Assembly (NCBI GenBank): GCA_050742335.1
Contig: JBOGIR010000122.1
Location: forward strand, 1 to 62,480
DNA: 62,480 nucleotides
Reading direction: 5' to 3'
DNA from: Vicinamibacterales bacterium
Lineage (GTDB): Bacteria > Acidobacteriota > Vicinamibacteria > Vicinamibacterales > UBA2999
A program made the translations under genes and the position numbers. Of the stretch, positions 1 to 62,480 are shown piece by piece. The stretch's first letter is position 1. Each line of letters opens with the position of its first letter. The notes beneath the pieces are model-generated. The model saw only the letters and a program-made list of their open reading frames with translations. It had not been told where the DNA came from and ran no database searches.

Positions 1-1
1 T

Positions 2-310
2 GGAACGGTCGCGCACTGCGAGCTCGGATTTGGCGACGCGGTTCTGATGATGGGAAGCCCGATGCCGCCCCGGTTCCCGCAGAGGAAGGCCTGCCTGGCG
101 ATCTACGTCAAGAACTGCGATACGACATACAACGAGGCGTTGAGCGCGGGCGCGCGCTCGCTGCAAGAGCCCACGGACCAGTTCTACGGCGATCGCAATG
201 CGCGATTCGAGGACCCTTTCGGCAATGAATGGTCCGTAATGACCCACGTCAAGGACGTCAGTGAGAGGGAGATGAAGAAGGCCATGGCGCAGATGGGAAA
301 CGCCGGCTGA
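2..310 (+). CDS. VOC/glyoxalase-family protein, C-terminal part (5' end outside window)
   Basis: The frame stays open to the window edge (GTVAHCELGFGDAVLMMGSP...). The C-terminal 'DQFYGDRNARFEDPFGNEWSV' is typical of glyoxalase/bleomycin-resistance fold proteins. Confidence 0.7.
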   Translation, partial: GTVAHCELGFGDAVLMMGSPMPPRFPQRKACLAIYVKNCDTTYNEALSAGARSLQEPTDQFYGDRNARFEDPFGNEWSVMTHVKDVSEREMKKAMAQMGNAG

Positions 311-692
311 TTGTCGCCACGCATCGACAGCGAGAATCGGTCCCGTGTAACGCCGCAGTGTCTACCGATCGGGAAAGGTGGCTGTACGTACACCGCCCGA
401 GCGCCGCGAGGCGCCAGCCGAGCGAGTAACCTGCTCCAGCGATCCCAACCGCGTGCGAAATTGGCAATTGGCGCCCGTGGCCTATCCAGGGAATCCCAGC
501 TCGATGACGCCAGCGCCAATTGACGGGTCGAGCACGCTGCCGTTCGTGCCCCCCCCTGGCACCAACTGCGGTTGACCGGGCGGACGATGCCGGTAGAATG
601 GCCCCACGCGACGGCATCGTCGGGGAGGCATCCAATGAACGATAGCGTTCCGGTTACTCGCCGCACCGCTTAGAAAGCACACGGCGATCTTC

Positions 693-1211
693 ATGCTTTG
701 CTGTCGAATGTTCTTGGCGGCCTCGTTCGTCCTCCTCGTTGTCCCAGACCGCTTGGTCAGTGCCGCACTGCAGCAGCAGCCGCCTATACCAAGGACGCTG
801 TCGAGTGAGGTTCGCGCCGCCTGTGATGCAGCCTACGCAATTGCCGCGAAGACTCCTGGCGTCTCGATCCAACGACGCATCGGTACCTTCAGCGACGAGA
901 CACTTCCAGGGCCGGTCATCGGATGTGGGTTGGCGATTTCGGGATCGTTCGCTCGGGCACAGGCGACTGGCGACGCGGCGTTGCGCCTGCGTCAGGACTT
1001 TTCGACTCGCGCGTGGCAGGAAATGCCGGCGTACAGCGCTGACGGAACCGACGGGACGTCGTTCGCGTTTCGCAAGGTGGGAGTGGCGTGCCTGGTTCGA
1101 GGCACATGGGACGGCGGAGCCGCCGACGACCCTACGATCCCCGCAGAGGATTGGTACAAGGTTGCAGTGTTTTGTACGAGTCCAGTATTCCCAGAGAACA
1201 AGTCGCCGTAA
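693..1211 (+). CDS. hypothetical secreted protein
   Basis: 172-aa ORF with a hydrophobic N-terminal signal-like segment (FLAASFVLLVVP). No family recognised. Confidence 0.45.
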   Translation: MLCCRMFLAASFVLLVVPDRLVSAALQQQPPIPRTLSSEVRAACDAAYAIAAKTPGVSIQRRIGTFSDETLPGPVIGCGLAISGSFARAQATGDAALRLRQDFSTRAWQEMPAYSADGTDGTSFAFRKVGVACLVRGTWDGGAADDPTIPAEDWYKVAVFCTSPVFPENKSP

Positions 1212-1526
1212 GTGCGGCCGCATCGATGGCCTAGAAACGAGTGGGAGGTCCTTCCCGCCCGTCAGGATTTCTCGGCAGGTCGCCGGTGCCGTCGCGCAAG
1301 CGGCGCGAGGCGCAGCCGAGGCAGCTCGCCGATCCATTCTGCAAGGGTTCGCGGTACGTACCGCGCGAGCGCCGCGAGCGAAGCGAGCAAGCGAATGCGC
1401 GGTTAAAGGCTGCGCCACGGCCCACGGAATCGAGCCTGGTACCGCCACGGCGTGGCGAAAATCCCGCCGATGAGGCACGGTTCGCCTCCTTCGCCCGTCC
1501 GGTCGATCATCGCGTAAGCTCTCGCC

Positions 1527-1883
1527 GTGGTGTTCACCAAGCACCTGCGCGAGGGAATTCGCCGCGGCAGGATCAGGTGCAGTGTCCGCATCTGGATGCG
1601 ACCCCACGTCAAGGTGGGTGGTCGCTACCGGATGGACGACGGGCACATCGTCATCGAATCGATCCAGCCCATTGAGTTGGCTGACGTCACGCAGGACCTG
1701 GCGCGCGAGTCAGGTTTCGCGAGCGTGGAAGACCTCCTTCAGACCGCGAAACACGGCCGCGGCAACAACGTCTATCTGATTCGGTTCCACTACCTGCCCC
1801 CGGGCGGCTGGGACGCGCCGGCCGAAGGCGGACGCCAGGTCGAACAGGTATACAGACGACCGGGTGGGTCGAGACGGCGATGA
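1527..1883 (+). CDS. ASCH-domain-like protein
   Basis: 118-aa ORF. The 'RCSVRIWMRPHVKVGGRYRM..GHIVIESI..' pattern resembles small ASCH/PUA-like proteins. GTG start. Confidence 0.5.
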   Translation: MVFTKHLREGIRRGRIRCSVRIWMRPHVKVGGRYRMDDGHIVIESIQPIELADVTQDLARESGFASVEDLLQTAKHGRGNNVYLIRFHYLPPGGWDAPAEGGRQVEQVYRRPGGSRRR

Positions 1884-1963
1884 GTGCAACGCTGTTGCGA
1901 AAGTGGCTCCAGCCAACCCGTCAGGAATCGCTGGGCGTCCACTCGAGAGTAGTCTGACAGGCG

Positions 1964-2368
1964 ATGTCGAATCTTGAACTCGTCACGTTGGTGGTTCGGG
2001 ACTACGATGCCGCTATCCGTTTCTTTGTTGACGTCCTGCAGTTCCAATTGGTGGAAGACACGGCGTCGCTGACCAATTACGGTCGCCCGAAACGTTGGGT
2101 CGTCGTTCGTCCCGAGGGAGGCCAAACAGGCATACTGCTCGCGCGTGCCGACGGCGAACACCAAGCAAGCATCGTGGGCCAGCAGTTCGCCGGTCGCGTC
2201 GGACTGTTCCTGCGCGTCGATGACTTCAACACTACCTACCGCCGCATGACCGCCGCTGGTGTGCAGTTCGTCTCGCCGCCTCGCGATGAACCGTACGGCC
2301 GACTTGCAGTGTTTCTGGATCTTGAGGGGAACCGCTGGGACCTCTTGGGACGAGACCCGCGGCGATAG
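1964..2368 (+). CDS. VOC/glyoxalase-family protein
   Basis: 134 aa. Shows 'VTLVVRDYDAAIRFFVDVLQF' and 'PRDEPYGRLAVFLDLEGNRWDL', the paired beta-alpha-beta-beta-beta motifs of the VOC superfamily. Confidence 0.8.
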   Translation: MSNLELVTLVVRDYDAAIRFFVDVLQFQLVEDTASLTNYGRPKRWVVVRPEGGQTGILLARADGEHQASIVGQQFAGRVGLFLRVDDFNTTYRRMTAAGVQFVSPPRDEPYGRLAVFLDLEGNRWDLLGRDPRR

Positions 2369-2379
2369 GCGCCAGTCTA

Positions 2380-3951
2380 GTGACCACGATGATCGCTAGG
2401 CCGCCATGCGACGCCGGAGCGGTCCTGGGTGGATCGGTTGCAGCGCCTTGTTCACCGCTGACGAGCCGCTGGGTCCTCGCCGCCACGATCCTCGCGAGCA
2501 GCATGGTGTTCATCGACAGCTCCGCCGTGAACGTGGCGCTGCCGGTGCTGCAGAACAGCCTCGATGCTTCCGTGACAGAGGTCCAGTGGGTCATCGAGGT
2601 GTACATGCTCTTTCTCGCTGCACTGATCCTGGTTGGCGGTGCGCTGGGCGACCGTCTGGGACGACGACGCGTGTTCATCTGGGGCGTGGGCATCTTTGCA
2701 TTGGCCTCGTTCTGGTGCGGCCTTGCGCCCTCCCCGGCGCAGCTGATTGCCGCGCGCGCGGTGCAAGGCGTTGGCGGCGCACTGCTCGTACCTGGCAGTC
2801 TGGCGATCATCAGCGCGTCGTTCGATGAGGCCTCGAGGGGCGCGGCCATCGGCACATGGTCCGGCGTCACGGCGATGACAATGGCTGCGGGCCCCGTTGC
2901 TGGCGGCTGGCTGGCCGACCACGTGTCGTGGCGGTGGGTGTTCCTGCTCAATATTCCATTCGCGCTTGCGGTGGTGCTGATTGCAGTCACACGGCTTCCC
3001 GAGTCGCGCGACCCATCCGCCACCGGCCGACTCGACTGGGCTGGTGCCGGCGTGAGCGTCGCGGCATTGGGGCTGCTCGTGTACGGCCTGATCGAGTCCG
3101 CGAACCTCGGACTCACACATCCACTCGTGCTCGCGACGATTGCCGGAGGCGTGGTGCTTCTCGGAGTCTTCATCATCATCGAACAGTCCGTCGGCACTCC
3201 GATGATGCCGCTTGGTCTGTTCAGGTCCAGAAACTTCGCTGGCGCAAACCTGTTGACGCTTCTGTTGTACGGGGCGCTCGGCGGCGCCCTCTTTTTTCTG
3301 CCGTTCAATCTGATTCAGGTCCACGGGTACACGCCAGCCGAGGCAGGGGCAGCATGGCTTCCGTTCATCCTCACGATTGCATTGCTGTCGGGCTGGGCGG
3401 GAGCGCTCGTGCCTGTCGTTGGTGCCAGAGTGCTTCTGGTGGCCGGCCCACTGATCACGGCTGCGGGATTTGTACTGGCGGCCCTGCCAGGCACGGACGG
3501 TGACTACTGGACGACGTTCTTCCCGGCGTTCGTCGTCATGGGACTGGGCATGTCCGTGGCCGTCGCTCCATTGGTGACGGTCGTCATGGGCTCAGTGGAA
3601 TCACGCCGCGCGGGGATCGCGTCCGGGATCAACAACGCGGTGTCGCGCGCCGCAGGGCTGCTGGCGCTCGCCGCGATGGGCGTGCTCGTCCTGACGGTCT
3701 TCAATCGCGAGCTCGACCGTCGTCTCGCTGCCTCCCAGGTGCGGCCCGCCGTCGTGGAGCAGCTTGTGCAGCAGGGAGTCAATCTCGCGGCTACCAGGCC
3801 TCCGGCGTCGGCCACGCCTGAGGAAGCGCGCGAATTGCGGACGGCGATCAACGAGTCGTTCGTCGCCGGGTTCCGGTGGGCGATGTTGACTGCGGCTGGG
3901 CTGGCCGTTGGCAGCGCACTAGTCGCGGCGCTGGCGATCAGAGGAGGATAA
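2380..3951 (+). CDS. MFS transporter, DHA2 (EmrB/QacA-like, 14-TMS) family
   Basis: 523 aa with many TM segments. Carries the MFS motif A-like 'GALGDRLGRRRVF'. Length and topology are typical of drug:H+ antiporter-2 proteins. Confidence 0.85.
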   Translation: MTTMIARPPCDAGAVLGGSVAAPCSPLTSRWVLAATILASSMVFIDSSAVNVALPVLQNSLDASVTEVQWVIEVYMLFLAALILVGGALGDRLGRRRVFIWGVGIFALASFWCGLAPSPAQLIAARAVQGVGGALLVPGSLAIISASFDEASRGAAIGTWSGVTAMTMAAGPVAGGWLADHVSWRWVFLLNIPFALAVVLIAVTRLPESRDPSATGRLDWAGAGVSVAALGLLVYGLIESANLGLTHPLVLATIAGGVVLLGVFIIIEQSVGTPMMPLGLFRSRNFAGANLLTLLLYGALGGALFFLPFNLIQVHGYTPAEAGAAWLPFILTIALLSGWAGALVPVVGARVLLVAGPLITAAGFVLAALPGTDGDYWTTFFPAFVVMGLGMSVAVAPLVTVVMGSVESRRAGIASGINNAVSRAAGLLALAAMGVLVLTVFNRELDRRLAASQVRPAVVEQLVQQGVNLAATRPPASATPEEARELRTAINESFVAGFRWAMLTAAGLAVGSALVAALAIRGG

Positions 3952-3954
3952 AGG

Positions 3955-5292
3955 GTGATGTCTGCGACATCCTGTTCGTCCATTGATCGCGCGGAAGCGG
4001 CGAATCGATTTATCAGGACGCGCGAGCGTTCACGCCGGTTGTTCGACCTGCTCGCTCCGGACGCCTATTATTCGCAGCCGATTCTACTTCGGCATCCGAT
4101 CGCCTTTTACGAAGGGCATCTTTCGGCGTTCAGCTTCAACACGCTGATCAAGCGAGCACTCGGCGAGCCAGGAATCGATGCCGGCCTCGAGCGTCTGTTC
4201 GCGCGCGGCATCGATCCCGGGCAGGCCTCTGCATCGTCGGGAGGTCCGCAGTGGCCGGCGCGCGACGAGGTTCGTGCGTTTGTGGACGAGGCGGATCGGC
4301 GCGTGCTCGATGCGCTCCTTACGGCGTCGATCGAGCAGCCGGGTCATCCACTCCTCGATCGCGGGCAGGCGGTGCATGCCATTCTCGAGCACGAGGCGAT
4401 GCATCAGGAAACACTGCTGTACATGTGGCATCAGTTGCCCTACGATCAAAAGCGGCCCCCCGCAGGCATCCTGGTGAACACCGGAGGATCGCCTCCGCGC
4501 GCGGAGACGATCGACGTGCCGGCCGGCCGCACGACGGTTGGGGCGAGGAGCGGAGCAATCGCGTTCGGATGGGATAACGAGTTCGAAGCCGTCGACGTGG
4601 ACGTGGCGGCGTTTGCGATCGATCGGTACGACGTCACGAATGCCGCGTTTCTCGAGTTCGTCGAAACCGGCGGGTACCGCGATGCGCGATGGTGGACGCC
4701 GGACGGCTTTGCATGGCTCCGCGCTGACGGCATCGAGCACCCGCGGTTCTGGACTCAGCACGAGGGCCGATGGTGGTGGCGCGGGATGTTTCAGGCGTTC
4801 CCGCTTCCAGCCTCATGGCCGGTCTATGTCAGTCATGCCGAGGCCTCTGCGTACGCGCGCTGGCGCGGCCGGCGCCTGCCGACCGAGGCCGAGTACTGCC
4901 GGGCCGCGTTCGGCACACCAGCCGGCGTCGAGCTTTCGTATCCATGGGGTGACGACCCGCCTGACGGCGTCCGCGGCCACTTCGATTTCGCGGGATGGGA
5001 CCCGCAGCCAGTCGGCCAATATCCCGCAGGTCAGAGCGCATGGGGCGTCGATGACCTGCTCGGGAACGGGTGGGAGTGGACGTCGACGGTGTTTGCGCCC
5101 CTGCCCGGCTTCGCGCCGTTGCCGTCGTATCCCGAATACTCCGCGGACTTTTTCGACGGCCAGCACTACGTCATGAAAGGGGCATCATCGGCCACCGCGC
5201 GCGACCTGCTGCGCCCGAGCTTTCGCAACTGGTTCCGGCCGCACTATCCGTACGTGTATGCAGCATTCCGCTGCGTCTCGGAACGTGCATGA
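3955..5292 (+). CDS. egtB: ergothioneine biosynthesis sulfoxide synthase EgtB (DinB_2 + FGE-sulfatase domains)
   Basis: N-terminal DinB-like 'FYEGHLSAF...ILEHEAMHQETLLYMWHQL'. C-terminal FGE-like 'GNGWEWTSTVF...YVMKGASSATARDLLRPSFRNWF'. Starts 4 nt after the MFS stop, with AGGAGGA upstream. Confidence 0.85.
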   Translation: MMSATSCSSIDRAEAANRFIRTRERSRRLFDLLAPDAYYSQPILLRHPIAFYEGHLSAFSFNTLIKRALGEPGIDAGLERLFARGIDPGQASASSGGPQWPARDEVRAFVDEADRRVLDALLTASIEQPGHPLLDRGQAVHAILEHEAMHQETLLYMWHQLPYDQKRPPAGILVNTGGSPPRAETIDVPAGRTTVGARSGAIAFGWDNEFEAVDVDVAAFAIDRYDVTNAAFLEFVETGGYRDARWWTPDGFAWLRADGIEHPRFWTQHEGRWWWRGMFQAFPLPASWPVYVSHAEASAYARWRGRRLPTEAEYCRAAFGTPAGVELSYPWGDDPPDGVRGHFDFAGWDPQPVGQYPAGQSAWGVDDLLGNGWEWTSTVFAPLPGFAPLPSYPEYSADFFDGQHYVMKGASSATARDLLRPSFRNWFRPHYPYVYAAFRCVSERA

Positions 5293-6263
5293 GCGCTGAG
5301 GCGCGATCGGCGGCTGCCCACGCCATCACCGGTCGAGACGTCGAAGAGATTCACTACTATCTGGCCCAGTCTCCGCGGCAGCTTCCGTCGCGCCTGCTCT
5401 ACGACGTCCTCGGGTCGAGCCTCTTTGAAGCCATCTGCCTGCTGCCGTGGTACCACATCACACGTGCGGAGATGCGTCTCCTCGTCGAGCACGGCGCGGC
5501 GATCGGTCGGCGTGTCTCAGCGACCGAGCTCGTGGAACTGGGATGCGGCAACGGCCAGAAGCTTGAAGCGCTGATGCGCGCACTGGCGCCGACCAGGCCG
5601 GACGTGCACCTGATCGATGTGTCGCGGGAGGCGCTTGACCGAACGACGCAGGTACTGCGTGCCGTAGGTGCCACGCGCATTACCGCCGCTCAGGCCACGT
5701 ACGAGGACGGACTCATGCAGCTGCCCGCGGCGCCGCAACACGGGCGCCGTCTCATTCTGTTTCTCGGGTCGAACATCGGTAACTTCGATCCGCCAGCGGC
5801 ATCGGCTTTCATACATCTCACCCGAAGAGCGCTGCGCCCGCGAGATTGGCTGCTGCTCGGTGTCGATCTTGTGAAGCCCGAGCGCGACCTGACGCTGGCC
5901 TATGACGATCCGCTCGGTGTGACGGCTGCCTTCAACAAGAATCTGTTGTTGCGCCTCAACACAGAAGCCGGCGCCAACTTCGATCTGGACGGATTCCGCC
6001 ACGAGGTGCGCTGGAATCGGCACGCGTCGAGGATTGAGATGCACCTCGTGAGCCGGCGGCGCCACGACGTCGTCGTTCCCGGTCCCACCGGCCCGTTGGC
6101 GTTCACTCTCGAGCCGGGTGAGTCGATCTGGACCGAGAGCTCGTACAAGTACGAGCCCGACGGCGTGCGGGCGCTGATGGAATCCGGCGGTTTCGAGTTG
6201 CGTTCGCAGTGGATCGAGGACGAGGCACGGGTTCTGCTGTCGCTCTTCGAGGCGGTCACGTGA
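5289..6263 (+). CDS. egtD: L-histidine N-alpha-methyltransferase EgtD
   Basis: The ATG overlaps the egtB stop (ATGA). Shows 'LPSRLLYDVLGSSLFEAICLLPWYHITRAE', 'ELGCGNGQKL' and 'FLGSNIGNFDP', typical of EgtD. The track ORF 5070..6263 is an upstream extension of this frame that overlaps egtB. Confidence 0.85.
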   Translation: MSAEARSAAAHAITGRDVEEIHYYLAQSPRQLPSRLLYDVLGSSLFEAICLLPWYHITRAEMRLLVEHGAAIGRRVSATELVELGCGNGQKLEALMRALAPTRPDVHLIDVSREALDRTTQVLRAVGATRITAAQATYEDGLMQLPAAPQHGRRLILFLGSNIGNFDPPAASAFIHLTRRALRPRDWLLLGVDLVKPERDLTLAYDDPLGVTAAFNKNLLLRLNTEAGANFDLDGFRHEVRWNRHASRIEMHLVSRRRHDVVVPGPTGPLAFTLEPGESIWTESSYKYEPDGVRALMESGGFELRSQWIEDEARVLLSLFEAVT

Positions 6264-6323
6264 ACGCGCGATTCCGAATGATGCTCTCGCGTGAGTGTCG
6301 TCGCGGTGGCGGCGACGTAAGAT

Positions 6324-6343
6324 GTCAACGGTTACCCGTTGAC
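6324..6343. terminator. perfect 8-bp hairpin GTCAACGG-ttac-CCGTTGAC downstream of egtD
   Basis: The inverted repeat was read directly. It lies 60 nt after the egtD stop and has no T-tract, so it could be a terminator or an operator. Confidence 0.3.
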
Positions 6344-6520
6344 CCTGCCTAGTCACTCTGATAAGGTCCCGACCGCCGTTTCCTCTCGTCGTGTCGCCAC
6401 CGGTCCCCCTCACCAGCCTCACCAGCCACAGGAGGGTACGATGACGCGTCGTCGAATCACGGGTGCCGCCGCTTTCGTCTGCCTGATTTCGGACCCGCTA
6501 TCGCCGGAAAGAGGTGCCGG

Positions 6521-7453
6521 ATGATGACTCGTCTTCTGGATTGCACGATACTGCTGGCGGCGTGCCTGGCGATCGTGATGCTGATGCCGGCGCGCCCCGC
6601 CAGCCAGGCGCTGTATCCGCGCGACGCCCCCAAGCAGCCGGGCGCGCCGAGTTGGGCGCGCGAGCGCGCGACGCTCCCTCCCTTCACCCCGCCGCGCACG
6701 CCGGAGGGGACTCCGAACCTGCAGGGACGCTGGGGCGGGCCGGCCGGAGGCGATGACATCGAAGAACACGACTACGTGGACGTGAGCTCGCCGCCCGAGG
6801 AGACCTACATCTCCGACCCGCCGGGCGGGACGATTCCGTACCAGCCGTGGGCCAAGGCGGTGCAAGCCGAGCATCGAACCGGGCTGGCGCGGGGATGGCC
6901 CGGCGAAAAGGGGCGGCTCTATCCGGACCCGCAGACGTTCTGTCTCTACAGCGTCCCGCGCGCGACGTATCGCGGCGGCTTCGAGATCGTGCAGGTCCCC
7001 GGCTACGTGATGATGCTCTACAACTTTGGCCACTACTATCGCTTCATCCCGACCGACGGGCGTCCGCACGATGTCCCCGCGCACGTCAAGCTGTGGATGG
7101 GCCATTCGCGCGGTTCGTGGCAGGGCAACACGCTCGTGGTCGACGTGACCAATCTCAATGGCAAGAACTGGCTCGACCAGGTAGGAAACTTCTTCAGCGA
7201 GAACGCCCACGTCGTCGAGCGCTTCACGCTCGCCGACGCGGACACGATCGACTACGAGACGACGATCGACGATCCAACGGTCTTTACGAGGCCGTGGACG
7301 ATCCGGTTGCCGCTGCGACGTGCCCGCGGCGGCAGCGGCGATCGCTACGCGAACGAGACCTGGGAGAACGCGTGTCACGAAGGGAACCAGGCGACCGAGC
7401 ACAATCGCACGCTCGGGTTCAAATGGTTCAGGGGGGTCACGCCCCCGAAGTGA
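6521..7453 (+). CDS. secreted protein, uncharacterised paralog family (copy D1)
   Basis: Has a signal peptide and the family motifs 'RTPEGTPNLQGRW', 'IPYQPWA', 'IPTDGRPH', 'WMGHSRGSWQGNTLVVDVTNLNGKNWLD' and 'DDPTVFTRPWT'. Confidence 0.8.
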   Translation: MMTRLLDCTILLAACLAIVMLMPARPASQALYPRDAPKQPGAPSWARERATLPPFTPPRTPEGTPNLQGRWGGPAGGDDIEEHDYVDVSSPPEETYISDPPGGTIPYQPWAKAVQAEHRTGLARGWPGEKGRLYPDPQTFCLYSVPRATYRGGFEIVQVPGYVMMLYNFGHYYRFIPTDGRPHDVPAHVKLWMGHSRGSWQGNTLVVDVTNLNGKNWLDQVGNFFSENAHVVERFTLADADTIDYETTIDDPTVFTRPWTIRLPLRRARGGSGDRYANETWENACHEGNQATEHNRTLGFKWFRGVTPPK

Positions 7454-7510
7454 GCTCGCGGAGGCACCACTGTATTCTCTCGGCGCCCTCGATGGAGAGG
7501 AGGTTATGTC

Positions 7511-8323
7511 GTGAACCGATGGTCTGATGGATGGAGGATCGCGCTGGGTACGGTGGGACTCATCGTCGCGCTGGCGCCGGCGCCGCCAGCGGCGCAGGGC
7601 GCGGCGGGGACGACCTACACGCCGCCACGGACGCGGGACGGGCATCCGGATCTGCAAGGTGTGTGGCAGGTCCTCAATGCCGCCGCGTGGAACGTTGAGG
7701 ATCATGCGGCGCGGATCGGCGTGCCTGGCGGCTACGGCGTCGTCGACGGCGGCGCGATCCCCTATCAGCCGTGGGCGCTCGCCAGGAGGCAGGAGAATTT
7801 TGCGAATCGCGCGACGCTCGATCCCGAGACGAAGTGTTACCTCCCTGGGGTCCCTCGCATTACCTACATGCCGCATCCGTTTCGCATCGTGCAGCAGGCC
7901 AACCGGGTGACGATCCTGTACGAGTACCTACACGCGGTCCGCTACGTCTTCATGAACGGCAACCCGCATCCCGAAGGACCGATCGAGTGGTGGATGGGCG
8001 ACTCACGCGGCCGCTGGGAGGGCAACACGCTCGTCGTCGACGTGATCCACCTGAGCGACAGGACCTGGCTCGATCGCGCCGGCAATTTCCACAGCGAGGC
8101 GCTGCACGTGGTCGAGCGCTACACGCCGAGCGGTCCCGATCACATCCTGTATGAGGCGACGCTCGACGATCCGAAGGTGTTCACGCGTCCCTGGACGATG
8201 AGCATGACGCTCTATCGACGCCAGGGAAAGAACGGCGACCTCATGGACTCGGAATACGACTGTTATCCCGACCTGCTGGAGCAGGAGTGGGACAAGCCGG
8301 GTTCGACCTTCTTCGCACACTGA
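7511..8323 (+). CDS. secreted protein, uncharacterised paralog family (copy D2)
   Basis: GTG start after GGAGAGGAGG. Motifs 'RTRDGHPDLQGVW', 'IPYQPWA', 'CYLPGVPR', 'WMGDSRGRWEGNTLVVDVIHLSDRTWLD' and 'DDPKVFTRPWT'. Confidence 0.8.
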   Translation: MNRWSDGWRIALGTVGLIVALAPAPPAAQGAAGTTYTPPRTRDGHPDLQGVWQVLNAAAWNVEDHAARIGVPGGYGVVDGGAIPYQPWALARRQENFANRATLDPETKCYLPGVPRITYMPHPFRIVQQANRVTILYEYLHAVRYVFMNGNPHPEGPIEWWMGDSRGRWEGNTLVVDVIHLSDRTWLDRAGNFHSEALHVVERYTPSGPDHILYEATLDDPKVFTRPWTMSMTLYRRQGKNGDLMDSEYDCYPDLLEQEWDKPGSTFFAH

Positions 8324-8342
8324 GCGGCCATCGATACCCGAA

Positions 8343-9029
8343 TCATGGGTTGCCGGGGTTCTCCTGGCCGGGCGGCGCGCCTCGCGGCGGCGCCGGGAAC
8401 GCGTGGTTGTACAGTGACTGGTAACGCACCTCCTTGCCGTTCTCGTCGAGCCACCCGAACGACTGCTGGAAGAGCGCCGGCTCCGGATACCCTGCGGGAA
8501 CGGTCCCCTCGATGACGTACAGCTTCTGATTGTGCATGTAGACCGCCGCCATCGTGCGCGATCCGTCGCGGTTCGTCAGATGCACCTGATGACCGCCAAC
8601 CCCATACGTGCTATTCCATGTCAACTGCGTCACCTTCGCGTCGCGCTCCAGGAACTTCCACGTCGCATGGAGGAGCGCACCGTGATAGTCGAGCCGCCAG
8701 TGTCCCACACCCGAGAACCCGGTGCCTCCATAGCACCCTTCGGAGCGTACCGGGCACGACTGCGCCTTCTTGGTCAGGATCTTCTCAATCTGGCTGTAGT
8801 CGACCACGGTCATCGAGTAGCGGCCCGGCCCCTGCTCGGCGCTGTAGACACGCGCCGGCAGGTCGGCGCCGTACTGCGACTGGTAGGTGGTCTGCGTCAC
8901 CTTGGGCTGGCTTGGGAAATTGCCGGTAAACCGATCTTCCCGGCTGGTAAATTCGATCCATTCCTGAGCGAGCGCAGAACCGGAAAGGGTCAGGGTGAGT
9001 GTCGCGGCGACAAGTGGAGTGAAACGCAT
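8343..9029 (-). CDS. hypothetical secreted protein
   Basis: 228 aa with a clear signal peptide (MRFTPLVAATLTLTLSGSALAQE). GC-rich third codon positions. No family recognised. Confidence 0.65.
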   Translation of the reverse strand: MRFTPLVAATLTLTLSGSALAQEWIEFTSREDRFTGNFPSQPKVTQTTYQSQYGADLPARVYSAEQGPGRYSMTVVDYSQIEKILTKKAQSCPVRSEGCYGGTGFSGVGHWRLDYHGALLHATWKFLERDAKVTQLTWNSTYGVGGHQVHLTNRDGSRTMAAVYMHNQKLYVIEGTVPAGYPEPALFQQSFGWLDENGKEVRYQSLYNHAFPAPPRGAPPGQENPGNP

Positions 9030-9283
9030 GGTACTTCCTCGACTTTCAGGTCCGGTCCAAGCCGAACACTACGTGAATGCATGATGATACAGCGTCTGAT
9101 AGCGGAAGGGCGAAGGCGGGCAGGCTCGCGGTGACAGCTCCTTTCCGCGCAGCGGGACGGCCGCTTCGACCGACGGCATGAGCTGGAGGCAGACAGGACA
9201 TGCGAAACGCATTGGCGTTGAGCCAGCCAGATGGCTGTTGTCGGATCGCCGAATCGTGAGTATCTCTCGGGTGTCATCCATTT

Positions 9284-9342
9284 GGACCGCTATACGGTCC
9301 CGAACGCGAATTTTGTACTCGTTGTGGACCGTATAGCGGTCC
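9284..9342. repeat. ~60-bp palindromic element, copy P1 (GGACCGCTATACGG...CCGTATAGCGGTCC)
   Basis: 14-bp terminal inverted repeats around a conserved core, AACGCGAATTTTGTACTCGT. Near-identical copies sit at 22847 and 62256 in the same orientation. Confidence 0.85.
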
Positions 9343-9675
9343 TAGACCTCTGGCTCGGTTCTTGACATAGACCGAGCGGAGGTGTCCCATGGGAACACGA
9401 CTCAATGTGGGCAGAAGGTCGGAGTGGGGCGTCTTCAACCTGTCGTTGCTGGCATTGCAGGTGGACCCTGAGGCGTGGTGGCTGGCTTACCTGTGGGCGG
9501 CCTATCGGGAAAGAGTGTCGGCGAACGTTCGCGGACGTTCGGAGCCCAGTCATTTTGAAGGGTTCATCGTAGAGGACGGATCGCCATGACCTCATATCCG
9601 ACGGGTTCTCGAGAAGGGCGCTGATGGCTGGGTCGAGTCGTTCGACAGGTCCACTATGGCGCCGGCGCGTCCGGT

Positions 9676-11769
9676 CTACTTGAGGCCGCGTTCGATGAGC
9701 AGGGCGTCGGCCGAGGCGTCCCTGCCGCGGAACTCGCGATACATGGCGGCCGCCTCCCTGGTGCCCCCCCGAGACAACACCATGTCCCGGAAGCGCTGGC
9801 CGTTCTCGCGGGTCAATCCGCCACGCTCCTTGAACCAGTCGTAGGCGTCGGCGTCCAGCACCTGGCTCCAGAGGTATGAGTAGTAGCCCGCCGAGTAGGC
9901 CAGCATCCAGATGTGCTGGAAGTACCGTGTGCGGTACCGAGGCGGCACTTCGCGGACAGCCAGCCCGTGTTTTCGCAGGGCCGCTTCTTCGAATGCATCC
10001 ACGTCGGTGGGGATCGTGTCCGCGGTCAGCGCGTGCCATTCGAGATCGACAAACGACGCCGCGAGCTGTTCCGTGAGCGCATAGCCGCCGTTGAACAACC
10101 GGGCCCGATCGATCTTGTCCTTCAACGTGGCGGGCATCACGTCGCCAGTCCGGTAATGGCGGGCATAGTTCGCGAACACCGACGGTTCCATCGCCCAGTG
10201 CTCGTTGAACTGCGACGGCATCTCGACGAAATCGCGGGGCACACTGGTGCCGCTCAGCGACGGGTACCGGACATCCGAGAACAACCCGTGCATCGCATGG
10301 CCGAACTCATGAAACATCGTCCTCACCTGGTCGAGCGTGAGGAGCGCGGGGTTTCCGGCGGATGGCTTGGGGAAGTTGGCCACGTTGGTGACCACCGGCC
10401 TGGTCCCGAGCAGGTCTGACTGCACGCTCAGGGAATTCATCCATGCGCCGCCCTGTTTGCTGGGACGGGCGAAATAATCGAGGTACAGCAGGCCGAGCGC
10501 AGATCCGTCGGCGTGGGCGACGTCAAAGACGCGCACGTCCGGGTGATACGCCGGGATGTCCTGCCGCTCGCGGAACGTGATGCCATACAGCTTCGTCGCC
10601 GCGAAGAACACGCCATCACGAAGCACGCGGTCGAGCTCGAAGTACTGACGCACCTCGGACTCGTCGAGCGCGTAGTCCGCCCGGCGTACGATCTCCGCGT
10701 AATACTGCCAGTCCCACGGCTCGAGCGTTGCGCCGGGCAGATCCATCCGGAGCCTGACCTGCAGCCGTGCGGCCTCGTCGCGCGTGCGCGCGGTGGTCGC
10801 GGCGACCATCCCCCGCATCAGCGCCAGCGCGTTCTCCGGCGTCTTCGCCATCTGGTCATCAAGCGTGAACACCGCGTGCGTGGCGAAGCCCTGCAGCTGT
10901 GCACGGTCGGCGCGGAGCCGCGCCAGGCGGAGGGCCAGTGATGTCGTATCGTTCTCCCCGCTGGCGTTCCTGCTGGTCGAGGCCTTGAAGAGCCGTTCTC
11001 TCAGCGCGCGATTGCGGAGGTACGCCAGCGCCGGCTGCTGCGTCGTGTTCTGGAGCGGGAGGACCCACTGACCCTGGAGCCCCCGGGCCGCCGCCGCCGC
11101 TTCGGCCGCGGCGATGTCCTGCTCCGGCAGCCCGTCGAGCATCACCTTGTCGTCCACGACCACGGCGGCGGCATTCACCTCCGCGAGCACCTGCCGGCGG
11201 AAGGTGCTCACCAGCTGGGCGCGCTCCTGGTTGATGGCCCGCACCGAATCCTTGTCCGCGTCGGACAGCGCCGCGCCTGCGCGCACGAACGTCCGATAGC
11301 GCTCCTCGACGAGCCTGAGCTGCTCCGCGTCGAGTCCAAGCGTCTGCCGGCGGTCGTATATCGACTTCACGCGTGCGAACAACTCCGGGTTCAGATCGAT
11401 CGCGTCGCGCTGGGCCGCGAGCTTCGGGGAATACTCGGCGTCGATGGCCTGAATCGTGGCGTCGCTGTGCGCGCCGAGCAGGACGTTGAAGATGCGCTGC
11501 GTCTGGCGAAGCAGCGATCCCGATCGTTCCAGCGCTTCGAGGGTGTTGGCGAACGTCGGAGGCTGCGGCGCTGCTGCGATCTCCTGAACGTCGGCCAGTT
11601 CCTCCTTCATGCCCTGGTCGAATGCGGCACGAAAGTCGGCGCTGGCAATACGACTGAAGGGTGGCGCGCCATGCGGCAGCGGGCTGGGCTGCAGCAGCGG
11701 GTTGTCGCGCGCCGGCGGTTGCTGCGCAGCAGGATGGACGACAGGGAGCGCGCCGAGGATCAGAAGCAT
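9676..11769 (-). CDS. dcp: M3-family zinc metallopeptidase (peptidyl-dipeptidase Dcp / oligopeptidase A-like)
   Basis: Carries the HEFGH zinc motif ('MFHEFGHAMHGLF') and M3 length and architecture. The start is placed at the ATG giving 'MLLILGALPVVHPAAQQ'; the upstream part of the track ORF reads through a repeat. Confidence 0.85.
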   Translation of the reverse strand: MLLILGALPVVHPAAQQPPARDNPLLQPSPLPHGAPPFSRIASADFRAAFDQGMKEELADVQEIAAAPQPPTFANTLEALERSGSLLRQTQRIFNVLLGAHSDATIQAIDAEYSPKLAAQRDAIDLNPELFARVKSIYDRRQTLGLDAEQLRLVEERYRTFVRAGAALSDADKDSVRAINQERAQLVSTFRRQVLAEVNAAAVVVDDKVMLDGLPEQDIAAAEAAAAARGLQGQWVLPLQNTTQQPALAYLRNRALRERLFKASTSRNASGENDTTSLALRLARLRADRAQLQGFATHAVFTLDDQMAKTPENALALMRGMVAATTARTRDEAARLQVRLRMDLPGATLEPWDWQYYAEIVRRADYALDESEVRQYFELDRVLRDGVFFAATKLYGITFRERQDIPAYHPDVRVFDVAHADGSALGLLYLDYFARPSKQGGAWMNSLSVQSDLLGTRPVVTNVANFPKPSAGNPALLTLDQVRTMFHEFGHAMHGLFSDVRYPSLSGTSVPRDFVEMPSQFNEHWAMEPSVFANYARHYRTGDVMPATLKDKIDRARLFNGGYALTEQLAASFVDLEWHALTADTIPTDVDAFEEAALRKHGLAVREVPPRYRTRYFQHIWMLAYSAGYYSYLWSQVLDADAYDWFKERGGLTRENGQRFRDMVLSRGGTREAAAMYREFRGRDASADALLIERGLK

Positions 11770-11802
11770 GAACACCGCCGTTCTACCGCGTCTCAGCAGG
11801 CT

Positions 11803-11829
11803 GTGGCGAAACTCACCAAGGCGCCACGG
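11803..11829. repeat. half-copy (flank only) of the CACAGAGG-hairpin element
   Basis: GTGGCGAAACTCACCAAGGCGCCACGG matches the flank of the full element at 12881. Confidence 0.6.
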
Positions 11830-11833
11830 GCTG

Positions 11834-12841
11834 TTAGGGCTGCCGCGCGTAGCGGTAGCCCCCCGACACGTGAATTTCGACGACGTGGGTCGCCGGACCG
11901 TTGCCGTCGACGATGAATTGGTAGCCCAGCCCGCTTTCGAACAGCGTCTGGCTGCGTGGCACCAGCCGCTGCAGCTCGCCGCCGCCACTTGTGACGAACA
12001 ACCGGCCGTCCGAGAGCGATATCCGCGCCGTCCGCGGGTTCCCCTGATAGATCCCGCTATAAACGCCGGCGTACCGGGCCAGCACCTCAGGCGGCACGTG
12101 GACCGCCGTCTCCGTCGTGCGGGCGCTCCAGTGGTCGCTGCTGCGCTCGCACACCAACTCGAGCATCTCCGTATCGGCCGCCAGCGTCTTTTCCACCGTA
12201 TAGCTCCAGGGCTTCGCGTACGCGCCCGGATCGGTGACGGTCACTTCGATCTCCAGGTGGCCGAAGTCCCGGCGGCGGTAGCGCTCCCGCATCCGCAGCG
12301 CCTCGGTATGCGACAACCCGCGCCGGCTCACCCACGTCTTGTCGTTGAAGCCGACGCTGTCGACGACGAGCGTGTCACCGTCCCAGCGGCCCACCGAATA
12401 TCCCATCCAACTCGGAGCAGGGTTGGCTTCCAGCTCGCGACCGTCCATGAAGATCAGGCGATGGGTCAAGTCGTCGTTCAGGATGGCAATGGCGGTGGGT
12501 GTCTGGAGGACACGCTTCCAGCCCCCGAATTTCTCGGCCTCGGGCCCGTTCGGCAGACACCGGTACGCGGGACGCATCTTGAAGAACTCTTCCTGCTGCT
12601 GTCGGGCGAGGTCCCTGACCCCCGGCTTCATGTCGGTGGGGTCAGGCCGTGGCGCAGGATCTTCGCCGTTCCAGATCCCCGACAGATCCGGCTTGTCGTC
12701 GGGTCCGCGCGGCGCCGGCGCCATCAGGTTCGGCTTGCCATCGGCCGTGCGCGGGATGCCGGGCCAGGGACGATCCAGCCACTGAGCCGCCGCGGGCATC
12801 GTGCCTGCCACGAGAACAAGTGTCGCCAGAAACAGCTTCAT
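11834..12841 (-). CDS. secreted paralog-family protein with DUF3471-like C-terminal domain (array copy A1)
   Basis: The start gives 'MKLFLATLVLVAGTMPAAAQWLDRPWPGIPRTADGKPNL'. Shows 'WMGYSVGRWDGDTLVVDSVGFNDKTWV' and a C-terminal 'LARYAGVYSG...LVPRSQTLFE...QFIVDGNG'. Confidence 0.85.
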   Translation of the reverse strand: MKLFLATLVLVAGTMPAAAQWLDRPWPGIPRTADGKPNLMAPAPRGPDDKPDLSGIWNGEDPAPRPDPTDMKPGVRDLARQQQEEFFKMRPAYRCLPNGPEAEKFGGWKRVLQTPTAIAILNDDLTHRLIFMDGRELEANPAPSWMGYSVGRWDGDTLVVDSVGFNDKTWVSRRGLSHTEALRMRERYRRRDFGHLEIEVTVTDPGAYAKPWSYTVEKTLAADTEMLELVCERSSDHWSARTTETAVHVPPEVLARYAGVYSGIYQGNPRTARISLSDGRLFVTSGGGELQRLVPRSQTLFESGLGYQFIVDGNGPATHVVEIHVSGGYRYARQP

Positions 12842-12880
12842 ACGCCTCTCCGATTGTGTCGCCGTGTCGGTTAACAGGCT

Positions 12881-12997
12881 ATGGTGAAACTCACCAAGGC
12901 GCCACGGAGACACAGAGACACGGAGTCTTTTCCAGATGTTTTCTCTGTGCCTCTGTGCCTCTGTGCCTCTGTGGCCCTGCCGGGACTTGTGCCACGG
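12881..12997. repeat. CACAGAGG-type hairpin element (full copy, inverted orientation)
   Basis: Arms are GCGCCACGGAGACACAGAGACACGGAG and CTCTGTGCCTCTGTGCCTCTGTGCCTCTGTGGCCC around a T-rich loop. Fills the gap between A2 and A1. Confidence 0.85.
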
Positions 12998-13001
12998 GTT
13001 G

Positions 13002-14038
13002 TTAACGCTCCCGTGCGTACCGATAGGGGCCCGAGATGTGAACCTCCACGAGGGCGGTCGCGGCACCCGTACCGTCGACGATGAATTGATAGCCGAGTCC
13101 CAGCCCTTCGAACAGCGTCTGCGATTGCGGCACCAGCGGCCGCATCTCGCCGCCGTCGACGGCGGCGGAGCCGATCACTCTGGCGATCAGCTGGCCGCCT
13201 GAGAGCGAGACTTCGACGGTCCGCGGGCGTACCCCGTAGAACCCGCGGTAGACGCCAACGTACCGTGCCAACACGTCGGACGGAACGGTCACCGCCCTGC
13301 CTGCGGCATCCGAGAGGCTGCCGGCCCAGTGATCGCTGCTGCGTTCGCAGACGGCCTCGAGCATCTCTGTGTCGGGGGCCAGCGCCATGTTCGCCGTGAA
13401 TCCCCAGGGCTTCACGTACGCACTCGGATCGGTGTACGTGACCTCGATCTGCAGGTGGCCGACGTCCGTGCGGCGGTATCGCTCCGTCACCCGCAGCGCC
13501 TCCGTGTGCGCCTGCCCGTAGCGGCTCAGCCACGTCTTGTCGTTGAAGCCGTTGCTCTCGACGACGAGCGTGTCGCCCTCCCAGCGGCCCACGGAGTACC
13601 CATCCAGCTCGGCGCGGGCTCGGCCTCGAGCGCGCGGCCGTCCATGTGGATCAGGCGGTAGGTGAGGTCATCGCTCAGGATCGCGACGGCGGCCGGCGTC
13701 TGGAGGATGCGCTTCCATCCGCTGAATTCGTCAGCCTCGGGACCGCTCGGCCGGCACTGAAACGAGGGACGCCCTCTGTGGTACTCGCGTTGACGCTGAC
13801 GGACGAGGTCGTTGACCCACGGCTTCGCGTTGGCGGGGTCGAGGGGGGCCTCGGGATTCGGCCCGTTCCATATCCCCGTCAAGTCAGGCCTGCCGTCGGG
13901 CCCGCGCGGCGCCGGCGCCGTCAGGTTCGGCTTGCCGTCGGCCGTGCGCGGAATGCCTGACCAGGGGCGATCCAGCCATTGGGCCGCCGCCGGTATCGTG
14001 CAGGCCGCGAACATGATCGCCATGAGCAACAGCCTCAT
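13002..14038 (-). pseudogene. array copy A2, interrupted by a 1-nt deletion (two track ORFs 13002..13592 and 13526..14071)
   Basis: The N-terminal ORF ends its homology at '...APSWMG' and the C-terminal ORF resumes at 'GRWEGDTLVVESNGFNDKTWL'. At 13596-13605 the plus strand reads GTACCCATCC where paralogs read GTACCCCATCC. Confidence 0.75.
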
Positions 14039-14050
14039 AGGCCCCCTCCA

Positions 14051-14094
14051 ATTCGTGATTTGAAGCCGCAAATCATAAATCGCAAATCACGAAT
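14051..14094. repeat. hairpin ATTCGTGATTTG...CAAATCACGAAT built from AAATCNCN-type tandem units
   Basis: 12-bp perfect inverted repeat inside a low-GC tandem tract (aaatcataaatcgcaaatcacgaatcacaaatcgc). Lies between A3 and A2. Confidence 0.75.
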
Positions 14095-14117
14095 CACAAA
14101 TCGCATGATTCATCAGG

Positions 14118-15155
14118 TCACCGCTGCCGAGAAAACCGCCAAGGGCCTGATATGTGAATCTCGTCGACGCCGGTCGCGACGCCTTTGTCGTCGACGATGA
14201 ATCGATAGCCGAGTCCCAATCCATCGAACAGCGTCTCGGATTGCGGTACCAGCGGTCGAGACTCGTCGCCAGCGATGGTGCCGCCGACGACGATCTTGGC
14301 GATCAATTGGCTGCCAGAGAGCGATACTTCCACGGAGCGCCAGGTTTGCCCCCAAAAGCCATTGTAGACACCGACGTACCGCGCCAGCACGTCGGGCGCC
14401 ACGGTCACCGCCGAGTTGGCGGCATCCGAGACACTGCCGGGCCAGTGCTCGCTGCTGCGTTCGCAGACCGCCTCGAGCATCTCCGTGTCGGGCATCAGCG
14501 TCATGTTCGCCGTGATTCCCCACGGCTTCACGTACGCACCCGGATCGGTAAACGTGACGTCGATCTGCAGGTGGCCGAAGTCAGTACGCCGGAAGCGCTC
14601 CGTCACGCGCAGCGCCTCCGTGTGCGCCCGTCCGTCGGCGCTCAGCCACGTCTTGTCGTTGTAGCCGTTGCTCTCCACGACCAGCGTGTCGCCGTCCCAG
14701 CGACCCACGGAGTACCCCATCCAGCTCGGCGCGGGGTCGGCCTCCAGCACGCGGCCGTCCAGGTGGATCACACGGTGGGTGAGGTTGTCGTTCAGGATCG
14801 CCAGGGCGGCCGGTGTCTGGAGGATGCGCTTCCACCCGGCCCACCTGTCGGCCTCAGGTCCGCTCGGCCGGCACTGGAAGGACGGGCGCGCCCTGAAGTA
14901 GTCCCGGTGATGCCGTTGGACAAGGTCGTTGACCCACGGTTGTGCGTTGGCGGCGTCGTAGGCGGGGCGGGGAACCGGTCCGTTCCATATCCCCGTCAAG
15001 TCAGGCTTGCCGTCGGGTCCGCGCGGCGCCGGCGCCATCAGGTTCGGCTTGCCATCGGCCGTGCGCGGGATGCCGGCCCAGGGGCGATCCAGCCATTGGG
15101 CCGCCGCCGGCATCGTTCCGGCCGCGAGGATGAGCGCCGTGAGAAACAGCCTCAT
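14118..15155 (-). CDS. secreted paralog-family protein with DUF3471-like C-terminal domain (array copy A3)
   Basis: Shows 'MRLFLTALILAAGTMPAAAQWLDRPWAGIPRTADGKPNL', 'WMGYSVGRWDGDTLVVESNGYNDKTWL' and C-terminal 'LARYVGVYNG...LVPQSETLFD'. Confidence 0.9.
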   Translation of the reverse strand: MRLFLTALILAAGTMPAAAQWLDRPWAGIPRTADGKPNLMAPAPRGPDGKPDLTGIWNGPVPRPAYDAANAQPWVNDLVQRHHRDYFRARPSFQCRPSGPEADRWAGWKRILQTPAALAILNDNLTHRVIHLDGRVLEADPAPSWMGYSVGRWDGDTLVVESNGYNDKTWLSADGRAHTEALRVTERFRRTDFGHLQIDVTFTDPGAYVKPWGITANMTLMPDTEMLEAVCERSSEHWPGSVSDAANSAVTVAPDVLARYVGVYNGFWGQTWRSVEVSLSGSQLIAKIVVGGTIAGDESRPLVPQSETLFDGLGLGYRFIVDDKGVATGVDEIHISGPWRFSRQR

Positions 15156-15192
15156 AGCCCCTCCGTTTCTGCCTACTTGGTCCGTCTAACCA

Positions 15193-15236
15193 CCTTCGCC
15201 AAGGCTACGGTGGTCCGCCGTAGCTTTAGCGAAGGC
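15193..15236. terminator. imperfect 17-bp hairpin between A4 and A3
   Basis: CTTCGCCAAGGCTACGG-tggtccg-CCGTAGCTTTAGCGAAG, about 20 nt after the A4 stop on the coding strand. Confidence 0.45.
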
Positions 15237-15255
15237 GGAGCCGGACGCTACGTAC

Positions 15256-16299
15256 TCAACGCTGCCGCGCGAAGCGGTACGGTCCCGTGATGTTGATCTG
15301 CACGACGTCCGTCGCGATGCCTTTGTCGTCGACGATGAACTCGTAGTACAGGCCCGCGCCCTCGAAGAGCCTCTCCGACTGCGGCACCAGCGGCCGGATT
15401 TCGCCGCCGTCGACAAGGGCGCCGCCGATCACCCTGGCGATCAACTGGCCGCCCGAGAGCGTCACTTCGACGGTGCGCGCTCTCGACAGGTAGTTCCCGC
15501 TGTAGACGCCGACGTACCGCGCCAGCACCTCAGGAGGCACGGTCACCGCCCGGCTCGCGGCTTCCGAACGCGTGCCGGTCCAGTGATCGCTGCTGCGCTC
15601 GCAGATGGCTTCGAGCACTTCCGTGTCGGGCGCGAGCGCCATGTTCGCCGTGAATCCCCACGGCTTCGCGTAGGCACGCGGATCGGTGTACGTCACCTGG
15701 ATCTGCAGGTGGCCGAAGTCGGTGCGCCGATAGCGCTCGGTCACGCGCAGCGCTTCGGTGTGCGCCTGCCCGTAGCGGCTCAGCCACGTCTTGTCGTTGT
15801 AGCCGTTGCTCTCCACGACGAGCGTGTCGCCCTCCCAGCGGCCCACGGCGTACCCCATCCAGCTCGGCGCGGGCTCGGCTTCGAGCGCGCGGCCGTCCAT
15901 GTGGATCGTGCGATAGGTCTGATCGTCGTTCAGGATCGCGATGGCCGCCGGCGTCTGGAGGATGCGCTTCCACCCGGCAAACCGGTCGGACTCGGGCCCG
16001 CTCGGCAGACACTGGTACGACGGACGGTCCTTGTGGTAGTCGCGCTGCCGCTGGAGGACGAGGTCATGGACCCACGGCAGCTCGATGGTTGGGTCGGGAA
16101 GCGACTCGGGATTCGGCCCGTTCCACACGCCGGTGAGATCCGGCTTGCCGTCGGGTCCGCGCGGCGCGGGCGCGGTGAGGTTCGGTTTTCCATCAGTCGT
16201 GCGGGGAATGCCCGGCCAGGGACGATCCAGCCATTGGGCCGCCGCGGGCGTCGTGCCCACGACGAGGGCGAGCGCGGCGAGACACAACCTCATACACAC
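15256..16299 (-). CDS. secreted paralog-family protein with DUF3471-like C-terminal domain (array copy A4)
   Basis: Shows 'MRLCLAALALVVGTTPAAAQWLDRPWPGIPRTTDGKPNL' and 'WMGYAVGRWEGDTLVVESNGYNDKTWL'. The start may be 16293 instead. Confidence 0.9.
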   Translation of the reverse strand: MCMRLCLAALALVVGTTPAAAQWLDRPWPGIPRTTDGKPNLTAPAPRGPDGKPDLTGVWNGPNPESLPDPTIELPWVHDLVLQRQRDYHKDRPSYQCLPSGPESDRFAGWKRILQTPAAIAILNDDQTYRTIHMDGRALEAEPAPSWMGYAVGRWEGDTLVVESNGYNDKTWLSRYGQAHTEALRVTERYRRTDFGHLQIQVTYTDPRAYAKPWGFTANMALAPDTEVLEAICERSSDHWTGTRSEAASRAVTVPPEVLARYVGVYSGNYLSRARTVEVTLSGGQLIARVIGGALVDGGEIRPLVPQSERLFEGAGLYYEFIVDDKGIATDVVQINITGPYRFARQR

Positions 16300-16308
16300 C
16301 TTTCGACG

Positions 16309-17334
16309 CTACTTCTTGCGTGCGAACCGGAATGAGCCCGATATGTGAATCTCCACGAGCTCGGTCGCGGTTCCGCTATCGTCGACGACGAATTGATAGC
16401 CCAGCCCGATCCCTTCGAACAGCGTCTGCGTTTCCGGCACGAGCGGCCGTATCTCGCCTCCGTCGAGGAACGCAAAGCCAATGACCCTGGCGATCAACTG
16501 ACCGCCTGACAGCGACACTTCGATAGTACGGGGGCGTGTCCCATAGGCCCCGACATAGGTGCCGACATACCGGGCCAGCACCTCGGGTGGGACGGCCACC
16601 GGCGTGTCCAAACGGACCGACCAGTGGTCGGTGCCGCGCTCGCAGACGGATTCGAGCATCTCCGTATCGGCCGCCAGCGTCTTCTCCACCGTGAAGCCCC
16701 ACGGCCGCGCGTACGCACCCGGATCGCTGAAGGTGACTTCGATCTGCAGGTGGCCGAAGTCCGTGCGGCGGTAGCGCTCCGTCGCGCGCAGCGCCTCGGT
16801 ATGCGCCAGCCCTTCGGGGGTCAGCCAGGTCTTGTCGTTGAACCCGTTGCTCTCCACGACGAGCGTGTCGCCCTCCCAGCGCCCGACGGAGTAGCCCTGC
16901 CAGCTTGGCGCGGGATCGGCCTCCAGCTCACGGCCGTCCATGTGGATCACGCGATACGTGAGGTCATCGTCCAGGATGACGAGAGTGGCAGGCGTCTGCA
17001 GGATGCGCTTCCACCCGCCGAATTCGTCAGCCTCGAGCCCGCTCGGCCGGCACTGAAAGGAGGGACGCCCCCGATGGTAGTCCTGGTCACGTTGACGCAC
17101 GAGGTCGTTGACCCACGGCTGCGCGTTGGCCGGGTCGAGGAGGGGATCGGGAGTCGGCCCGTTCCAGATCCCCGTCAAATCGGGCTTGCCGTCGGGACCG
17201 CGCGGCGCGGGCGCGGTCAGGTTCGACTTCCCATCAGCCGTGCGCGGAATGCCCGCCCACGGACGATCCAGCCACTGGGCCGCGGCGGGGGTCGTGACCG
17301 CGACGAGCGCGAGTGCCGTGAGAAACAGCTTCAC
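16309..17334 (-). CDS. secreted paralog-family protein with DUF3471-like C-terminal domain (array copy A5)
   Basis: Shows 'MKLFLTALALVAVTTPAAAQWLDRPWAGIPRTADGKSNL' and 'WQGYSVGRWEGDTLVVESNGFNDKTWL'. Lies 9 nt upstream of A4. Confidence 0.9.
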   Translation of the reverse strand: MKLFLTALALVAVTTPAAAQWLDRPWAGIPRTADGKSNLTAPAPRGPDGKPDLTGIWNGPTPDPLLDPANAQPWVNDLVRQRDQDYHRGRPSFQCRPSGLEADEFGGWKRILQTPATLVILDDDLTYRVIHMDGRELEADPAPSWQGYSVGRWEGDTLVVESNGFNDKTWLTPEGLAHTEALRATERYRRTDFGHLQIEVTFSDPGAYARPWGFTVEKTLAADTEMLESVCERGTDHWSVRLDTPVAVPPEVLARYVGTYVGAYGTRPRTIEVSLSGGQLIARVIGFAFLDGGEIRPLVPETQTLFEGIGLGYQFVVDDSGTATELVEIHISGSFRFARKK

Positions 17335-17338
17335 ACCG

Positions 17339-18397
17339 TCACTTCACGCGCGCGTATCTGTAGGGACCGGAGATGTGAATCACGATGAGGGCCGTTGCCG
17401 GGCCCTTGTCGCCGACCTCGAACTGATAGCCGAGCCCCAGGCCTTCGAACACCGTCTGGGAAATCGGCACCAGCGGCCGCGGCGTGCCGTCCTCGAGGCC
17501 GGCGGCGCCGAGGCCCCCCTCGATGGCCGGGCCGACGATCGTGGCAACCAGCTCGTTGCCGGAGAGCGACACTTCGTACGTCCGCTCGCGTCCGCCATAG
17601 ATCCCTTTGTAGACGCCGACGTACCGGGCGAGCTGGTCGCGCGGCACGCTCACCCTCGCGCTAGCGGCATCCGAGAGGCTGCCCCAGTGCTCGCTGCTGC
17701 GTTCGCAGACCGCCTCGAGCATTTCCGTATCGGCGGTGAGCCTCATGGTCGCCTTGAAGCCCCACGGCTTCGTGTACGCGCGCGGGTCGGTGTAGGTGAC
17801 CTCCACCTGGAGACTGCCGAAGTTGGTACGCCGGTAGCGTTCGGTGATCCGCAGCGCATCCGAATGCGAGACCCCGTAGCGGCTCGTCCACACCTTCTCG
17901 TTGTATCCGTTGCTCTCCACGACGAGCGTGTCGCCTTCCCAGCGGCCCACCGAGTACCCGGTCCAGCTTGGCGCGGGCTCGGCTTCGAGCGTGCGGCCGT
18001 CCATGTGGATCACGCGATATGTCAGGTCGTCGTTCAGGAAGGCGATGACGGTCGGCGTCTGGAGGACGCGCTTCCAGCCGCCATACCGCTCCGCCTCGGG
18101 TCCGCTCGGCCGGCACTGGTAATAGGGACGCGAGCGGTGGTACTCCTGCTGATGCTTGCGGGCGAGATCCAGGACCCACGGCTGCAGGTCGGAGGGCTCC
18201 GGACGGCCGAGGATCTGTCCGGCGTTCCATATCCCCGTCAAATCCGGCTTGCCGTCGGGCCCGCGCGGCGCGGGCGCCGCCAGGTTCGGCTTGCCGTCGG
18301 GAGTCCGCGGGATGGCCGGCCATGGACGATCCAGCCATTGGGCCGCCGCGGGCATCGTGCCCGCGATCAGAACGAGTGCCGCGAGAAAGAGCGTCAT
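17339..18397 (-). CDS. secreted paralog-family protein with DUF3471-like C-terminal domain (array copy A6)
   Basis: The start gives 'MTLFLAALVLIAGTMPAAAQWLDRPWPAIPRTPDGKPNL'. Shows 'WTGYSVGRWEGDTLVVESNGYNEKVWT'. Lies 4 nt upstream of A5. Confidence 0.85.
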   Translation of the reverse strand: MTLFLAALVLIAGTMPAAAQWLDRPWPAIPRTPDGKPNLAAPAPRGPDGKPDLTGIWNAGQILGRPEPSDLQPWVLDLARKHQQEYHRSRPYYQCRPSGPEAERYGGWKRVLQTPTVIAFLNDDLTYRVIHMDGRTLEAEPAPSWTGYSVGRWEGDTLVVESNGYNEKVWTSRYGVSHSDALRITERYRRTNFGSLQVEVTYTDPRAYTKPWGFKATMRLTADTEMLEAVCERSSEHWGSLSDAASARVSVPRDQLARYVGVYKGIYGGRERTYEVSLSGNELVATIVGPAIEGGLGAAGLEDGTPRPLVPISQTVFEGLGLGYQFEVGDKGPATALIVIHISGPYRYARVK

Positions 18398-18481
18398 ATC
18401 CGTCCTCCAGCGTTGGGCGGGATCGTAACACGCCGGCACGGCGGCGGATGCTTGCTTGGATCCTTTCTTCGCGGCCTCGTG

Positions 18482-18574
18482 GATCGGCGGAGCGACGTGT
18501 GGGCGTTTGGGGCCGTGCTGTTCGAGATGTTGACGGGGCGGCGGGCATTCGGGGGAGACGACCTCTCCGACACG
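18482..18574 (+). pseudogene. 31-codon relic of a Ser/Thr protein kinase (subdomain IX only)
   Basis: Translates to DRRSDVWAFGAVLFEMLTGRRAFGGDDLSDT. Compare intact copies 'TRTDIWAFGCVLYEMLTGRRAFGGEGVTDT' (20134 gene) and 'RRADLWAFGVVVWEMLTGRRLFEGATVSDT' (59859 gene). No start and no other kinase subdomains are present. Confidence 0.7.
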
Positions 18575-18603
18575 GGCGGCCCTTGGCCTTCTTATTATGT
18601 CAA

Positions 18604-18645
18604 TCAAACATTATGTTTGACCGTCATCAAGATATTCTCGATACT
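18604..18645 (+). promoter_or_regulatory. AT-rich putative promoter with perfect palindrome TCAAACAT-t-ATGTTTGA overlapping a TTGACC -35 box
   Basis: Palindrome at 18604-18620. TTGACC at 18617-18622, a 17-nt spacer, then GATACT at 18640-18645. The ATG of the ATPase gene follows at 18657 with no obvious SD. Confidence 0.35.
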
Positions 18646-18656
18646 GCCGATCGAGC

Positions 18657-19922
18657 ATGGAGTTCGTCAACCGGGCGGCGGAGCTGCGCGAACTGGACGC
18701 GGCGGCCACGCGAGGTGGTCTGTTGGTGATGTTCGGCCGGCGGCGCGTCGGCAAGACGCGACTGCTCCGGCAGTGGCTGCACGCGCGCGACGGGCTCTAC
18801 AGCCAGACCATCGAGGCGCAGCGCGACCTGCAGATCCAACAGGTGTTCTCCGACCTCCGCCCGCAACTCGACACGCAGCTGGTTCCCAGGGCGTGGCCGG
18901 AACTCTTCGAAATCCTCGCGCTGCACAAGCGGCGCTGGGTGCTGTGCCTCGACGAGTTCCCCTACCTGACGGCGGTGGACTCGTCGCTGCCGAGCCAGTT
19001 GCTGAAGTGGCTGGACCATTCGCTTCCGCGCGGCTGCCTGGTCATCGTCACGGGCTCGAGCACGCGCATGATGAACGACCTGTTCCTCCACCGGGCGGCG
19101 CCGTTGTACGGCCGCGCGCGAAAGCTCCTGCATGTCCAGCCCATGGACTACGTCGCATTCTGCGCCGCCTGCGACCTTCGAGCCGCCGACCCGGATGCAT
19201 TCGAGACGTTCGCTTGTGTCGGCGGCATCCCGAAGTATTGGGAGTTCGTCGAAGCAGGGCAGGATGCCGTGGCGCTCGCCGAGTCGCTCTACTTCGATTA
19301 CGCGCCCTACATGGAGCAGGAGCCGCAGCGGATCCTGCGCGACGAAGGCGTCATCGGCCTGAACGCCGTCGCCGTGCTCGAGGCCGTGGGCCGAGGCGCG
19401 GAGCGACCGTCGGAAATCGCCGGCCGGCTCGGCACCGCGCAGACCAACCTGTCGCGACTGCTCCAGCAGCTGCTCGATGCCTCCATCCTGATCCGCGAGC
19501 TTCCATTCGGCGAGAGCGTGCGTTCGACGAGGAAGAGTCTCTACCGTATTCAGGATCCGGCCATGCGCTTCTGGTACCGGGTCTTCTCGCCACACCGGAG
19601 CCGCTGGCGCACCTACACGGCAACGGACAAGCGCTCGCTCATTCATGCTCACGCAGCGACCGTGTTCGAAGACGTGTGCCGCGCCCGCATTCCGGGCGCG
19701 CAGCGGTATTGGGAACGCCACGTCGAGTTGGACCTGGTCGCGCCCGACCCCGAAGACCGCCGGAGGTTGCTCGTGGCGGAAGTCAAATGGCGTCGCCTGA
19801 CCGTCGCGGAGCGAAGGCACGTGCTCCGTCAGCTCGAGAGCAAGTGGTCGCGCTGTTCCCTGCGCACACGCCACCCCAAGGTGCGCTTCGCCGTGCTCGA
19901 TGCCGGCGCCCTGAGCGGCTGA
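18657..19922 (+). CDS. ATP-binding protein, Arch_ATPase (AAA+) N-terminus with DUF234-like C-terminus
   Basis: Walker A 'GRRRVGKT', Walker B 'VLCLDEF', a wHTH-like 'PSEIAGRLGTAQTNLSRLLQQL' and a C-terminal 'ELDLVA...VAEVKW' nuclease-fold-like motif. Confidence 0.8.
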   Translation: MEFVNRAAELRELDAAATRGGLLVMFGRRRVGKTRLLRQWLHARDGLYSQTIEAQRDLQIQQVFSDLRPQLDTQLVPRAWPELFEILALHKRRWVLCLDEFPYLTAVDSSLPSQLLKWLDHSLPRGCLVIVTGSSTRMMNDLFLHRAAPLYGRARKLLHVQPMDYVAFCAACDLRAADPDAFETFACVGGIPKYWEFVEAGQDAVALAESLYFDYAPYMEQEPQRILRDEGVIGLNAVAVLEAVGRGAERPSEIAGRLGTAQTNLSRLLQQLLDASILIRELPFGESVRSTRKSLYRIQDPAMRFWYRVFSPHRSRWRTYTATDKRSLIHAHAATVFEDVCRARIPGAQRYWERHVELDLVAPDPEDRRRLLVAEVKWRRLTVAERRHVLRQLESKWSRCSLRTRHPKVRFAVLDAGALSG

Positions 19923-20133
19923 GCGTCGCCTTCGACACGGCCGATCGCGATTGTGACCGGCCAGGTGCAAGGCGTCCGTCAAGCCGCGTCTCGCTCCCGC
20001 TCGGCGCGAGCATGCACGAGTCCTCCCCATGTGCAGTGCTTCCAGCGGTCCGGTCCTGCCTACCGGGCGGATCTGGCTCGAGCTCCTGTCCGGCGTCCAC
20101 GCAGTAGAATTGCGCCAAGGCCTCCAACTCCAG

Positions 20134-22818
20134 ATGGCCCTTCCTCCCGGCACCCGGATCGGGTCCTATGAAGTCACCGCCCAGATTGGCGCAGGCGGGA
20201 TGGGGGAGGTGTACCGCGCGACGGACACTAAACTCCGTCGACAGGTCGCTCTGAAAGTCCTGCCAGACGCTTTTGCGCAGGATGCTGACCGCCTCGCTCG
20301 CTTCGAGCGTGAAGCACGTACGCTCGCCTCGATGAACCACCCGAATATCGCCGCCATCTTCGGTCTCGAAGACGCTGCAGACGTGCATGCCCTCGTCATG
20401 GAACTGGTCGAGGGGCCGACGCTGGCGGACCAGATCGCGCGGGGCGCGATTCCCTTTGACGAGGCGTTGCCTATCGCGCGGCAGGTGGTGGACGCCCTCG
20501 AAGCGGCGCATGGGCAGAGCGTCATTCATCGCGACCTGAAGCCCGCGAACATCAAGCTGCGGCCGGATGGCGTGGTGAAGGTCCTCGACTTCGGGCTTGC
20601 GAAGCTCGTGGACACGAGTGGGCCTGATGCCACTGCTGGGGATGAAGTCGCAACCTACTCGCCCACGCTCTCGCTTGCTGCGACGCGCGCTGGCGTCATT
20701 CTCGGCACTGCCGCCTACATGAGTCCTGAGCAGGCGCGCGGCAAACCCGTCGACACGCGAACCGACATTTGGGCATTCGGCTGCGTGTTGTACGAGATGC
20801 TGACGGGCCGCCGCGCCTTCGGCGGCGAGGGTGTGACCGACACGCTGGCGTCGGTGGTCCGTGCCGAACCCGACTGGAACACGCTGCCCGCAGCGACGCC
20901 TCCCGGGACGCGGCGGCTGCTTCGCCGCTGCCTGCGGAAGGATCCACGCGAGCGGCTACGCGATGTCGGTGACGCCCGCCTGGAGCTTGCCGAGGCCGAG
21001 GAACCGCCTCCCACCGTTCCGGGTAGTTCTACACAGCGCCTGAAGTGGTCGAACGCGGTCGTGCTCCTCGCGGCGCTGGTGGCCGGAATCGGCGGCTGGC
21101 TGCTGCGATCGAATGTGGCAGGCGGAGCCTCCGTGCGGACGGTGCAGGTACAGCGCTTGACGGACCTGGTCGGCGTCGAGGAAGCGCCGGCGCTCTCGCC
21201 GGATGGGAGGGCCGTGGCGTTCGTGGCCGCCGCAGCGGGCGGCCGGCGGCAAATCTGGGTCCGCCTGGTCGCGGGTGGCGCACCGCTGGTGTTGACCCAC
21301 GACGAGATGGACCACTACGGACCGCGCTGGTCGCCCGATTCGGCCAGTCTCATCTACTTCACGCCGGGCGCGCAGCCCGGGGACGCGGGGGCCATCTGGG
21401 AGATTCCCGCGCTCGGCGGCACGGCACGGCGCCTCGTCAACGCGCTGGCCCCTGGTGATCTGAGTCACGACGGTCGGAGTCTGGCCTTCTTCCGGTTTCA
21501 GGAGGGCGCCACCGAGTTGGCGGTTGCCGCGCGCGATCAATCCAGTATCCGTCCGATCGCGAGGCTTCCCACCGGCTGGTATTCGAATCTGCGTTGGTCG
21601 CCTGACGATCGCCGGCTCGCCTATATCTACGAGGGGGGCAGCGCGGCGTTTTCAACGACGCTGTTCGTCGTCAGCGCTTCCGGGGGAGAGTCACGAACCC
21701 TGGCAGACGATTTCTATTATCAAGGCGCTGCGTGGCTGCCGGATGGCTCCGGGTTTGTCGTCAGCTCCGCGCAAGGCAGCCTCATGTCCTATCCGCCCAC
21801 CTACAATCTGTGGACGGTACCGCTCGACGGCGGCCCTCCAGCGCAGTTGACCTTCGGCGAGTACTCGTACGAGTCGCCCGATCTGGGGCCGGCGAGCGGC
21901 CTGGTCGTCAGCCGCGTGCGTGCGCAATCCGACGTGTGGAAGTTCCCCGTGACCGGGGAGCCGGCGGAGAACGCGCGCAATGGGACACGGATCACGCGGC
22001 AGACCGGATTGCTGCAGACCGTGTCCGTCAGCCCGGATGAATCCGAGGTCGTGTTTCTGTCCGACAACGGGGGACACGCCAATGTATGGACCGCTCGTGT
22101 GGCAAATGGCGAGATGCGGCCCATCACGCGCGAGTTCGATCCACGCGTGATCGTCGCCGTGCCCGTCTGGTCTCCCCGAGGCGACTGGATCAACTTCCTG
22201 TCGACCCGGAATTCCGGCACGACCGACGTCACACTCTGGCTGGCGCGGCCGGACGGCAGCGACCCGCGCGATCTCGGTATCGTCGGTGTGTGGGCATGCT
22301 GGTCCGGTGACGGCCAGTGGCTCTACTACACGGCTGTCGAAGCGGGAAGGTACCGCATGCGAAAGGTACGGATCGACAGTGGCGAGCCCGGCATCGTGCG
22401 AGACGATGATGCGATTGGATGCTCCATATCGCCCGACGGATCGGCCCTGTACTACGCGAAAATCTTGACGCAGGCTGCCGCGGCGTGGGATCTCGAGCTT
22501 CGCGCTGCGAGCCCCGAGAACGGCCCGTCGAGGGTCCTCGGCCGCGTGTCCGGATCGCGCGTGCCGTCGGGCTCGGCCAACTTTCAGGCCCTGCTGTCGC
22601 CCGACGGACGCTGGCTGGCGATGCCCCTCCTCGACGGTTCGACTACGAATCTCTGGGCGATTTCCACCGACACCGGTGAGTGGCGGCGGCTCACCGATTT
22701 TGGCGAGCGCAACGTGATGATCGCGCGGCGGATTGCGTGGTCGCGAGACGGCAGACACTTGTACGCGTCGGTATCCGACGTCGACTCGGACGTCATCATG
22801 CTCGCCGGTTTGCCGTAG
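20134..22818 (+). CDS. Ser/Thr protein kinase with TM segment and C-terminal TolB-like (PD40/WD40-like) beta-propeller
   Basis: Shows 'IGAGGMGEVYRA', 'HRDLKPANI', 'DFGLAK' and 'YMSPEQ'. One TM segment (VVLLAALVAGIGGWLL), then repeated 'SPDG..LAF/ SPDD..' PD40 motifs. Confidence 0.9.
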   Translation: MALPPGTRIGSYEVTAQIGAGGMGEVYRATDTKLRRQVALKVLPDAFAQDADRLARFEREARTLASMNHPNIAAIFGLEDAADVHALVMELVEGPTLADQIARGAIPFDEALPIARQVVDALEAAHGQSVIHRDLKPANIKLRPDGVVKVLDFGLAKLVDTSGPDATAGDEVATYSPTLSLAATRAGVILGTAAYMSPEQARGKPVDTRTDIWAFGCVLYEMLTGRRAFGGEGVTDTLASVVRAEPDWNTLPAATPPGTRRLLRRCLRKDPRERLRDVGDARLELAEAEEPPPTVPGSSTQRLKWSNAVVLLAALVAGIGGWLLRSNVAGGASVRTVQVQRLTDLVGVEEAPALSPDGRAVAFVAAAAGGRRQIWVRLVAGGAPLVLTHDEMDHYGPRWSPDSASLIYFTPGAQPGDAGAIWEIPALGGTARRLVNALAPGDLSHDGRSLAFFRFQEGATELAVAARDQSSIRPIARLPTGWYSNLRWSPDDRRLAYIYEGGSAAFSTTLFVVSASGGESRTLADDFYYQGAAWLPDGSGFVVSSAQGSLMSYPPTYNLWTVPLDGGPPAQLTFGEYSYESPDLGPASGLVVSRVRAQSDVWKFPVTGEPAENARNGTRITRQTGLLQTVSVSPDESEVVFLSDNGGHANVWTARVANGEMRPITREFDPRVIVAVPVWSPRGDWINFLSTRNSGTTDVTLWLARPDGSDPRDLGIVGVWACWSGDGQWLYYTAVEAGRYRMRKVRIDSGEPGIVRDDDAIGCSISPDGSALYYAKILTQAAAAWDLELRAASPENGPSRVLGRVSGSRVPSGSANFQALLSPDGRWLAMPLLDGSTTNLWAISTDTGEWRRLTDFGERNVMIARRIAWSRDGRHLYASVSDVDSDVIMLAGLP

Positions 22819-22846
22819 CGTCACACACGGAGAACAGGAACTGACT

Positions 22847-22903
22847 GGACCGCTATACGGCTCCAAACGCGAATTTTGCACTCGTGAATCCGTATAGCGG
22901 TCC
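22847..22903. repeat. ~60-bp palindromic element, copy P2
   Basis: GGACCGCTATACGGCTCCAAACGCGAATTTTGCACTCGTGAATCCGTATAGCGGTCC, 29 nt after the kinase stop. Confidence 0.85.
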
Positions 22904-23018
22904 TGGGTACGCGGATGACACCTGTCAATGAGAGTCGGCAGGCCGACCTGCCATGACATCGTATCGCCCGGCGGAAGCCTGAAACTTGTGTGACGGGTGC
23001 CGGGGGCGCGCCCAGGAG

Positions 23019-23375
23019 TCAGGCGGCGCGCAACGTGAATTCGACGCGGATGGCGTCGAACGGGAACGCCACCCGGTTCGCCTCGGTCCTCTCCAGAAGG
23101 CCAGCGTCGATCAGCGCATGCACGTCGCCATGGACGGCTTTCACATCGCGTGCGACCCGTCGTGCGACCTCACGGATGGTCAGTGGCCCTTGACCGGCCA
23201 TGGCCTTGAGCACGTCCCATCGCTTCGCCGTGAGGACCTTCCAGAGCAGTTCGGGCGTGGCGAAGCTAATCCGGGCTCGCTGCTTCTTGCCTCTGAACGC
23301 CTCGAGTGCTCGACGCGTCACGTCGTCGCGGGAGGCGACCTCCAACGTCACGGTCTTCATTGTCGCTGCCTCCAT
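23019..23375 (-). CDS. winged-helix DNA-binding protein, putative antitoxin partner of the TumE-like gene
   Basis: Shows 'LTAKRWDVLKAMAGQGPLTIREVARRVARDVKAVHGDVHALIDAGLL', a MarR/ArsR-like wHTH. Abuts or overlaps the upstream gene's stop. Confidence 0.7.
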   Translation of the reverse strand: MEAATMKTVTLEVASRDDVTRRALEAFRGKKQRARISFATPELLWKVLTAKRWDVLKAMAGQGPLTIREVARRVARDVKAVHGDVHALIDAGLLERTEANRVAFPFDAIRVEFTLRAA

Positions 23376-23701
23376 GCGTCCACGTCCGCCCAGAAATCGG
23401 CCAGGAGTGTTTCGTAGCTGCTGAACGAATAGACGGTTGCGACGTCGCCGACGTGCCGGTGATCACCTTTGCCGGTCTCGTTGTCGTAGCGCAGCACACA
23501 TTCGCCGGCGACGACGAGCGCCAGGCGGTACTTGAAGCGGTGCGTCGAACCCTTGACTGGGTGTGGAACACGCCAGACGACCACTTCGGCGAAGGCATCC
23601 TCGGCCAGGACATGGCGCTCCTGGGTCAGCGCCTCCGCCTTCATGTTGGAGATTATGCCAACACCCTGGGTTGTTGTCAAACACTCCAACATTGCTGGCA
23701 A
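23357..23701 (-). CDS. TumE-like (DUF6516-like) toxin-family protein
   Basis: 'HRFKYRLALVVAGECVLRYDNETGKGDHRH' matches my recollection of the RYDN...H-x-H signature of DUF6516/TumE. The start may be the internal ATG at 23644. Confidence 0.55.
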   Translation of the reverse strand: MPAMLECLTTTQGVGIISNMKAEALTQERHVLAEDAFAEVVVWRVPHPVKGSTHRFKYRLALVVAGECVLRYDNETGKGDHRHVGDVATVYSFSSYETLLADFWADVDAWRQRQ

Positions 23702-23927
23702 CGGTCATGACCATTGCTCGGCTGTGGGACTGACAGCACTCAGCCGCCCCGCATTTCGGGCACGAGGCGCGACTTCGAGCGGCGTCGGGGTCGGCTGCGT
23801 GAATCCGAGGATCCTCCCGGTCGTGACGCGCTGGATCATCTCTACGGCAGAGCGTCGTGACGCGGCTGCTCGAAGCCGGTGAACCGACCCGAGTGACACC
23901 GGTCGATCTCCATGGCGCACGCTGAAT

Positions 23928-24365
23928 CTACGATGGGATGTGCGCGGTGGTCATCCCACGCGCCGCCGCCGCAGTCGTCTGTCGAGCGTCAGCGCTCACG
24001 AAGATGAAGGCAGACGGGGCCAAGCGAGTGGCGAACAACTGCGCGGATGCCACGTGAATGGCGTCGAGCGCTCGCAGGGGATGGGTCGCAGCTAGCGTCT
24101 CCGCAGCGGCGAGTGCCTCGCTGGAGACTTCGACAAAAGTCCAGAAGGCTCGGTCGGCGGTGACGCGTTTCAGGATCGTGGGTATCTGCTCCTCATCGAG
24201 CGTGCCGTCGGACACTCGGCGCCGCAAGGCGCTGCGTACCTCAATCGGCAGGACCGCCGAGACGACGCAATCGTTCTTGCGGAGAAGCTGCAGCACCTCG
24301 CGGCGGCCGATCTCGTCGACGTAGCGCTTGATGAGGGCGCTCGTGTCGAAGTACGCCCAGGCCAC
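23928..24365 (-). CDS. vapC: PIN-domain ribonuclease toxin VapC
   Basis: N-terminal 'YFDTSALIKRY', plus 'LRALDAIHVASA' and the conserved acidic residues of a PIN domain. Lies 7 nt downstream of the antitoxin gene. Confidence 0.85.
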   Translation of the reverse strand: MAWAYFDTSALIKRYVDEIGRREVLQLLRKNDCVVSAVLPIEVRSALRRRVSDGTLDEEQIPTILKRVTADRAFWTFVEVSSEALAAAETLAATHPLRALDAIHVASAQLFATRLAPSAFIFVSADARQTTAAAARGMTTAHIPS

Positions 24366-24372
24366 AGCTACG

Positions 24373-24660
24373 TTAGAAACGATCCTCGCGGTCTTCGATG
24401 ATCGTGTGCGAGAGCGACTTGCCCTTCAGTCTGATCGGCTTCCAGCGGGGCGACGGCAGCCGACCTTTGCGAGAGGGCAAGGTAATCAGCCCTTTGTCGG
24501 CCATCCCTGTGAGGGTGGCCTCCAAGGCCTGCTCTTCCTTGATCGGTTTGATGACTGCGATGGGGTGTCCACGCTCGGTCAAGATGACTTCGTTGCCGGC
24601 GCGGACCGCCTTGATGGCTTTCGAGAAGTGCTGGTTGGCTTCGCGCAGTCCAAGCTTCAT
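24373..24660 (-). CDS. Phd/YefM-type antitoxin (VapB partner)
   Basis: 'MKLGLREANQHFSKAIKAVRAGNEVILTERGHPIAVIKP' is the classic Phd/YefM N-terminal fold signature. Confidence 0.8.
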   Translation of the reverse strand: MKLGLREANQHFSKAIKAVRAGNEVILTERGHPIAVIKPIKEEQALEATLTGMADKGLITLPSRKGRLPSPRWKPIRLKGKSLSHTIIEDREDRF

Positions 24661-24828
24661 GTAGTGATGTTACTACATTCAGACCCAGTCTGCCGTCGAA
24701 CTTGAAGCACACCCACGTATTCTCCACGTGCGACGCCTCGAGCGCTCGACGCGTTCCACCTATCGCTCCTGCTATCATTCCGCCCGTGCGCTGAAGCGGG
24801 CGCATCGGAACAGCGGCTGGAGGGAACT

Positions 24829-25848
24829 GTGATGATGGACCGGAGAAAGTTCGTCGCTGCTGCCGCGGCTGGGCTCGGTGCTCAGCTGGTTCACCCGTCC
24901 CGTGGCGCCCTCGCGCACACCACGACACAAGCCCCGATCGCAACGCCGCGCCTTCCGCCCGATGCGGGTCTGTTCCCAGGCTTCGAAGCCCGATGGGTTC
25001 GTACCCAGGGCGCCGACATTTTTCTGAGGCATGGTGGTGAAGGCCCGCCACTCCTCCTGCTGCACGGCAATCCCCTCACGCACGCCTCCTGGCACAAGGT
25101 GGCCGGGGTCCTGGCCAGGCGATTCCACGTGGTGGCGGCCGATCTTCGGGGTTACGGCGACAGCGTCGGCCCGGCCGACGGAGGCGTCAATCACGTCAAC
25201 TACTCGTTTCGCACCATGGCGCAGGATCAGGTCGACGTCATGACCGCACTCGGATTCGACCGGTTCTTTCTGGCTGGTCATGACCGGGGCGCGAGGACGG
25301 CGCATCGTCTGGCGCTCGATCACCCGGATCGCGTGCGAAAAGTGGCGCTGCTGGACATCGTCCCCACCCGCTACGTGTGGGCGCATACGTCGCGCGAGTG
25401 GGCGCTCGGGTCCTGGCACTGGTCCTTCATGGCGCAGCCCGACGAGCTGTTCGAGCGCATGATGGCGGCGGTTCCCGCGCGCGAGTACGTGCTGCGCCAC
25501 CTGAGCCGCACTGGCAAACCGGCGTTTTTCGACGATCGCGCGCTCGCCGAGTACGTCCGCTGCTTCACGTCGAAGACGATCCACGGCTCCTGCGAGGACT
25601 ACCGTGCCGCGGCAAGCATCGACCTCGAGCACGACGACGCCGATCACCAGGCCGGGCGTAAGATTGCCGCGCCGGCTCTCGTGATGTGGGGACGCCGCAG
25701 CGCCGTCGGACAGTTGTACGGCGACGTGCTGGCGATCTGGCGCGAGGTGGCGAGTGACGTGACCGGCGGCGCCGTCGAGAGTGGCCACTATCCTGCGGAG
25801 GAAGCCCCGCAGGCCGTCATGGAGGCGTTCGAGCGCTTTTTCGCGTAG
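24829..25848 (+). CDS. alpha/beta hydrolase, haloacetate-dehalogenase/epoxide-hydrolase-like, Tat-signal
   Basis: Twin-arginine leader 'MDRRKFVAAAAAGLGA'. Shows 'LLLHGNPLTH' and an Asp-nucleophile elbow 'AGHDRGARTAHRLALDHPDRV'. Confidence 0.8.
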   Translation: MMMDRRKFVAAAAAGLGAQLVHPSRGALAHTTTQAPIATPRLPPDAGLFPGFEARWVRTQGADIFLRHGGEGPPLLLLHGNPLTHASWHKVAGVLARRFHVVAADLRGYGDSVGPADGGVNHVNYSFRTMAQDQVDVMTALGFDRFFLAGHDRGARTAHRLALDHPDRVRKVALLDIVPTRYVWAHTSREWALGSWHWSFMAQPDELFERMMAAVPAREYVLRHLSRTGKPAFFDDRALAEYVRCFTSKTIHGSCEDYRAAASIDLEHDDADHQAGRKIAAPALVMWGRRSAVGQLYGDVLAIWREVASDVTGGAVESGHYPAEEAPQAVMEAFERFFA

Positions 25849-25981
25849 GCGTGCAACCTCTGCTTTGACACAAAGCATTGAAGTCGCCTCGGCGAAGCTC
25901 GACAGTTTGCCTACTCAAGCCGGAAACCGTGAATAGACACGCCTCCTCTCGACCGGTACATCCATTGCTCGGTTCCATGGC

Positions 25982-27028
25982 GTGCTGGCCGAGCTCAAGA
26001 GCGCCGCGTTCCTGGTGTCCCGCCAGGCCGGGCTGACGCGATGGATCGCCAATAGCCGCTGGCGCCGCACACGGCTGCTCGTGCTCTGCTATCACGGCGT
26101 CTCGCTCGTGGACGAGCACGAATGGAATCCTGAGCTGTACATCTCACGCGCGACGCTGGCGCGTCGCTTCGCGCTGCTGCAGCGCGCGGGCTGCAGCATC
26201 CTGTCATTAGACGAGGCGGTCCGGTGTCTGTATGCCGGCAGGCTTCCGGACCGCGCCGTCACCATTACCTTCGACGATGGCTACTGCGATTTCACGGCCG
26301 GCGCCCTGCCGTTGCTGACTGCGTATGGCTGGCCGGCCACGGTGTATGTCACAACGCACCAGTGCGATCGCCGGCGGCCGGTGGTGCACCTGCTTGCCTC
26401 CTACGCGCTGTGGAAACATCGGCATCAAACGCTCGACGCACGCGGGATAGCCGGGCTCGATCGCATCTATCCGCTCGCCTCTTCTGCCGCACGCCAGAGA
26501 GCCGTTGCGGACATGCAGGCTCGGATGTCCAGTGACGGAATGAACCCCGACGACGAACGGTTGTTCGCACGCCAGGTGCTGGAACGCCTGGGCATTGAAG
26601 ATGGCGATCTTTCGACGATCCCTGTTCTGTGCCTCATGACCGCCGCGGACCTTGCCGATGTGGCACGGCGCGGCATCGCGATCGAGCTGCACACCCATCG
26701 CCATCGCGTGGCGGCAGACGGCGACGATCTCATGGAGGAAATCCGTGTCAACCGCGCGACCGTTCGCGCGGCGACCGGATGCACGCCACGCCACTTCTGT
26801 TATCCGAACGGCACGTACCGCGCGTCGCATCTCCCGGCGCTCGAACGCGAAGGCATCGAGAGCGCCACGACGTGCGATCCGGACCTCGCGTCGCCGGCAT
26901 CACACCGGCTGCTGCTGCCACGTCTTGTCGACAATGAGATGGGTACCGATCTCCGGTTCGAAGCGTGGGTCACCGGCCTGGCGACGTGGCTGCCCCGCCG
27001 CACGCGGAAGGCCGATGTCGTCGATTGA
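25982..27028 (+). CDS. polysaccharide deacetylase (NodB-homology) family protein
   Basis: Shows 'LCYHGVS' and 'VTITFDDGYCDF' (NodB motif 1), and later 'ELHTHRH'. GTG start. Confidence 0.75.
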   Translation: MLAELKSAAFLVSRQAGLTRWIANSRWRRTRLLVLCYHGVSLVDEHEWNPELYISRATLARRFALLQRAGCSILSLDEAVRCLYAGRLPDRAVTITFDDGYCDFTAGALPLLTAYGWPATVYVTTHQCDRRRPVVHLLASYALWKHRHQTLDARGIAGLDRIYPLASSAARQRAVADMQARMSSDGMNPDDERLFARQVLERLGIEDGDLSTIPVLCLMTAADLADVARRGIAIELHTHRHRVAADGDDLMEEIRVNRATVRAATGCTPRHFCYPNGTYRASHLPALEREGIESATTCDPDLASPASHRLLLPRLVDNEMGTDLRFEAWVTGLATWLPRRTRKADVVD

Positions 27029-27983
27029 AGCGATTCGCCCGGTTCTTGCCGGCTGGCTCGACTGCGATGCTGCGCACGCGACGCGGCTCGCGATCGAGTC
27101 GACTGGTGTCTCACCGGACGAGGCCCGTTCGTGGCTGCGGTCGGTCACCGAAGAGCCCTCCTCGAGCGCGCGCATCCTCTGTCTCGTGTCCGCCGCCCGT
27201 CGCCGCGGTGCGATTCCTGAAGGCAGCGTGGCTATCGAGCGATGGCTGCTGGTGCGGCAAGGGCTGGATGCGATCGACTCAGAGGCGATGGCCACGCTCG
27301 GCGATCACGCTCGCCGGCTGACCTCTCAGGAGATCGCCACGCTTGTCGAGGATGACCCCTGGCTGCAGACAGGACTCGTCGCCTCGAACGTGCGGTTCCG
27401 TGAGTTCGCGAAGATCGTAACGGGGCGGCGCTTCTGCGCCGGGCTGTTTCATTGGGAGGAGTGCGGCGTTCGCCGGTCGTGGCTGTTCAGGGTGCCGCCG
27501 CGCGATTGGATGAGCCTCGGAACTACGCTCCTGCACATGGGAGGGCTCGGTCCCATGATGTTTCCGCACCTGAATCCACGCCGGCGCTCGCCGCATCTCC
27601 AGGAGCCGGACATCAACCAATCGCTGGCGGTACTCGCCGAATCGCTGGATCGGCGGCCCGATCTGCGCGGCATGGCCGCCGCGTCATGGCTCCGGTCGCC
27701 AGACACGCACCGCGTTTCGCCGAAGCTCGCCGCGGTGAACGCGCCGATTCTTGCCGGTGGCGGGTTCGTCACCACCGTCGGCGCAGCTCCAGACGACTGC
27801 GGTGTCTTGGCGAACAGCCAACGCCGGAGCCTTCTCTATCAGGAGGGTAAGTTCAAGCCGACGATCGGCCTCGTGCTCTGGCCGCGCGATGCGATGCTCC
27901 GCTGGTGGCGCGCGCACCCCACGCTCGCGAGCGGGTCGTGGCTCAGCGGTCCAGCCGCATACGGCGAAGGAGATCTCAATTAG
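27015..27983 (+). CDS. hypothetical protein (322 aa), translationally coupled to the deacetylase
   Basis: The ATG at 27015 overlaps the deacetylase 3' end by 14 nt. GC-rich third codon positions. No family recognised. The track ORF 26652.. is an out-of-frame 5' extension. Confidence 0.6.
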   Translation: MSSIEAIRPVLAGWLDCDAAHATRLAIESTGVSPDEARSWLRSVTEEPSSSARILCLVSAARRRGAIPEGSVAIERWLLVRQGLDAIDSEAMATLGDHARRLTSQEIATLVEDDPWLQTGLVASNVRFREFAKIVTGRRFCAGLFHWEECGVRRSWLFRVPPRDWMSLGTTLLHMGGLGPMMFPHLNPRRRSPHLQEPDINQSLAVLAESLDRRPDLRGMAAASWLRSPDTHRVSPKLAAVNAPILAGGGFVTTVGAAPDDCGVLANSQRRSLLYQEGKFKPTIGLVLWPRDAMLRWWRAHPTLASGSWLSGPAAYGEGDLN

Positions 27984-28004
27984 ATCGGCAGCACACCGAC
28001 ACGA

Positions 28005-28107
28005 CAAGACCACGAAACACACGAAGGTCGCGAAGACCACGAGTAATAAAACCAAGCTAAATGTGGTGATCTTCCTGATCTTCGTGGCCTTCGTGGTTCG
28101 CGTGGCG
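28005..28107. repeat. hairpin element built from ACGAAGG-type tandem units
   Basis: Left arm ACCACGAAACACACGAAGGTCGCGAAGACCACGAG. AT-rich loop (taataaaaccaagctaaatg). Right arm GATCTTCGTGGCCTTCGTGGTTCGCGTGG. Confidence 0.8.
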
Positions 28108-28149
28108 ACGGGACGCGCTACACTGTCGCCGTTGACCGGGAGGGGTGCC

Positions 28150-29052
28150 ATGACGATGAGAGCCGGGACAGTTGTCGCGTCTGCGCTGTTGCTCGCAACG
28201 CCCTCGTGGGCCCAGGACCTCGGGCCGCACTTCCGCAAAATCGCAGACGGCATCTACGTGCAGACCGCGCGCGAGGTCAATTCCAACGTCGGGATCATTC
28301 TCACGAGCGACGGCGTGGTGCTCATCGACAGTGGCCAGACGCCGATCGATACGCGTGAAGTGGCGGAGGTCGTGAAGAAGCTCACGCCGCTGCCGGTCAA
28401 GTACATCATCGATACCGAGGTACATCCCGACCACACCACCGGCCACTTCGTGTTCTCGCCTCCTGCGATCGTCGTCAACCACCAGGGCGCCGGCGACGCC
28501 ATGCGGAAAGCGGAGAACCCGAACCGGTCGCAGACGCTTGCCGCGCAGTCTCCCGAGATGGCGCAGGCCTCACAGGGTTACCGGCTCGTCGTGCCCCACA
28601 TCGAGTACCAGCAGAAGATGACGTTGCGCGTGGGGGAGCGAACCCTCGAGCTCATGCACCTGAAGAACGCCCACAGCGAAGCGGATACCGCCGTGTGGCT
28701 GCCTGCTGAACGCGTCCTGTTCGCCTCGTCGGTCGCGATTCCAAACAGCCTCAACAACGTGCGGGCCTTCGTCACGATTCCCGAGATGCTGGCTGCGACG
28801 CGCATGCTGCGATCGTTGAACCCGGCCGCCGTCATCCCGGGACACGGCTCGTTCGGGACAACCGCGATCTTCGATGCGAGTGAGAAGTACTACACGCTCC
28901 TGGTGGAGCGCGTGCGCGCGATGGTCATGCAGGGACGAACGCGCGACGAGATTACCAAGGAGCTCAAGATGCCGGAATCGGCGAGCTGGGCCTACCAGGA
29001 CCGGTGGCCGAGCAACGTGGATGCGGCGTATCGCGCCGCGACACAGAAGTAG
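28150..29052 (+). CDS. MBL-fold metallo-hydrolase, secreted
   Basis: Signal peptide 'MTMRAGTVVASALLLATPSWAQ'. Shows 'VVLIDSGQTP' and a metal motif that reads 'TEVHPDHTTG' (E-x-H-x-D-H). Confidence 0.8.
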   Translation: MTMRAGTVVASALLLATPSWAQDLGPHFRKIADGIYVQTAREVNSNVGIILTSDGVVLIDSGQTPIDTREVAEVVKKLTPLPVKYIIDTEVHPDHTTGHFVFSPPAIVVNHQGAGDAMRKAENPNRSQTLAAQSPEMAQASQGYRLVVPHIEYQQKMTLRVGERTLELMHLKNAHSEADTAVWLPAERVLFASSVAIPNSLNNVRAFVTIPEMLAATRMLRSLNPAAVIPGHGSFGTTAIFDASEKYYTLLVERVRAMVMQGRTRDEITKELKMPESASWAYQDRWPSNVDAAYRAATQK

Positions 29053-29142
29053 GAATCGTAGTGACGTTGATCGTGACCGGCTGTTCCATAAAACAGTGGT
29101 TCGGTCCTACAATGCGCCGAAGCCGTCGGCGCAGGAACAGAG

Positions 29143-30048
29143 ATGGGAGTTCCGACAATGCCACATCCTGGTTGGGTTGTAATGGCCGTCCTTTTCGTTG
29201 CAACGCTGGGCCTCCCCGCTGAGACACTCGCCCAGGCGAATGCTTCGGGTGGCTGGTTGGTTCCGGAGTGGAACAAACCGCCGGTCACGGATGCGAACAG
29301 GAAGCCGGCGCCGCGGCGCAGCCTGGCCGGCACGTGGGGGCCGGCAGCGGGAGCGGGCGCAGGGACCCAGGCAAGTGGTGTGCAGTTGAAGCCGAACAAC
29401 GGCAGGCCGGAAAATCAACTTCCGTATACTCCCTACGGCCTGGAGCTGTACAAGTCCCACAAGGCGCTCGAGGGGATCGACGCGGTGCTGCCTTCCCAGG
29501 ACAACGATCCCAGAAATCGCTGCGAGCCGTTGGGAATGCCGCGCTACAACCACTACAACGTCAGGCTCACGCAGTTCTTTCAAGACGAGCACAAGATTGT
29601 GATCCTGTATCACTACGACAACCGCTGGCGCGTCATCTGGACCGACGGTCGCCAGCTTCCCACCTTGGTGGATGGCGGCGTCGCCATCGCCGGTGAAATC
29701 CGGGAGCCGCGGTTCTTCGGCTACTCGGTGGGCCGGTGGATAGACGACTACACGTTCCAGGTCCAGACGGTAGGCGCGATGCCGGAAGACCGCGTGTGGC
29801 TCGATTCGACGGGCCGGCCCATCAGCGACCAGGTCCGCGTCACCGAGACATTTCAGCGCGTGGACTATGACACGCTGGTGTGGTCGGAAACGATCGACGA
29901 TCCGAAGGTGTATGCCAGGCCGTGGGAGACCTTGAAACTCCCGATGCGCTTGCACGATCCCCGTACCGACATCCAGGAGTACTACTGCTCACCGGCCGAG
30001 CAGGAGAACTACAACAAGCTGTTCGGCAACACGGCGAGCGGCAAGTAG
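29143..30048 (+). CDS. secreted protein, uncharacterised paralog family (divergent copy B1)
   Basis: Shows 'LPYTPYG', 'RCEPLGMPR', 'WTDGRQL', 'FFGYSVGRWIDDYTFQVQTVG', 'RVWLDSTGRPISDQVRVTETFQR' and 'DDPKVYARPWE'. Confidence 0.8.
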   Translation: MGVPTMPHPGWVVMAVLFVATLGLPAETLAQANASGGWLVPEWNKPPVTDANRKPAPRRSLAGTWGPAAGAGAGTQASGVQLKPNNGRPENQLPYTPYGLELYKSHKALEGIDAVLPSQDNDPRNRCEPLGMPRYNHYNVRLTQFFQDEHKIVILYHYDNRWRVIWTDGRQLPTLVDGGVAIAGEIREPRFFGYSVGRWIDDYTFQVQTVGAMPEDRVWLDSTGRPISDQVRVTETFQRVDYDTLVWSETIDDPKVYARPWETLKLPMRLHDPRTDIQEYYCSPAEQENYNKLFGNTASGK

Positions 30049-30057
30049 GCTATATAG

Positions 30058-30122
30058 AGTCTTTGGTCTTTGGTCTCTGGTCTTTGGGCGCGACTAAAGA
30101 CCAAAGACTAAAGACTAGAGAG
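30058..30122. repeat. hairpin element built from GGTCTTT/CAAAGAC 7-mers
   Basis: AGTCTTTGGTCTTTGGTCTCTGGTCTTTGG-gcgcga-CTAAAGACCAAAGACTAAAGACTAGAG. Lies between B1 and the DUF6152-like gene. Confidence 0.85.
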
Positions 30123-30147
30123 AGGCACTTCCAGGAAAGAGGGCGCC

Positions 30148-30552
30148 ATGAGAAATCGGCCGGTCGTCGTGTTGGCTCTCGCCGTCGGGCTGCTGATGCC
30201 ATGGCCCCTGCTCGCGCACCACGGCAGCGCGGCGTTTGACACCGGGAAAAAGGTGACGCTGAAAGGGACTGTGAAGGAATGGGTGTACTCCAATCCCCAC
30301 TGTCTGCTGAGACTGGACGTCACAGGCGAGGACGGCCAGGTGGTGCCGTGGGTTGCGGAGGGTCAGGCTCCGAATGTCATCTTTCCCGCCGGCTACCGCA
30401 AGGATTCGTTCAAGGCTGGAGACCAAGTGACAGTCATTGTGGAGCCCGTCAAGAATGGTCGGCCCTTGGGGCGCATCCTCCAGTCCGTGCTCGCCGATGG
30501 CAAAGTCCTGGGCGTTGCGTCATCTGCCGGGACAGCACCACCGCAGCCATAA
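30148..30552 (+). CDS. small secreted protein, DUF6152-like, mature N-terminus His-His
   Basis: The signal peptide ends '...PWPLLA|HHGSAAFD'. Shows 'VTLKGTVKEWVYSNPHCLLRLDV'. A paralog sits at 58161. Confidence 0.8.
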   Translation: MRNRPVVVLALAVGLLMPWPLLAHHGSAAFDTGKKVTLKGTVKEWVYSNPHCLLRLDVTGEDGQVVPWVAEGQAPNVIFPAGYRKDSFKAGDQVTVIVEPVKNGRPLGRILQSVLADGKVLGVASSAGTAPPQP

Positions 30553-30591
30553 TTCGGGGCCCGCAAGCGGCAAGAGGCCAGCGAGGGATTC

Positions 30592-31446
30592 ATGAAGAAG
30601 GTGCCGTACCTGTTCGCCGCGCTGCTGGCGCTGGCGCTCGCGCCTGCAGCGGAGTCGCAGCAGGTCGGCGGCGCCGCGCCCGGGCCCGCGGCCGGCGAGG
30701 TGCCGTTCATCTTTCTGCCCAGTCCGACGATCCCCGACGCAGACGCCGCGCGTCAGCCGATTCCGCGGCTGCCCGATGGCACCGTGGATCTCACCGGCCC
30801 CTGGGTGGGCGGCGGCTCCAACGTCGACATCGAGCTCGAGGGTGGATTGAAGCCTGGAGATCTGCCACTCCTCCCCTGGGCGAGCGAGGTCAGGGCCAGG
30901 CGAAACAAGGCAGAGGAACCCTACACGGCGTGCCTGCCGATGGGGGTCCCGCGTGTCAACCCGTACCCGTGGAAATTCGCGATGTCCTACACCGCGAAGG
31001 GACTGTCGCATATCTACGTGCTGCACGAGACCGGCGACGCGGGCGCGCATCGCGTCGTCTACATGGACGGCCGCACGCATCCTGCGGACCCGATCCCGAC
31101 GTGGTGGGGGCACTCGATCGGCCGGTGGGACGACGACACGCTCGTCGTCGACACCGTGGGCTACAACGACAAGTTCTGGTTCGACAGCCGCGGCACGCCG
31201 CACACCGAGCAACTGCACACGGTGGAGCGGTATACGCGCATCAACTGGGGACGACTGCGCCACGTGTTCCGCCTGGACGACCCGGGCGCGTTCTCGAGAC
31301 CGGTGACGTTGAACTTCGTGGCGCGGCTGCTGCGCCCGGACCTGAAGACGGGCGGCGGCGAGCTGATGGAGTTCATCTGCCTCGAGGACAATCAGTACGG
31401 CTCCGCGGCGGGGCTGAGGCCGGGCACCGGGACCAGCCTCAAGTAG
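30592..31446 (+). CDS. secreted protein, uncharacterised paralog family (copy B2)
   Basis: Shows 'LPDGTVDLTGPW', 'ACLPMGVPR', 'YMDGRTH', 'WWGHSIGRWDDDTLVVDTVGYNDKFWFD' and 'PHTEQLHTVERYTR'. Lies 39 nt after the DUF6152-like gene. Confidence 0.85.
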   Translation: MKKVPYLFAALLALALAPAAESQQVGGAAPGPAAGEVPFIFLPSPTIPDADAARQPIPRLPDGTVDLTGPWVGGGSNVDIELEGGLKPGDLPLLPWASEVRARRNKAEEPYTACLPMGVPRVNPYPWKFAMSYTAKGLSHIYVLHETGDAGAHRVVYMDGRTHPADPIPTWWGHSIGRWDDDTLVVDTVGYNDKFWFDSRGTPHTEQLHTVERYTRINWGRLRHVFRLDDPGAFSRPVTLNFVARLLRPDLKTGGGELMEFICLEDNQYGSAAGLRPGTGTSLK

Positions 31447-31472
31447 AGAGGACCGCGTCGAGCGGGTTGACG

Positions 31473-31772
31473 ATGCCGATTCACGAATACGCATGCAAGG
31501 CGTGCGGCAGCCAGTTCGAGCATCTCTTGCTCCCGGCCGCGAAGACCGAGCCCGTCTGCCCGGCCTGCGGGAGCCGGGACCTCGAGAAGCTGATGTCCGG
31601 GTTCGCGTTGAGCACACGCGAACTGACGAAGGCGCGCGTCAAGGCGGCGCGGACACAGATGGCGCAGAGCAAGGACCACAAGGACAAGCAGGTCGCGGAA
31701 GCCGAGTACCACAAGCACCACATCGAGGACCACCTGCCACCCTCCGATACTCCGCCACGCCGAAGCAAATGA
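31473..31772 (+). CDS. FmdB-family zinc-ribbon protein
   Basis: 'MPIHEYACKACGSQFEHL....CPACGS' is the canonical FmdB/CxxC-x-CxxC N-terminus. Confidence 0.8.
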   Translation: MPIHEYACKACGSQFEHLLLPAAKTEPVCPACGSRDLEKLMSGFALSTRELTKARVKAARTQMAQSKDHKDKQVAEAEYHKHHIEDHLPPSDTPPRRSK

Positions 31773-33139
31773 CTTCCGGATCGTGGCGGATGGTCATCCT
31801 CGCCAGCCTGGGCGGCACGCTGGAGTACTTCGACTTCATGCTGTTCGCCATCTTCGCGCAGCAGATTGGCCAGGCGGTGTTCCCCAGCAGCGATCCGCTC
31901 GTGTCGCTCATGCTGGCCTTCACCACGTTCGCCGTGGGGTACCTGGCGAGGCCGATTGGCGGCGTGATCCTCGGCAACCTTGGCGACCGGTTCGGGCGGC
32001 GCGGCGTGTTCCTCGCCTCAATCTTCATCACCTCTGCCGCCACGCTCGGCATCGGGCTGGTGCCGGCCTACGCCTCGTGGGGCATCGCGGCCAGCATCAC
32101 GGTCGTGGCGCTGCGCATCATCCAGGGGTTCTGCCTGGGAGGAGAGCTGCCGGGCGCCGTGACCTACGTCGTCGAGTCGGCGCCCCGGTTGGCGCCCTTC
32201 GTCTGCAGCGTCGTCTATGCGTGTGTCACTGCCGGCGTGGCGATCGCCACGGGGATCGCGCTGGTCGTGGGCCGCGTGATGACTCCAGAGGAGGCGGTGC
32301 AGTACGGATGGCGCATCGCGTTCATCGCCGGCGGCGTCATGGGGCTGGCCGGCTACTGGCTGCGCCGTTCCTTTGAAGAGTCGGCCGAGTTCGCGGAGCT
32401 GAAGCGGCTCAAGGCGGTGTCGACGCACCCGTTTCGCGATCTCGTTCGCACGCACCCCTGGCAGATTGTGGCCGCCATGGCGGTGCAGTGCTCGACCGCA
32501 GGTTTCAACGGTCTGTTCTTCGCCCATATGCCGGCGTACCTGATCGGCGTGCTCCAGTACGACCAGCAGACGGCCGTGTTCGCGCAGACCTACGGCGTGG
32601 TGTTGCACGCGATGCTGATTCTCGCGGCCGGCTGGCTCGCCCTGCGTGTGGCGCCGCACCTGTTGCTGCGGGCCGGAGCGGTGATGCTGGCCGTCGGCGC
32701 CTACCCCTTCTACGCCGCACTGTCCAGCCGGCCGGCGGACCTCGTCCTGCTCATGACCGTGGCGGCAGCCGGAGGGGCGTTCGTGAATGCAACGTTCGCG
32801 TTCGTCACCGCCGACCTGTTTGCCACGCGCGTCAGGTTCAGCGGCATCGCGGTGGCGCAGAACATCACTCAATCGGCATTCGGCGGCACGACGCCACTCA
32901 TCGCCACCGCATTGATCGCGACGCTGGGAACGGCGGCGGCGCCTGCCGCGTATCTGATTGGGTGCGCCGTCATCACGTTTCTAGGCAGTCTCGCGGCCAC
33001 CCGGTTCAGCAGTCAGCTTCGCCGTGCCGGAGACGGGTCGCGCATGAGCGCCACGCCGGCAACGCCGGCAGATCTACGGAGCGGCGGAGTGGGTGCGTTG
33101 CGCCAGGCGCCGGCCCATATGCGGCAACCGGCGCCGTGA
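31769..33139 (+). CDS. MFS transporter, metabolite:H+ symporter (MHS) family
   Basis: The ATG overlaps the zinc-ribbon stop (ATGA). Shows 'LEYFDFMLFAIFA' and 'RPIGGVILGNLGDRFGRRGVF', MHS hallmarks. Confidence 0.85.
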   Translation: MTSGSWRMVILASLGGTLEYFDFMLFAIFAQQIGQAVFPSSDPLVSLMLAFTTFAVGYLARPIGGVILGNLGDRFGRRGVFLASIFITSAATLGIGLVPAYASWGIAASITVVALRIIQGFCLGGELPGAVTYVVESAPRLAPFVCSVVYACVTAGVAIATGIALVVGRVMTPEEAVQYGWRIAFIAGGVMGLAGYWLRRSFEESAEFAELKRLKAVSTHPFRDLVRTHPWQIVAAMAVQCSTAGFNGLFFAHMPAYLIGVLQYDQQTAVFAQTYGVVLHAMLILAAGWLALRVAPHLLLRAGAVMLAVGAYPFYAALSSRPADLVLLMTVAAAGGAFVNATFAFVTADLFATRVRFSGIAVAQNITQSAFGGTTPLIATALIATLGTAAAPAAYLIGCAVITFLGSLAATRFSSQLRRAGDGSRMSATPATPADLRSGGVGALRQAPAHMRQPAP

Positions 33140-33142
33140 TAC

Positions 33143-33222
33143 GGGCCACAGAGACACAGAGGCACAGAGAACATCTTGAAAAACTCTGTGTCTCTGCGTC
33201 TCTGTGGCGCCTTGGTCGCTTG
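33143..33222. repeat. CACAGAGG-type hairpin element (full copy)
   Basis: GGGCCACAGAGACACAGAGGCACAGAG-aacatcttgaaaaa-CTCTGTGTCTCTGCGTCTCTGTGGCGCC. Confidence 0.85.
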
Positions 33223-33281
33223 CACCGCAGGACGCATCGAGGATAATTCATCTGTCCCTTCACTAAGAAAGGAGCACTGCG

Positions 33282-34355
33282 ATGTCTGCTTCACGTTTCG
33301 CGAGGTTCCTGCTGACGGCGCCGGTCGTCGCATGGATTGTCCTGCAGGGTGTCCACACGCAGGAGGCGCAGCAACCCGTGAACAGCGGCGCCAACCCGTA
33401 CCGGGTCATGCGGGACTGGGGCAAGCTGCCCGACCGGCCATGGGGCGGGTCCAACGGCGTCGCGATTGACCGCGACGGCAAGTCCGTCTGGGCGGTCGAC
33501 CGATGCTCGCCGGGCACCACGCCGGGCTGTCTGGGGACCAAGGTCAACCCTGTTCACAAGTTCGATGAATCCGGCAAGGAAGTCAGAAGCTTTGGCGGTG
33601 GCATGTTCGTGTGGCCGCATGGCCTTCACGTCGACCAGGATGGAAATGTCTGGGTCGCCGACTCAGGTCATACGACTCCGGACCTGCTCAAGAAGTTTCC
33701 TGGAGAAAAAGACAAGGGGAGCGTCGTGGTGAAATTCAGCCCCGAGGGGAAGGCGCTCATGACGCTGGGGAAGGCCGGTGTGGCTGGAAACCCGCCCGAT
33801 GCCCTGACCGACCCGACGAACGTGTTGACCGATTCAAACGGCGACATCTACGTCGCAGAGAGCCATACCGACGTCGAGAATCCGAATCTCGTCGGACGCA
33901 TCTCGGTGTTCGACAGGACCGGGAAGTTCCTCAGGACGATCGGGAAGACGGGGACCGGGCCGGGCGAGTTCCGGACGCCGCACGCCCTCGTGTTCGATTC
34001 CCGGGGCCGGCTCATCGTCGCCGACCGGCACAATCACCGCATTCAGATCCTGACGAAGGAAGGGAAGTACATCGGGGAATATCGGGAGTTCAGTCGCGCG
34101 AGCGGGGTCGCGATCGACAAGAACGACACCATCTATGCGGCCGACTCCGAATCAGATGCGCGGAGACATCCTGGCTGGCTCAAGGGGATCCGGATCGGGA
34201 GCCTCAAGGACGGCAAGGTAACGATGTTCATTCCGCCGCACAAGACCGACGGGCCAGACGGCGCGATGGGCGAGGGGATCGCCATCGATGCCGCCGGCAA
34301 CTTGTACACGGCGGAAGCCACCGTGAGGGGCGTCACGAAATACAGTAGGCAGTAG
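33282..34355 (+). CDS. NHL-repeat six-bladed beta-propeller protein, secreted
   Basis: Repeated 'P.G..VD..GN.WVAD', 'GEFRTPHALVFDSRGRLIVADRHNHRIQIL' and 'GVAIDKNDTIYAADS'. The last 4 codons lie inside the next repeat. Confidence 0.8.
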   Translation: MSASRFARFLLTAPVVAWIVLQGVHTQEAQQPVNSGANPYRVMRDWGKLPDRPWGGSNGVAIDRDGKSVWAVDRCSPGTTPGCLGTKVNPVHKFDESGKEVRSFGGGMFVWPHGLHVDQDGNVWVADSGHTTPDLLKKFPGEKDKGSVVVKFSPEGKALMTLGKAGVAGNPPDALTDPTNVLTDSNGDIYVAESHTDVENPNLVGRISVFDRTGKFLRTIGKTGTGPGEFRTPHALVFDSRGRLIVADRHNHRIQILTKEGKYIGEYREFSRASGVAIDKNDTIYAADSESDARRHPGWLKGIRIGSLKDGKVTMFIPPHKTDGPDGAMGEGIAIDAAGNLYTAEATVRGVTKYSRQ

Positions 34356-34495
34356 GCAGTAGGCAGGCAGTAGACAGTCGACAGCAGGCAGTAGAGGCAG
34401 TAGGCAGAGGCCGTGGGAGGACGCCGTCAGTGACTGAGGTGCTGATGCTGCCTACCGCTTACCGCTTACTGCTTACTGCCTACTGCCTACTACAG
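34343..34495. repeat. large hairpin element built from AGTAGGC 7-mers
   Basis: Left arm CAGTAGGCAGTAGGCAGTAGGCAGGCAGTAG...GGCAGTAGGCAG. Right arm CTGCCTACCGCTTACCGCTTACTGCTTACTGCCTACTGCCTACTAC. Confidence 0.85.
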
Positions 34496-34520
34496 AGAAA
34501 CATCTATTGGGAGGTGTGTC

Positions 34521-35159
34521 ATGCGTCGCACTCGTGTCCTCGTTGTGCTCGTCTTCGCTCCGCTGGCGGCCATTCTGATCGACCAGGCCGCGGCACAGCA
34601 GCCGGCTCGTCCGCCGGTGGGTTTCTTCATAACCAGCTCTACCTCCGGTACGGGCAACCTCGGGGGACTGGCCGGCGCCGACAAGACGTGCCAGACGCTG
34701 GCCGCGGCGGCCGGCGCGGGCAATCGAACGTGGCGGGCCTACCTCAGCACGAACGGCGCCGGCAGCGTCAACGCCCGCGACCGGGTTGGGTCCGGCCCCT
34801 GGTACAACGTCAAGGGCGTGCTCGTCGCGCAGAACCTGGCCGAGCTGCACTCCGACAAGGCGAACATCAACAACGACACGGCGCTTGACGAGCAGGGCCG
34901 GACGATCAATTCGCAGGGCGCGCCGAACCGTCACGACATTCTGACCGGCTCGACGACCGAGGGCCGGGCGACAGAGATGACATGTGAGAACTGGACGAGC
35001 AGCGGCGCGGGCAGCGCCATGCTTGGACATCACGATCGCCTGGCCCGCGGAAATCCAGGCTCGCCGTGGAACTCGGCCCACCCGTCGAAGGGGTGCTCGG
35101 CGGACAACCTGATAGCCACAGGCGGTGCGGGATTGGTGTATTGCTTCGCGGCGAAGTGA
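34521..35159 (+). CDS. secreted endostatin-like / DUF1554-like (C-type-lectin-fold) protein
   Basis: Signal peptide. Shows 'GNLGGLAGADKTCQTLA', 'TWRAYLST', 'GSTTEGRATEMTCENWTSS' and C-terminal 'LVYCFA'. Four Cys residues are spaced as in endostatin. Confidence 0.6.
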   Translation: MRRTRVLVVLVFAPLAAILIDQAAAQQPARPPVGFFITSSTSGTGNLGGLAGADKTCQTLAAAAGAGNRTWRAYLSTNGAGSVNARDRVGSGPWYNVKGVLVAQNLAELHSDKANINNDTALDEQGRTINSQGAPNRHDILTGSTTEGRATEMTCENWTSSGAGSAMLGHHDRLARGNPGSPWNSAHPSKGCSADNLIATGGAGLVYCFAAK

Positions 35160-35196
35160 TCAGATCGTTCACGCTTCTCGGCGGGATTCCAATTGC

Positions 35197-35224
35197 GTGG
35201 GGCGAACCGCTGGGTTCGCCCCAC
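35197..35224. terminator. perfect 11-bp hairpin GTGGGGCGAAC-cgctgg-GTTCGCCCCAC between convergent genes
   Basis: Read directly. Sits in the 84-nt gap between the 35159 (+) and 35244 (-) stops. Confidence 0.6.
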
Positions 35225-35243
35225 ACAATTCGCTATCGCTCCG

Positions 35244-36833
35244 TCAGTTCGTGCCCGGCTTGGCGCTGCTGACGAACTTCGCGAAGTCCGCCCACGGGAA
35301 CGTACGACCCCCGTGGATGGGCGCGATCGTCGTGACATCCAGCTTCAGCCGCTGCACGTTGTTGTAGAACGTCCTGTGCGACGCCGTGACCATCGCCGGC
35401 ATCGGCGCGCCCTGTGCCGGCGGCGTGAACAGGTCAGCCTCGATGACCATCTTCTCCTGCGGCAGGTACGCGATCACCATGCCCTGCGCGTGCTGGAGAC
35501 CCTGGACGTTGTAGATCTCCATGGTTCGTGTCCCGTCGCTCAACACGTGCTTCTGGCCCACCGCCTCGAACGTGTACCCCTCCGACACCTCTTCGGGCGG
35601 GAAGAGCGCCAGGCGGTCGGGCTGCAGCGTCCACGGCCGGATCCAGAGCACCTCCGCGTAGTACGGCAGATTGTTCTGCTGCATGACGATCGTCAGGTTC
35701 TCCGACGCGACGTAGGCGCGGAGGCCGCCGAGGTGATCCCAGTGGTGGTGCGAGCTCACGACGTACCGGATCGGCTTGTTGGGAATCGCCCTCTTGATTT
35801 CGCGAATCACGGCGAGCGAGCGCGCCTCGTTGAGCGGCGCATCGAACACCGTGATGTGGTCGCGGAACTCGACAGCGACGCTGGCGTGTGTTCCGCCGCC
35901 CATGTAGAAGATACCGTTCCCGATCTTCTGCACGTCGACCTGCACGGGCGGCACCTTGGCCGTCCGTACCGCGTCGGGGACGGCAGGCGCGGCGTCGGGC
36001 ACGTTCGCCCGGAGGTTCGAGACGGTGAGGCCGAACGAGTTGTGCCCGCCGCTCACGTTCACGCCCTGCCCCTCCAGGTCGTCATCGAGATCGTGATGCG
36101 CGTGGAAGTTGGTCGGGAACATCACGCCGCCAAAGTCCTTGTAGCCCCCGTAGACGAGCTCGTGATACAGGTCGCCGACGACCGGATTCGGGAGCCACGT
36201 CTGCACGCGCTCCACCAGGTTCTTGCTGTTGATGCCGCACTGCACGCGGTACTTGCCGAGCGCCATGAACGACACGCCGATGATGCGGCCCTTGTTCTGC
36301 TCGTTCCGTTCGGCGGCGATCGGATTGGCCCCCGGCGCCAGCGCCGCCTTGAGGCAGCCGTGCGGTGTCAGCCAGATTTCGAGCTGTCGCACCTCGGCCA
36401 CCGCCGGCTGCGGGACGATATTGGTGCCGTCCACGTTCCAGGCGAAGGTGCCGCTGACGACCCAGTTCCGGCGCTGCTCCCCGACGATCGGGGTGGTGAT
36501 GACCGGTGCGTTGGCGCCGCCGATCGGGCCGCCCTGTCCGGTGCTCGTCCTGAGCCCGTACTCCTCGCGAGAGGACCTGGCCTCGTAGTCGATCGTGCGC
36601 GTATACGTAGTGATGATGGGGGCCGGCCAGTCCATCGCCGGGTTGTAGTTCTGTCCCACTGCGGCCACATACCCCTCAGTCCCGGAGTACTGGATACTGC
36701 GAAGGTTCTCGCCGCCCATCGCCTTGAGGGCGGCCTGCAGCACGGTCCGGGCATCCGGCTCCTGGGCGATCCCCGGCATGCAGACCAGGGCCAGCGGAAG
36801 ACCAACAAGGAGAATCCACAATCTGCCTCTCAT
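35244..36833 (-). CDS. MBL-fold metallo-hydrolase with N-terminal extension, secreted
   Basis: The start gives 'MRGRLWILLVGLPLALVCMPGIAQE'. Canonical 'VVSSHHHWDHLGG' (HxHxDH). Confidence 0.8.
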   Translation of the reverse strand: MRGRLWILLVGLPLALVCMPGIAQEPDARTVLQAALKAMGGENLRSIQYSGTEGYVAAVGQNYNPAMDWPAPIITTYTRTIDYEARSSREEYGLRTSTGQGGPIGGANAPVITTPIVGEQRRNWVVSGTFAWNVDGTNIVPQPAVAEVRQLEIWLTPHGCLKAALAPGANPIAAERNEQNKGRIIGVSFMALGKYRVQCGINSKNLVERVQTWLPNPVVGDLYHELVYGGYKDFGGVMFPTNFHAHHDLDDDLEGQGVNVSGGHNSFGLTVSNLRANVPDAAPAVPDAVRTAKVPPVQVDVQKIGNGIFYMGGGTHASVAVEFRDHITVFDAPLNEARSLAVIREIKRAIPNKPIRYVVSSHHHWDHLGGLRAYVASENLTIVMQQNNLPYYAEVLWIRPWTLQPDRLALFPPEEVSEGYTFEAVGQKHVLSDGTRTMEIYNVQGLQHAQGMVIAYLPQEKMVIEADLFTPPAQGAPMPAMVTASHRTFYNNVQRLKLDVTTIAPIHGGRTFPWADFAKFVSSAKPGTN

Positions 36834-37040
36834 ATCTCCTCCTATTTCCAAATTCGCCGATTTCAACGAGCGCCCGGTGCGGCAATCACGCCTGTGCCGA
36901 ATTCGTAGCGAGACGCGCGCCGCGCTCGGCCATTTTGCTGCACCAACACTACTCCAACTACCCCCGCGGCATACAGCAGCACCCGATCGCGCCGCCAGAC
37001 CTTCCTCTTCCGCGCGCGGGCCACGGCTCAAGACGCTCCG

Positions 37041-37757
37041 TCAGGGGACGAGCGGCGCGAGTGGAAACACGAAGACGAACGACAGCGACCACGGGCTGGC
37101 ATCGTCGATGAAGCGTTCCCCGGCGACAACGTCTCCCGCTTTGGGCAGTCCCGTGGCGACGTAGTCCAGCGACACTTCGGCTTCGACATTGCGAAGCCAG
37201 TGACCCTCCCTCAGTCTGTTGAACACGTGGAACGCCGTGTCCCACTCGAAGTTGAGCTTGTGGGTATACACGCTGCCGGCACTGGGCGTCGCGCCGGGGC
37301 TGAACTTGTCCACGACATCAACGTGCGACGAGACCCAGCCGCCGGTATGGCCGGTGTCGAAGAGGTCGAAGTTCACTTCCGTCTCGATCTCGATGCCGTT
37401 GTCGCGAATCCCGCTGCGGCCGGACTCGGTGACCGTTGTGCCCGTGAACGGATGTTCCGCGGTGGTGCCGAAGGGCAGGAAAATCGCCTCCAGTGTGAGA
37501 CCGACGCGCGGAACCGTCGTGGGCACCTCGAGGGCGAAGATCAACTCGAACACCGTGTCTCGCGGTGCGCGCTCGACGACGCCGTCGGCCTCGACGCGGG
37601 GCCGGCTTCCGAGGTTCTCGATTGTCCAGGTCGGCTCGATCTTCAGCTCCGGCGCACAGAGAAACACGCAGCGGGTGTTCTGCGCCACCGCGGGAGTGGA
37701 GACGAGCACGAGCGCGGCCATCGTGAGTCCAACGCGCAGTGCGCGCCACCGAGTCAC
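37041..37757 (-). CDS. hypothetical secreted protein
   Basis: The GTG start gives the signal peptide 'VTRWRALRVGLTMAALVLVSTPAVAQ'; the alternative ATG is at 37721. No family recognised. Confidence 0.5.
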   Translation of the reverse strand: MTRWRALRVGLTMAALVLVSTPAVAQNTRCVFLCAPELKIEPTWTIENLGSRPRVEADGVVERAPRDTVFELIFALEVPTTVPRVGLTLEAIFLPFGTTAEHPFTGTTVTESGRSGIRDNGIEIETEVNFDLFDTGHTGGWVSSHVDVVDKFSPGATPSAGSVYTHKLNFEWDTAFHVFNRLREGHWLRNVEAEVSLDYVATGLPKAGDVVAGERFIDDASPWSLSFVFVFPLAPLVP

Positions 37758-37928
37758 GTCCGGCGCTGGAACGTCAGTTGTTTCATGGCGCAAGCTACGC
37801 AAGCAAAGAGCCGATTTCGCGCCACGTACCTTAACACGGCGTACCAAGAGGCTGGGCCCCGCGAGCCCCCGAGCCGGGCGCCGGCCGAGCATCACGTAGT
37901 TGTGCTACTGTCCCTCGGACGATCCGAC

Positions 37929-38984
37929 GTGCGCCTGCGTACACTCGTCCCGCCACTGATCGCGCTCATCACGCTCGCTATCGCACGCGAAGCCTCGGCG
38001 CAGCCGCTCGGCGTCGAACGGCTGCCGCCAGAGGTGTTCGCGGTCGTGCCGCCGTCCGCCCGCGTGCGCGGTGAGCCGGGCGCGATGACCGTTCAGCCGC
38101 GGGCGTGCCGGACACTGCCGACCGGCGACACGAGACGTCGCATCGTCGACGTCGCCGTCCAGGAATGGGGCTTCTTCGGGTTTCGGGTGGCCGACCCGGC
38201 CGATGTCGAGGATGATGCGCCCGGAAACGGTACGGCCAACGCCGATGGTCCTTCACCCGACGGCCGCCGCGGCCGCCGTGGGCGGCTTCCCCCGGCGGAA
38301 GCGGCGCGCGTCGCCGCCTCGATTGCCGGGTACTGGGCCGTCACGCCCGAAGGACCCTGGATCGTGCAGAGGCAGAACGACCGGTGGGAGGGACCGGACG
38401 GCATCGCCGCGCGATGGAACGCCCCGTGGTCGGCTGCGTTCGTGTCGTGGGTGATGTGCGAGGCGGGCCTCGGCGCGACGCATCAGTTCCAACGCGCCAT
38501 CGCCCATCACACCTATATCGACCAGGCGATTCGTGCCCGCGCCGGACGGGCGCCACAGGCGGCCTTTGTAGCCTACGACGCGGGCGAGACGACGATCGCG
38601 CCGGGCGACCTGTTGTGTTCATCGCGCCGCCCCGCCTACCGCACGATTGCGGAGCGCCGCCAGCAGATGGGGGTCGGCGCACGAAGCCATTGCGACGTGG
38701 TGGTCAAGGTGGACGAGGCGCGCGCGCGCATTCACGCCATTGGCGGCAACGTACGGGGAGTCGTCAGCCTGAAACAGCTCCCCGCGATTGACGAGGCAGG
38801 GAGACCGCTGCGGCTGCGCACCGGCGACGGTGAGCGCCCGATGTTCGCCCACCTAAAGCTGCGCGCCGCGCCGATCGACGCGAACGCGCTGGATACGAGC
38901 CCCACCATCGCAGCTCGCTCGCGCCGAGACGTCATCTCCACGGCGCGGCCTCCGGGCAGACCTGGAGCTCAACCCGGTTCCTGA
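37929..38984 (+). CDS. DUF2272-like secreted protein
   Basis: The GTG start gives 'VRLRTLVPPLIALITLAIAREASAQ'. 'WSAAFVSWVMCEAG', 'GDLLCSSR' and 'HCDVVVKVD...IHAIGGNV' match my recollection of DUF2272 (CHAP/NlpC-like). Confidence 0.6.
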   Translation: MRLRTLVPPLIALITLAIAREASAQPLGVERLPPEVFAVVPPSARVRGEPGAMTVQPRACRTLPTGDTRRRIVDVAVQEWGFFGFRVADPADVEDDAPGNGTANADGPSPDGRRGRRGRLPPAEAARVAASIAGYWAVTPEGPWIVQRQNDRWEGPDGIAARWNAPWSAAFVSWVMCEAGLGATHQFQRAIAHHTYIDQAIRARAGRAPQAAFVAYDAGETTIAPGDLLCSSRRPAYRTIAERRQQMGVGARSHCDVVVKVDEARARIHAIGGNVRGVVSLKQLPAIDEAGRPLRLRTGDGERPMFAHLKLRAAPIDANALDTSPTIAARSRRDVISTARPPGRPGAQPGS

Positions 38985-39130
38985 TTTCCTCACGACACGA
39001 TTGTTGTCGGCTTGCCTTGATAACTGGCGGGGCGTAGAGTTGGCACCAGGTTGTCCGGAAACGCGCAAGGACCTTTGACTTTTGGCTTACGCACAGGAGT
39101 CACCCCAGCCGGTTGTGTTGATAGGGATAC

Positions 39131-39192
39131 GGAACACCGAGACACCGAGACACGCTAGTGGATTGGCCTCGGTGCCTCTGTGCCTCGGTGGT
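39131..39192. repeat. hairpin element, CACCGAG/CACAGAG variant
   Basis: AACACCGAGACACCGAGACACG-ctagtggattgg-CCTCGGTGCCTCTGTGCCTCGGTGG. Confidence 0.8.
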
Positions 39193-39247
39193 TCGTGATC
39201 ATCAAGTGAAGTGAGCTCCGGGATTAAGGGCCTGAGGTGAGCGGACC

Positions 39248-41113
39248 ATGACACGAGCAGGGATCGGAGTGCTGATGCTGGCGGCGATCGTTGCCGGCCT
39301 GGGTGGACGATCGAGCGGTGCTGCACCGCAGGCGGTGGCGCAGGCGTCCGGCGCCGGAGGCGGCGGCGCGCGGGTCGTGTCGAGCCTCGTCGGCGCCGCG
39401 CGAGCGATGGACGGAACCCTTCTGGGGGGCGTCGTCGTCTCGGCGCGCGCGGTGGCGAAGAGCGTCACGACCTCGGTGTTCACCGACGATCGAGGCGAGT
39501 ACGTGTTTCCGTCGCTCGAAAACGGCCAGTACCACGTGTGGGCGCAGGCGGTGGGATATGAGACGGCGCGAGCCACGGTGACCATCGAGGCGACGCGCCA
39601 GGCCCGCCAGGCCTTCACGTTGAGCACGATCGAAGACATTACGCCGCACGTCTCGGGATCGGAATGGCTCGCGGCACTGCCCGAGGACACCAAGGAGCAG
39701 CGCCGCGCGAAGGAGATCTTCCGCGCCAACTGCACCGCCTGCCATAGCCCCGCCTATGCGCTGCAGAACCGGTTCGACGAAAGCGGCTGGCGCGCGGTGA
39801 TCATGTTCATGGAGCGAAACACGGGCACAGGCGGGATCAACCGGCACTCGACCATCGTCCATCACCGGGACGACCTGGCCCGGTACCTCGCGGCCGTGCG
39901 CGGACCGTCATCCCCCCCGCTGACATTCAAGCTCCAGCCGCGGCCGGCCGGCGACGCCGCCCGAGTCGTGGTCACCGAATACGACATCCCCCTGGCCGGG
40001 GCGAGAACGGAGCGGGCGTGGAACGACGGCAGCGACTGGTCGCTGGGGTGGCCGACCGCGTCGCTGGGCGCCCGGTGGATCCACGACGTGCTCGCCGACG
40101 ACACCGGCAACGCGTGGGGGACCAGGGACAGAGGCCCGGCGGACATGACGCTCTTCAAGGTCAACACCACGACCGGACAGGTCACCGGGTTCAGCGTGAA
40201 GAACGGCCAGAACACCCGGCGGTCGCACTCGATCGCCAAGGACCGGAACGGCATCATCTGGTTCGATGGCGGGGACGGCACGCTGGGCCGGCTCGATCCC
40301 AAGACGGAGGCATTCGAGATGTTCACGCCTCCGCTGAACATGGGTGGTGGCCAGCTCACCACAGTGGATGTGGACGCGCAGGGCAAGATCTGGGGTGCGA
40401 CCACGGGCGGCGCGAACCGCTTCGACCCGGTCACCAGGACATGGATGCACTTTACGAGCCTGTCTTTCGCCCGCAACTTCGTGTACGGCACGGCCGGCGA
40501 CGCCGAGGGCAATGGCTGGTGGACCCAATACACCCTGGACCGCGTGGTCAAGGCCGATCCGAGGACGGGCAAGACGTACGAAGTGGTGATACGGCCGCCC
40601 TGGCTGGACAAACGCGAAGACGTGATCACGGCAGCCGATCGCGAGTGGTACACGTCGATGGGGGCGATGTCCTGGGGCAACATCAACACCATTCCGTACG
40701 GGCAGCAGCCCCGCCGGCTCGGGGCGGACAAGCGCGGCGATTCGGTGTGGGTGCCGAACAATGCAGCCAGCAACTTGGCAAAGATCAACATCCACACACT
40801 CGAAACGAAGTACTACCCGGTTGAAGGCAATCCCTATTTCGTGACGGTCGACAAGGATTCCAACGTCTGGACGAATCTGTTCATCGACGCAAAAGTCGGA
40901 AAGTTCAATCCGCGAACGGAACAGTGGACGTATTACACGCTGCCCAGCCGCTGCGAGTCGCGCAACATCTCGGTTGACGACATCCGCGGCGATGTGTGGA
41001 TCCCCTGCGCCAACACGAGCCGCGTGATTCGCCTGCGGTTCAGGACGGCGGCAGAGATCCAGATCGGGGCAGACCCCAGTGATGCGTCGACTCAATGCAT
41101 CACTGGGGTCTGA
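39248..41113 (+). CDS. CarboxypepD_reg-like domain + heme-c (CxxCH) motif + beta-propeller (Vgb-lyase-like repeats) protein
   Basis: Shows 'GGVVVSARAVAKSVTTSVFTDDRGEYVFPSLENGQYHVWAQAVGY' and 'CTACH'. The C-terminal 400 aa carry repeated 'D..GN.W' strands. Confidence 0.75.
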   Translation: MTRAGIGVLMLAAIVAGLGGRSSGAAPQAVAQASGAGGGGARVVSSLVGAARAMDGTLLGGVVVSARAVAKSVTTSVFTDDRGEYVFPSLENGQYHVWAQAVGYETARATVTIEATRQARQAFTLSTIEDITPHVSGSEWLAALPEDTKEQRRAKEIFRANCTACHSPAYALQNRFDESGWRAVIMFMERNTGTGGINRHSTIVHHRDDLARYLAAVRGPSSPPLTFKLQPRPAGDAARVVVTEYDIPLAGARTERAWNDGSDWSLGWPTASLGARWIHDVLADDTGNAWGTRDRGPADMTLFKVNTTTGQVTGFSVKNGQNTRRSHSIAKDRNGIIWFDGGDGTLGRLDPKTEAFEMFTPPLNMGGGQLTTVDVDAQGKIWGATTGGANRFDPVTRTWMHFTSLSFARNFVYGTAGDAEGNGWWTQYTLDRVVKADPRTGKTYEVVIRPPWLDKREDVITAADREWYTSMGAMSWGNINTIPYGQQPRRLGADKRGDSVWVPNNAASNLAKINIHTLETKYYPVEGNPYFVTVDKDSNVWTNLFIDAKVGKFNPRTEQWTYYTLPSRCESRNISVDDIRGDVWIPCANTSRVIRLRFRTAAEIQIGADPSDASTQCITGV

Positions 41114-41135
41114 CCCCGTTAGGCCGTTAGGAGCG

Positions 41136-41576
41136 ATGGAGATGAGCCGACGGTGCTTGTGGTGCGTGGCGGTGCTCGTGACGATGACACCGCTCGCCAT
41201 GACGTCAGGGGGCCGGGCCCAGCAGAACGGAGAAGCCCGGGCGACAGTCCCCACCGTCGTCCGTGAGGAGTACGATATGCGGACGTTCATGGCCCCGCTC
41301 GCGCTGACCGAGACGGAGCTGAAGGGCCGTGCGCTCGTCGCCCAGCGCTGCGCCAATTGCCACGGGGGCGCGCCGCCGCGAAACCCCGGTCCACTCCTCG
41401 GGCGCGAGACCGTCGAGAAGCGGGGCGAGGCCTTCATCCGCGAGAAGGTCCGGAAGGGGTCGCCGGTCATGCCCGGCTTCGAGTACACCCTGGAGCCGGC
41501 GCAGATCGACCAGATCGTTGCATTCCTGAAGACCTTCACGCCGTCCCCACGCGGTCAGGCCGCCGCGCAGGATTAG
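41136..41576 (+). CDS. c-type cytochrome (monoheme)
   Basis: Signal peptide, 'CANCH' heme-binding motif and a downstream 'GSPVMPGF' Met ligand region. Confidence 0.8.
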   Translation: MEMSRRCLWCVAVLVTMTPLAMTSGGRAQQNGEARATVPTVVREEYDMRTFMAPLALTETELKGRALVAQRCANCHGGAPPRNPGPLLGRETVEKRGEAFIREKVRKGSPVMPGFEYTLEPAQIDQIVAFLKTFTPSPRGQAAAQD

Positions 41577-41610
41577 TCGCGGCCGCCGGCCTTTTCGAGG
41601 AAGGTGAATC

Positions 41611-43290
41611 GTGCGCGAGTCTCTCGTCACGGCGTCGTTAGTGGCCGTCTTCAGCATCGCGGCCGCGACATCCGCATCGGCGCAGGCCGTTGACACCGTC
41701 CTCCTCAACGGCAAGATCCTGACCGTCGATGCACAGTTCTCCACGCACAGCGCGCTCGCCGTGCGGGAGGGGCGGGTCGTTGCGCTCGGCCGCGACGAGG
41801 ATATGCGCAGGCTTGCCGGCCCCACCACGCGCACGATCGATCTGCAGGGACGGACGGTCATCCCCGGCCTCATCGATTCCCACATGCACGCCACGCGCGC
41901 GGCGCTGAGCTTCAGCACCGAAGTGAACTGGATCGGGGCCGCGAGTCTGGCCGGGGCGTTGAACCGCCTTCACGAGGCGTCGCTCAGAGCCAAGCCCGGT
42001 GCATGGCTGATTGTGGCCACGCCTCCCGCCACGCTGGACACATTCAAGGAACGGCGCCGGCCCACGCAGGCCGAGCTGGTGGCCGCCGCGCCCAACCACC
42101 CCGTCTACGTGCAGCTCGCCTACGGCTGGGCGATGTTGACGCCGCTCGCCCTGAAGGCGCTGAACATTACGACCGACGCCGACTTGCCCCGCGGAAACCG
42201 GCTCGAACGGGACGCAGCCGGAAAGCTGACGGGAGCCGTCACCGGCAACCTCGTAGAGTTGTTCGACCGCCTGCCCAAACCGACCTTCGAACAACAGGTC
42301 GAGGGCACGAAGGTCTTTTTCCGCGAGCTCAACCGCCTGGGCCTGACGGGCGTCGTTGATCCGGGCGGCAACAATGTCACGCCGCGTGAATACCAGGCGC
42401 TGTTCAAGGTGTGGCGCGACAAACAGTTGACGCTGCGCGTCGCCTACAGCCTGTGCGGCATCACCGACGGCTCGGAGTTCGAGGAATATCAGCGGTACCT
42501 CGCGATGATGCCGCAGGGGTTCGGGGACCAGATGCTGCGGTTCAACGGCATCGGCGAGCGAATCACTTGGGCGATGAACGGCATCAACGGCATCCCGCCA
42601 GACGCCGACAAGGAGAAGTACTACGCGATCGTGCGCTGGGCCGCCGAGCGCCGTCTGACCGTGACGATGCACTGGAACAGCGAGGCCAATGTCGATCAGC
42701 TCCTCGGCATCTGGGAGCGCGTGAACCGGGAATTTCCGATCGCGCCGCTTCGGTGGACGATTGCGCATCTCAACGACGCGTCGCCCGGCACGCTTCAGCG
42801 CATGAAGGCGCTTGGGATCGGCTGGACCGTACAGGACGCGCGGTACAACTCCATCGACGCCACGCTCACGGGCGAACAGGCGGAAAAGGCTCGCCACGAG
42901 CCGCCCGTCGTCACGGGCAGCAAGCTTGGCGTCGTCATCGGCGCGGGCACCGACGCCCATCGCGTGTCCACGTACAACCCGTTCACCGTGCTCCAGTGGC
43001 TCCTCGACGGGAAGAACGCCAGCGGCACTGCGTTGCGTGGGCCCGAGGAAACGCCCAGTCGCGCCGACGCGCTTCGCTTCTACACGTCGGGAAGCGCCTG
43101 GGTCTCGCACGACGAAGGCGTTCGCGGCTCCCTCGAGGTCGGCAAACTCGCCGACCTGGCGGTGCTGTCGAAGGATTACATGAGCGTTCCGGTCGACCAG
43201 ATCGGCGGCATCGAGTCCGTGCTCACGATGGTGGGCGGTAGCGTCGTGTATGCCGCCGGGCCGTACACGGCGCTCGAACACACCCGCTGA
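41611..43290 (+). CDS. amidohydrolase-family (Amidohydro_3 / YtcJ-like) metal-dependent hydrolase, secreted
   Basis: Shows 'VIPGLIDSHMHA', 'TVTMHWNSE' and 'GAGTDAHRV'. About 560 aa. GTG start. Confidence 0.8.
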   Translation: MRESLVTASLVAVFSIAAATSASAQAVDTVLLNGKILTVDAQFSTHSALAVREGRVVALGRDEDMRRLAGPTTRTIDLQGRTVIPGLIDSHMHATRAALSFSTEVNWIGAASLAGALNRLHEASLRAKPGAWLIVATPPATLDTFKERRRPTQAELVAAAPNHPVYVQLAYGWAMLTPLALKALNITTDADLPRGNRLERDAAGKLTGAVTGNLVELFDRLPKPTFEQQVEGTKVFFRELNRLGLTGVVDPGGNNVTPREYQALFKVWRDKQLTLRVAYSLCGITDGSEFEEYQRYLAMMPQGFGDQMLRFNGIGERITWAMNGINGIPPDADKEKYYAIVRWAAERRLTVTMHWNSEANVDQLLGIWERVNREFPIAPLRWTIAHLNDASPGTLQRMKALGIGWTVQDARYNSIDATLTGEQAEKARHEPPVVTGSKLGVVIGAGTDAHRVSTYNPFTVLQWLLDGKNASGTALRGPEETPSRADALRFYTSGSAWVSHDEGVRGSLEVGKLADLAVLSKDYMSVPVDQIGGIESVLTMVGGSVVYAAGPYTALEHTR

Positions 43291-43358
43291 CAAACCGGGA
43301 CCCCGAAGCTCGACCTTTCCCTTCCGAGCCGAACGGCCGCGCGGCTGAGCTGGCAACG

Positions 43359-43393
43359 TTGGACCAAAGTCCTACATTGGACCAAAGTCCTAC
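43359..43393. repeat. tandem direct repeat 2 x TTGGACCAAAGTCCTAC
   Basis: Read directly. Lies upstream of the TonB-dependent receptor gene. Confidence 0.7.
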
Positions 43394-43467
43394 TTGTCAG
43401 GCGCATCCCTGGTAGGTATTGATCCCCCGACAGATCTCTGCCAGGCACCGACCGCGCCGCTCAGCCA

Positions 43468-46400
43468 ATGACACGCACATACGACACTCGAGACTGTTCC
43501 TGGACGTTGGCCTTTGGTCTCATGCTGCTCAACATCGTCCCACTCCACGCCCAGTCGAGCGCGACGCTGGAGGGGCGCGTGTTCGATCCCTCGGGCGCGC
43601 TCGTTTCCGGCACGTCGATCCTGATGCGTCACCGCGCTACAGGCACCGAGAGAGGAGTCGTGACCGACACCGGCGGGGGGTACCAGATTGTCGCACTACC
43701 GGCTGGTGAGTACCGGGTCGAGGTACGGGCACCACGCTTCAACACTCAGATCCTCGAGAGGCTCATCGTGGAAGCCGCTCGAACGATCGTGCAGGATTTT
43801 CACCTAGCGCTCGGCAATGTGGCCGAGGACATTACCGTTGCGGCTCGTCTGTCGCCGATCGATCGAGCGAGCATCGCGGTTGGCCATGTGATGAACGAAC
43901 GGCTCGTGCAGGATTTGCCGCTGAACGGACGACGATTCGTCGATCTCGGTTTTCTTCTCCCGGGATCGGTCACGCCCGCGCAGGGCGGATATCTGACGGC
44001 CCCAAGCCGCGGCGACGGGTTCTACGGATTCAATACTGCGGGGAGCCGGGAGGACGCCGTCAATGTCCTGGTCAATGGAGTGACCGTCAACGAGCAGTTC
44101 AACGATCTGACCTTACAGACCTCGGTCTCGACGGTTCAGGAGCTGAAGGTCGACAACTCGACCTTCAGTGCCCAATACGGACGAAACTCGGGCGCAATTG
44201 TCAACATCGTGACGCGGTCGGGCACGAATACGGTGCGCGGCGAGGCGTTCGAGTTCTTTCGAGACGATGCACTGGATGCCCGCAATTTTTTCAACCTCAC
44301 GGGTGCACCTGAACTCTTTCGCCGCCATCAGTTTGGTGCCGCCGTCGGTGGTCCGCTCGTCAGGAACCGGCTGTTCCTCTTCGCAGCCTACGACGGTCAA
44401 CGCCAGCGTCAGGGCCTCGACGTCAACAGCCTCGTCCTGAGTGACGCCGAGCGCGCAGCGGTGCGTGCCCCTCAGGTGGTCGAATTGCTTCGGTTCATTC
44501 CTCGCGCGAATCTCGTTGACGCGCGAGGTATTCCACGGTTCGTCGGCTTTGCAATCGCGCCTTTCGGAGCCAACCAGGGGTCCGTTGACCTGACCGTCAC
44601 GCCGAGCGGGAACGGGCGCCTGCATGCCTACTACTGGCACTTTCGAGACCAGCGGAGCGAACCGCTCTTGCAGGGCAACACCATTCCAGGGTTCGGCGAC
44701 ATCCGCCGGCGCCGGCGCCACGTCTTCACTCTGAACGAGATGAGAGTCATGGGCCCTGCGCTTGTCAACGAGGCGCGCTTCGGCGTTCTCAACAGTGCAG
44801 GCCGGGCTTCTCCGGCCCAGTTGCTCGATCCAACCGAGTTCGGCATCCACGTCGGCGTCGAGGAACCAATTGGACTACCGCAGATCAGCGTCGGCGGCGG
44901 GCTGAATTTCGGCGGGCCGGCGAACTTCCTGATGGGGCGTCGGGGTTGGACGTTCGTCGCGTCCGATACGATCAGCTATCAACGGCCCCGGCACTCGCTT
45001 CGGCTGGGCAGCGAGTATCGGTGGTACACGAATGAGAGTTATACGAGAGACCCGGGGCGGTTCAACTTTCCGGCCGTGTCGGATTTCATCGTCGGCACGG
45101 GTAACGCCTTCAGCGTGATTCTTGGCGATCGCAGCGCTCACATTTCACAAGACGCGGTTGGGCTGTTCGTTCAGGATCAGTTTGGGCTGCGGCCGAACCT
45201 CACGATAGAGTTCGGGCTTCGCTACGACTGGACCCTGTCCCCAACCGAACGTGACGATCGCTTCGTCGTATTCGATCCAAGGAGCGTTGCTCTCGTTCGC
45301 GTCGGCACACACGTTGACGAGATCTACCAGAGCAACACGGACCTGCAGCCGCGCTTCGGTATTGCCTGGGATCCATCGGGGAACGGGGGCGCGGTGGTGC
45401 GCGCCGCGTATGGCGTGTATATCAACCAGCCAATCACCAATATGCTGGTGGGTGCGACCGCCAACCCCCCTCTGGTGACGCCTCTCACGTACAGCGGTCC
45501 CATCGGCCTCGACAATGCCGTGCAGCTTGCACGGGCCGCGGGCTTGGCGCCTTCGACCGTCGATCCCGCATTCGAGAACGCAACGACCCAATCGTGGAAC
45601 GTAAATGTGCAGCGAGAGGTGACACGCAATGTCGCGGTCATGGTCGGGTATTTTGGAGCCAGAGGATCCGATCTTCGAATCGCCCGGAACATCAACCAGC
45701 CAATCGACGGACGGCGCCCGTTTCCCTCGCTCCTGGAGTCGAGCCCGATTCTGCCCGGAACATCTCTCGGCAACGTCACGCAGATTGAGAGCGCGGGCCG
45801 CTCGTCCTATCGAGCACTTTGGATTTCGTCGCGCGGTCGGTTGTCGGACACGCTGCAGCTCACGGCTTCGTACACATTGGCGAAGTCGACCGACTACAAC
45901 TCCCTCAACACACAAGGCGTCGTTGTGCAGAATGGCTACGATTTGCGTGCGGAGCTGGGACCTTCGGACTACGACGCCCGACACCGAGCCGTCATAACGG
46001 CCATCTACCAGCTTCCACTTCGGGGCAACAAGCTTGTCGAAGGCTGGCAGGTAGCGGCGATCGTGCAGGCGCAAAGCGGAAGCCCGGTAAACATCGTGAC
46101 GAGCAACAGTACCCTTAACGGGGTCGCGAACACGGTGCGGCCGGACGTCACCGGCCCCGTGCGGACGATCGGCCGCCTCGACACATGGTTTGACACCTCG
46201 GTCTTCGTGGCCGCCAACCATTTCGGGAACCTCGGCCGCAATGCTGTCGTCGGCCCGAGGTTCGACAACACCGACCTCTCGATCGCGAAGACGACGGCCA
46301 TGCACGGTCTGCGGCTGGAGCTCCGCGCGGAGTTGTTCAACCTGTTCAACCATCCGAACTTCGGTCAACCCGGAAACGTCGTTGGCAGTCCGAATCTCGG

Positions 46401-46482
46401 GGTGATCACCAGCACGCGGTTCCCCACTGGCGAACTCGGTTCGTCCCGTCAGATTCAGTTCGCGGCCAAGCTGATCTTCTGA
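43468..46482 (+). CDS. TonB-dependent receptor with N-terminal carboxypeptidase-regulatory-like domain
   Basis: Shows 'LEGRVFDPSGALVSG...GGYQIVALPAGEYRVEV'. About 1000 aa of beta-barrel. The C-terminal residue is Phe ('AAKLIF'). Confidence 0.85.
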   Translation: MTRTYDTRDCSWTLAFGLMLLNIVPLHAQSSATLEGRVFDPSGALVSGTSILMRHRATGTERGVVTDTGGGYQIVALPAGEYRVEVRAPRFNTQILERLIVEAARTIVQDFHLALGNVAEDITVAARLSPIDRASIAVGHVMNERLVQDLPLNGRRFVDLGFLLPGSVTPAQGGYLTAPSRGDGFYGFNTAGSREDAVNVLVNGVTVNEQFNDLTLQTSVSTVQELKVDNSTFSAQYGRNSGAIVNIVTRSGTNTVRGEAFEFFRDDALDARNFFNLTGAPELFRRHQFGAAVGGPLVRNRLFLFAAYDGQRQRQGLDVNSLVLSDAERAAVRAPQVVELLRFIPRANLVDARGIPRFVGFAIAPFGANQGSVDLTVTPSGNGRLHAYYWHFRDQRSEPLLQGNTIPGFGDIRRRRRHVFTLNEMRVMGPALVNEARFGVLNSAGRASPAQLLDPTEFGIHVGVEEPIGLPQISVGGGLNFGGPANFLMGRRGWTFVASDTISYQRPRHSLRLGSEYRWYTNESYTRDPGRFNFPAVSDFIVGTGNAFSVILGDRSAHISQDAVGLFVQDQFGLRPNLTIEFGLRYDWTLSPTERDDRFVVFDPRSVALVRVGTHVDEIYQSNTDLQPRFGIAWDPSGNGGAVVRAAYGVYINQPITNMLVGATANPPLVTPLTYSGPIGLDNAVQLARAAGLAPSTVDPAFENATTQSWNVNVQREVTRNVAVMVGYFGARGSDLRIARNINQPIDGRRPFPSLLESSPILPGTSLGNVTQIESAGRSSYRALWISSRGRLSDTLQLTASYTLAKSTDYNSLNTQGVVVQNGYDLRAELGPSDYDARHRAVITAIYQLPLRGNKLVEGWQVAAIVQAQSGSPVNIVTSNSTLNGVANTVRPDVTGPVRTIGRLDTWFDTSVFVAANHFGNLGRNAVVGPRFDNTDLSIAKTTAMHGLRLELRAELFNLFNHPNFGQPGNVVGSPNLGVITSTRFPTGELGSSRQIQFAAKLIF

Positions 46483-46493
46483 TCGATTCTGCA

Positions 46494-49151
46494 ATGCTCC
46501 TCTACTCCATGCGGTCGATCTGGCGTTCCGGCGGACTGTTTCGTGGAATCCACGGCGGCGTGGTCGCGACGGTGGCGACACTGCTCGTGTGCGGATCCTC
46601 TCCGGCAGTCGCACAGGATTCCCGAGACGCCAGGCATGTGCTTGCCCTCTACTGGTACGCCCGCGAATACCCGTCGAACGTCCAGTTCGAGCAGGGCTTG
46701 CTGCGGGCGCTGCGTTCGGACCCGCGAGGAGCGCCTGAGTACTATTCGGAGTATCTCGAAATCGATCGGTTTCCGCCGGAGGCGCACGCTCGTGTTCTTC
46801 GTGACTTCCTTCGCCGGAAATACAAGGACGTCAAGATTGACGTGATCGTGGCCGAGGCATGGGAACCCTTCCAGTTCCTGCTTGCCGACCGCAGCCTGTT
46901 TCCCGGCGTTCCGATTGTCTACAACAGGTCGGTTGCGCCTCCAGACGCGTCCGCTGAGCGCCCCGCGCCGGGCGCCGTAGGGATCTTCACCGCAGGTGTC
47001 TACCGCAAGACGCTGGAAATGATGCGGTCGATTCATCCCGAGACCGAACAGGTGCTCATCATCACCGGTCTGCCGGACAACGGGGGGAAGAACCGGGAGC
47101 GCCTCGTACGAGAAGAGCTTGCGCCTCTGGAACGCGAGCTCACGCTGACGTACCTGACCGACCTCGAGACGGATGTCCTTCTCGGTGAGATCTCGCGCGC
47201 TCCGGCACGTTCGATCGTGTTGTACGTTCGGCACTCCGAGGAGTCGATGGGCAGCGCCCTCGATCCGATTGAGGCCGTGTCGCTCTTTGCCCGTTCTTCG
47301 AATGTGCCGATCTACGGGGTCGCCTCATCCCACTTGGGCCATGGAATCGTCGGAGGGTACCTATTCGACCTGGAGGCCATTGGCATGCAGTCCGGGCAAC
47401 TCGCGCTGCGCCTGTTGGCCGGCGCGCGGCCGGAGGAACTGCCCGCCACCAGCGCCGCCGTTATCTCGCCGATGTTCGACTGGCGTCAACTTCGGCGTTG
47501 GGGTATCGACCCGTCTCGGCTCCCACCAGGATCGGATATCCGATTCAGAACGCTGACAACGTGGGAAGTGTATCGCTGGTACATCGTCGGCGCGCTCGCG
47601 GTGGTTGCTTTCCAAGGGCTGATGATCGCGTCGCTGGTCATCCAGCGCTCGCGCCGCCGCGAGAGTGAGGCCCGCTTCCAGCGCCTGGTGGACCACGCGC
47701 CCGTGCTGGTCTGGATGTCCGGGCCGGACAAGCTGTGCACCTATTTCAACAAGCCGTGGCTCGACTTCACGGGCCGGACGTTGGCGCAGGAACTGGGGAA
47801 TGGGTGGGCCGAGGGTGTGCATCCCGACGATTACCACCGGTGCCTCGACACGTACGTGCGCGCGTTCGACGCCCGTCACTCGTTCCGCATGGAGTACCGG
47901 TTGCGGCGTTACGACGGCCGGTTCCGCTGGATCCTCGACGAGGGCGCGCCGAGGACGACCCCGGCCGGCGACTTCGCCGGCTACATCGGATCTTGTATTG
48001 ACATCACGGAACGCAAAGAGGCCGAGGACGCGCTGCGTGACAGCCAGGAACGGTACGCCCTTGCCACTGTGGCCGCCGGTGTCGGCGTGTGGGACTGGGA
48101 CCTCGAGACAAACGAGATCTATCTGGATCCGGCGCTGAAAATCATCCTCGGGTACGACGATCACGAGATCGCCAATCACCTGGACGACTGGTGGCGGCTC
48201 GTCCACCCGGACGATGCCCCCGCCGTGATGGAGCGCGCGCGGGAGCACATCGACGGCAAGAGTCCCTTCTACGAGTTGGAATACCGGCGGCTACACCGCG
48301 ACGGCAGCATCCGCTGGTTCCTGGCTCGCGGCTCGGCGGTACGGCGAGACGGCCGGGCGGTGCGCATGATTGGCACCGACACGGACATCACCGAACGAAA
48401 GATAACGGAGCAGGCGCTGCACGAGGTGCAGGCCGAGCTCACGCGCGTGTCGCGGCTCACCGCCCTTGGCGAGTTTGCGGCCTCCGTGGCCCACGAAGTC
48501 CGCCAGCCGCTCACGGCGATCCTCATGAATGCGAAAGCCTGTCTCCGGTGGTTCGCCAGCGGCACGCCCGACCTCACCGAGATCCAGGCCGCGTTGTGGG
48601 ATGTGGTCGACGCGAGCCGACGGGCCGATGAAGTGATCCGCCGCAACCACGAGTTGTTCAGACATCACGCGGTGCAGAAGGCGCCGTTCGATATCAACGG
48701 GATCATTCGGGACGTGGCCGTTCTGGCCAGGACGCGGCTGCAGGGCAGCCAGGTCATGCTCGTCACCTCGCCGGCGGCCAGTCTGCCGGCGGTCGAGGGT
48801 GATCGCATCGAGCTGCAGCAGGTGCTGCTGAACCTCGTGGCCAACGCCATCGATGCGATGGAGAACAGCGATCCCGCGTCGCGACGCATCGAAATCATTT
48901 CATCCCTTGCACCTGCAGGCATGGTGGAAGTGTCGGTGACCGATCGCGGCGTCGGCCTCGACGGCGTCGACATGCAGCGGATGTTCACTCCTTCTTACAC
49001 GACGAAAGCGGACGGCACGGGTGTGGGCCTCTCGATCAGCCGCTCGATCGTCGAGGCCCACGGCGGCCGGCTGTGGGCCGAACAGAACTCCGACCGCGGG
49101 GCGACGTTCTTCTTCACCGTTCCCGTCTCCTCCACTGTGGCTGCGGCCTGA
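46494..49151 (+). CDS. sensor histidine kinase (periplasmic domain, TM, 2 PAS, HisKA, HATPase_c)
   Basis: Two 'EYRLRRYDGRFRW'/'EYRRLHRDGSIRW' PAS cores, H-box 'SVAHEVRQPL', N-box 'LLNLVANAIDA' and G-box 'DRGVGL...GTGVGL'. Starts 11 nt after the TBDR stop. Confidence 0.9.
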   Translation: MLLYSMRSIWRSGGLFRGIHGGVVATVATLLVCGSSPAVAQDSRDARHVLALYWYAREYPSNVQFEQGLLRALRSDPRGAPEYYSEYLEIDRFPPEAHARVLRDFLRRKYKDVKIDVIVAEAWEPFQFLLADRSLFPGVPIVYNRSVAPPDASAERPAPGAVGIFTAGVYRKTLEMMRSIHPETEQVLIITGLPDNGGKNRERLVREELAPLERELTLTYLTDLETDVLLGEISRAPARSIVLYVRHSEESMGSALDPIEAVSLFARSSNVPIYGVASSHLGHGIVGGYLFDLEAIGMQSGQLALRLLAGARPEELPATSAAVISPMFDWRQLRRWGIDPSRLPPGSDIRFRTLTTWEVYRWYIVGALAVVAFQGLMIASLVIQRSRRRESEARFQRLVDHAPVLVWMSGPDKLCTYFNKPWLDFTGRTLAQELGNGWAEGVHPDDYHRCLDTYVRAFDARHSFRMEYRLRRYDGRFRWILDEGAPRTTPAGDFAGYIGSCIDITERKEAEDALRDSQERYALATVAAGVGVWDWDLETNEIYLDPALKIILGYDDHEIANHLDDWWRLVHPDDAPAVMERAREHIDGKSPFYELEYRRLHRDGSIRWFLARGSAVRRDGRAVRMIGTDTDITERKITEQALHEVQAELTRVSRLTALGEFAASVAHEVRQPLTAILMNAKACLRWFASGTPDLTEIQAALWDVVDASRRADEVIRRNHELFRHHAVQKAPFDINGIIRDVAVLARTRLQGSQVMLVTSPAASLPAVEGDRIELQQVLLNLVANAIDAMENSDPASRRIEIISSLAPAGMVEVSVTDRGVGLDGVDMQRMFTPSYTTKADGTGVGLSISRSIVEAHGGRLWAEQNSDRGATFFFTVPVSSTVAAA

Positions 49152-49208
49152 CCCCTTCCCGGGCACCCGCTGCGTACTCGGGCAGGGACCCGCTATATTG
49201 GGGCGGCC

Positions 49209-50822
49209 GTGAGTGATACGGGCGTGGAAATCGCCACACGACGCCGCGCCTTCGCCGCCCTGGTCCTCGCAGTGGCATTCGCGTGGTCGCTCCTGACCGT
49301 CGAGCTGCTGAACGACCATTTCGATCGCATCTCGCGCGGCCGGCAGATCCTGGTCTACGGCGAGCGGCCGTTCGCCGATTTTCGCGACCCCGGCTACTTC
49401 CTGACGCTCTATGCCTCGGCCGCCACGCAGGCGGCGTCGGGAGGCAGCCTGCTTGGCGAGGCGGTGATCAGCAGCGCGGGGATGGCCGCGGCTGTGGCTC
49501 TCACGTTTCTGCTGGCGGCCCATGCCGCCCAGTCGACGGGGATCGGTCTGGTGGCGGCTGTCTTCACCCTCGTGGTCGCACCGCGCTACTACGACTATGA
49601 CAAGGTGCTCTTGTACACGTCCGGTCTGGCGCTGGCGTGGCGCTACGCCGATCGGCGTGACCTCGGCACGCTCATCGTTGCAGCGGTCGTCACGGCCGTC
49701 GCAAGCCTGTTCCGATACGACAACGGCATCATCCTGTTCGGCGTCACGGCAACGACGCTCCTGACGTGTCACTGGCGAGAGCCCTGGACGCTCGCACACC
49801 GCACGACGGCGTACGGCGTGGGTGTGGTGCTGGTGCTGACGCCCGTGGCGATCGCATGGCAGCAGACCATCGGTCTGCGAGAAGTCGCGCGTCAGATTCG
49901 GACGTACGCGCAGGTGGAGGGGGCGAGAACCGGCATCTTCACACTGCCGGGGTTGAACCTCGACACGCTCCTCTACTATGCGATCGTTGCGCTCCTGCCA
50001 CTTGCGTCGGCGAGACTCGTGTGGCGAGCGTCTCGAGCACACCGCGAGAAGGGTGTGCTGCACGAGGCGCCGAAGATTGCGCCGGTGATTGTGCTCGGTG
50101 CGCTCGTCGCGGCGTTCATCCTGCGTGACCCGGTTGCCGCTCGCCTCGGGGCAGCCGCTCCAATGGCTGCGATCCTCGCCGCCTGGCTGGCGGGCCCCGT
50201 GGTGCCGCCGCGTGGCGCACGGTACCGCGCCCGCCCTCTCGTCATCCTGCTCGGCGGCGTCATCGCCCTGGGGTTGGCGCTCACGCTGACGGGACGCTCA
50301 CCGGCTCATGTGTTGCGGGTCTCGCCAACCGTGACTGCGGGCCTCACGATGCTGCGCGAGCTCGCGCGTGTGCCACCCAGCCTGGCGCTGTTGCCCGACG
50401 TCCAGGGGATGGCGGGGTACGTCCGGGCGTGCACGCCGCCGGGGAGCCGCGTGCTCGTGAGCGGGTTCGTGCCCGAACTGTATGTGCTCGCCGAGCGGGG
50501 CTTCGCCGGAGGGATGCCGGTTTTCTTCGGTGGACACTGGACGAGCGTGCGCGACCAGGAACGCACGATCGATCAGTTGCGGCGCCAGTTCGTTCCGCTC
50601 GCGATCGTGGACGCCGGCTTCACCTCCACCTACGATCGCGTGAACGCCTACCTCACGTCGGCCTTCGTGTCGGCTGGTATCAGCAGCTTTGGGAATCCGC
50701 GCGCTCCTGCCGGCGGCTACCATGTTCTTCTGCGGCAGGGCGTCGGACCCACGACCCTCGACAGCCGCTGGAATCTCCCGTGCCTCTCGGGCTGGACACC
50801 CGCAGGAGCCGGTCGCTCCTGA
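49209..50822 (+). CDS. polytopic integral membrane protein, function unknown
   Basis: 537 aa with at least 8 hydrophobic segments followed by a soluble C-terminal domain. GTG start. No family recognised. Confidence 0.6.
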   Translation: MSDTGVEIATRRRAFAALVLAVAFAWSLLTVELLNDHFDRISRGRQILVYGERPFADFRDPGYFLTLYASAATQAASGGSLLGEAVISSAGMAAAVALTFLLAAHAAQSTGIGLVAAVFTLVVAPRYYDYDKVLLYTSGLALAWRYADRRDLGTLIVAAVVTAVASLFRYDNGIILFGVTATTLLTCHWREPWTLAHRTTAYGVGVVLVLTPVAIAWQQTIGLREVARQIRTYAQVEGARTGIFTLPGLNLDTLLYYAIVALLPLASARLVWRASRAHREKGVLHEAPKIAPVIVLGALVAAFILRDPVAARLGAAAPMAAILAAWLAGPVVPPRGARYRARPLVILLGGVIALGLALTLTGRSPAHVLRVSPTVTAGLTMLRELARVPPSLALLPDVQGMAGYVRACTPPGSRVLVSGFVPELYVLAERGFAGGMPVFFGGHWTSVRDQERTIDQLRRQFVPLAIVDAGFTSTYDRVNAYLTSAFVSAGISSFGNPRAPAGGYHVLLRQGVGPTTLDSRWNLPCLSGWTPAGAGRS

Positions 50823-50864
50823 TCTCTGAGCTCGATTGTGTGGGTGATGATGAAGCCCTATGGA

Positions 50865-50891
50865 GGTCAGGCCGATACGGGTCGCCTGACC
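50865..50891. terminator. hairpin GGTCAGGC-11 nt-GCCTGACC between convergent genes
   Basis: Read directly in the 115-nt convergent gap. Confidence 0.3.
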
Positions 50892-50937
50892 GCGCGAGAA
50901 GGCTGAGGGAACCGAGCTCCTGGATATTCGTGCAAGC

Positions 50938-52002
50938 TCAGCGAACCTCAGCACGAACGGGCTCCTCACACGGCGTCACTGTTCGCCGTGCGCGCTTCGG
51001 CAGGAGCGCGCAGGCCACGTTCCGGAACGGTACCCAGTAGAGGCCGATGCAGGAGGTGAACTCCTCGTCGTCCCGATCGCTCAGGCCGAACTTCACGTCG
51101 GCATTGGTCGCAGGCATCTCGAAGGTGCCGAACAGCAGATCCCACACTGGAAACATGAACGCGAAGTTCTTGTTGATGTGTGTTGGATGATAGCTGTGAT
51201 GGACCTGGTGATGTGCGGGGCACCCGAACAGGTAGACGAGCGGTCCCGGCCACTTGAGCCAGATGTGAGAGTGTCGCAGGTTGTAGCCCAGGGCGTTGTA
51301 GACGAACACGAATATCCCGACACCCAACACGGTCGGCTCTGTCGGCACGTACCCGAGCAGTGCGGAGACAATCGCCGCCACGACTCCTGTGGATGCGGCA
51401 AGGCCCGCGGCGTACACGATGTTGTCAACGGGGTGCTCACGGTAATTCGTCAGCGGGTGCATCACTCTGGCCGAGTGGTGCACCTTGTGAAACTCCCACA
51501 AGAGCGGAATCCTGTGCTGGCCATAGTGAAGCGCATAGGCCACGAAATCGAGCACGGCAACGGACAGGACGGCGCACCCGAGCTCCACCGGCCAGGCGAA
51601 CGCGGCCGTCGGGTCCGCGCCTGATCGGGACCTCGGCGAGTTGCCGAGAAGATCCGCAGCCGTCTGGAACGTCCAGTCCGACACCATCAGCGCAAAGCTG
51701 CCGTAGAGGAACACTCTGAAGATCTGATGAAGGAAGAAATAGCGGACGTCCAGCCACGCCGAGGGCGTGTGCCAGATGCGGCGCGGGAACAGGAACTCCC
51801 TCAAAGAGATCGACTGGCCGCTTGGGTGCGACCGGCGCCGAGCGAGATACCACCAGATGGCGACCGCCATCACCAGCGATGTTGCCAGGTAGAGGACGAA
51901 GAGCCGTTCGCCCGGATTGATGGGGTAGACCAGCACCTGCAGGAACGTCCTGCCGAGGCCGTCCAACAGACGGTGCAGAGAATCGTAGAGGAGCTCAATC
52001 AT
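50938..52002 (-). CDS. sterol desaturase / fatty-acid hydroxylase superfamily membrane protein
   Basis: Histidine boxes 'HKVHHS' and 'HHQVHHS', plus 'HYGQH'. Multiple TM segments. Confidence 0.8.
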   Translation of the reverse strand: MIELLYDSLHRLLDGLGRTFLQVLVYPINPGERLFVLYLATSLVMAVAIWWYLARRRSHPSGQSISLREFLFPRRIWHTPSAWLDVRYFFLHQIFRVFLYGSFALMVSDWTFQTAADLLGNSPRSRSGADPTAAFAWPVELGCAVLSVAVLDFVAYALHYGQHRIPLLWEFHKVHHSARVMHPLTNYREHPVDNIVYAAGLAASTGVVAAIVSALLGYVPTEPTVLGVGIFVFVYNALGYNLRHSHIWLKWPGPLVYLFGCPAHHQVHHSYHPTHINKNFAFMFPVWDLLFGTFEMPATNADVKFGLSDRDDEEFTSCIGLYWVPFRNVACALLPKRARRTVTPCEEPVRAEVR

Positions 52003-52219
52003 TGTTCGCGGCCAGCGCCGGCGTTTCAGGGACCGGCGTACAGCAGCTCATGTGCCATTTCAGTCGCTTGCCCAGGATGAAGGCCTGCGCCCTCAGCTCA
52101 TTGCGCAGGCCCGACTGCTCGATGGTCCACTCCCGCTTCTTTCGAGGGGGAAGTTACGGAGTTGTCATCGCCGGGGCACACGCCTTGCTTCAGGCGGCGC
52201 GGTCGAGAGTGAGGGTGTG

Positions 52220-54997
52220 ATGGCCAGAACAAACCGCCGGGCGGATGCCGAGTGCCAGCGACTGACCGAGGCGCGCGACCCGCAGGTGCCCTGGCGGAAG
52301 TGGGGACCCTACCTGAGCGAACGGCAGTGGGGCACCGTGCGGGAGGACTACAGCGATTCGGGCGACGCCTGGAATTACTTCAGTCACGATCAGGCGCGCT
52401 CCAGGGCCTACCGGTGGGGCGAAGACGGCCTGGCGGGCATCTCGGACGACAGGCAGCTGCTCTGCGTGGCGCTTGCGCTGTGGAACGGCCGCGACCCCAT
52501 CGTCAAGGAGCGCCTGTTCGGCGTGACAAACGGCGAGGGGAACCACGGCGAGGACGTGAAGGAGTACTACTTCTATCTCGATTCGACGCCCACCCACTCG
52601 TACATGAAGTATCTCTACAAGTACCCCCAGTCCGCCTACCCGTACGACGACCTCATCAGCATCAACCGAAGCCGGAGCCGGAGCGAGCTGGAGTACGAGC
52701 TCGCCGACACTGGGGTGTTCGATGAAAATCGCTACTTCGACGTACTGGTGGAATACGCGAAGGCGTCGCCGGAAGACATTCTGATCCGAATCACGGTCAC
52801 CAACCGCGGTCCCGAACCTGCCACGCTGCACGTGCTGCCGACGATCTGGTTCCGCAACGTGTGGTCGGATGCGGAGGACCGTCCACGGCCGACGCTGAAG
52901 CAGGTCGACGCCGGGATCCTCGTGGCGTCGCATCCTGATCTTGGAGAGCGATTCTTCTACGCCGACGGCGCCCCCGCGCTGCTCTTCACCGAGAACGACA
53001 CGAACACCGAACGCCTCTTCCACGTCGCCAACCGCATCCCTTACGTCAAGGACGGGATCAACGACTACCTCGTGCACGGCCACCAGCATGCCGTCAATCC
53101 TGGCCAGATTGGGTCGAAGGCGTCAGCCCACTACCTGCTCACGGTCGGAGCTGGAGCGTCACAGGTGCTTCGGCTGCGAATGTCCGACGAGGCTCCGGCA
53201 GTCAACGCGTCAGCGGCCGCGCGCGGTGGCCCCTTTGGCATCGACTTCGATGCCGCCATGAAGGACCGCCAGCGGGAGGCCGACGAGTTCTACGCCACGG
53301 TTATACCGTCGACGCTCGGAGACGACTCTGCCAACGTGATGCGACAGGCGCTGGCCGGCATGCTCTGGTCCAAGCAGTTCTACTACTACGACGTCGACAA
53401 GTGGCTCGTCGAGCGCGGTGCCGATCCGTTCAAGCCCAGCCGTCGCGCGGCTCCCCGCAATGACCACTGGCATCACATGCAGAATGCGGACATTTTCTCG
53501 ATGCCGGACAAATGGGAGTACCCCTGGTACGCGGCGTGGGATCTGGCCTTCCACGTCCTCGCGCTGACGCTGGTCGACGAAGACTTCGGCAAGCAGCAGC
53601 TCGACCTGATCCTCCGGGAGCGCTACCTGCACCCCAGCGGGCAGATTCCCGCCTACGAATGGAACTTCGGCGACGTCAACCCGCCCGTGCACGCCTGGTC
53701 GACGATCTTCACCTACCGGCTCGAAAAAACCCGGCGAGGGCAGGGCGATCTCGACTGGCTCGAACGGTCCTTCCTCAAGCTCCTGCTCAACTTCACCTGG
53801 TGGGTGAACCGGAAGGACCGTACCGGCAACAACGTCTTCGAGGGCGGCTTCCTGGGGTTGGACAACATCGGCGTGTTCGATCGCAGCGCGCCGCTGCCGA
53901 CCGGCGGGTACCTGGAGCAGGCGGACGGCACGGCCTGGATGGCGCTCTTCTGCCAGAACATGCTCGAGATTTGCGCGCAACTGGCGCTCGACAAGCCCGC
54001 GTACGTCGACATGTGCCTCAAGTTCGTCGAGCACTTCCTCTGGATCGCCTCGTCAATGATGCATGCCGGTGGCGATGTCGGCATGTGGGATGAGGAGGAC
54101 GGGTTCTTCTACGATGTGCTCAGGCTGCCGGACGGCCGGGCGGAACGGTTGAAGGTGCGCTCGATGGTCGGACTGCTGCCTCTGTGTGCCGTGACGGTGT
54201 TCGAGCGCGAGCTTTCCGACAAGTATCCCGATCTCGCCCGCCGCTTCCGTGCGTTCATCGAGGCGCGTCCCGAGCTGACGGCCTTTATCCAGGATCCGGG
54301 CAGACGCGGGGAGGGAGACCGGCTGCTCGCGTCGATTCTGAACGAAACCAAGCTGCGCCGCGTGCTGGCCAGGATGCTCGACGAGAACGAATTCCTCAGC
54401 CCTTACGGCATCCGCTCCATGTCACGGTACCACGCCGATCATCCGTACGTGTTCCGTGTCGGAGAGCAGGAGTATCGCGTGTCGTACCTTCCGGCGGAAT
54501 CGGACACCGGCATGTTCGGCGGCAACTCCAACTGGCGCGGGCCGATATGGATGCCCGTCAACGGGCTGATCATCCGGGCCCTGCTCCATTACTACGCGTA
54601 CTACGGCAACAGCTTCACGGTGGAGTGTCCCACCGGCTCCGGGCGTCAGATGACGTTGTACGAAGTCGCCGAAGAGATCGGGCGACGGCTGGCCAGCATC
54701 TTCCTGAAGGACGGCGAGGGGCGGCGACCGGTTCATGGAGGGGCCCGGACGTTTCAGGAGGACCCCCACTGGCGCGACCTCCTGCTGTTCTATGAGTACT
54801 TCCACGGCGACAACGGCGCGGGCATCGGGGCCAGTCACCAGACCGGATGGACGGGCATCATTGCGCGCAGCATGCACCTGTTTGCGACGACGTCGGCCGA
54901 GCAGATGCTCGAGCTGGGCAAGAAGGCGGGCGTGACGGAGATTCGCAAGGCGGCCGCCAAACGACCGCCCAGAGCCGCCGCAGCCGAGCGAAGTTAG
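52220..54997 (+). CDS. GH63-like / MGH1-like six-hairpin glycoside hydrolase
   Basis: Shows 'WRKWGPYLSERQWGTVREDYS..GDAWNYF' and 'RAYRWGEDGLAGI'. About 925 aa. Assigned from my recollection of this glucosidase family. Confidence 0.6.
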   Translation: MARTNRRADAECQRLTEARDPQVPWRKWGPYLSERQWGTVREDYSDSGDAWNYFSHDQARSRAYRWGEDGLAGISDDRQLLCVALALWNGRDPIVKERLFGVTNGEGNHGEDVKEYYFYLDSTPTHSYMKYLYKYPQSAYPYDDLISINRSRSRSELEYELADTGVFDENRYFDVLVEYAKASPEDILIRITVTNRGPEPATLHVLPTIWFRNVWSDAEDRPRPTLKQVDAGILVASHPDLGERFFYADGAPALLFTENDTNTERLFHVANRIPYVKDGINDYLVHGHQHAVNPGQIGSKASAHYLLTVGAGASQVLRLRMSDEAPAVNASAAARGGPFGIDFDAAMKDRQREADEFYATVIPSTLGDDSANVMRQALAGMLWSKQFYYYDVDKWLVERGADPFKPSRRAAPRNDHWHHMQNADIFSMPDKWEYPWYAAWDLAFHVLALTLVDEDFGKQQLDLILRERYLHPSGQIPAYEWNFGDVNPPVHAWSTIFTYRLEKTRRGQGDLDWLERSFLKLLLNFTWWVNRKDRTGNNVFEGGFLGLDNIGVFDRSAPLPTGGYLEQADGTAWMALFCQNMLEICAQLALDKPAYVDMCLKFVEHFLWIASSMMHAGGDVGMWDEEDGFFYDVLRLPDGRAERLKVRSMVGLLPLCAVTVFERELSDKYPDLARRFRAFIEARPELTAFIQDPGRRGEGDRLLASILNETKLRRVLARMLDENEFLSPYGIRSMSRYHADHPYVFRVGEQEYRVSYLPAESDTGMFGGNSNWRGPIWMPVNGLIIRALLHYYAYYGNSFTVECPTGSGRQMTLYEVAEEIGRRLASIFLKDGEGRRPVHGGARTFQEDPHWRDLLLFYEYFHGDNGAGIGASHQTGWTGIIARSMHLFATTSAEQMLELGKKAGVTEIRKAAAKRPPRAAAAERS

Positions 54998-55015
54998 AAC
55001 CGTTCTCTCTTCGAC

Positions 55016-55090
55016 GGGCCACAGAGTCACAGAGACACGGAGGTCAACAAAAAAAGGATCTCCTTCGTGTCTCCGTGTCTCCGTGGCGCG
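55016..55090. repeat. CACAGAG-type hairpin element (full copy)
   Basis: GGGCCACAGAGTCACAGAGACACGGAGG-tcaacaaaaaaaggat-CTCCTTCGTGTCTCCGTGTCTCCGTGGCGCG. Confidence 0.85.
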
Positions 55091-55124
55091 TGGAAGTGAA
55101 CTCGCCACGTGGGACAATCCTGGC

Positions 55125-55643
55125 ATGCCGTTGAAGTCGATTCGCGCCTGGCTGGGTGTTGACACGTCCGGCACGCACGAGTTTGCGCCGCTCCGCGAGA
55201 CGCTCGAGGCGCTCGATCATCTCGAGCCCGACCGGGCGCGGTATCTCGCGGCGTTTGCGTACATTCTCGGGCGCGTGGCGCATGCCGATCAGCACGTGTC
55301 GACGGACGAAACGCGCGCCATGGAAGCGCTCGTGCGGGAACACGGGCAGCTGTCGCAGGACCAGGCGATGGTCGTCGTGCAGCTGGCGAAGGCCAGCAAC
55401 CTGCTGTTCGGCGGCACGGCGAACTTTCTCGTCGCGCGGGAGTTCTCGACGCTGGCGACCTACGAGCAGAAACTGGCGCTGATGCGGTGCCTGTTCGCGG
55501 TGTCGGCAACCGATCAGGCGATCTCGACGGCCGAAGAAGGCGAGATCCACCGCATCGCGAAAGAGCTTCGCATCGACCATCCGGATCTGGTCGCCCTGCG
55601 CGTCGCGCACCAGCGGCACCTCCCGGGCCTGTCGCGCGGCTGA
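55125..55643 (+). CDS. TerB-like (tellurite-resistance TerB fold) protein
   Basis: Two 'A.AD..vs..E....' helical repeats ('VAHADQHVSTDETRAMEAL', 'VSATDQAISTAEEGEIHRIAKEL'). Confidence 0.55.
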   Translation: MPLKSIRAWLGVDTSGTHEFAPLRETLEALDHLEPDRARYLAAFAYILGRVAHADQHVSTDETRAMEALVREHGQLSQDQAMVVVQLAKASNLLFGGTANFLVAREFSTLATYEQKLALMRCLFAVSATDQAISTAEEGEIHRIAKELRIDHPDLVALRVAHQRHLPGLSRG

Positions 55644-55681
55644 CGCGAGACCCTAGACAGTTCGTGGCGATAGTCGCGGCC

Positions 55682-55708
55682 GGGCCACAGAGGCACAGAG
55701 AAAACATC
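55682..55708. repeat. half-copy (left arm only) of the CACAGAGG hairpin element
   Basis: GGGCCACAGAGGCACAGAGAAAACATC with no right arm. Confidence 0.6.
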
Positions 55709-55726
55709 GACGGGTAGGCGATCGCT

Positions 55727-56101
55727 TTACGCAGGTTTGCCCGCGACGGTCACGATGCGCCAACACGCAACGCATCGAAACGGGGCGAATGCCCTACCAG
55801 GCTTGACGGCCCGGTCGGCGCTGACGACGTTCAAGTGATGACAATGAGGGCAGCGCACCGCAGACGACGTGTCGGCCGCTGCTGCTTTCATCATCTTGCC
55901 CCCTGGTTTGGGCAAGGCGATGAACGCACCTGAGGCACTCCGACGGAGGAAACCTTCCTCGACCAGCGCCTCCAGCGCCGCCAGACACTTCGTTTCATCG
56001 GCGTGCCACAGACGGCATGCCTGCGCGAAGGTGACCTTGAGGCCTGGAAGCTCGCCGAACTCAGCACGGATGCGATCGGTCAGCCTGTCGAGAGAGGGCA
56101 T
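55727..56101 (-). CDS. hypothetical protein with C-terminal zinc-ribbon (CxxC...CxxC)
   Basis: The start gives 'MPSLDRLTDRIRAEF'. Shows 'CPHCHH...CVAC'. The N-terminal half is wHTH-like. Confidence 0.5.
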   Translation of the reverse strand: MPSLDRLTDRIRAEFGELPGLKVTFAQACRLWHADETKCLAALEALVEEGFLRRSASGAFIALPKPGGKMMKAAAADTSSAVRCPHCHHLNVVSADRAVKPGRAFAPFRCVACWRIVTVAGKPA

Positions 56102-56236
56102 GGTGCAACCTCCAGCTGCTGACAGCGCGACTGGGAAGGAAGCGCATCTTACAGTATTCTTCCTGACGAAATCCACCAGGATTCACGCTGATCCACATGT
56201 GACATTGGACTCCTCGCGAACGAAACGGAGGTCGCG

Positions 56237-56713
56237 ATGACATCGATCACGAAACTACTCGCCGGGGCCGTCCTCGTTGTCTTGTTCGTCCTCGCGTGGG
56301 GCGCGCAGACCGACCGGGATGTGGTCGGCGCCCAGACACGCAAGCCAATCATGGTGACGCGGATTTACACAGGCACCGATGGCCAGAGTCATGCGGAAGA
56401 GGTCGAGCTGAACATCACGAACGGCAACGCGTCCGACATGATCAAAGCCACCGGCGTGCAGTTTCGCCGGACGCCGCCCGGGACGTTCAGCGATTGGCAC
56501 GTCGGTCCCCGGCGCCAGTTCGTCATTACGCTCAGTGGCCGGGGAGAGATTGAAGTAGCGGGAGGCAGGAAAATTACCCTCGAATCCGGCCGCATCGAGC
56601 TGATCGAAGACACGACCGGCAAAGGTCACACGACGAGGGCGGTGGGCAGCGAGGATCGGATATCGATCGCCATCCCGATCGCAGATCAGACGCTTGGCGC
56701 GCCCCTTCGGTGA
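56237..56713 (+). CDS. cupin-like small protein with N-terminal TM/signal anchor
   Basis: 'FVITLSGRGEIEVAGGRKITLESGRIELIEDTTGKGHTT' is a cupin beta-barrel-like pattern. Confidence 0.55.
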   Translation: MTSITKLLAGAVLVVLFVLAWGAQTDRDVVGAQTRKPIMVTRIYTGTDGQSHAEEVELNITNGNASDMIKATGVQFRRTPPGTFSDWHVGPRRQFVITLSGRGEIEVAGGRKITLESGRIELIEDTTGKGHTTRAVGSEDRISIAIPIADQTLGAPLR

Positions 56714-56735
56714 GCGAATTTACTGGATCCTGCCG

Positions 56736-56829
56736 CTTAGTCTTTAGTCTCTAGTCTCTGGTCTTTGGTGGTGCTCCGTCAGGTTCAAACCAAAGACCAA
56801 AGACGAAAGACCAAAGACCAAAGACGAAC
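56736..56829. repeat. hairpin element built from GGTCTNT/CAAAGAC 7-mers
   Basis: CTTAGTCTTTAGTCTCTAGTCTCTGGTCTTTGGT ... AAACCAAAGACCAAAGACGAAAGACCAAAGACCAAAGACGAAC. Confidence 0.85.
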
Positions 56830-56846
56830 GAGGCCGCGAAGCCCTT

Positions 56847-57551
56847 TCAGCGCAGGAACCGGATCCGAAGCAGGACCGCATTCCACGGCACGCGCGCCAT
56901 GTCGCGCGCTGTAGAGCCGTGACGGCGCACAGAAAGGCGGCCCAGGCGACCAATCCGTTCCAACAACGGATCCGGACGAGCCTGGGGGACACCTGCCTTC
57001 TGCCAGCGTCTCCAGCTTCGATCGACCACCCATCGTGTGCCGAAGCTGCACCCAAGCCACGCCGTGGCGATCGAGTAATACCCAAGCGCGGCAAGAGCCA
57101 CGCTCGCCCAGACGCTGGCCTGAAGCAGCGACGCCGCTGCGCCAGACAAGACCAGCACGATACCGGCATCGAAGGTCGCCGCCAGCAGCCGATTGCCTGC
57201 CCTGGCGCGCCGGTCCGCCCGATCGTCGCCGAGCGTCATGGCGAGGGCGGGCCGCTCGCTCTCGTCGCCATCGATGACTGGATCGGCGACTGGAGCGTTC
57301 CCTTCCGGAAACAGGCGGAGAAACTCCGACACAGTCGCATCGACGGGTAGGTCTACTGCCCTCAGGTAGTCACGAAGGTAGGAGCGACGGAACAGCCCAG
57401 TCGGCCAACGCGACAGGTCGTTGCGTTCGAGGTCCTTCAAGAACGCCGCTCTGATCTTCGTCGACGCGGCGATCTGTTCGAGCGACACACCTTTCTTCTC
57501 TCGCGCCGCCTTCAGGCGGTTGCAGAAGTTCGCTCGACCTTCCATGGTCAC
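56847..57551 (-). CDS. HTH (RodZ/HTH_25-like) domain protein with C-terminal RDD-like membrane domain
   Basis: Shows 'LKAAREKKGVSLEQIAASTKIRAAFLKDLERND' and a C-terminal 'RLLAATFDAGIVLVL...' region with 2 TM segments. Confidence 0.7.
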   Translation of the reverse strand: MTMEGRANFCNRLKAAREKKGVSLEQIAASTKIRAAFLKDLERNDLSRWPTGLFRRSYLRDYLRAVDLPVDATVSEFLRLFPEGNAPVADPVIDGDESERPALAMTLGDDRADRRARAGNRLLAATFDAGIVLVLSGAAASLLQASVWASVALAALGYYSIATAWLGCSFGTRWVVDRSWRRWQKAGVPQARPDPLLERIGRLGRLSVRRHGSTARDMARVPWNAVLLRIRFLR

Positions 57552-57570
57552 CGATCCATCCTAACGGTCC

Positions 57571-57672
57571 GTGGCACAAGTCCCGGCCGGGCCACAGAGG
57601 CACAGAGGCACAGAGAAACATCTAAAGAAAAACTCTGTGTCTGTGTCTCTCCGTGGCGCTTTGCTGACTTTC
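57571..57672. repeat. CACAGAGG-type hairpin element (full copy with long flank)
   Basis: GTGGCACAAGTCCCGGCCGGGCCACAGAGGCACAGAGGCACAGAG-aaacatctaaagaaaaa-CTCTGTGTCTGTGTCTCTCCGTGGCGC. The flank matches the reverse complement of the 12881 copy. Confidence 0.85.
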
Positions 57673-57916
57673 ACTACAGCCTACTTGCCCCGGGTACTTG
57701 ACGTTCGCCGACGGATGGGCGCACGACCGGCTGCCAGGCCAGGTCGCGCGCCGGTTGAGGCTACGGCTCACTGTCGCGGGATGTTGCGGCTCCAGCAAGA
57801 ATCGGGCTGTTTCAGGTATGCCCATTGGCCGCGCAGATCATGCCGACAAGGAACGCGTGATGAAGATTTTTCTACGAGTTCGTCGGCAACTGCTACACAG
57901 CTCGCAGACACCTTCA

Positions 57917-58085
57917 CCAGAGACCAGAGACCAGAACCGGTTTCATGACCATGTTGGCCGACTTCGCCACGTCGCTCCGCAAACCGGGAACTGACGCTGC
58001 AGAGCACGGTTTGCTTCGGACGTGGCGCAAGTCGGCTTCCGCACCGGGTTATGAAACCGGCTCTAGAGGACCAAGGCCCAGAGCC
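57917..58085. repeat. ~170-nt extended imperfect hairpin (possible structured RNA/MITE) upstream of the second DUF6152-like gene
   Basis: Pairing segments are CCGGTTTCAT/ATGAAACCGG, GGCCGACTTCGCCACGTC/GACGTGGCGCAAGTCGGC and CCGCAAACCG/CGGTTTGC. Outer arms are CCAGAGACCAGAGACC / GGACCAAGGCCCAGAG. Confidence 0.7.
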
Positions 58086-58160
58086 TGATGAACTCACAAT
58101 CGCCCTCTTGACACCGTCGTGACTGCCCGCAATACTCCGCCACGACGTGAGGGCTGGGGC

Positions 58161-58571
58161 ATGATGGTGCGACGGGGAGGGCGTGTGGGACGACCCGCAG
58201 GCATGGGCACGGGCCAAGGCTGGCTGCTGGTGGCACTCTTATTCACCGTTGTCGTTGCGCCGGCCGCGGCGCATCATTCACACTCCATGTTCGACACCAG
58301 CCGGGAAGTACCGATCACGGGGACGGTGACGGACTATTCCTACAGGAATCCGCACGTGTTCCTCTACCTCGACGTCAAAGGCGAGGACGGTCAGGTCGCG
58401 TCGTGGGCCGTCGAGATGTCGAACATTACGAACATGCAGCGGCGCGGCATCCATCGCTCGACGTTCAAGGCGGGCGACATCGTGATGGTGAGGGTCAACC
58501 CGCTGAAGGACGGGCGGCCCGGCGGGAACTACACCTCGGTGACGGCGGCCGACGGCAAGACCTACGAGTGA
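58161..58571 (+). CDS. small secreted protein, DUF6152-like, mature N-terminus His-His
   Basis: Shows '...VVVAPAAA|HHSHSMFD' and 'ITGTVTDYSYRNPHVFLYLDV'. Paralog of the 30148 gene. The start is ambiguous (58119, 58161 or 58203). Confidence 0.8.
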   Translation: MMVRRGGRVGRPAGMGTGQGWLLVALLFTVVVAPAAAHHSHSMFDTSREVPITGTVTDYSYRNPHVFLYLDVKGEDGQVASWAVEMSNITNMQRRGIHRSTFKAGDIVMVRVNPLKDGRPGGNYTSVTAADGKTYE

Positions 58572-58580
58572 GCTGATGCC

Positions 58581-59657
58581 ATGAAGAAACGCCGGACCAG
58601 GCGTGCGGCCGTCGCGGCTCTTGCCTGGAGCCTGTTGCTCGCGACAGCGGCTGCCGCGCAGACAACATTGTTCACAACACAGGATTATCGGCAGGACCAG
58701 GCGCGTTGGACTGACCCCGCGTACTACCTCTACAACACGGCTCGCCAGCTCACCGACATGCAGGTCGACAACCGGTTCGGCCAGAAGGGATCCGGCGCCG
58801 AAAAATACGACATCAGGACACCCTATCCGTTCCGGACCTCGAGGGAGCATTACCAGGCCTGGCGCGAGAAGGCCGAGGGCGGGACGAAGCACACAGCGGC
58901 GACGCTGCCGAACTGGGATGGCGTCTGGACCGGAGGTGGGGCCACCTGGCTCGACAGCGACGACATTCAGGCCAGCACGGTGGCGGCGGCGTTGACGCCC
59001 CAGTACCGCGAGTACTACGTGCAGCAGGCCAAAGCCGAAGCTGAGGGGCGCCATTGGTGGGCCGCCGCGTTCTGCCTGCCCGACGGCTTCATTCGCGGTC
59101 TCTGGCGCACGCCCCAGCAGATGGTCATCCGTCCGAATGAGATCGTGATGCTGACCGACACGCTGGTCTCGACCCAGGTTCGCTGGGTCTACACGGATGC
59201 CCGAGGGCACCGGCCCGAGGACCAGCAGTTTCCCCAGTGGCTCGGCGAGTCGATCGGCTTCTGGGACGGCGCGGCGCTCGTCATCCACACCAATCAGATC
59301 AGACAGTGGAATGCCACCCATTCATTGTTCGAGTGGAGCGATCAGCTGACGGCGGTCGAGCGCTACGAACGCGTCGGGAACGAGATCGTGGGCGAGGTCA
59401 CACTGTACGACCCGGTGGCGTTCCTCCATCCGCTGCACGCCCGCTTCCGGTTCAGGCGGGACGATAAGACCGATCGCATGGTCTACAGTACGTGCACGGA
59501 CACGAACGGACCGTCCAGCAACATCTACGCGCGGCCGAACGGGATCGTCGACGAGCGCGTGCCGGGCGACGCCGGCTATTGGGACCCGAACGACCCGCGG
59601 CCGTGGGCGAAGCACTACGCGATTGGGGAACGATCCCCGAGCCGCACCGGCAGATGA
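58581..59657 (+). CDS. secreted protein, uncharacterised paralog family (divergent copy C1)
   Basis: Lies 9 nt after the DUF6152-like gene. Shows 'FCLPDGFIR', 'WLGESIGFWDGAALVIHTNQIRQW', 'LTAVERYERV' and 'YDPVAFLHPL'. Confidence 0.8.
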   Translation: MKKRRTRRAAVAALAWSLLLATAAAAQTTLFTTQDYRQDQARWTDPAYYLYNTARQLTDMQVDNRFGQKGSGAEKYDIRTPYPFRTSREHYQAWREKAEGGTKHTAATLPNWDGVWTGGGATWLDSDDIQASTVAAALTPQYREYYVQQAKAEAEGRHWWAAAFCLPDGFIRGLWRTPQQMVIRPNEIVMLTDTLVSTQVRWVYTDARGHRPEDQQFPQWLGESIGFWDGAALVIHTNQIRQWNATHSLFEWSDQLTAVERYERVGNEIVGEVTLYDPVAFLHPLHARFRFRRDDKTDRMVYSTCTDTNGPSSNIYARPNGIVDERVPGDAGYWDPNDPRPWAKHYAIGERSPSRTGR

Positions 59658-59662
59658 TCGAT

Positions 59663-59838
59663 TGCGGATTTCAGATCGGTCGATTGCAGATTGTTGTCGA
59701 ATGACGATTTCCTGATTTTCGAAGTGAGTTTCGATTGACTGCGAATTCCCTCAATCGCCAATCAGTTCGAACGATCGTCATTCAGAAATCGTCAACAATC
59801 ATGAATCGAGCACTCATAAATCTGCAATGACCGGCGGT
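59663..59838. mobile_element. ~175-bp low-GC palindromic MITE-like element, copy R1
   Basis: Aligns along its whole length with 60934-61109. Both share an identical 54-bp core, TTCGATTGACTGCGAATTCCCTCAATCGCCAATCAGTTCGAACGATCGTCATTC. The arms are imperfect inverted repeats (CGGTCGATTGCAGATT / AATCTGCAATGACCG). Confidence 0.75.
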
Positions 59839-59858
59839 TTCCCTGACATGCAGCCTGC

Positions 59859-60986
59859 ATGACCCTGACTCCGGGAACGCAGCTCGGACCGTATGAAGTC
59901 GTCGGCGCTCTCGGCGCCGGCGGCATGGGAGAGGTATATCGTGCCCGCGACACGAAGCTGCAGCGGGACGTCGCGCTGAAGGTCCTCCCCGAGAAGTTCG
60001 CCCTCGATCCTGCGCGCCTCGCGCGATTCAGGCGCGAGGCGCAGATCCTCGCCTCGCTCAACCATCCGAACATCGCCGCCATCTATGGACTCGAGGAACA
60101 GCCAGTCGTAGTGTCCGGCTTCCCGCCTCCGCCGAAGGCTCCGGCGAGGCTCGCCGAAGCGCGCGTCGCGCGCGAAGGCGGCAGCCGGACGGTTTGTGCA
60201 CTCGTGCTCGAGTTGGTCGAAGGTCCGACGCTGGCCGACCGCATCACGCAGGGCCCGATCCCGCTCGAAGCGGCGCTGCCGGTCGCCCGCCAGATCGTGG
60301 AGGCGCTCGCCGCCGCCCACGAGAAGGGGGTGATTCATCGCGACCTCAAGCCCGCCAACATCAAGGTGCGCGACGATGGCACGGTCAAGGTGCTCGACTT
60401 TGGTCTGGCGAAGCTGACCGAGCCGGCGGGAACCGACGAAGCGGCCGCCACGCACCTACCGACGATCACGAGCCCGGCGGTGGTGACGGGCGCGGGTGCG
60501 TTGCTCGGCACCGCGGCGTACATGGCGCCCGAGCAGGCAAGAGGGTCTGTGGCCGATCGGCGTGCCGATCTGTGGGCGTTCGGGGTGGTCGTCTGGGAGA
60601 TGCTCACCGGCCGCCGATTGTTCGAGGGCGCCACCGTGTCCGACACGCTTGCCTCTGTGCTGAAGACGGATCCGGATTGGAGCGCTCTGCCGGTGGATAC
60701 ACCGTCGGCCCTCCGGCGGCTCCTGCGGAGGTGCCTGGAAAAAGATCGCAATAGGCGGCTCGATTCTGCGGCAGATGCGAGGATCGAAATCGACGATGCA
60801 GCGAGCCGCGAGTTGGCCGGTGCCGATCCGTCGCAACCGTTTCCGCACCGCCCACGGATCGCCTGGATGTCGGCGCTCGCGCTTGTCATGGTCGTGGGGA
60901 CGGCACTCACCCTGAGTCCCGCGGCGCGCGGAATGCGGATTTCAGAGTGGTCGATGGCAGATCGTTGTCGAGTGACGATTTCATGA
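59859..60986 (+). CDS. Ser/Thr protein kinase, kinase domain + TM only (apparently truncated; 3' end runs into repeat R2)
   Basis: Shows 'LGAGGMGEVYRA', 'HRDLKPANI', 'DFGLAK' and 'YMAPEQ'. One TM segment (MSALALVMVVGTALTL). The last ~18 codons are encoded by R2. Confidence 0.8.
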   Translation: MTLTPGTQLGPYEVVGALGAGGMGEVYRARDTKLQRDVALKVLPEKFALDPARLARFRREAQILASLNHPNIAAIYGLEEQPVVVSGFPPPPKAPARLAEARVAREGGSRTVCALVLELVEGPTLADRITQGPIPLEAALPVARQIVEALAAAHEKGVIHRDLKPANIKVRDDGTVKVLDFGLAKLTEPAGTDEAAATHLPTITSPAVVTGAGALLGTAAYMAPEQARGSVADRRADLWAFGVVVWEMLTGRRLFEGATVSDTLASVLKTDPDWSALPVDTPSALRRLLRRCLEKDRNRRLDSAADARIEIDDAASRELAGADPSQPFPHRPRIAWMSALALVMVVGTALTLSPAARGMRISEWSMADRCRVTIS

Positions 60987-61109
60987 TTGTCGAACTGAGG
61001 TTCGATTGACTGCGAATTCCCTCAATCGCCAATCAGTTCGAACGATCGTCATTCGGAACTCGTCAACAGTCGTCAATCGATCAATCTGAAATCAGCAATG
61101 AGCCGCCGG
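60934..61109. mobile_element. ~175-bp low-GC palindromic MITE-like element, copy R2
   Basis: Same orientation and same 54-bp core as R1. Confidence 0.75.
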
Positions 61110-61139
61110 ATGATAGTAGACTCCCCTTCAGAAGGAGAC

Positions 61140-62081
61140 GTGACCGTGCGCAACCAGTTCTCCGGATGGATCATCCCGCTGGCGCTCGTTGCGGGGCTCA
61201 TGTCGCTGCCGCAGGTACCAGTCGCCGCCCAGCGCCCGTATTACGTGACGCCCCCGCCGGGCTCGGGCCCGACCCCGATGGCGCCGTACGGGCAGTCGGG
61301 CGGCTGTTCCGAGGACCCCGCGATCTTCCACAAGTGCGCGCTGGATGCGGCAAAGGCCTTTTCCCCGCCGCGCACGCCCGACGGCCGGCCCAACTTCCAG
61401 GGTTTCTGGAACCGTATCGTCGCCCGCAACGCGGAAAACGTCGAGGAGCATCCCCAGGGGATGGACGGGTCGGGCGGAAAGACCCTGATCGTCGATCCCC
61501 CGAACGGCCGGATTCCGTACCAGGCATGGGCCGCGGCGAAGGTGGAGACGCACTTCGCGACCTACTGGAATCCGGTCCAGCAGTGCATGCCGGACTCGCC
61601 GCCGAGGCAGGCGTACACCGCCGGCAGCTTTCAGATCGTGCAGACGCCCGGCAACGTGTTCTTCATGACGGAACAACTCCGCACCTACCGCGCGATCCCG
61701 ACCGACGGGCGGCCGCATCTCCCCGCATCCATTCGCCTCCACATGGGCGACTCGCGGGGCCGCTGGGAGGGAGACACACTCGTCGTCGACGTGACGAACC
61801 TGAAGGACCGGGTGTGGCTCGACCACGTAGGCAACTTCTACAGCGAGTCGGTCCACATCGTCGAACGCTGGACGATGTTTCATCAGGACGTCATCCACTA
61901 TCAGGCGACCATTGACGATCCGAAGGTCTACACGCGCCCCTGGACGATGATGTTGGGATGGCGGCGCAACACCCAGCCGGGATTCGAGACGTTCGAGAGC
62001 GCGTGCTGGGAAGGCGTGCAGGGCGGCCAGGAGCGGCTCCAGAACGAGCTCAAGATCTACACGGGCGCGTTCTCCAAGTGA
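61140..62081 (+). CDS. secreted protein, uncharacterised paralog family (copy C2)
   Basis: Shows 'RTPDGRPNFQGFW', 'IPYQAWA', 'QCMPDSPPR', 'IPTDGRPH', 'HMGDSRGRWEGDTLVVDVTNLKDRVWLD' and 'DDPKVYTRPWT'. I placed the start at GTG 61140 (or 61146) after GAAGGAGA; the track ATG at 61098 lies inside repeat R2. Confidence 0.8.
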   Translation: MTVRNQFSGWIIPLALVAGLMSLPQVPVAAQRPYYVTPPPGSGPTPMAPYGQSGGCSEDPAIFHKCALDAAKAFSPPRTPDGRPNFQGFWNRIVARNAENVEEHPQGMDGSGGKTLIVDPPNGRIPYQAWAAAKVETHFATYWNPVQQCMPDSPPRQAYTAGSFQIVQTPGNVFFMTEQLRTYRAIPTDGRPHLPASIRLHMGDSRGRWEGDTLVVDVTNLKDRVWLDHVGNFYSESVHIVERWTMFHQDVIHYQATIDDPKVYTRPWTMMLGWRRNTQPGFETFESACWEGVQGGQERLQNELKIYTGAFSK

Positions 62082-62255
62082 CGCTCGAATAGCGCCGCGG
62101 CAACAAGTCTCACGACGACACACCGGGGACTTTTTTCGTGCGGCGGGGAAAATTTCGCGCGTATCCACGATGCCGTGTCGCGGCGTGGACTTCAATCGCC
62201 TGACAAACCGACACCTTTGCACCGCCAGTCTCTCGGGCATCGTACTTGCCACATG

Positions 62256-62315
62256 GGACCGCTATACGGCTCCCAACGCGAATTCGTACTCGTTGTGAAT
62301 CCCGTATAGCGGTCC
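62256..62315. repeat. ~60-bp palindromic element, copy P3
   Basis: GGACCGCTATACGGCTCCCAACGCGAATTCGTACTCGTTGTGAATCCCGTATAGCGGTCC. Confidence 0.85.
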
Positions 62316-62407
62316 CAGGCGCGCGGAGCGCGCCAAGAAGACGCTGCTAGCCACCCAAGGGCATCCTCGACCGGGGGATATCAAGAGCGAGCCCTTGGCT
62401 GGTTTCA

Positions 62408-62480
62408 TCACCCGCGCGACAGGACGGCACCGACCATCGTGATCAACGCGGTGACGATGATGCCGACCAGCCAGACGAAC
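62408..62480 (-). CDS. 3' end of a gene running off the window (C-terminal TM segment ...FVWLVGIIVTALITMVGAVLSRG*)
   Basis: Open frame from the window edge to TGA at 62408-62410. The peptide is hydrophobic. Too short to classify. Confidence 0.3.
   Translation of the reverse strand, partial: FVWLVGIIVTALITMVGAVLSRG

Follow-up and report, generated by a model that had tools for sequence, protein, structure and literature searches.

A Hanks-type kinase gene without a sensor domain between copies of a dispersed palindromic repeat in a Vicinamibacterales genome

The kinase locus and its direct repeats

The window is a 62,480-nucleotide stretch of one contig from a Vicinamibacterales MAG (G000; 646 contigs, 65% GC), which we compared with four congeners (G001–G004). 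Towards its right-hand end, a Hanks-type Ser/Thr kinase gene stands between two copies of a repeat, R1 and R2, with the genes C1 and C2 on the outer sides (Table 1; these gene names are distinct from the contig labels, such as C33 or C110, used below). A repeat search returns R1 and R2 as one 176-nt direct repeat (59660–59835 and 60931–61106) with 88% identity, while alignment of the whole repeat family, referred to here as E165, gives the slightly shorter limits listed in the table. The pairwise alignment contains a 54-nt stretch that is identical between the two (columns 91–144), and the GC content falls to 0.43–0.50 across both, compared with 0.64–0.73 in the surroundings. Each copy is itself an imperfect palindrome, with a predicted hairpin of ∼55 bp. 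Folded as RNA, as a reading made from the letters alone (the sequence-only reading) had proposed doing, R1 gives −61.8 kcal/mol (z = −4.4 against dinucleotide shuffles) and R2 −78.6 kcal/mol (z = −6.8). The repeat search, alignment, GC profile and folds thus agree with that reading's description of two direct, low-GC palindromic copies sharing a 54-bp identical core.

Table 1. Features of the kinase locus (window coordinates)
Feature	Position	Strand	Remarks
C1, secreted protein, no known family	58581..59657	+	ORF; upstream neighbour of R1
R1, E165 copy	59660..59829	+	170 nt; fills most of the C1–kinase spacer; ends 29 nt before the kinase ATG
Hanks-type Ser/Thr kinase, apparently truncated, 375 aa	59859..60986	+	kinase domain, linker, one TM helix, R2-encoded tail
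GC-rich palindromic repeat, 84 nt, 28 codons, VVSGFPPPPKAPARLAEARVAREGGSRT	60108..60191	+	in frame, in the kinase β4-β5 loop
R2, E165 copy	60931..61100	+	170 nt; same orientation as R1; left end abuts the kinase frame
C2, secreted protein	61146..62081	+	probable GTG start at 61146; longest ORF from ATG 61098 inside R2

The kinase frame matches Pkinase (PF00069, E = 3.5e-47), its translation carries intact catalytic motifs (GAGGMGEVY, VALK, HRDLKPANI, DFG and APE), and its GC3 is a normal 0.78. There is one hydrophobic (TM) helix at approximately residues 334–352 (∼60858–60914), which bears out the earlier description of a kinase domain followed by a single helix. The frame ends 22 residues beyond the helix, inside R2, which supplies codons 359–375 and the TGA stop, that is, 17 codons where about 18 had been counted before. 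The ∼550 residues of PD40 or β-propeller sequence that follow the TM helix in the paralogues are not present in the 375-residue protein.

C1 has no match in a Pfam search. Its stop codon (59655–59657) lies just before R1, as had been noticed, at a distance of 2 nt by the family-alignment boundary or 5 nt by the earlier one. Orthologues of C1 in G001, G002 and G003, with ∼80% nucleotide identity, have the same C-terminus and stop but different downstream neighbours; neither the kinase nor C2 follows C1 in these three congeners, and no ancestral state was recovered. C2 belongs to a family with ∼114 loci in the genome, and its ribosome-binding site lies ∼30 nt beyond the right end of R2. The sequence-only reading had placed the ATG of C2 inside R2. 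An ATG is indeed present at 61098, in the last bases of R2, but it is probably a false start, because alignment of the upstream regions shows that an AGGAG ribosome-binding site (61133–61137) and the GTG at 61146, the probable real start, are common to C2 and its G004 orthologue.

E165, a dispersed palindromic repeat family

The similarity of R1 and R2 is more than a chance repetition, since the genome carries the element at 88 places, and at 74 of these it is at least 140 nt long. The consensus is AT-rich, 169 nt long, and would fold into a hairpin of 55 pairs in which 90% of the cells are paired; the copies have a median identity to it of 87%. The arms are built of 7-nt GATTG/CAATC words. 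This is mirrored in the autocorrelation at lag 7, which is 0.48 and 0.42 in the two arms against a background of ∼0.22, with lag-14 peaks in both arms as well. The left end, TATTGCAGATTTCAGATTG, matches the reverse complement of the right end, TAGTGCCGATTTCAGATTG, and the complementarity spans the whole element around a non-coding centre of 12–30 nt, which contains the conserved, non-palindromic sequence GACCGCGAATTCCCTC. No ORF was found within the element beyond read-through tails. R1 has 88.8% identity to the consensus. Within the family, R1 and R2 are mutual nearest neighbours (88.2%), with 11 derived states in common and the same unusual terminal GA...TG, which suggests sister copies that arose locally long ago, through a duplication or a hop.

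The distribution of E165 differs markedly between species of one genus. A few copies each occur in G002 and G004, and none was found in G001 or G003. The copies of this genome at the murB-murA locus and on contig C300 are absent from all four congeners, and G002 carries a copy where the orthologous site on contig C364 of this genome is empty. Where congeners lack E165, the orthologous spacers measure 16–120 nt. Thus E165 is a non-coding, non-autonomous palindromic repeat family that has multiplied to ∼90 copies in this genome, and the description ‘MITE-like element’ holds in so far as the family is multi-copy, dispersed and variable in presence between species; the copy-number check recommended earlier is answered by the same counts. 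Amplification through duplicated gene clusters was considered and rejected: of 62 copies, just 12 have a homologue of C1, C2, DUF6152 or the kinase within 1.5 kb, and the flanking DNA is not alike between copies.

The copies are intergenic and lie within 0–30 nt of stop codons. They are found more often in convergent than in divergent spacers (16 versus 4, p = 0.012), while their orientation relative to genes (23:16) shows no significant preference. They also cluster, with 12 adjacent pairs within 3.5 kb where 3.6 ± 1.8 are expected.

The position next to stop codons, the excess in convergent spacers and the great stability of the hairpins would all suit a functional signal acting in cis, as RNA or DNA, and kept by selection at gene ends, whether as a terminator working in both directions, a hairpin that stabilises mRNA or is processed by RNase III, or operon punctuation; the related intervening sequences of 23S rRNA are cut by RNase III (PMC4990558). 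We nevertheless see only a slim chance of such a role. Pairing in the stem is not upheld by compensation, with 16 compensatory changes against 460 one-sided ones, and neither the orientation of the copies nor their folding energy shows a strand preference. Scans of the locus for sigma-70 promoters and intrinsic terminators gave no candidate and no terminator-like T-tract, and an Rfam scan of 59500–61300 at E ≤ 1 gave no match. Furthermore, the orthologous spacers of congeners do without the element, and its copy number ranges from 0 to ∼90 within the genus.

Target sites, relatives and candidate movers

The base before the left terminal TA is a pyrimidine in 34 of 39 copies, and the base after the right terminal TA is a purine in 24 of 30; in the NTAN background of the genome the corresponding shares are 32% and 31%. 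In ten copies a converging gene has its stop codon exactly on the right terminal TA (TAG in seven, TAA in three), and in three copies a stop codon falls on the left one. The kinase is one of four ORFs whose frames continue into the left end. These patterns suggest that E165 inserts at Y-TA-R sites in short spacers, where the TA very often belongs to a TAA or TAG stop. The right end (…GCAC-TA, or TA-GTGC on the other strand) would restore the stop codon and the left end (TA-TTGCAG…) would not, so that a gene running into the left end would be extended into the element. After insertion, the copies may simply decay.

Of 61 copies, only 16 have TA at both ends. Conservation of the outer T and A is 64% and 49%, compared with ∼98% and ∼90% for the inner A and T, a pattern that agrees equally well with insertion at YT|AR without duplication and with duplication of TA. 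The empty-site spacers of other species are too diverged for exact alignment, and a BLAST search of the genome with joined flanks, for empty paralogous sites, gave none that spanned the junction and only further repeat families.

MITEs are recognised by a length below ∼500 bp without coding capacity, terminal inverted repeats, dispersed polymorphic copies, a target-site duplication and a cognate element encoding a transposase. Bacterial examples with TA flanks derived from IS630/Tc1-mariner elements include RUP of Streptococcus pneumoniae and Correia/NEMIS of Neisseria. E165 agrees with the general definition in size and lack of coding capacity, in its terminal inverted repeats and in its dispersed, polymorphic copies, and with the TA-flanked examples in being 100–170 nt long, without an ORF and with inverted-repeat ends, in having dozens of mostly intergenic copies that vary in presence between relatives, and in having TA at both ends in a Y-TA-R context, in a genome that also contains an IS630-family IS. 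Unlike RUP and Correia, it is one long palindrome of 7-nt words rather than a pair of short terminal repeats around unrelated DNA. A second difference from the TA-flanked MITEs is that no transposase element with matching inverted repeats was found in this incomplete MAG, and the gene-bearing relative of E165 carries a PF05635 gene. The family is not of the REP/REPIN type. REP sequences are palindromes of 20–40 nt, often tagged with GTAG/CGTC and tied to a Y1 (RAYT) transposase; E165 departs from this in its length of 169 nt and its lack of a GTAG/CGTC tag, and the single weak Y1_Tnp match in the genome (34 bits, with an in-frame TAG) is on a contig, C445, without an E165 copy.

The association with a transposase or RAYT that the sequence-only reading had proposed to look for was not found in this assembly. 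Four DDE_3 transposase loci have no ends matching E165, and the terminal 50-mers of the consensus match elsewhere in the genome only as rearranged fragments on contig C615. An IS630-family IS on contig C33 shares just TA + GTGCC, 7 nt, with E165; this IS, flanked by C-TA...TA-G, has several copies in the genome. IS630-family elements duplicate TA and prefer CTAG as a target (PMC2170065; Tenzen & Ohtsubo 1991, cited there). An IS630-family transposase with this CTAG/TA specificity is the best candidate for moving E165, at a little less than an even chance.

The only longer relatives of E165 found in our search were gene-bearing cassettes, one on contig C110 of this genome and its orthologue on contig C11 of G002 (L226). 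Their arms align to E165 with scores of 52–76 against a shuffled maximum of 37, and they share with E165 the left terminus TATTGCAGA and the right terminus AAATCTGCA. The enclosed gene matches PF05635 (four-helix bundle, E = 1e-15), and 38 of the 65 PF05635 loci sampled in the family and genus have inverted heptamer arms. Since the cassette occupies the same locus in both genomes, it has not itself been seen to move. E165 may represent a version of such a cassette, similar in its arms, from which the PF05635 gene is missing.

Two further systems deserve comparison. The 23S rRNA intervening sequences can carry an ORF, as in Coxiella burnetii, where the ORF is S23p (PMC4990558). Like these and the PF05635 cassettes, E165 has long terminal inverted repeats that form a stem and arms of tandem heptamer units, and its full-length relatives on C110 and C11 have a PF05635 four-helix-bundle gene in the loop. 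In contrast, E165 has no gene in its loop, lies between protein-coding genes instead of within rRNA, and forms a high-copy family conserved in sequence along its whole length. Inverted heptamer repeat arrays have been described in Xanthomonas (GGGAATC) and Nostoc (Rehm et al. 2015, PMC4692102). E165 resembles these in its non-coding, 7-nt periodic arms, its proximity to stop codons, its preference for spacers between aligned or convergent ORFs and its under-representation between divergent ones, but its GATTG words are AT-rich, degenerate and not G4-forming. Moreover, its length, its termini and the non-palindromic centre are fixed, and it therefore behaves as a discrete copied element and not as a variable microsatellite.

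E165 is a well-defined, high-copy and recently expanded family through which heptamer-armed intergenic hairpins, PF05635 cassettes and rRNA intervening sequences may be linked, and it offers a measurable target preference (Y-TA-R, stop codons) together with an end asymmetry that would explain which insertions are tolerated. A rather unlikely, speculative extension is that E165 and the PF05635 cassettes are the non-autonomous and gene-bearing forms of one mobile class that includes the 23S rRNA intervening sequences. If so, the burst from 0 to ∼90 copies within the genus would document, clearly and for the first time, that this class has transposed recently, and it would provide both a target rule and a test bed for the mobilising activity, which could lie with the PF05635 protein, with a host enzyme or with an IS630-type transposase provided in trans.

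The apparently truncated kinase and its second repeat

The genome encodes a family of more than 100 paralogous Hanks-type Ser/Thr kinases with a periplasmic PD40 sensor. Alignment of the 375-residue kinase to paralogues of 900–1080 residues ends at ‘...PAARG’, ∼6 residues past the TM helix and at the edge of R2, and the paralogues run from the helix straight into the propeller exactly where R2 begins. Because homology stops at the left edge of R2 and the last 17 codons and the stop come from R2, the kinase is, on the sequence evidence, truncated, its sensor half having apparently been lost, as the earlier label of ‘truncated kinase’ had it. That the ancestor was full length is deduced from paralogues only, since the kinase has no orthologue among the congeners, metagenome contigs and database relatives searched, where identities reach at most 61–68%: the best match in the genome is a paralogue at 61%, the best metagenome contig gives 63%, and in the locus comparison no congener has an orthologous kinase at this position. 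An element unique to these two sites, beside a kinase that is full length in this form in relatives, was the pattern named in the sequence-only reading as pointing to a stable architecture, and it is not what was found.

It is conceivable that 375 residues is a native short architecture, with R2 having landed on or near the original stop and no sensor lost. Some relatives in the representative library are indeed short (350–480 aa), the intact motifs and normal GC3 would be expected of such a gene, and E165 commonly lands on stop codons. Many of the short database entries are, however, probably contig fragments. The best database relatives mostly have 880–920 residues, the closest full-length alignments are to P0005, P0022, P0023 and P0033 (889–913 aa), and related frames within the genus have 904–926. 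Together with the continuation of the paralogues into the propeller at the very point where R2 begins, this makes a native short kinase unlikely.

A mis-assembly would produce the same arrangement if an E165 copy within a full-length kinase gene had been joined to an E165 copy upstream of C2. The MAG is in 646 contigs, contigs often break at E165 (copies lie at the ends of C373, C231, C329, C356 and C164), and a further repeat lies just before the end of the contig that holds the window. Against this, R2 is coherent and full length, with R1-like derived states in both halves (8 left, 3 right), a pattern not expected if two unrelated copies had been joined. A search of the assembly for an orphan PD40 sensor fragment next to other E165 places found none, and E165 copies are only 80–90% alike, so they would share few long k-mers. 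We consider such an artefact highly doubtful.

The sequence-only reading had also offered the R1–kinase–R2 unit as a composite, transposon-like or excisable cassette, which would move or loop out as a whole by means of its direct copies. The tight bracketing of the gene (29 nt upstream, 0 nt downstream) would fit, as would the sister relationship of R1 and R2, alike even in their terminal GA...TG, and the 54-nt core is in principle long enough for homologous recombination. Yet the unit occurs once only: the kinase is unique in the genome, where the next match has 61% identity, and metagenome contigs give nothing closer than 63%, so that no second insertion is seen. The 12% divergence between R1 and R2 implies that both have stayed in place for a long time, neither lost nor homogenised. 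The outer flanks, TC|GA...TG|AG, show no target duplication that would match, and the other clustered E165 pairs are not sister copies. A mobile cassette is therefore very improbable.

What we regard as probable is that R1 and R2 are E165 copies, that the kinase lost its sensor at the R2 boundary, and that the bracketed unit is not itself mobile. R1 would have come to lie between C1 and the kinase, and R2 at the point where the protein should enter its periplasmic PD40 sensor. The sensor-coding part may then have been lost at the element boundary, by deletion adjacent to the element or recombination with another copy; deletion between the repeats, as the sequence-only reading had put it, is one possible route and an element-adjacent deletion is another. 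The remaining protein would be a kinase that keeps its catalytic motifs and its membrane anchor and ends in a 17-residue tail encoded by the element. The locus is on this reading an ordinary outcome of repeat activity, not a new kind of mobile cassette. It would be a textbook consequence of small mobile repeats, in which one of more than 100 paralogous sensor kinases is now sensor-less and membrane-anchored, and would illustrate the reshaping of large signalling-gene families in soil Acidobacteria by repeat families. On a practical level, E165-type repeats break MAG assemblies and create false starts and C-termini in gene calls, such as the ‘ATG’ of C2 and the tail of the kinase.

A second repeat lies inside the kinase gene itself. 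The 84-nt GC-rich palindrome folds at −51 kcal/mol and corresponds to a 28-residue insertion, with query residue 112 pairing with subject residue 84 in most homologues. Further copies with 89–95% identity lie outside kinase genes on contigs C372, C25, C411 (two) and C190, many 42-nt partial copies are present, and G001 has one copy (94% identity). Rickettsia palindromic elements reportedly insert in frame into protein-coding genes. The 84-nt repeat is like these in being palindromic, dispersed and a multiple of three in length, and in lying in frame in a surface loop of a conserved domain with the catalytic motifs spared; it is unlike them in sequence, in being GC-rich and in belonging to another phylum. 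The same loop of the paralogues on contigs C387 and C564 holds related remnants, oriented the other way, and the history of the β4-β5 loop is therefore older and more complex.

R1 and R2 within the E165 family

A repeat search of the window returned R1 and R2, the two AT-rich repeats flanking the kinase ORF, as one long direct repeat (59660-59835 and 60931-61106, 88% identity), and pairwise alignment gave a 54-nt identical centre. GC over the two copies is 0.43-0.50, compared with 0.64-0.73 in the surroundings. Each is an imperfect palindrome folding as a single long hairpin, at -61.8 kcal/mol for R1 and -78.6 kcal/mol for R2 (z = -4.4 and -6.8 against dinucleotide shuffles). The low GC, identical core and palindromy described for this direct-repeat pair in the sequence-only reading were thus all recovered, and both copies do form stable hairpins. 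The description 'MITE-like' was also apt. A BLAST search of the window's own genome (G000; 5.85 Mb in 646 contigs, the window being C122) with R1 and R2 as queries found the element, here named E165, in 88 distinct places rather than at these two sites only, 74 of them at least 140 nt long, and species differ in the presence or absence of copies.

Features located in the window
Feature	Position	Length	Remarks
R1	59660-59829	170 nt	ends set by family alignment
R2	60931-61100	170 nt	ends set by family alignment
Kinase ORF	59859-60986	375 aa	Hanks-type, PF00069 E = 3.5e-47
GC-rich palindrome	60108-60191	84 nt, 28 codons in frame	encodes kinase residues 84-111
~115-nt dispersed repeat	12872-12996		copy in window
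~115-nt dispersed repeat	33155-33228		copy in window
~115-nt dispersed repeat	55658-55708		copy in window
~115-nt dispersed repeat	57567-57674		copy in window

The consensus of 62 well-aligned copies is 169 nt long, TATTGCAG...GGCACTA, with a median identity to it of 87% (range 68-94%); Rfam gave no match. It folds into a hairpin of 55 pairs, with 90% of cells paired. Across copies, only 16 compensatory double changes were seen in these pairs against 460 one-sided changes, and the plus strand is the more stable in 36 of the 62, so that neither strand folds better. Both arms show a 7-nt periodicity (lag-7 autocorrelation 0.48 and 0.42, background ~0.22) and consist of degenerate runs of the words GATTGnn and nnCAATC.

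R1 and R2 are each other's nearest relatives, at 88.2% identity (next best copies 82-86%), and no further E165 pair on a single contig consists of mutual nearest neighbours. From end to end they have 11 derived states in common, among them the unusual terminal GA...TG, and carry 7 (R1) and 12 (R2) private changes. The likely origin of such sister copies is a local duplication or hop long ago, or else a copying event that took the terminal bases along. The idea that R1, kinase and R2 form a moving cassette found no support, as there is a single instance of the unit and it shows no outer duplication.

In a search of 40 relatives, G002 and G004, two of the four congeners, had a few E165 copies each; the other two, G001 and G003, had none, and the remaining relatives gave weak partial matches only. 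A further MAG, of a groundwater Acidobacteria member, holds ~4 copies at 72-75% identity. The G000 copies in the murB-murA spacer and at a locus on C300 have no counterpart in any of the four congeners, whose orthologous spacers are 16-120 nt long or contain another gene. The converse was also seen: a G002 copy lies where G000 (C364) has an 18-nt gap between aligned flanks. In the murB-murA spacer all four congeners (L061-L064) have a small conserved hairpin (GAGCGCACGCTTCAGCGTGCGC), which G000 lacks, having its E165 copy instead; thus different repeats fill one spacer in different species.

Two further loci involve other repeats. On C615 (150-1900), 1.7 kb of genes, including a duplicated gene end, lie between a left-end and a right-half fragment of E165, and the right-half fragment is broken by a nested copy of the GC-rich palindromic repeat that is also present in the kinase; nested insertion and rearrangement are combined at this locus. 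A ~115-nt dispersed repeat with more than 80 places in G000 abuts an E165 copy on C419.

Placement and target preference

Scored against a GC3-based ORF call, E165 copies are intergenic, with a stop codon usually 0-30 nt away. Flanking genes are convergent in 16 cases and divergent in 4 (p = 0.012), while co-directional pairs divide 23 to 16 by element orientation, which is not significant. Copies are also clustered, with 12 adjacent pairs less than 3.5 kb apart against 3.6 ± 1.8 in random placements. In 10 copies the terminal TA is the exact stop of the gene converging on the right end (TAG in 7, TAA in 3); the left end shows such a coincidence in 3 copies only, and four ORFs, the kinase among them, instead continue past that end to a stop codon 25-53 nt within the element. 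This asymmetry arises because the right end, on the incoming strand, reads TA-GTGC and gives TAG, whereas the left end reads TA-TTGC and gives TAT, leaving the frame open until a TGA.

Among copies with an intact terminal TA, a pyrimidine precedes the left TA in 34 of 39 and a purine follows the right TA in 24 of 30; over all NTAN sites of G000 the corresponding figures are 32% for the pyrimidine and 31% for the purine, with YTAR accounting for 5.7%. We infer that TA may be duplicated on insertion, the spacers at empty sites being too diverged for the exact target to be read. The outer T of the terminal dinucleotides is kept in just 64% of copies and the outer A in 49%, against nearly invariant inner bases, so insertion into YT|AR without duplication is possible. 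What the case contributes is a family that is discrete, high in copy number and marked by a target signature and an asymmetry in stop codons.

The truncated kinase and its neighbours

Every catalytic motif is readable in the kinase translation. The kinase has at least 61 strong paralogues in G000, where tblastn gives ~114 loci; C2-type genes (C2 being the secreted-protein gene downstream of R2) likewise number ~114 loci, DUF6152 genes 45 and relatives of C1, the secreted-protein gene upstream of R1, 13. The nearest kinase paralogues, in reading frames 904 and 926 aa long, show 58-61% identity. Homology to them spans the TM helix and ends at '...PAARG', the exact start of R2, and they run on for ~550 residues that contain PD40 repeats. 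In a representative library of 1.84 billion proteins, the best matches are 60-70% identical and mostly 880-920 aa long. From this homology end and the long PD40-bearing paralogues we conclude that the gene was truncated, as the earlier reading had it, and that this took place at the element boundary, through either a deletion next to the element or recombination involving another E165 copy. A mis-join within R2 in the MAG assembly we consider improbable: R1-like states are present in both halves of R2, and a search of the assembly found no orphan PD40 fragment adjoining any other E165 copy. C1 orthologues were found in G001-G003, with other genes downstream of them. A kinase orthologue was found neither in metagenome contigs nor in any of the four congeners. 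The G001 orthologue of C1 (L051, C6:2625-6985) falls into two tblastn segments with a frame change near the C-terminus, possibly a frameshift; this gene and a P-type ATPase gene are tightly convergent.

The kinase also contains an in-frame GC-rich palindrome, which folds at -51 kcal/mol. Residue 112 pairs with residue 84 of most homologues, giving a 28-residue insertion that, from the kinase fold, we take to lie in the β4-β5 loop. Reversed remnants of the repeat occupy the same loop in the paralogues on C387 and C564. Further copies, 89-95% identical, were located on C372, C25, C411 and C190, none of them in a kinase gene, besides many 42-nt partial copies; they occur in unrelated ORFs and spacers, and on C411 two stand in tandem, in frame, within a 1080-aa ORF. 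This behaviour resembles that of Rickettsia palindromic elements.

An ATG for C2 had been placed inside R2, and there is indeed one at 61098, within the last bases of the repeat. Similarity to the G004 orthologue, however, begins at AGGAG (61133-61137), followed by a shared GTG at 61146, with nothing shared further upstream, so R2 lies upstream of C2 and is not part of the gene. E165 copies are mildly enriched beside C2-family genes.

Candidate movers

Four DDE_3 (IS630-type) transposase loci were found in G000, none with E165-like ends. One, on C33 (8917-10139), is a 1,223-bp insertion sequence of the IS630 family. Its inverted ends are perfect over 18 nt (CCTAGTGCCTCGACCGCG), its flanks read C-TA...TA-G, and it has only TAGTGCC in common with the E165 right end. 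Its end sequence recurs ~108 nt from the ends of C309, C583 and C626, and near that of C98, which indicates that it is multi-copy and breaks the assembly. The IS630 family inserts at TA, which is duplicated, and prefers CTAG (PMC2170065, citing Tenzen and Ohtsubo, 1991), a rule that the E165 flank signature fits.

G000 also has seven genes of PF05635, the 23S rRNA intervening-sequence protein family. The gene on C110 lies between arms starting TATTGCAGATTT that align to both E165 arms, with scores of 52 and 65 (shuffled maxima 34 and 37). The G002 orthologue of this cassette (L226) scores better, at 76 and 62, and its right terminus is AAATCTGCAATG, as in R1. The protein enclosed by those arms matches PF05635 at E = 1e-15. 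Both cassettes occupy the same locus, so the gene-bearing form itself was not seen to move. Inverted heptamer arms were present at 38 of 65 sampled PF05635 loci (22/35 in the bacterial family, 16/30 in the genus), with words that vary by locus, for example AGTAGGC, GGGGATC, GGTTCGT and AAGTCAA (L090-L124, L205-L234). Together with the arm alignments, these loci make E165 look like a gene-less derivative of a heptamer-armed PF05635 cassette. It is similar to those rRNA intervening sequences that carry an ORF; these have heptamer repeats and a stem of 28 bp, are excised by RNase III and have a proposed mobile origin (PMC4990558).

Two other stretches of the window have close matches in congeners. 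The ~150 nt at the contig end (62252-62405), which include a perfect 16-nt inverted repeat (62254-62269 and 62302-62317), have dozens of matches in G001, G002 and G004 at 78-87% identity, and this repeat probably broke the assembly. A 135-nt non-coding stretch upstream of a DUF6152 gene (57933-58067) is 92-93% identical to sequences on C17 and C36 of G004, far above the ~80% identity of its flanking genes.
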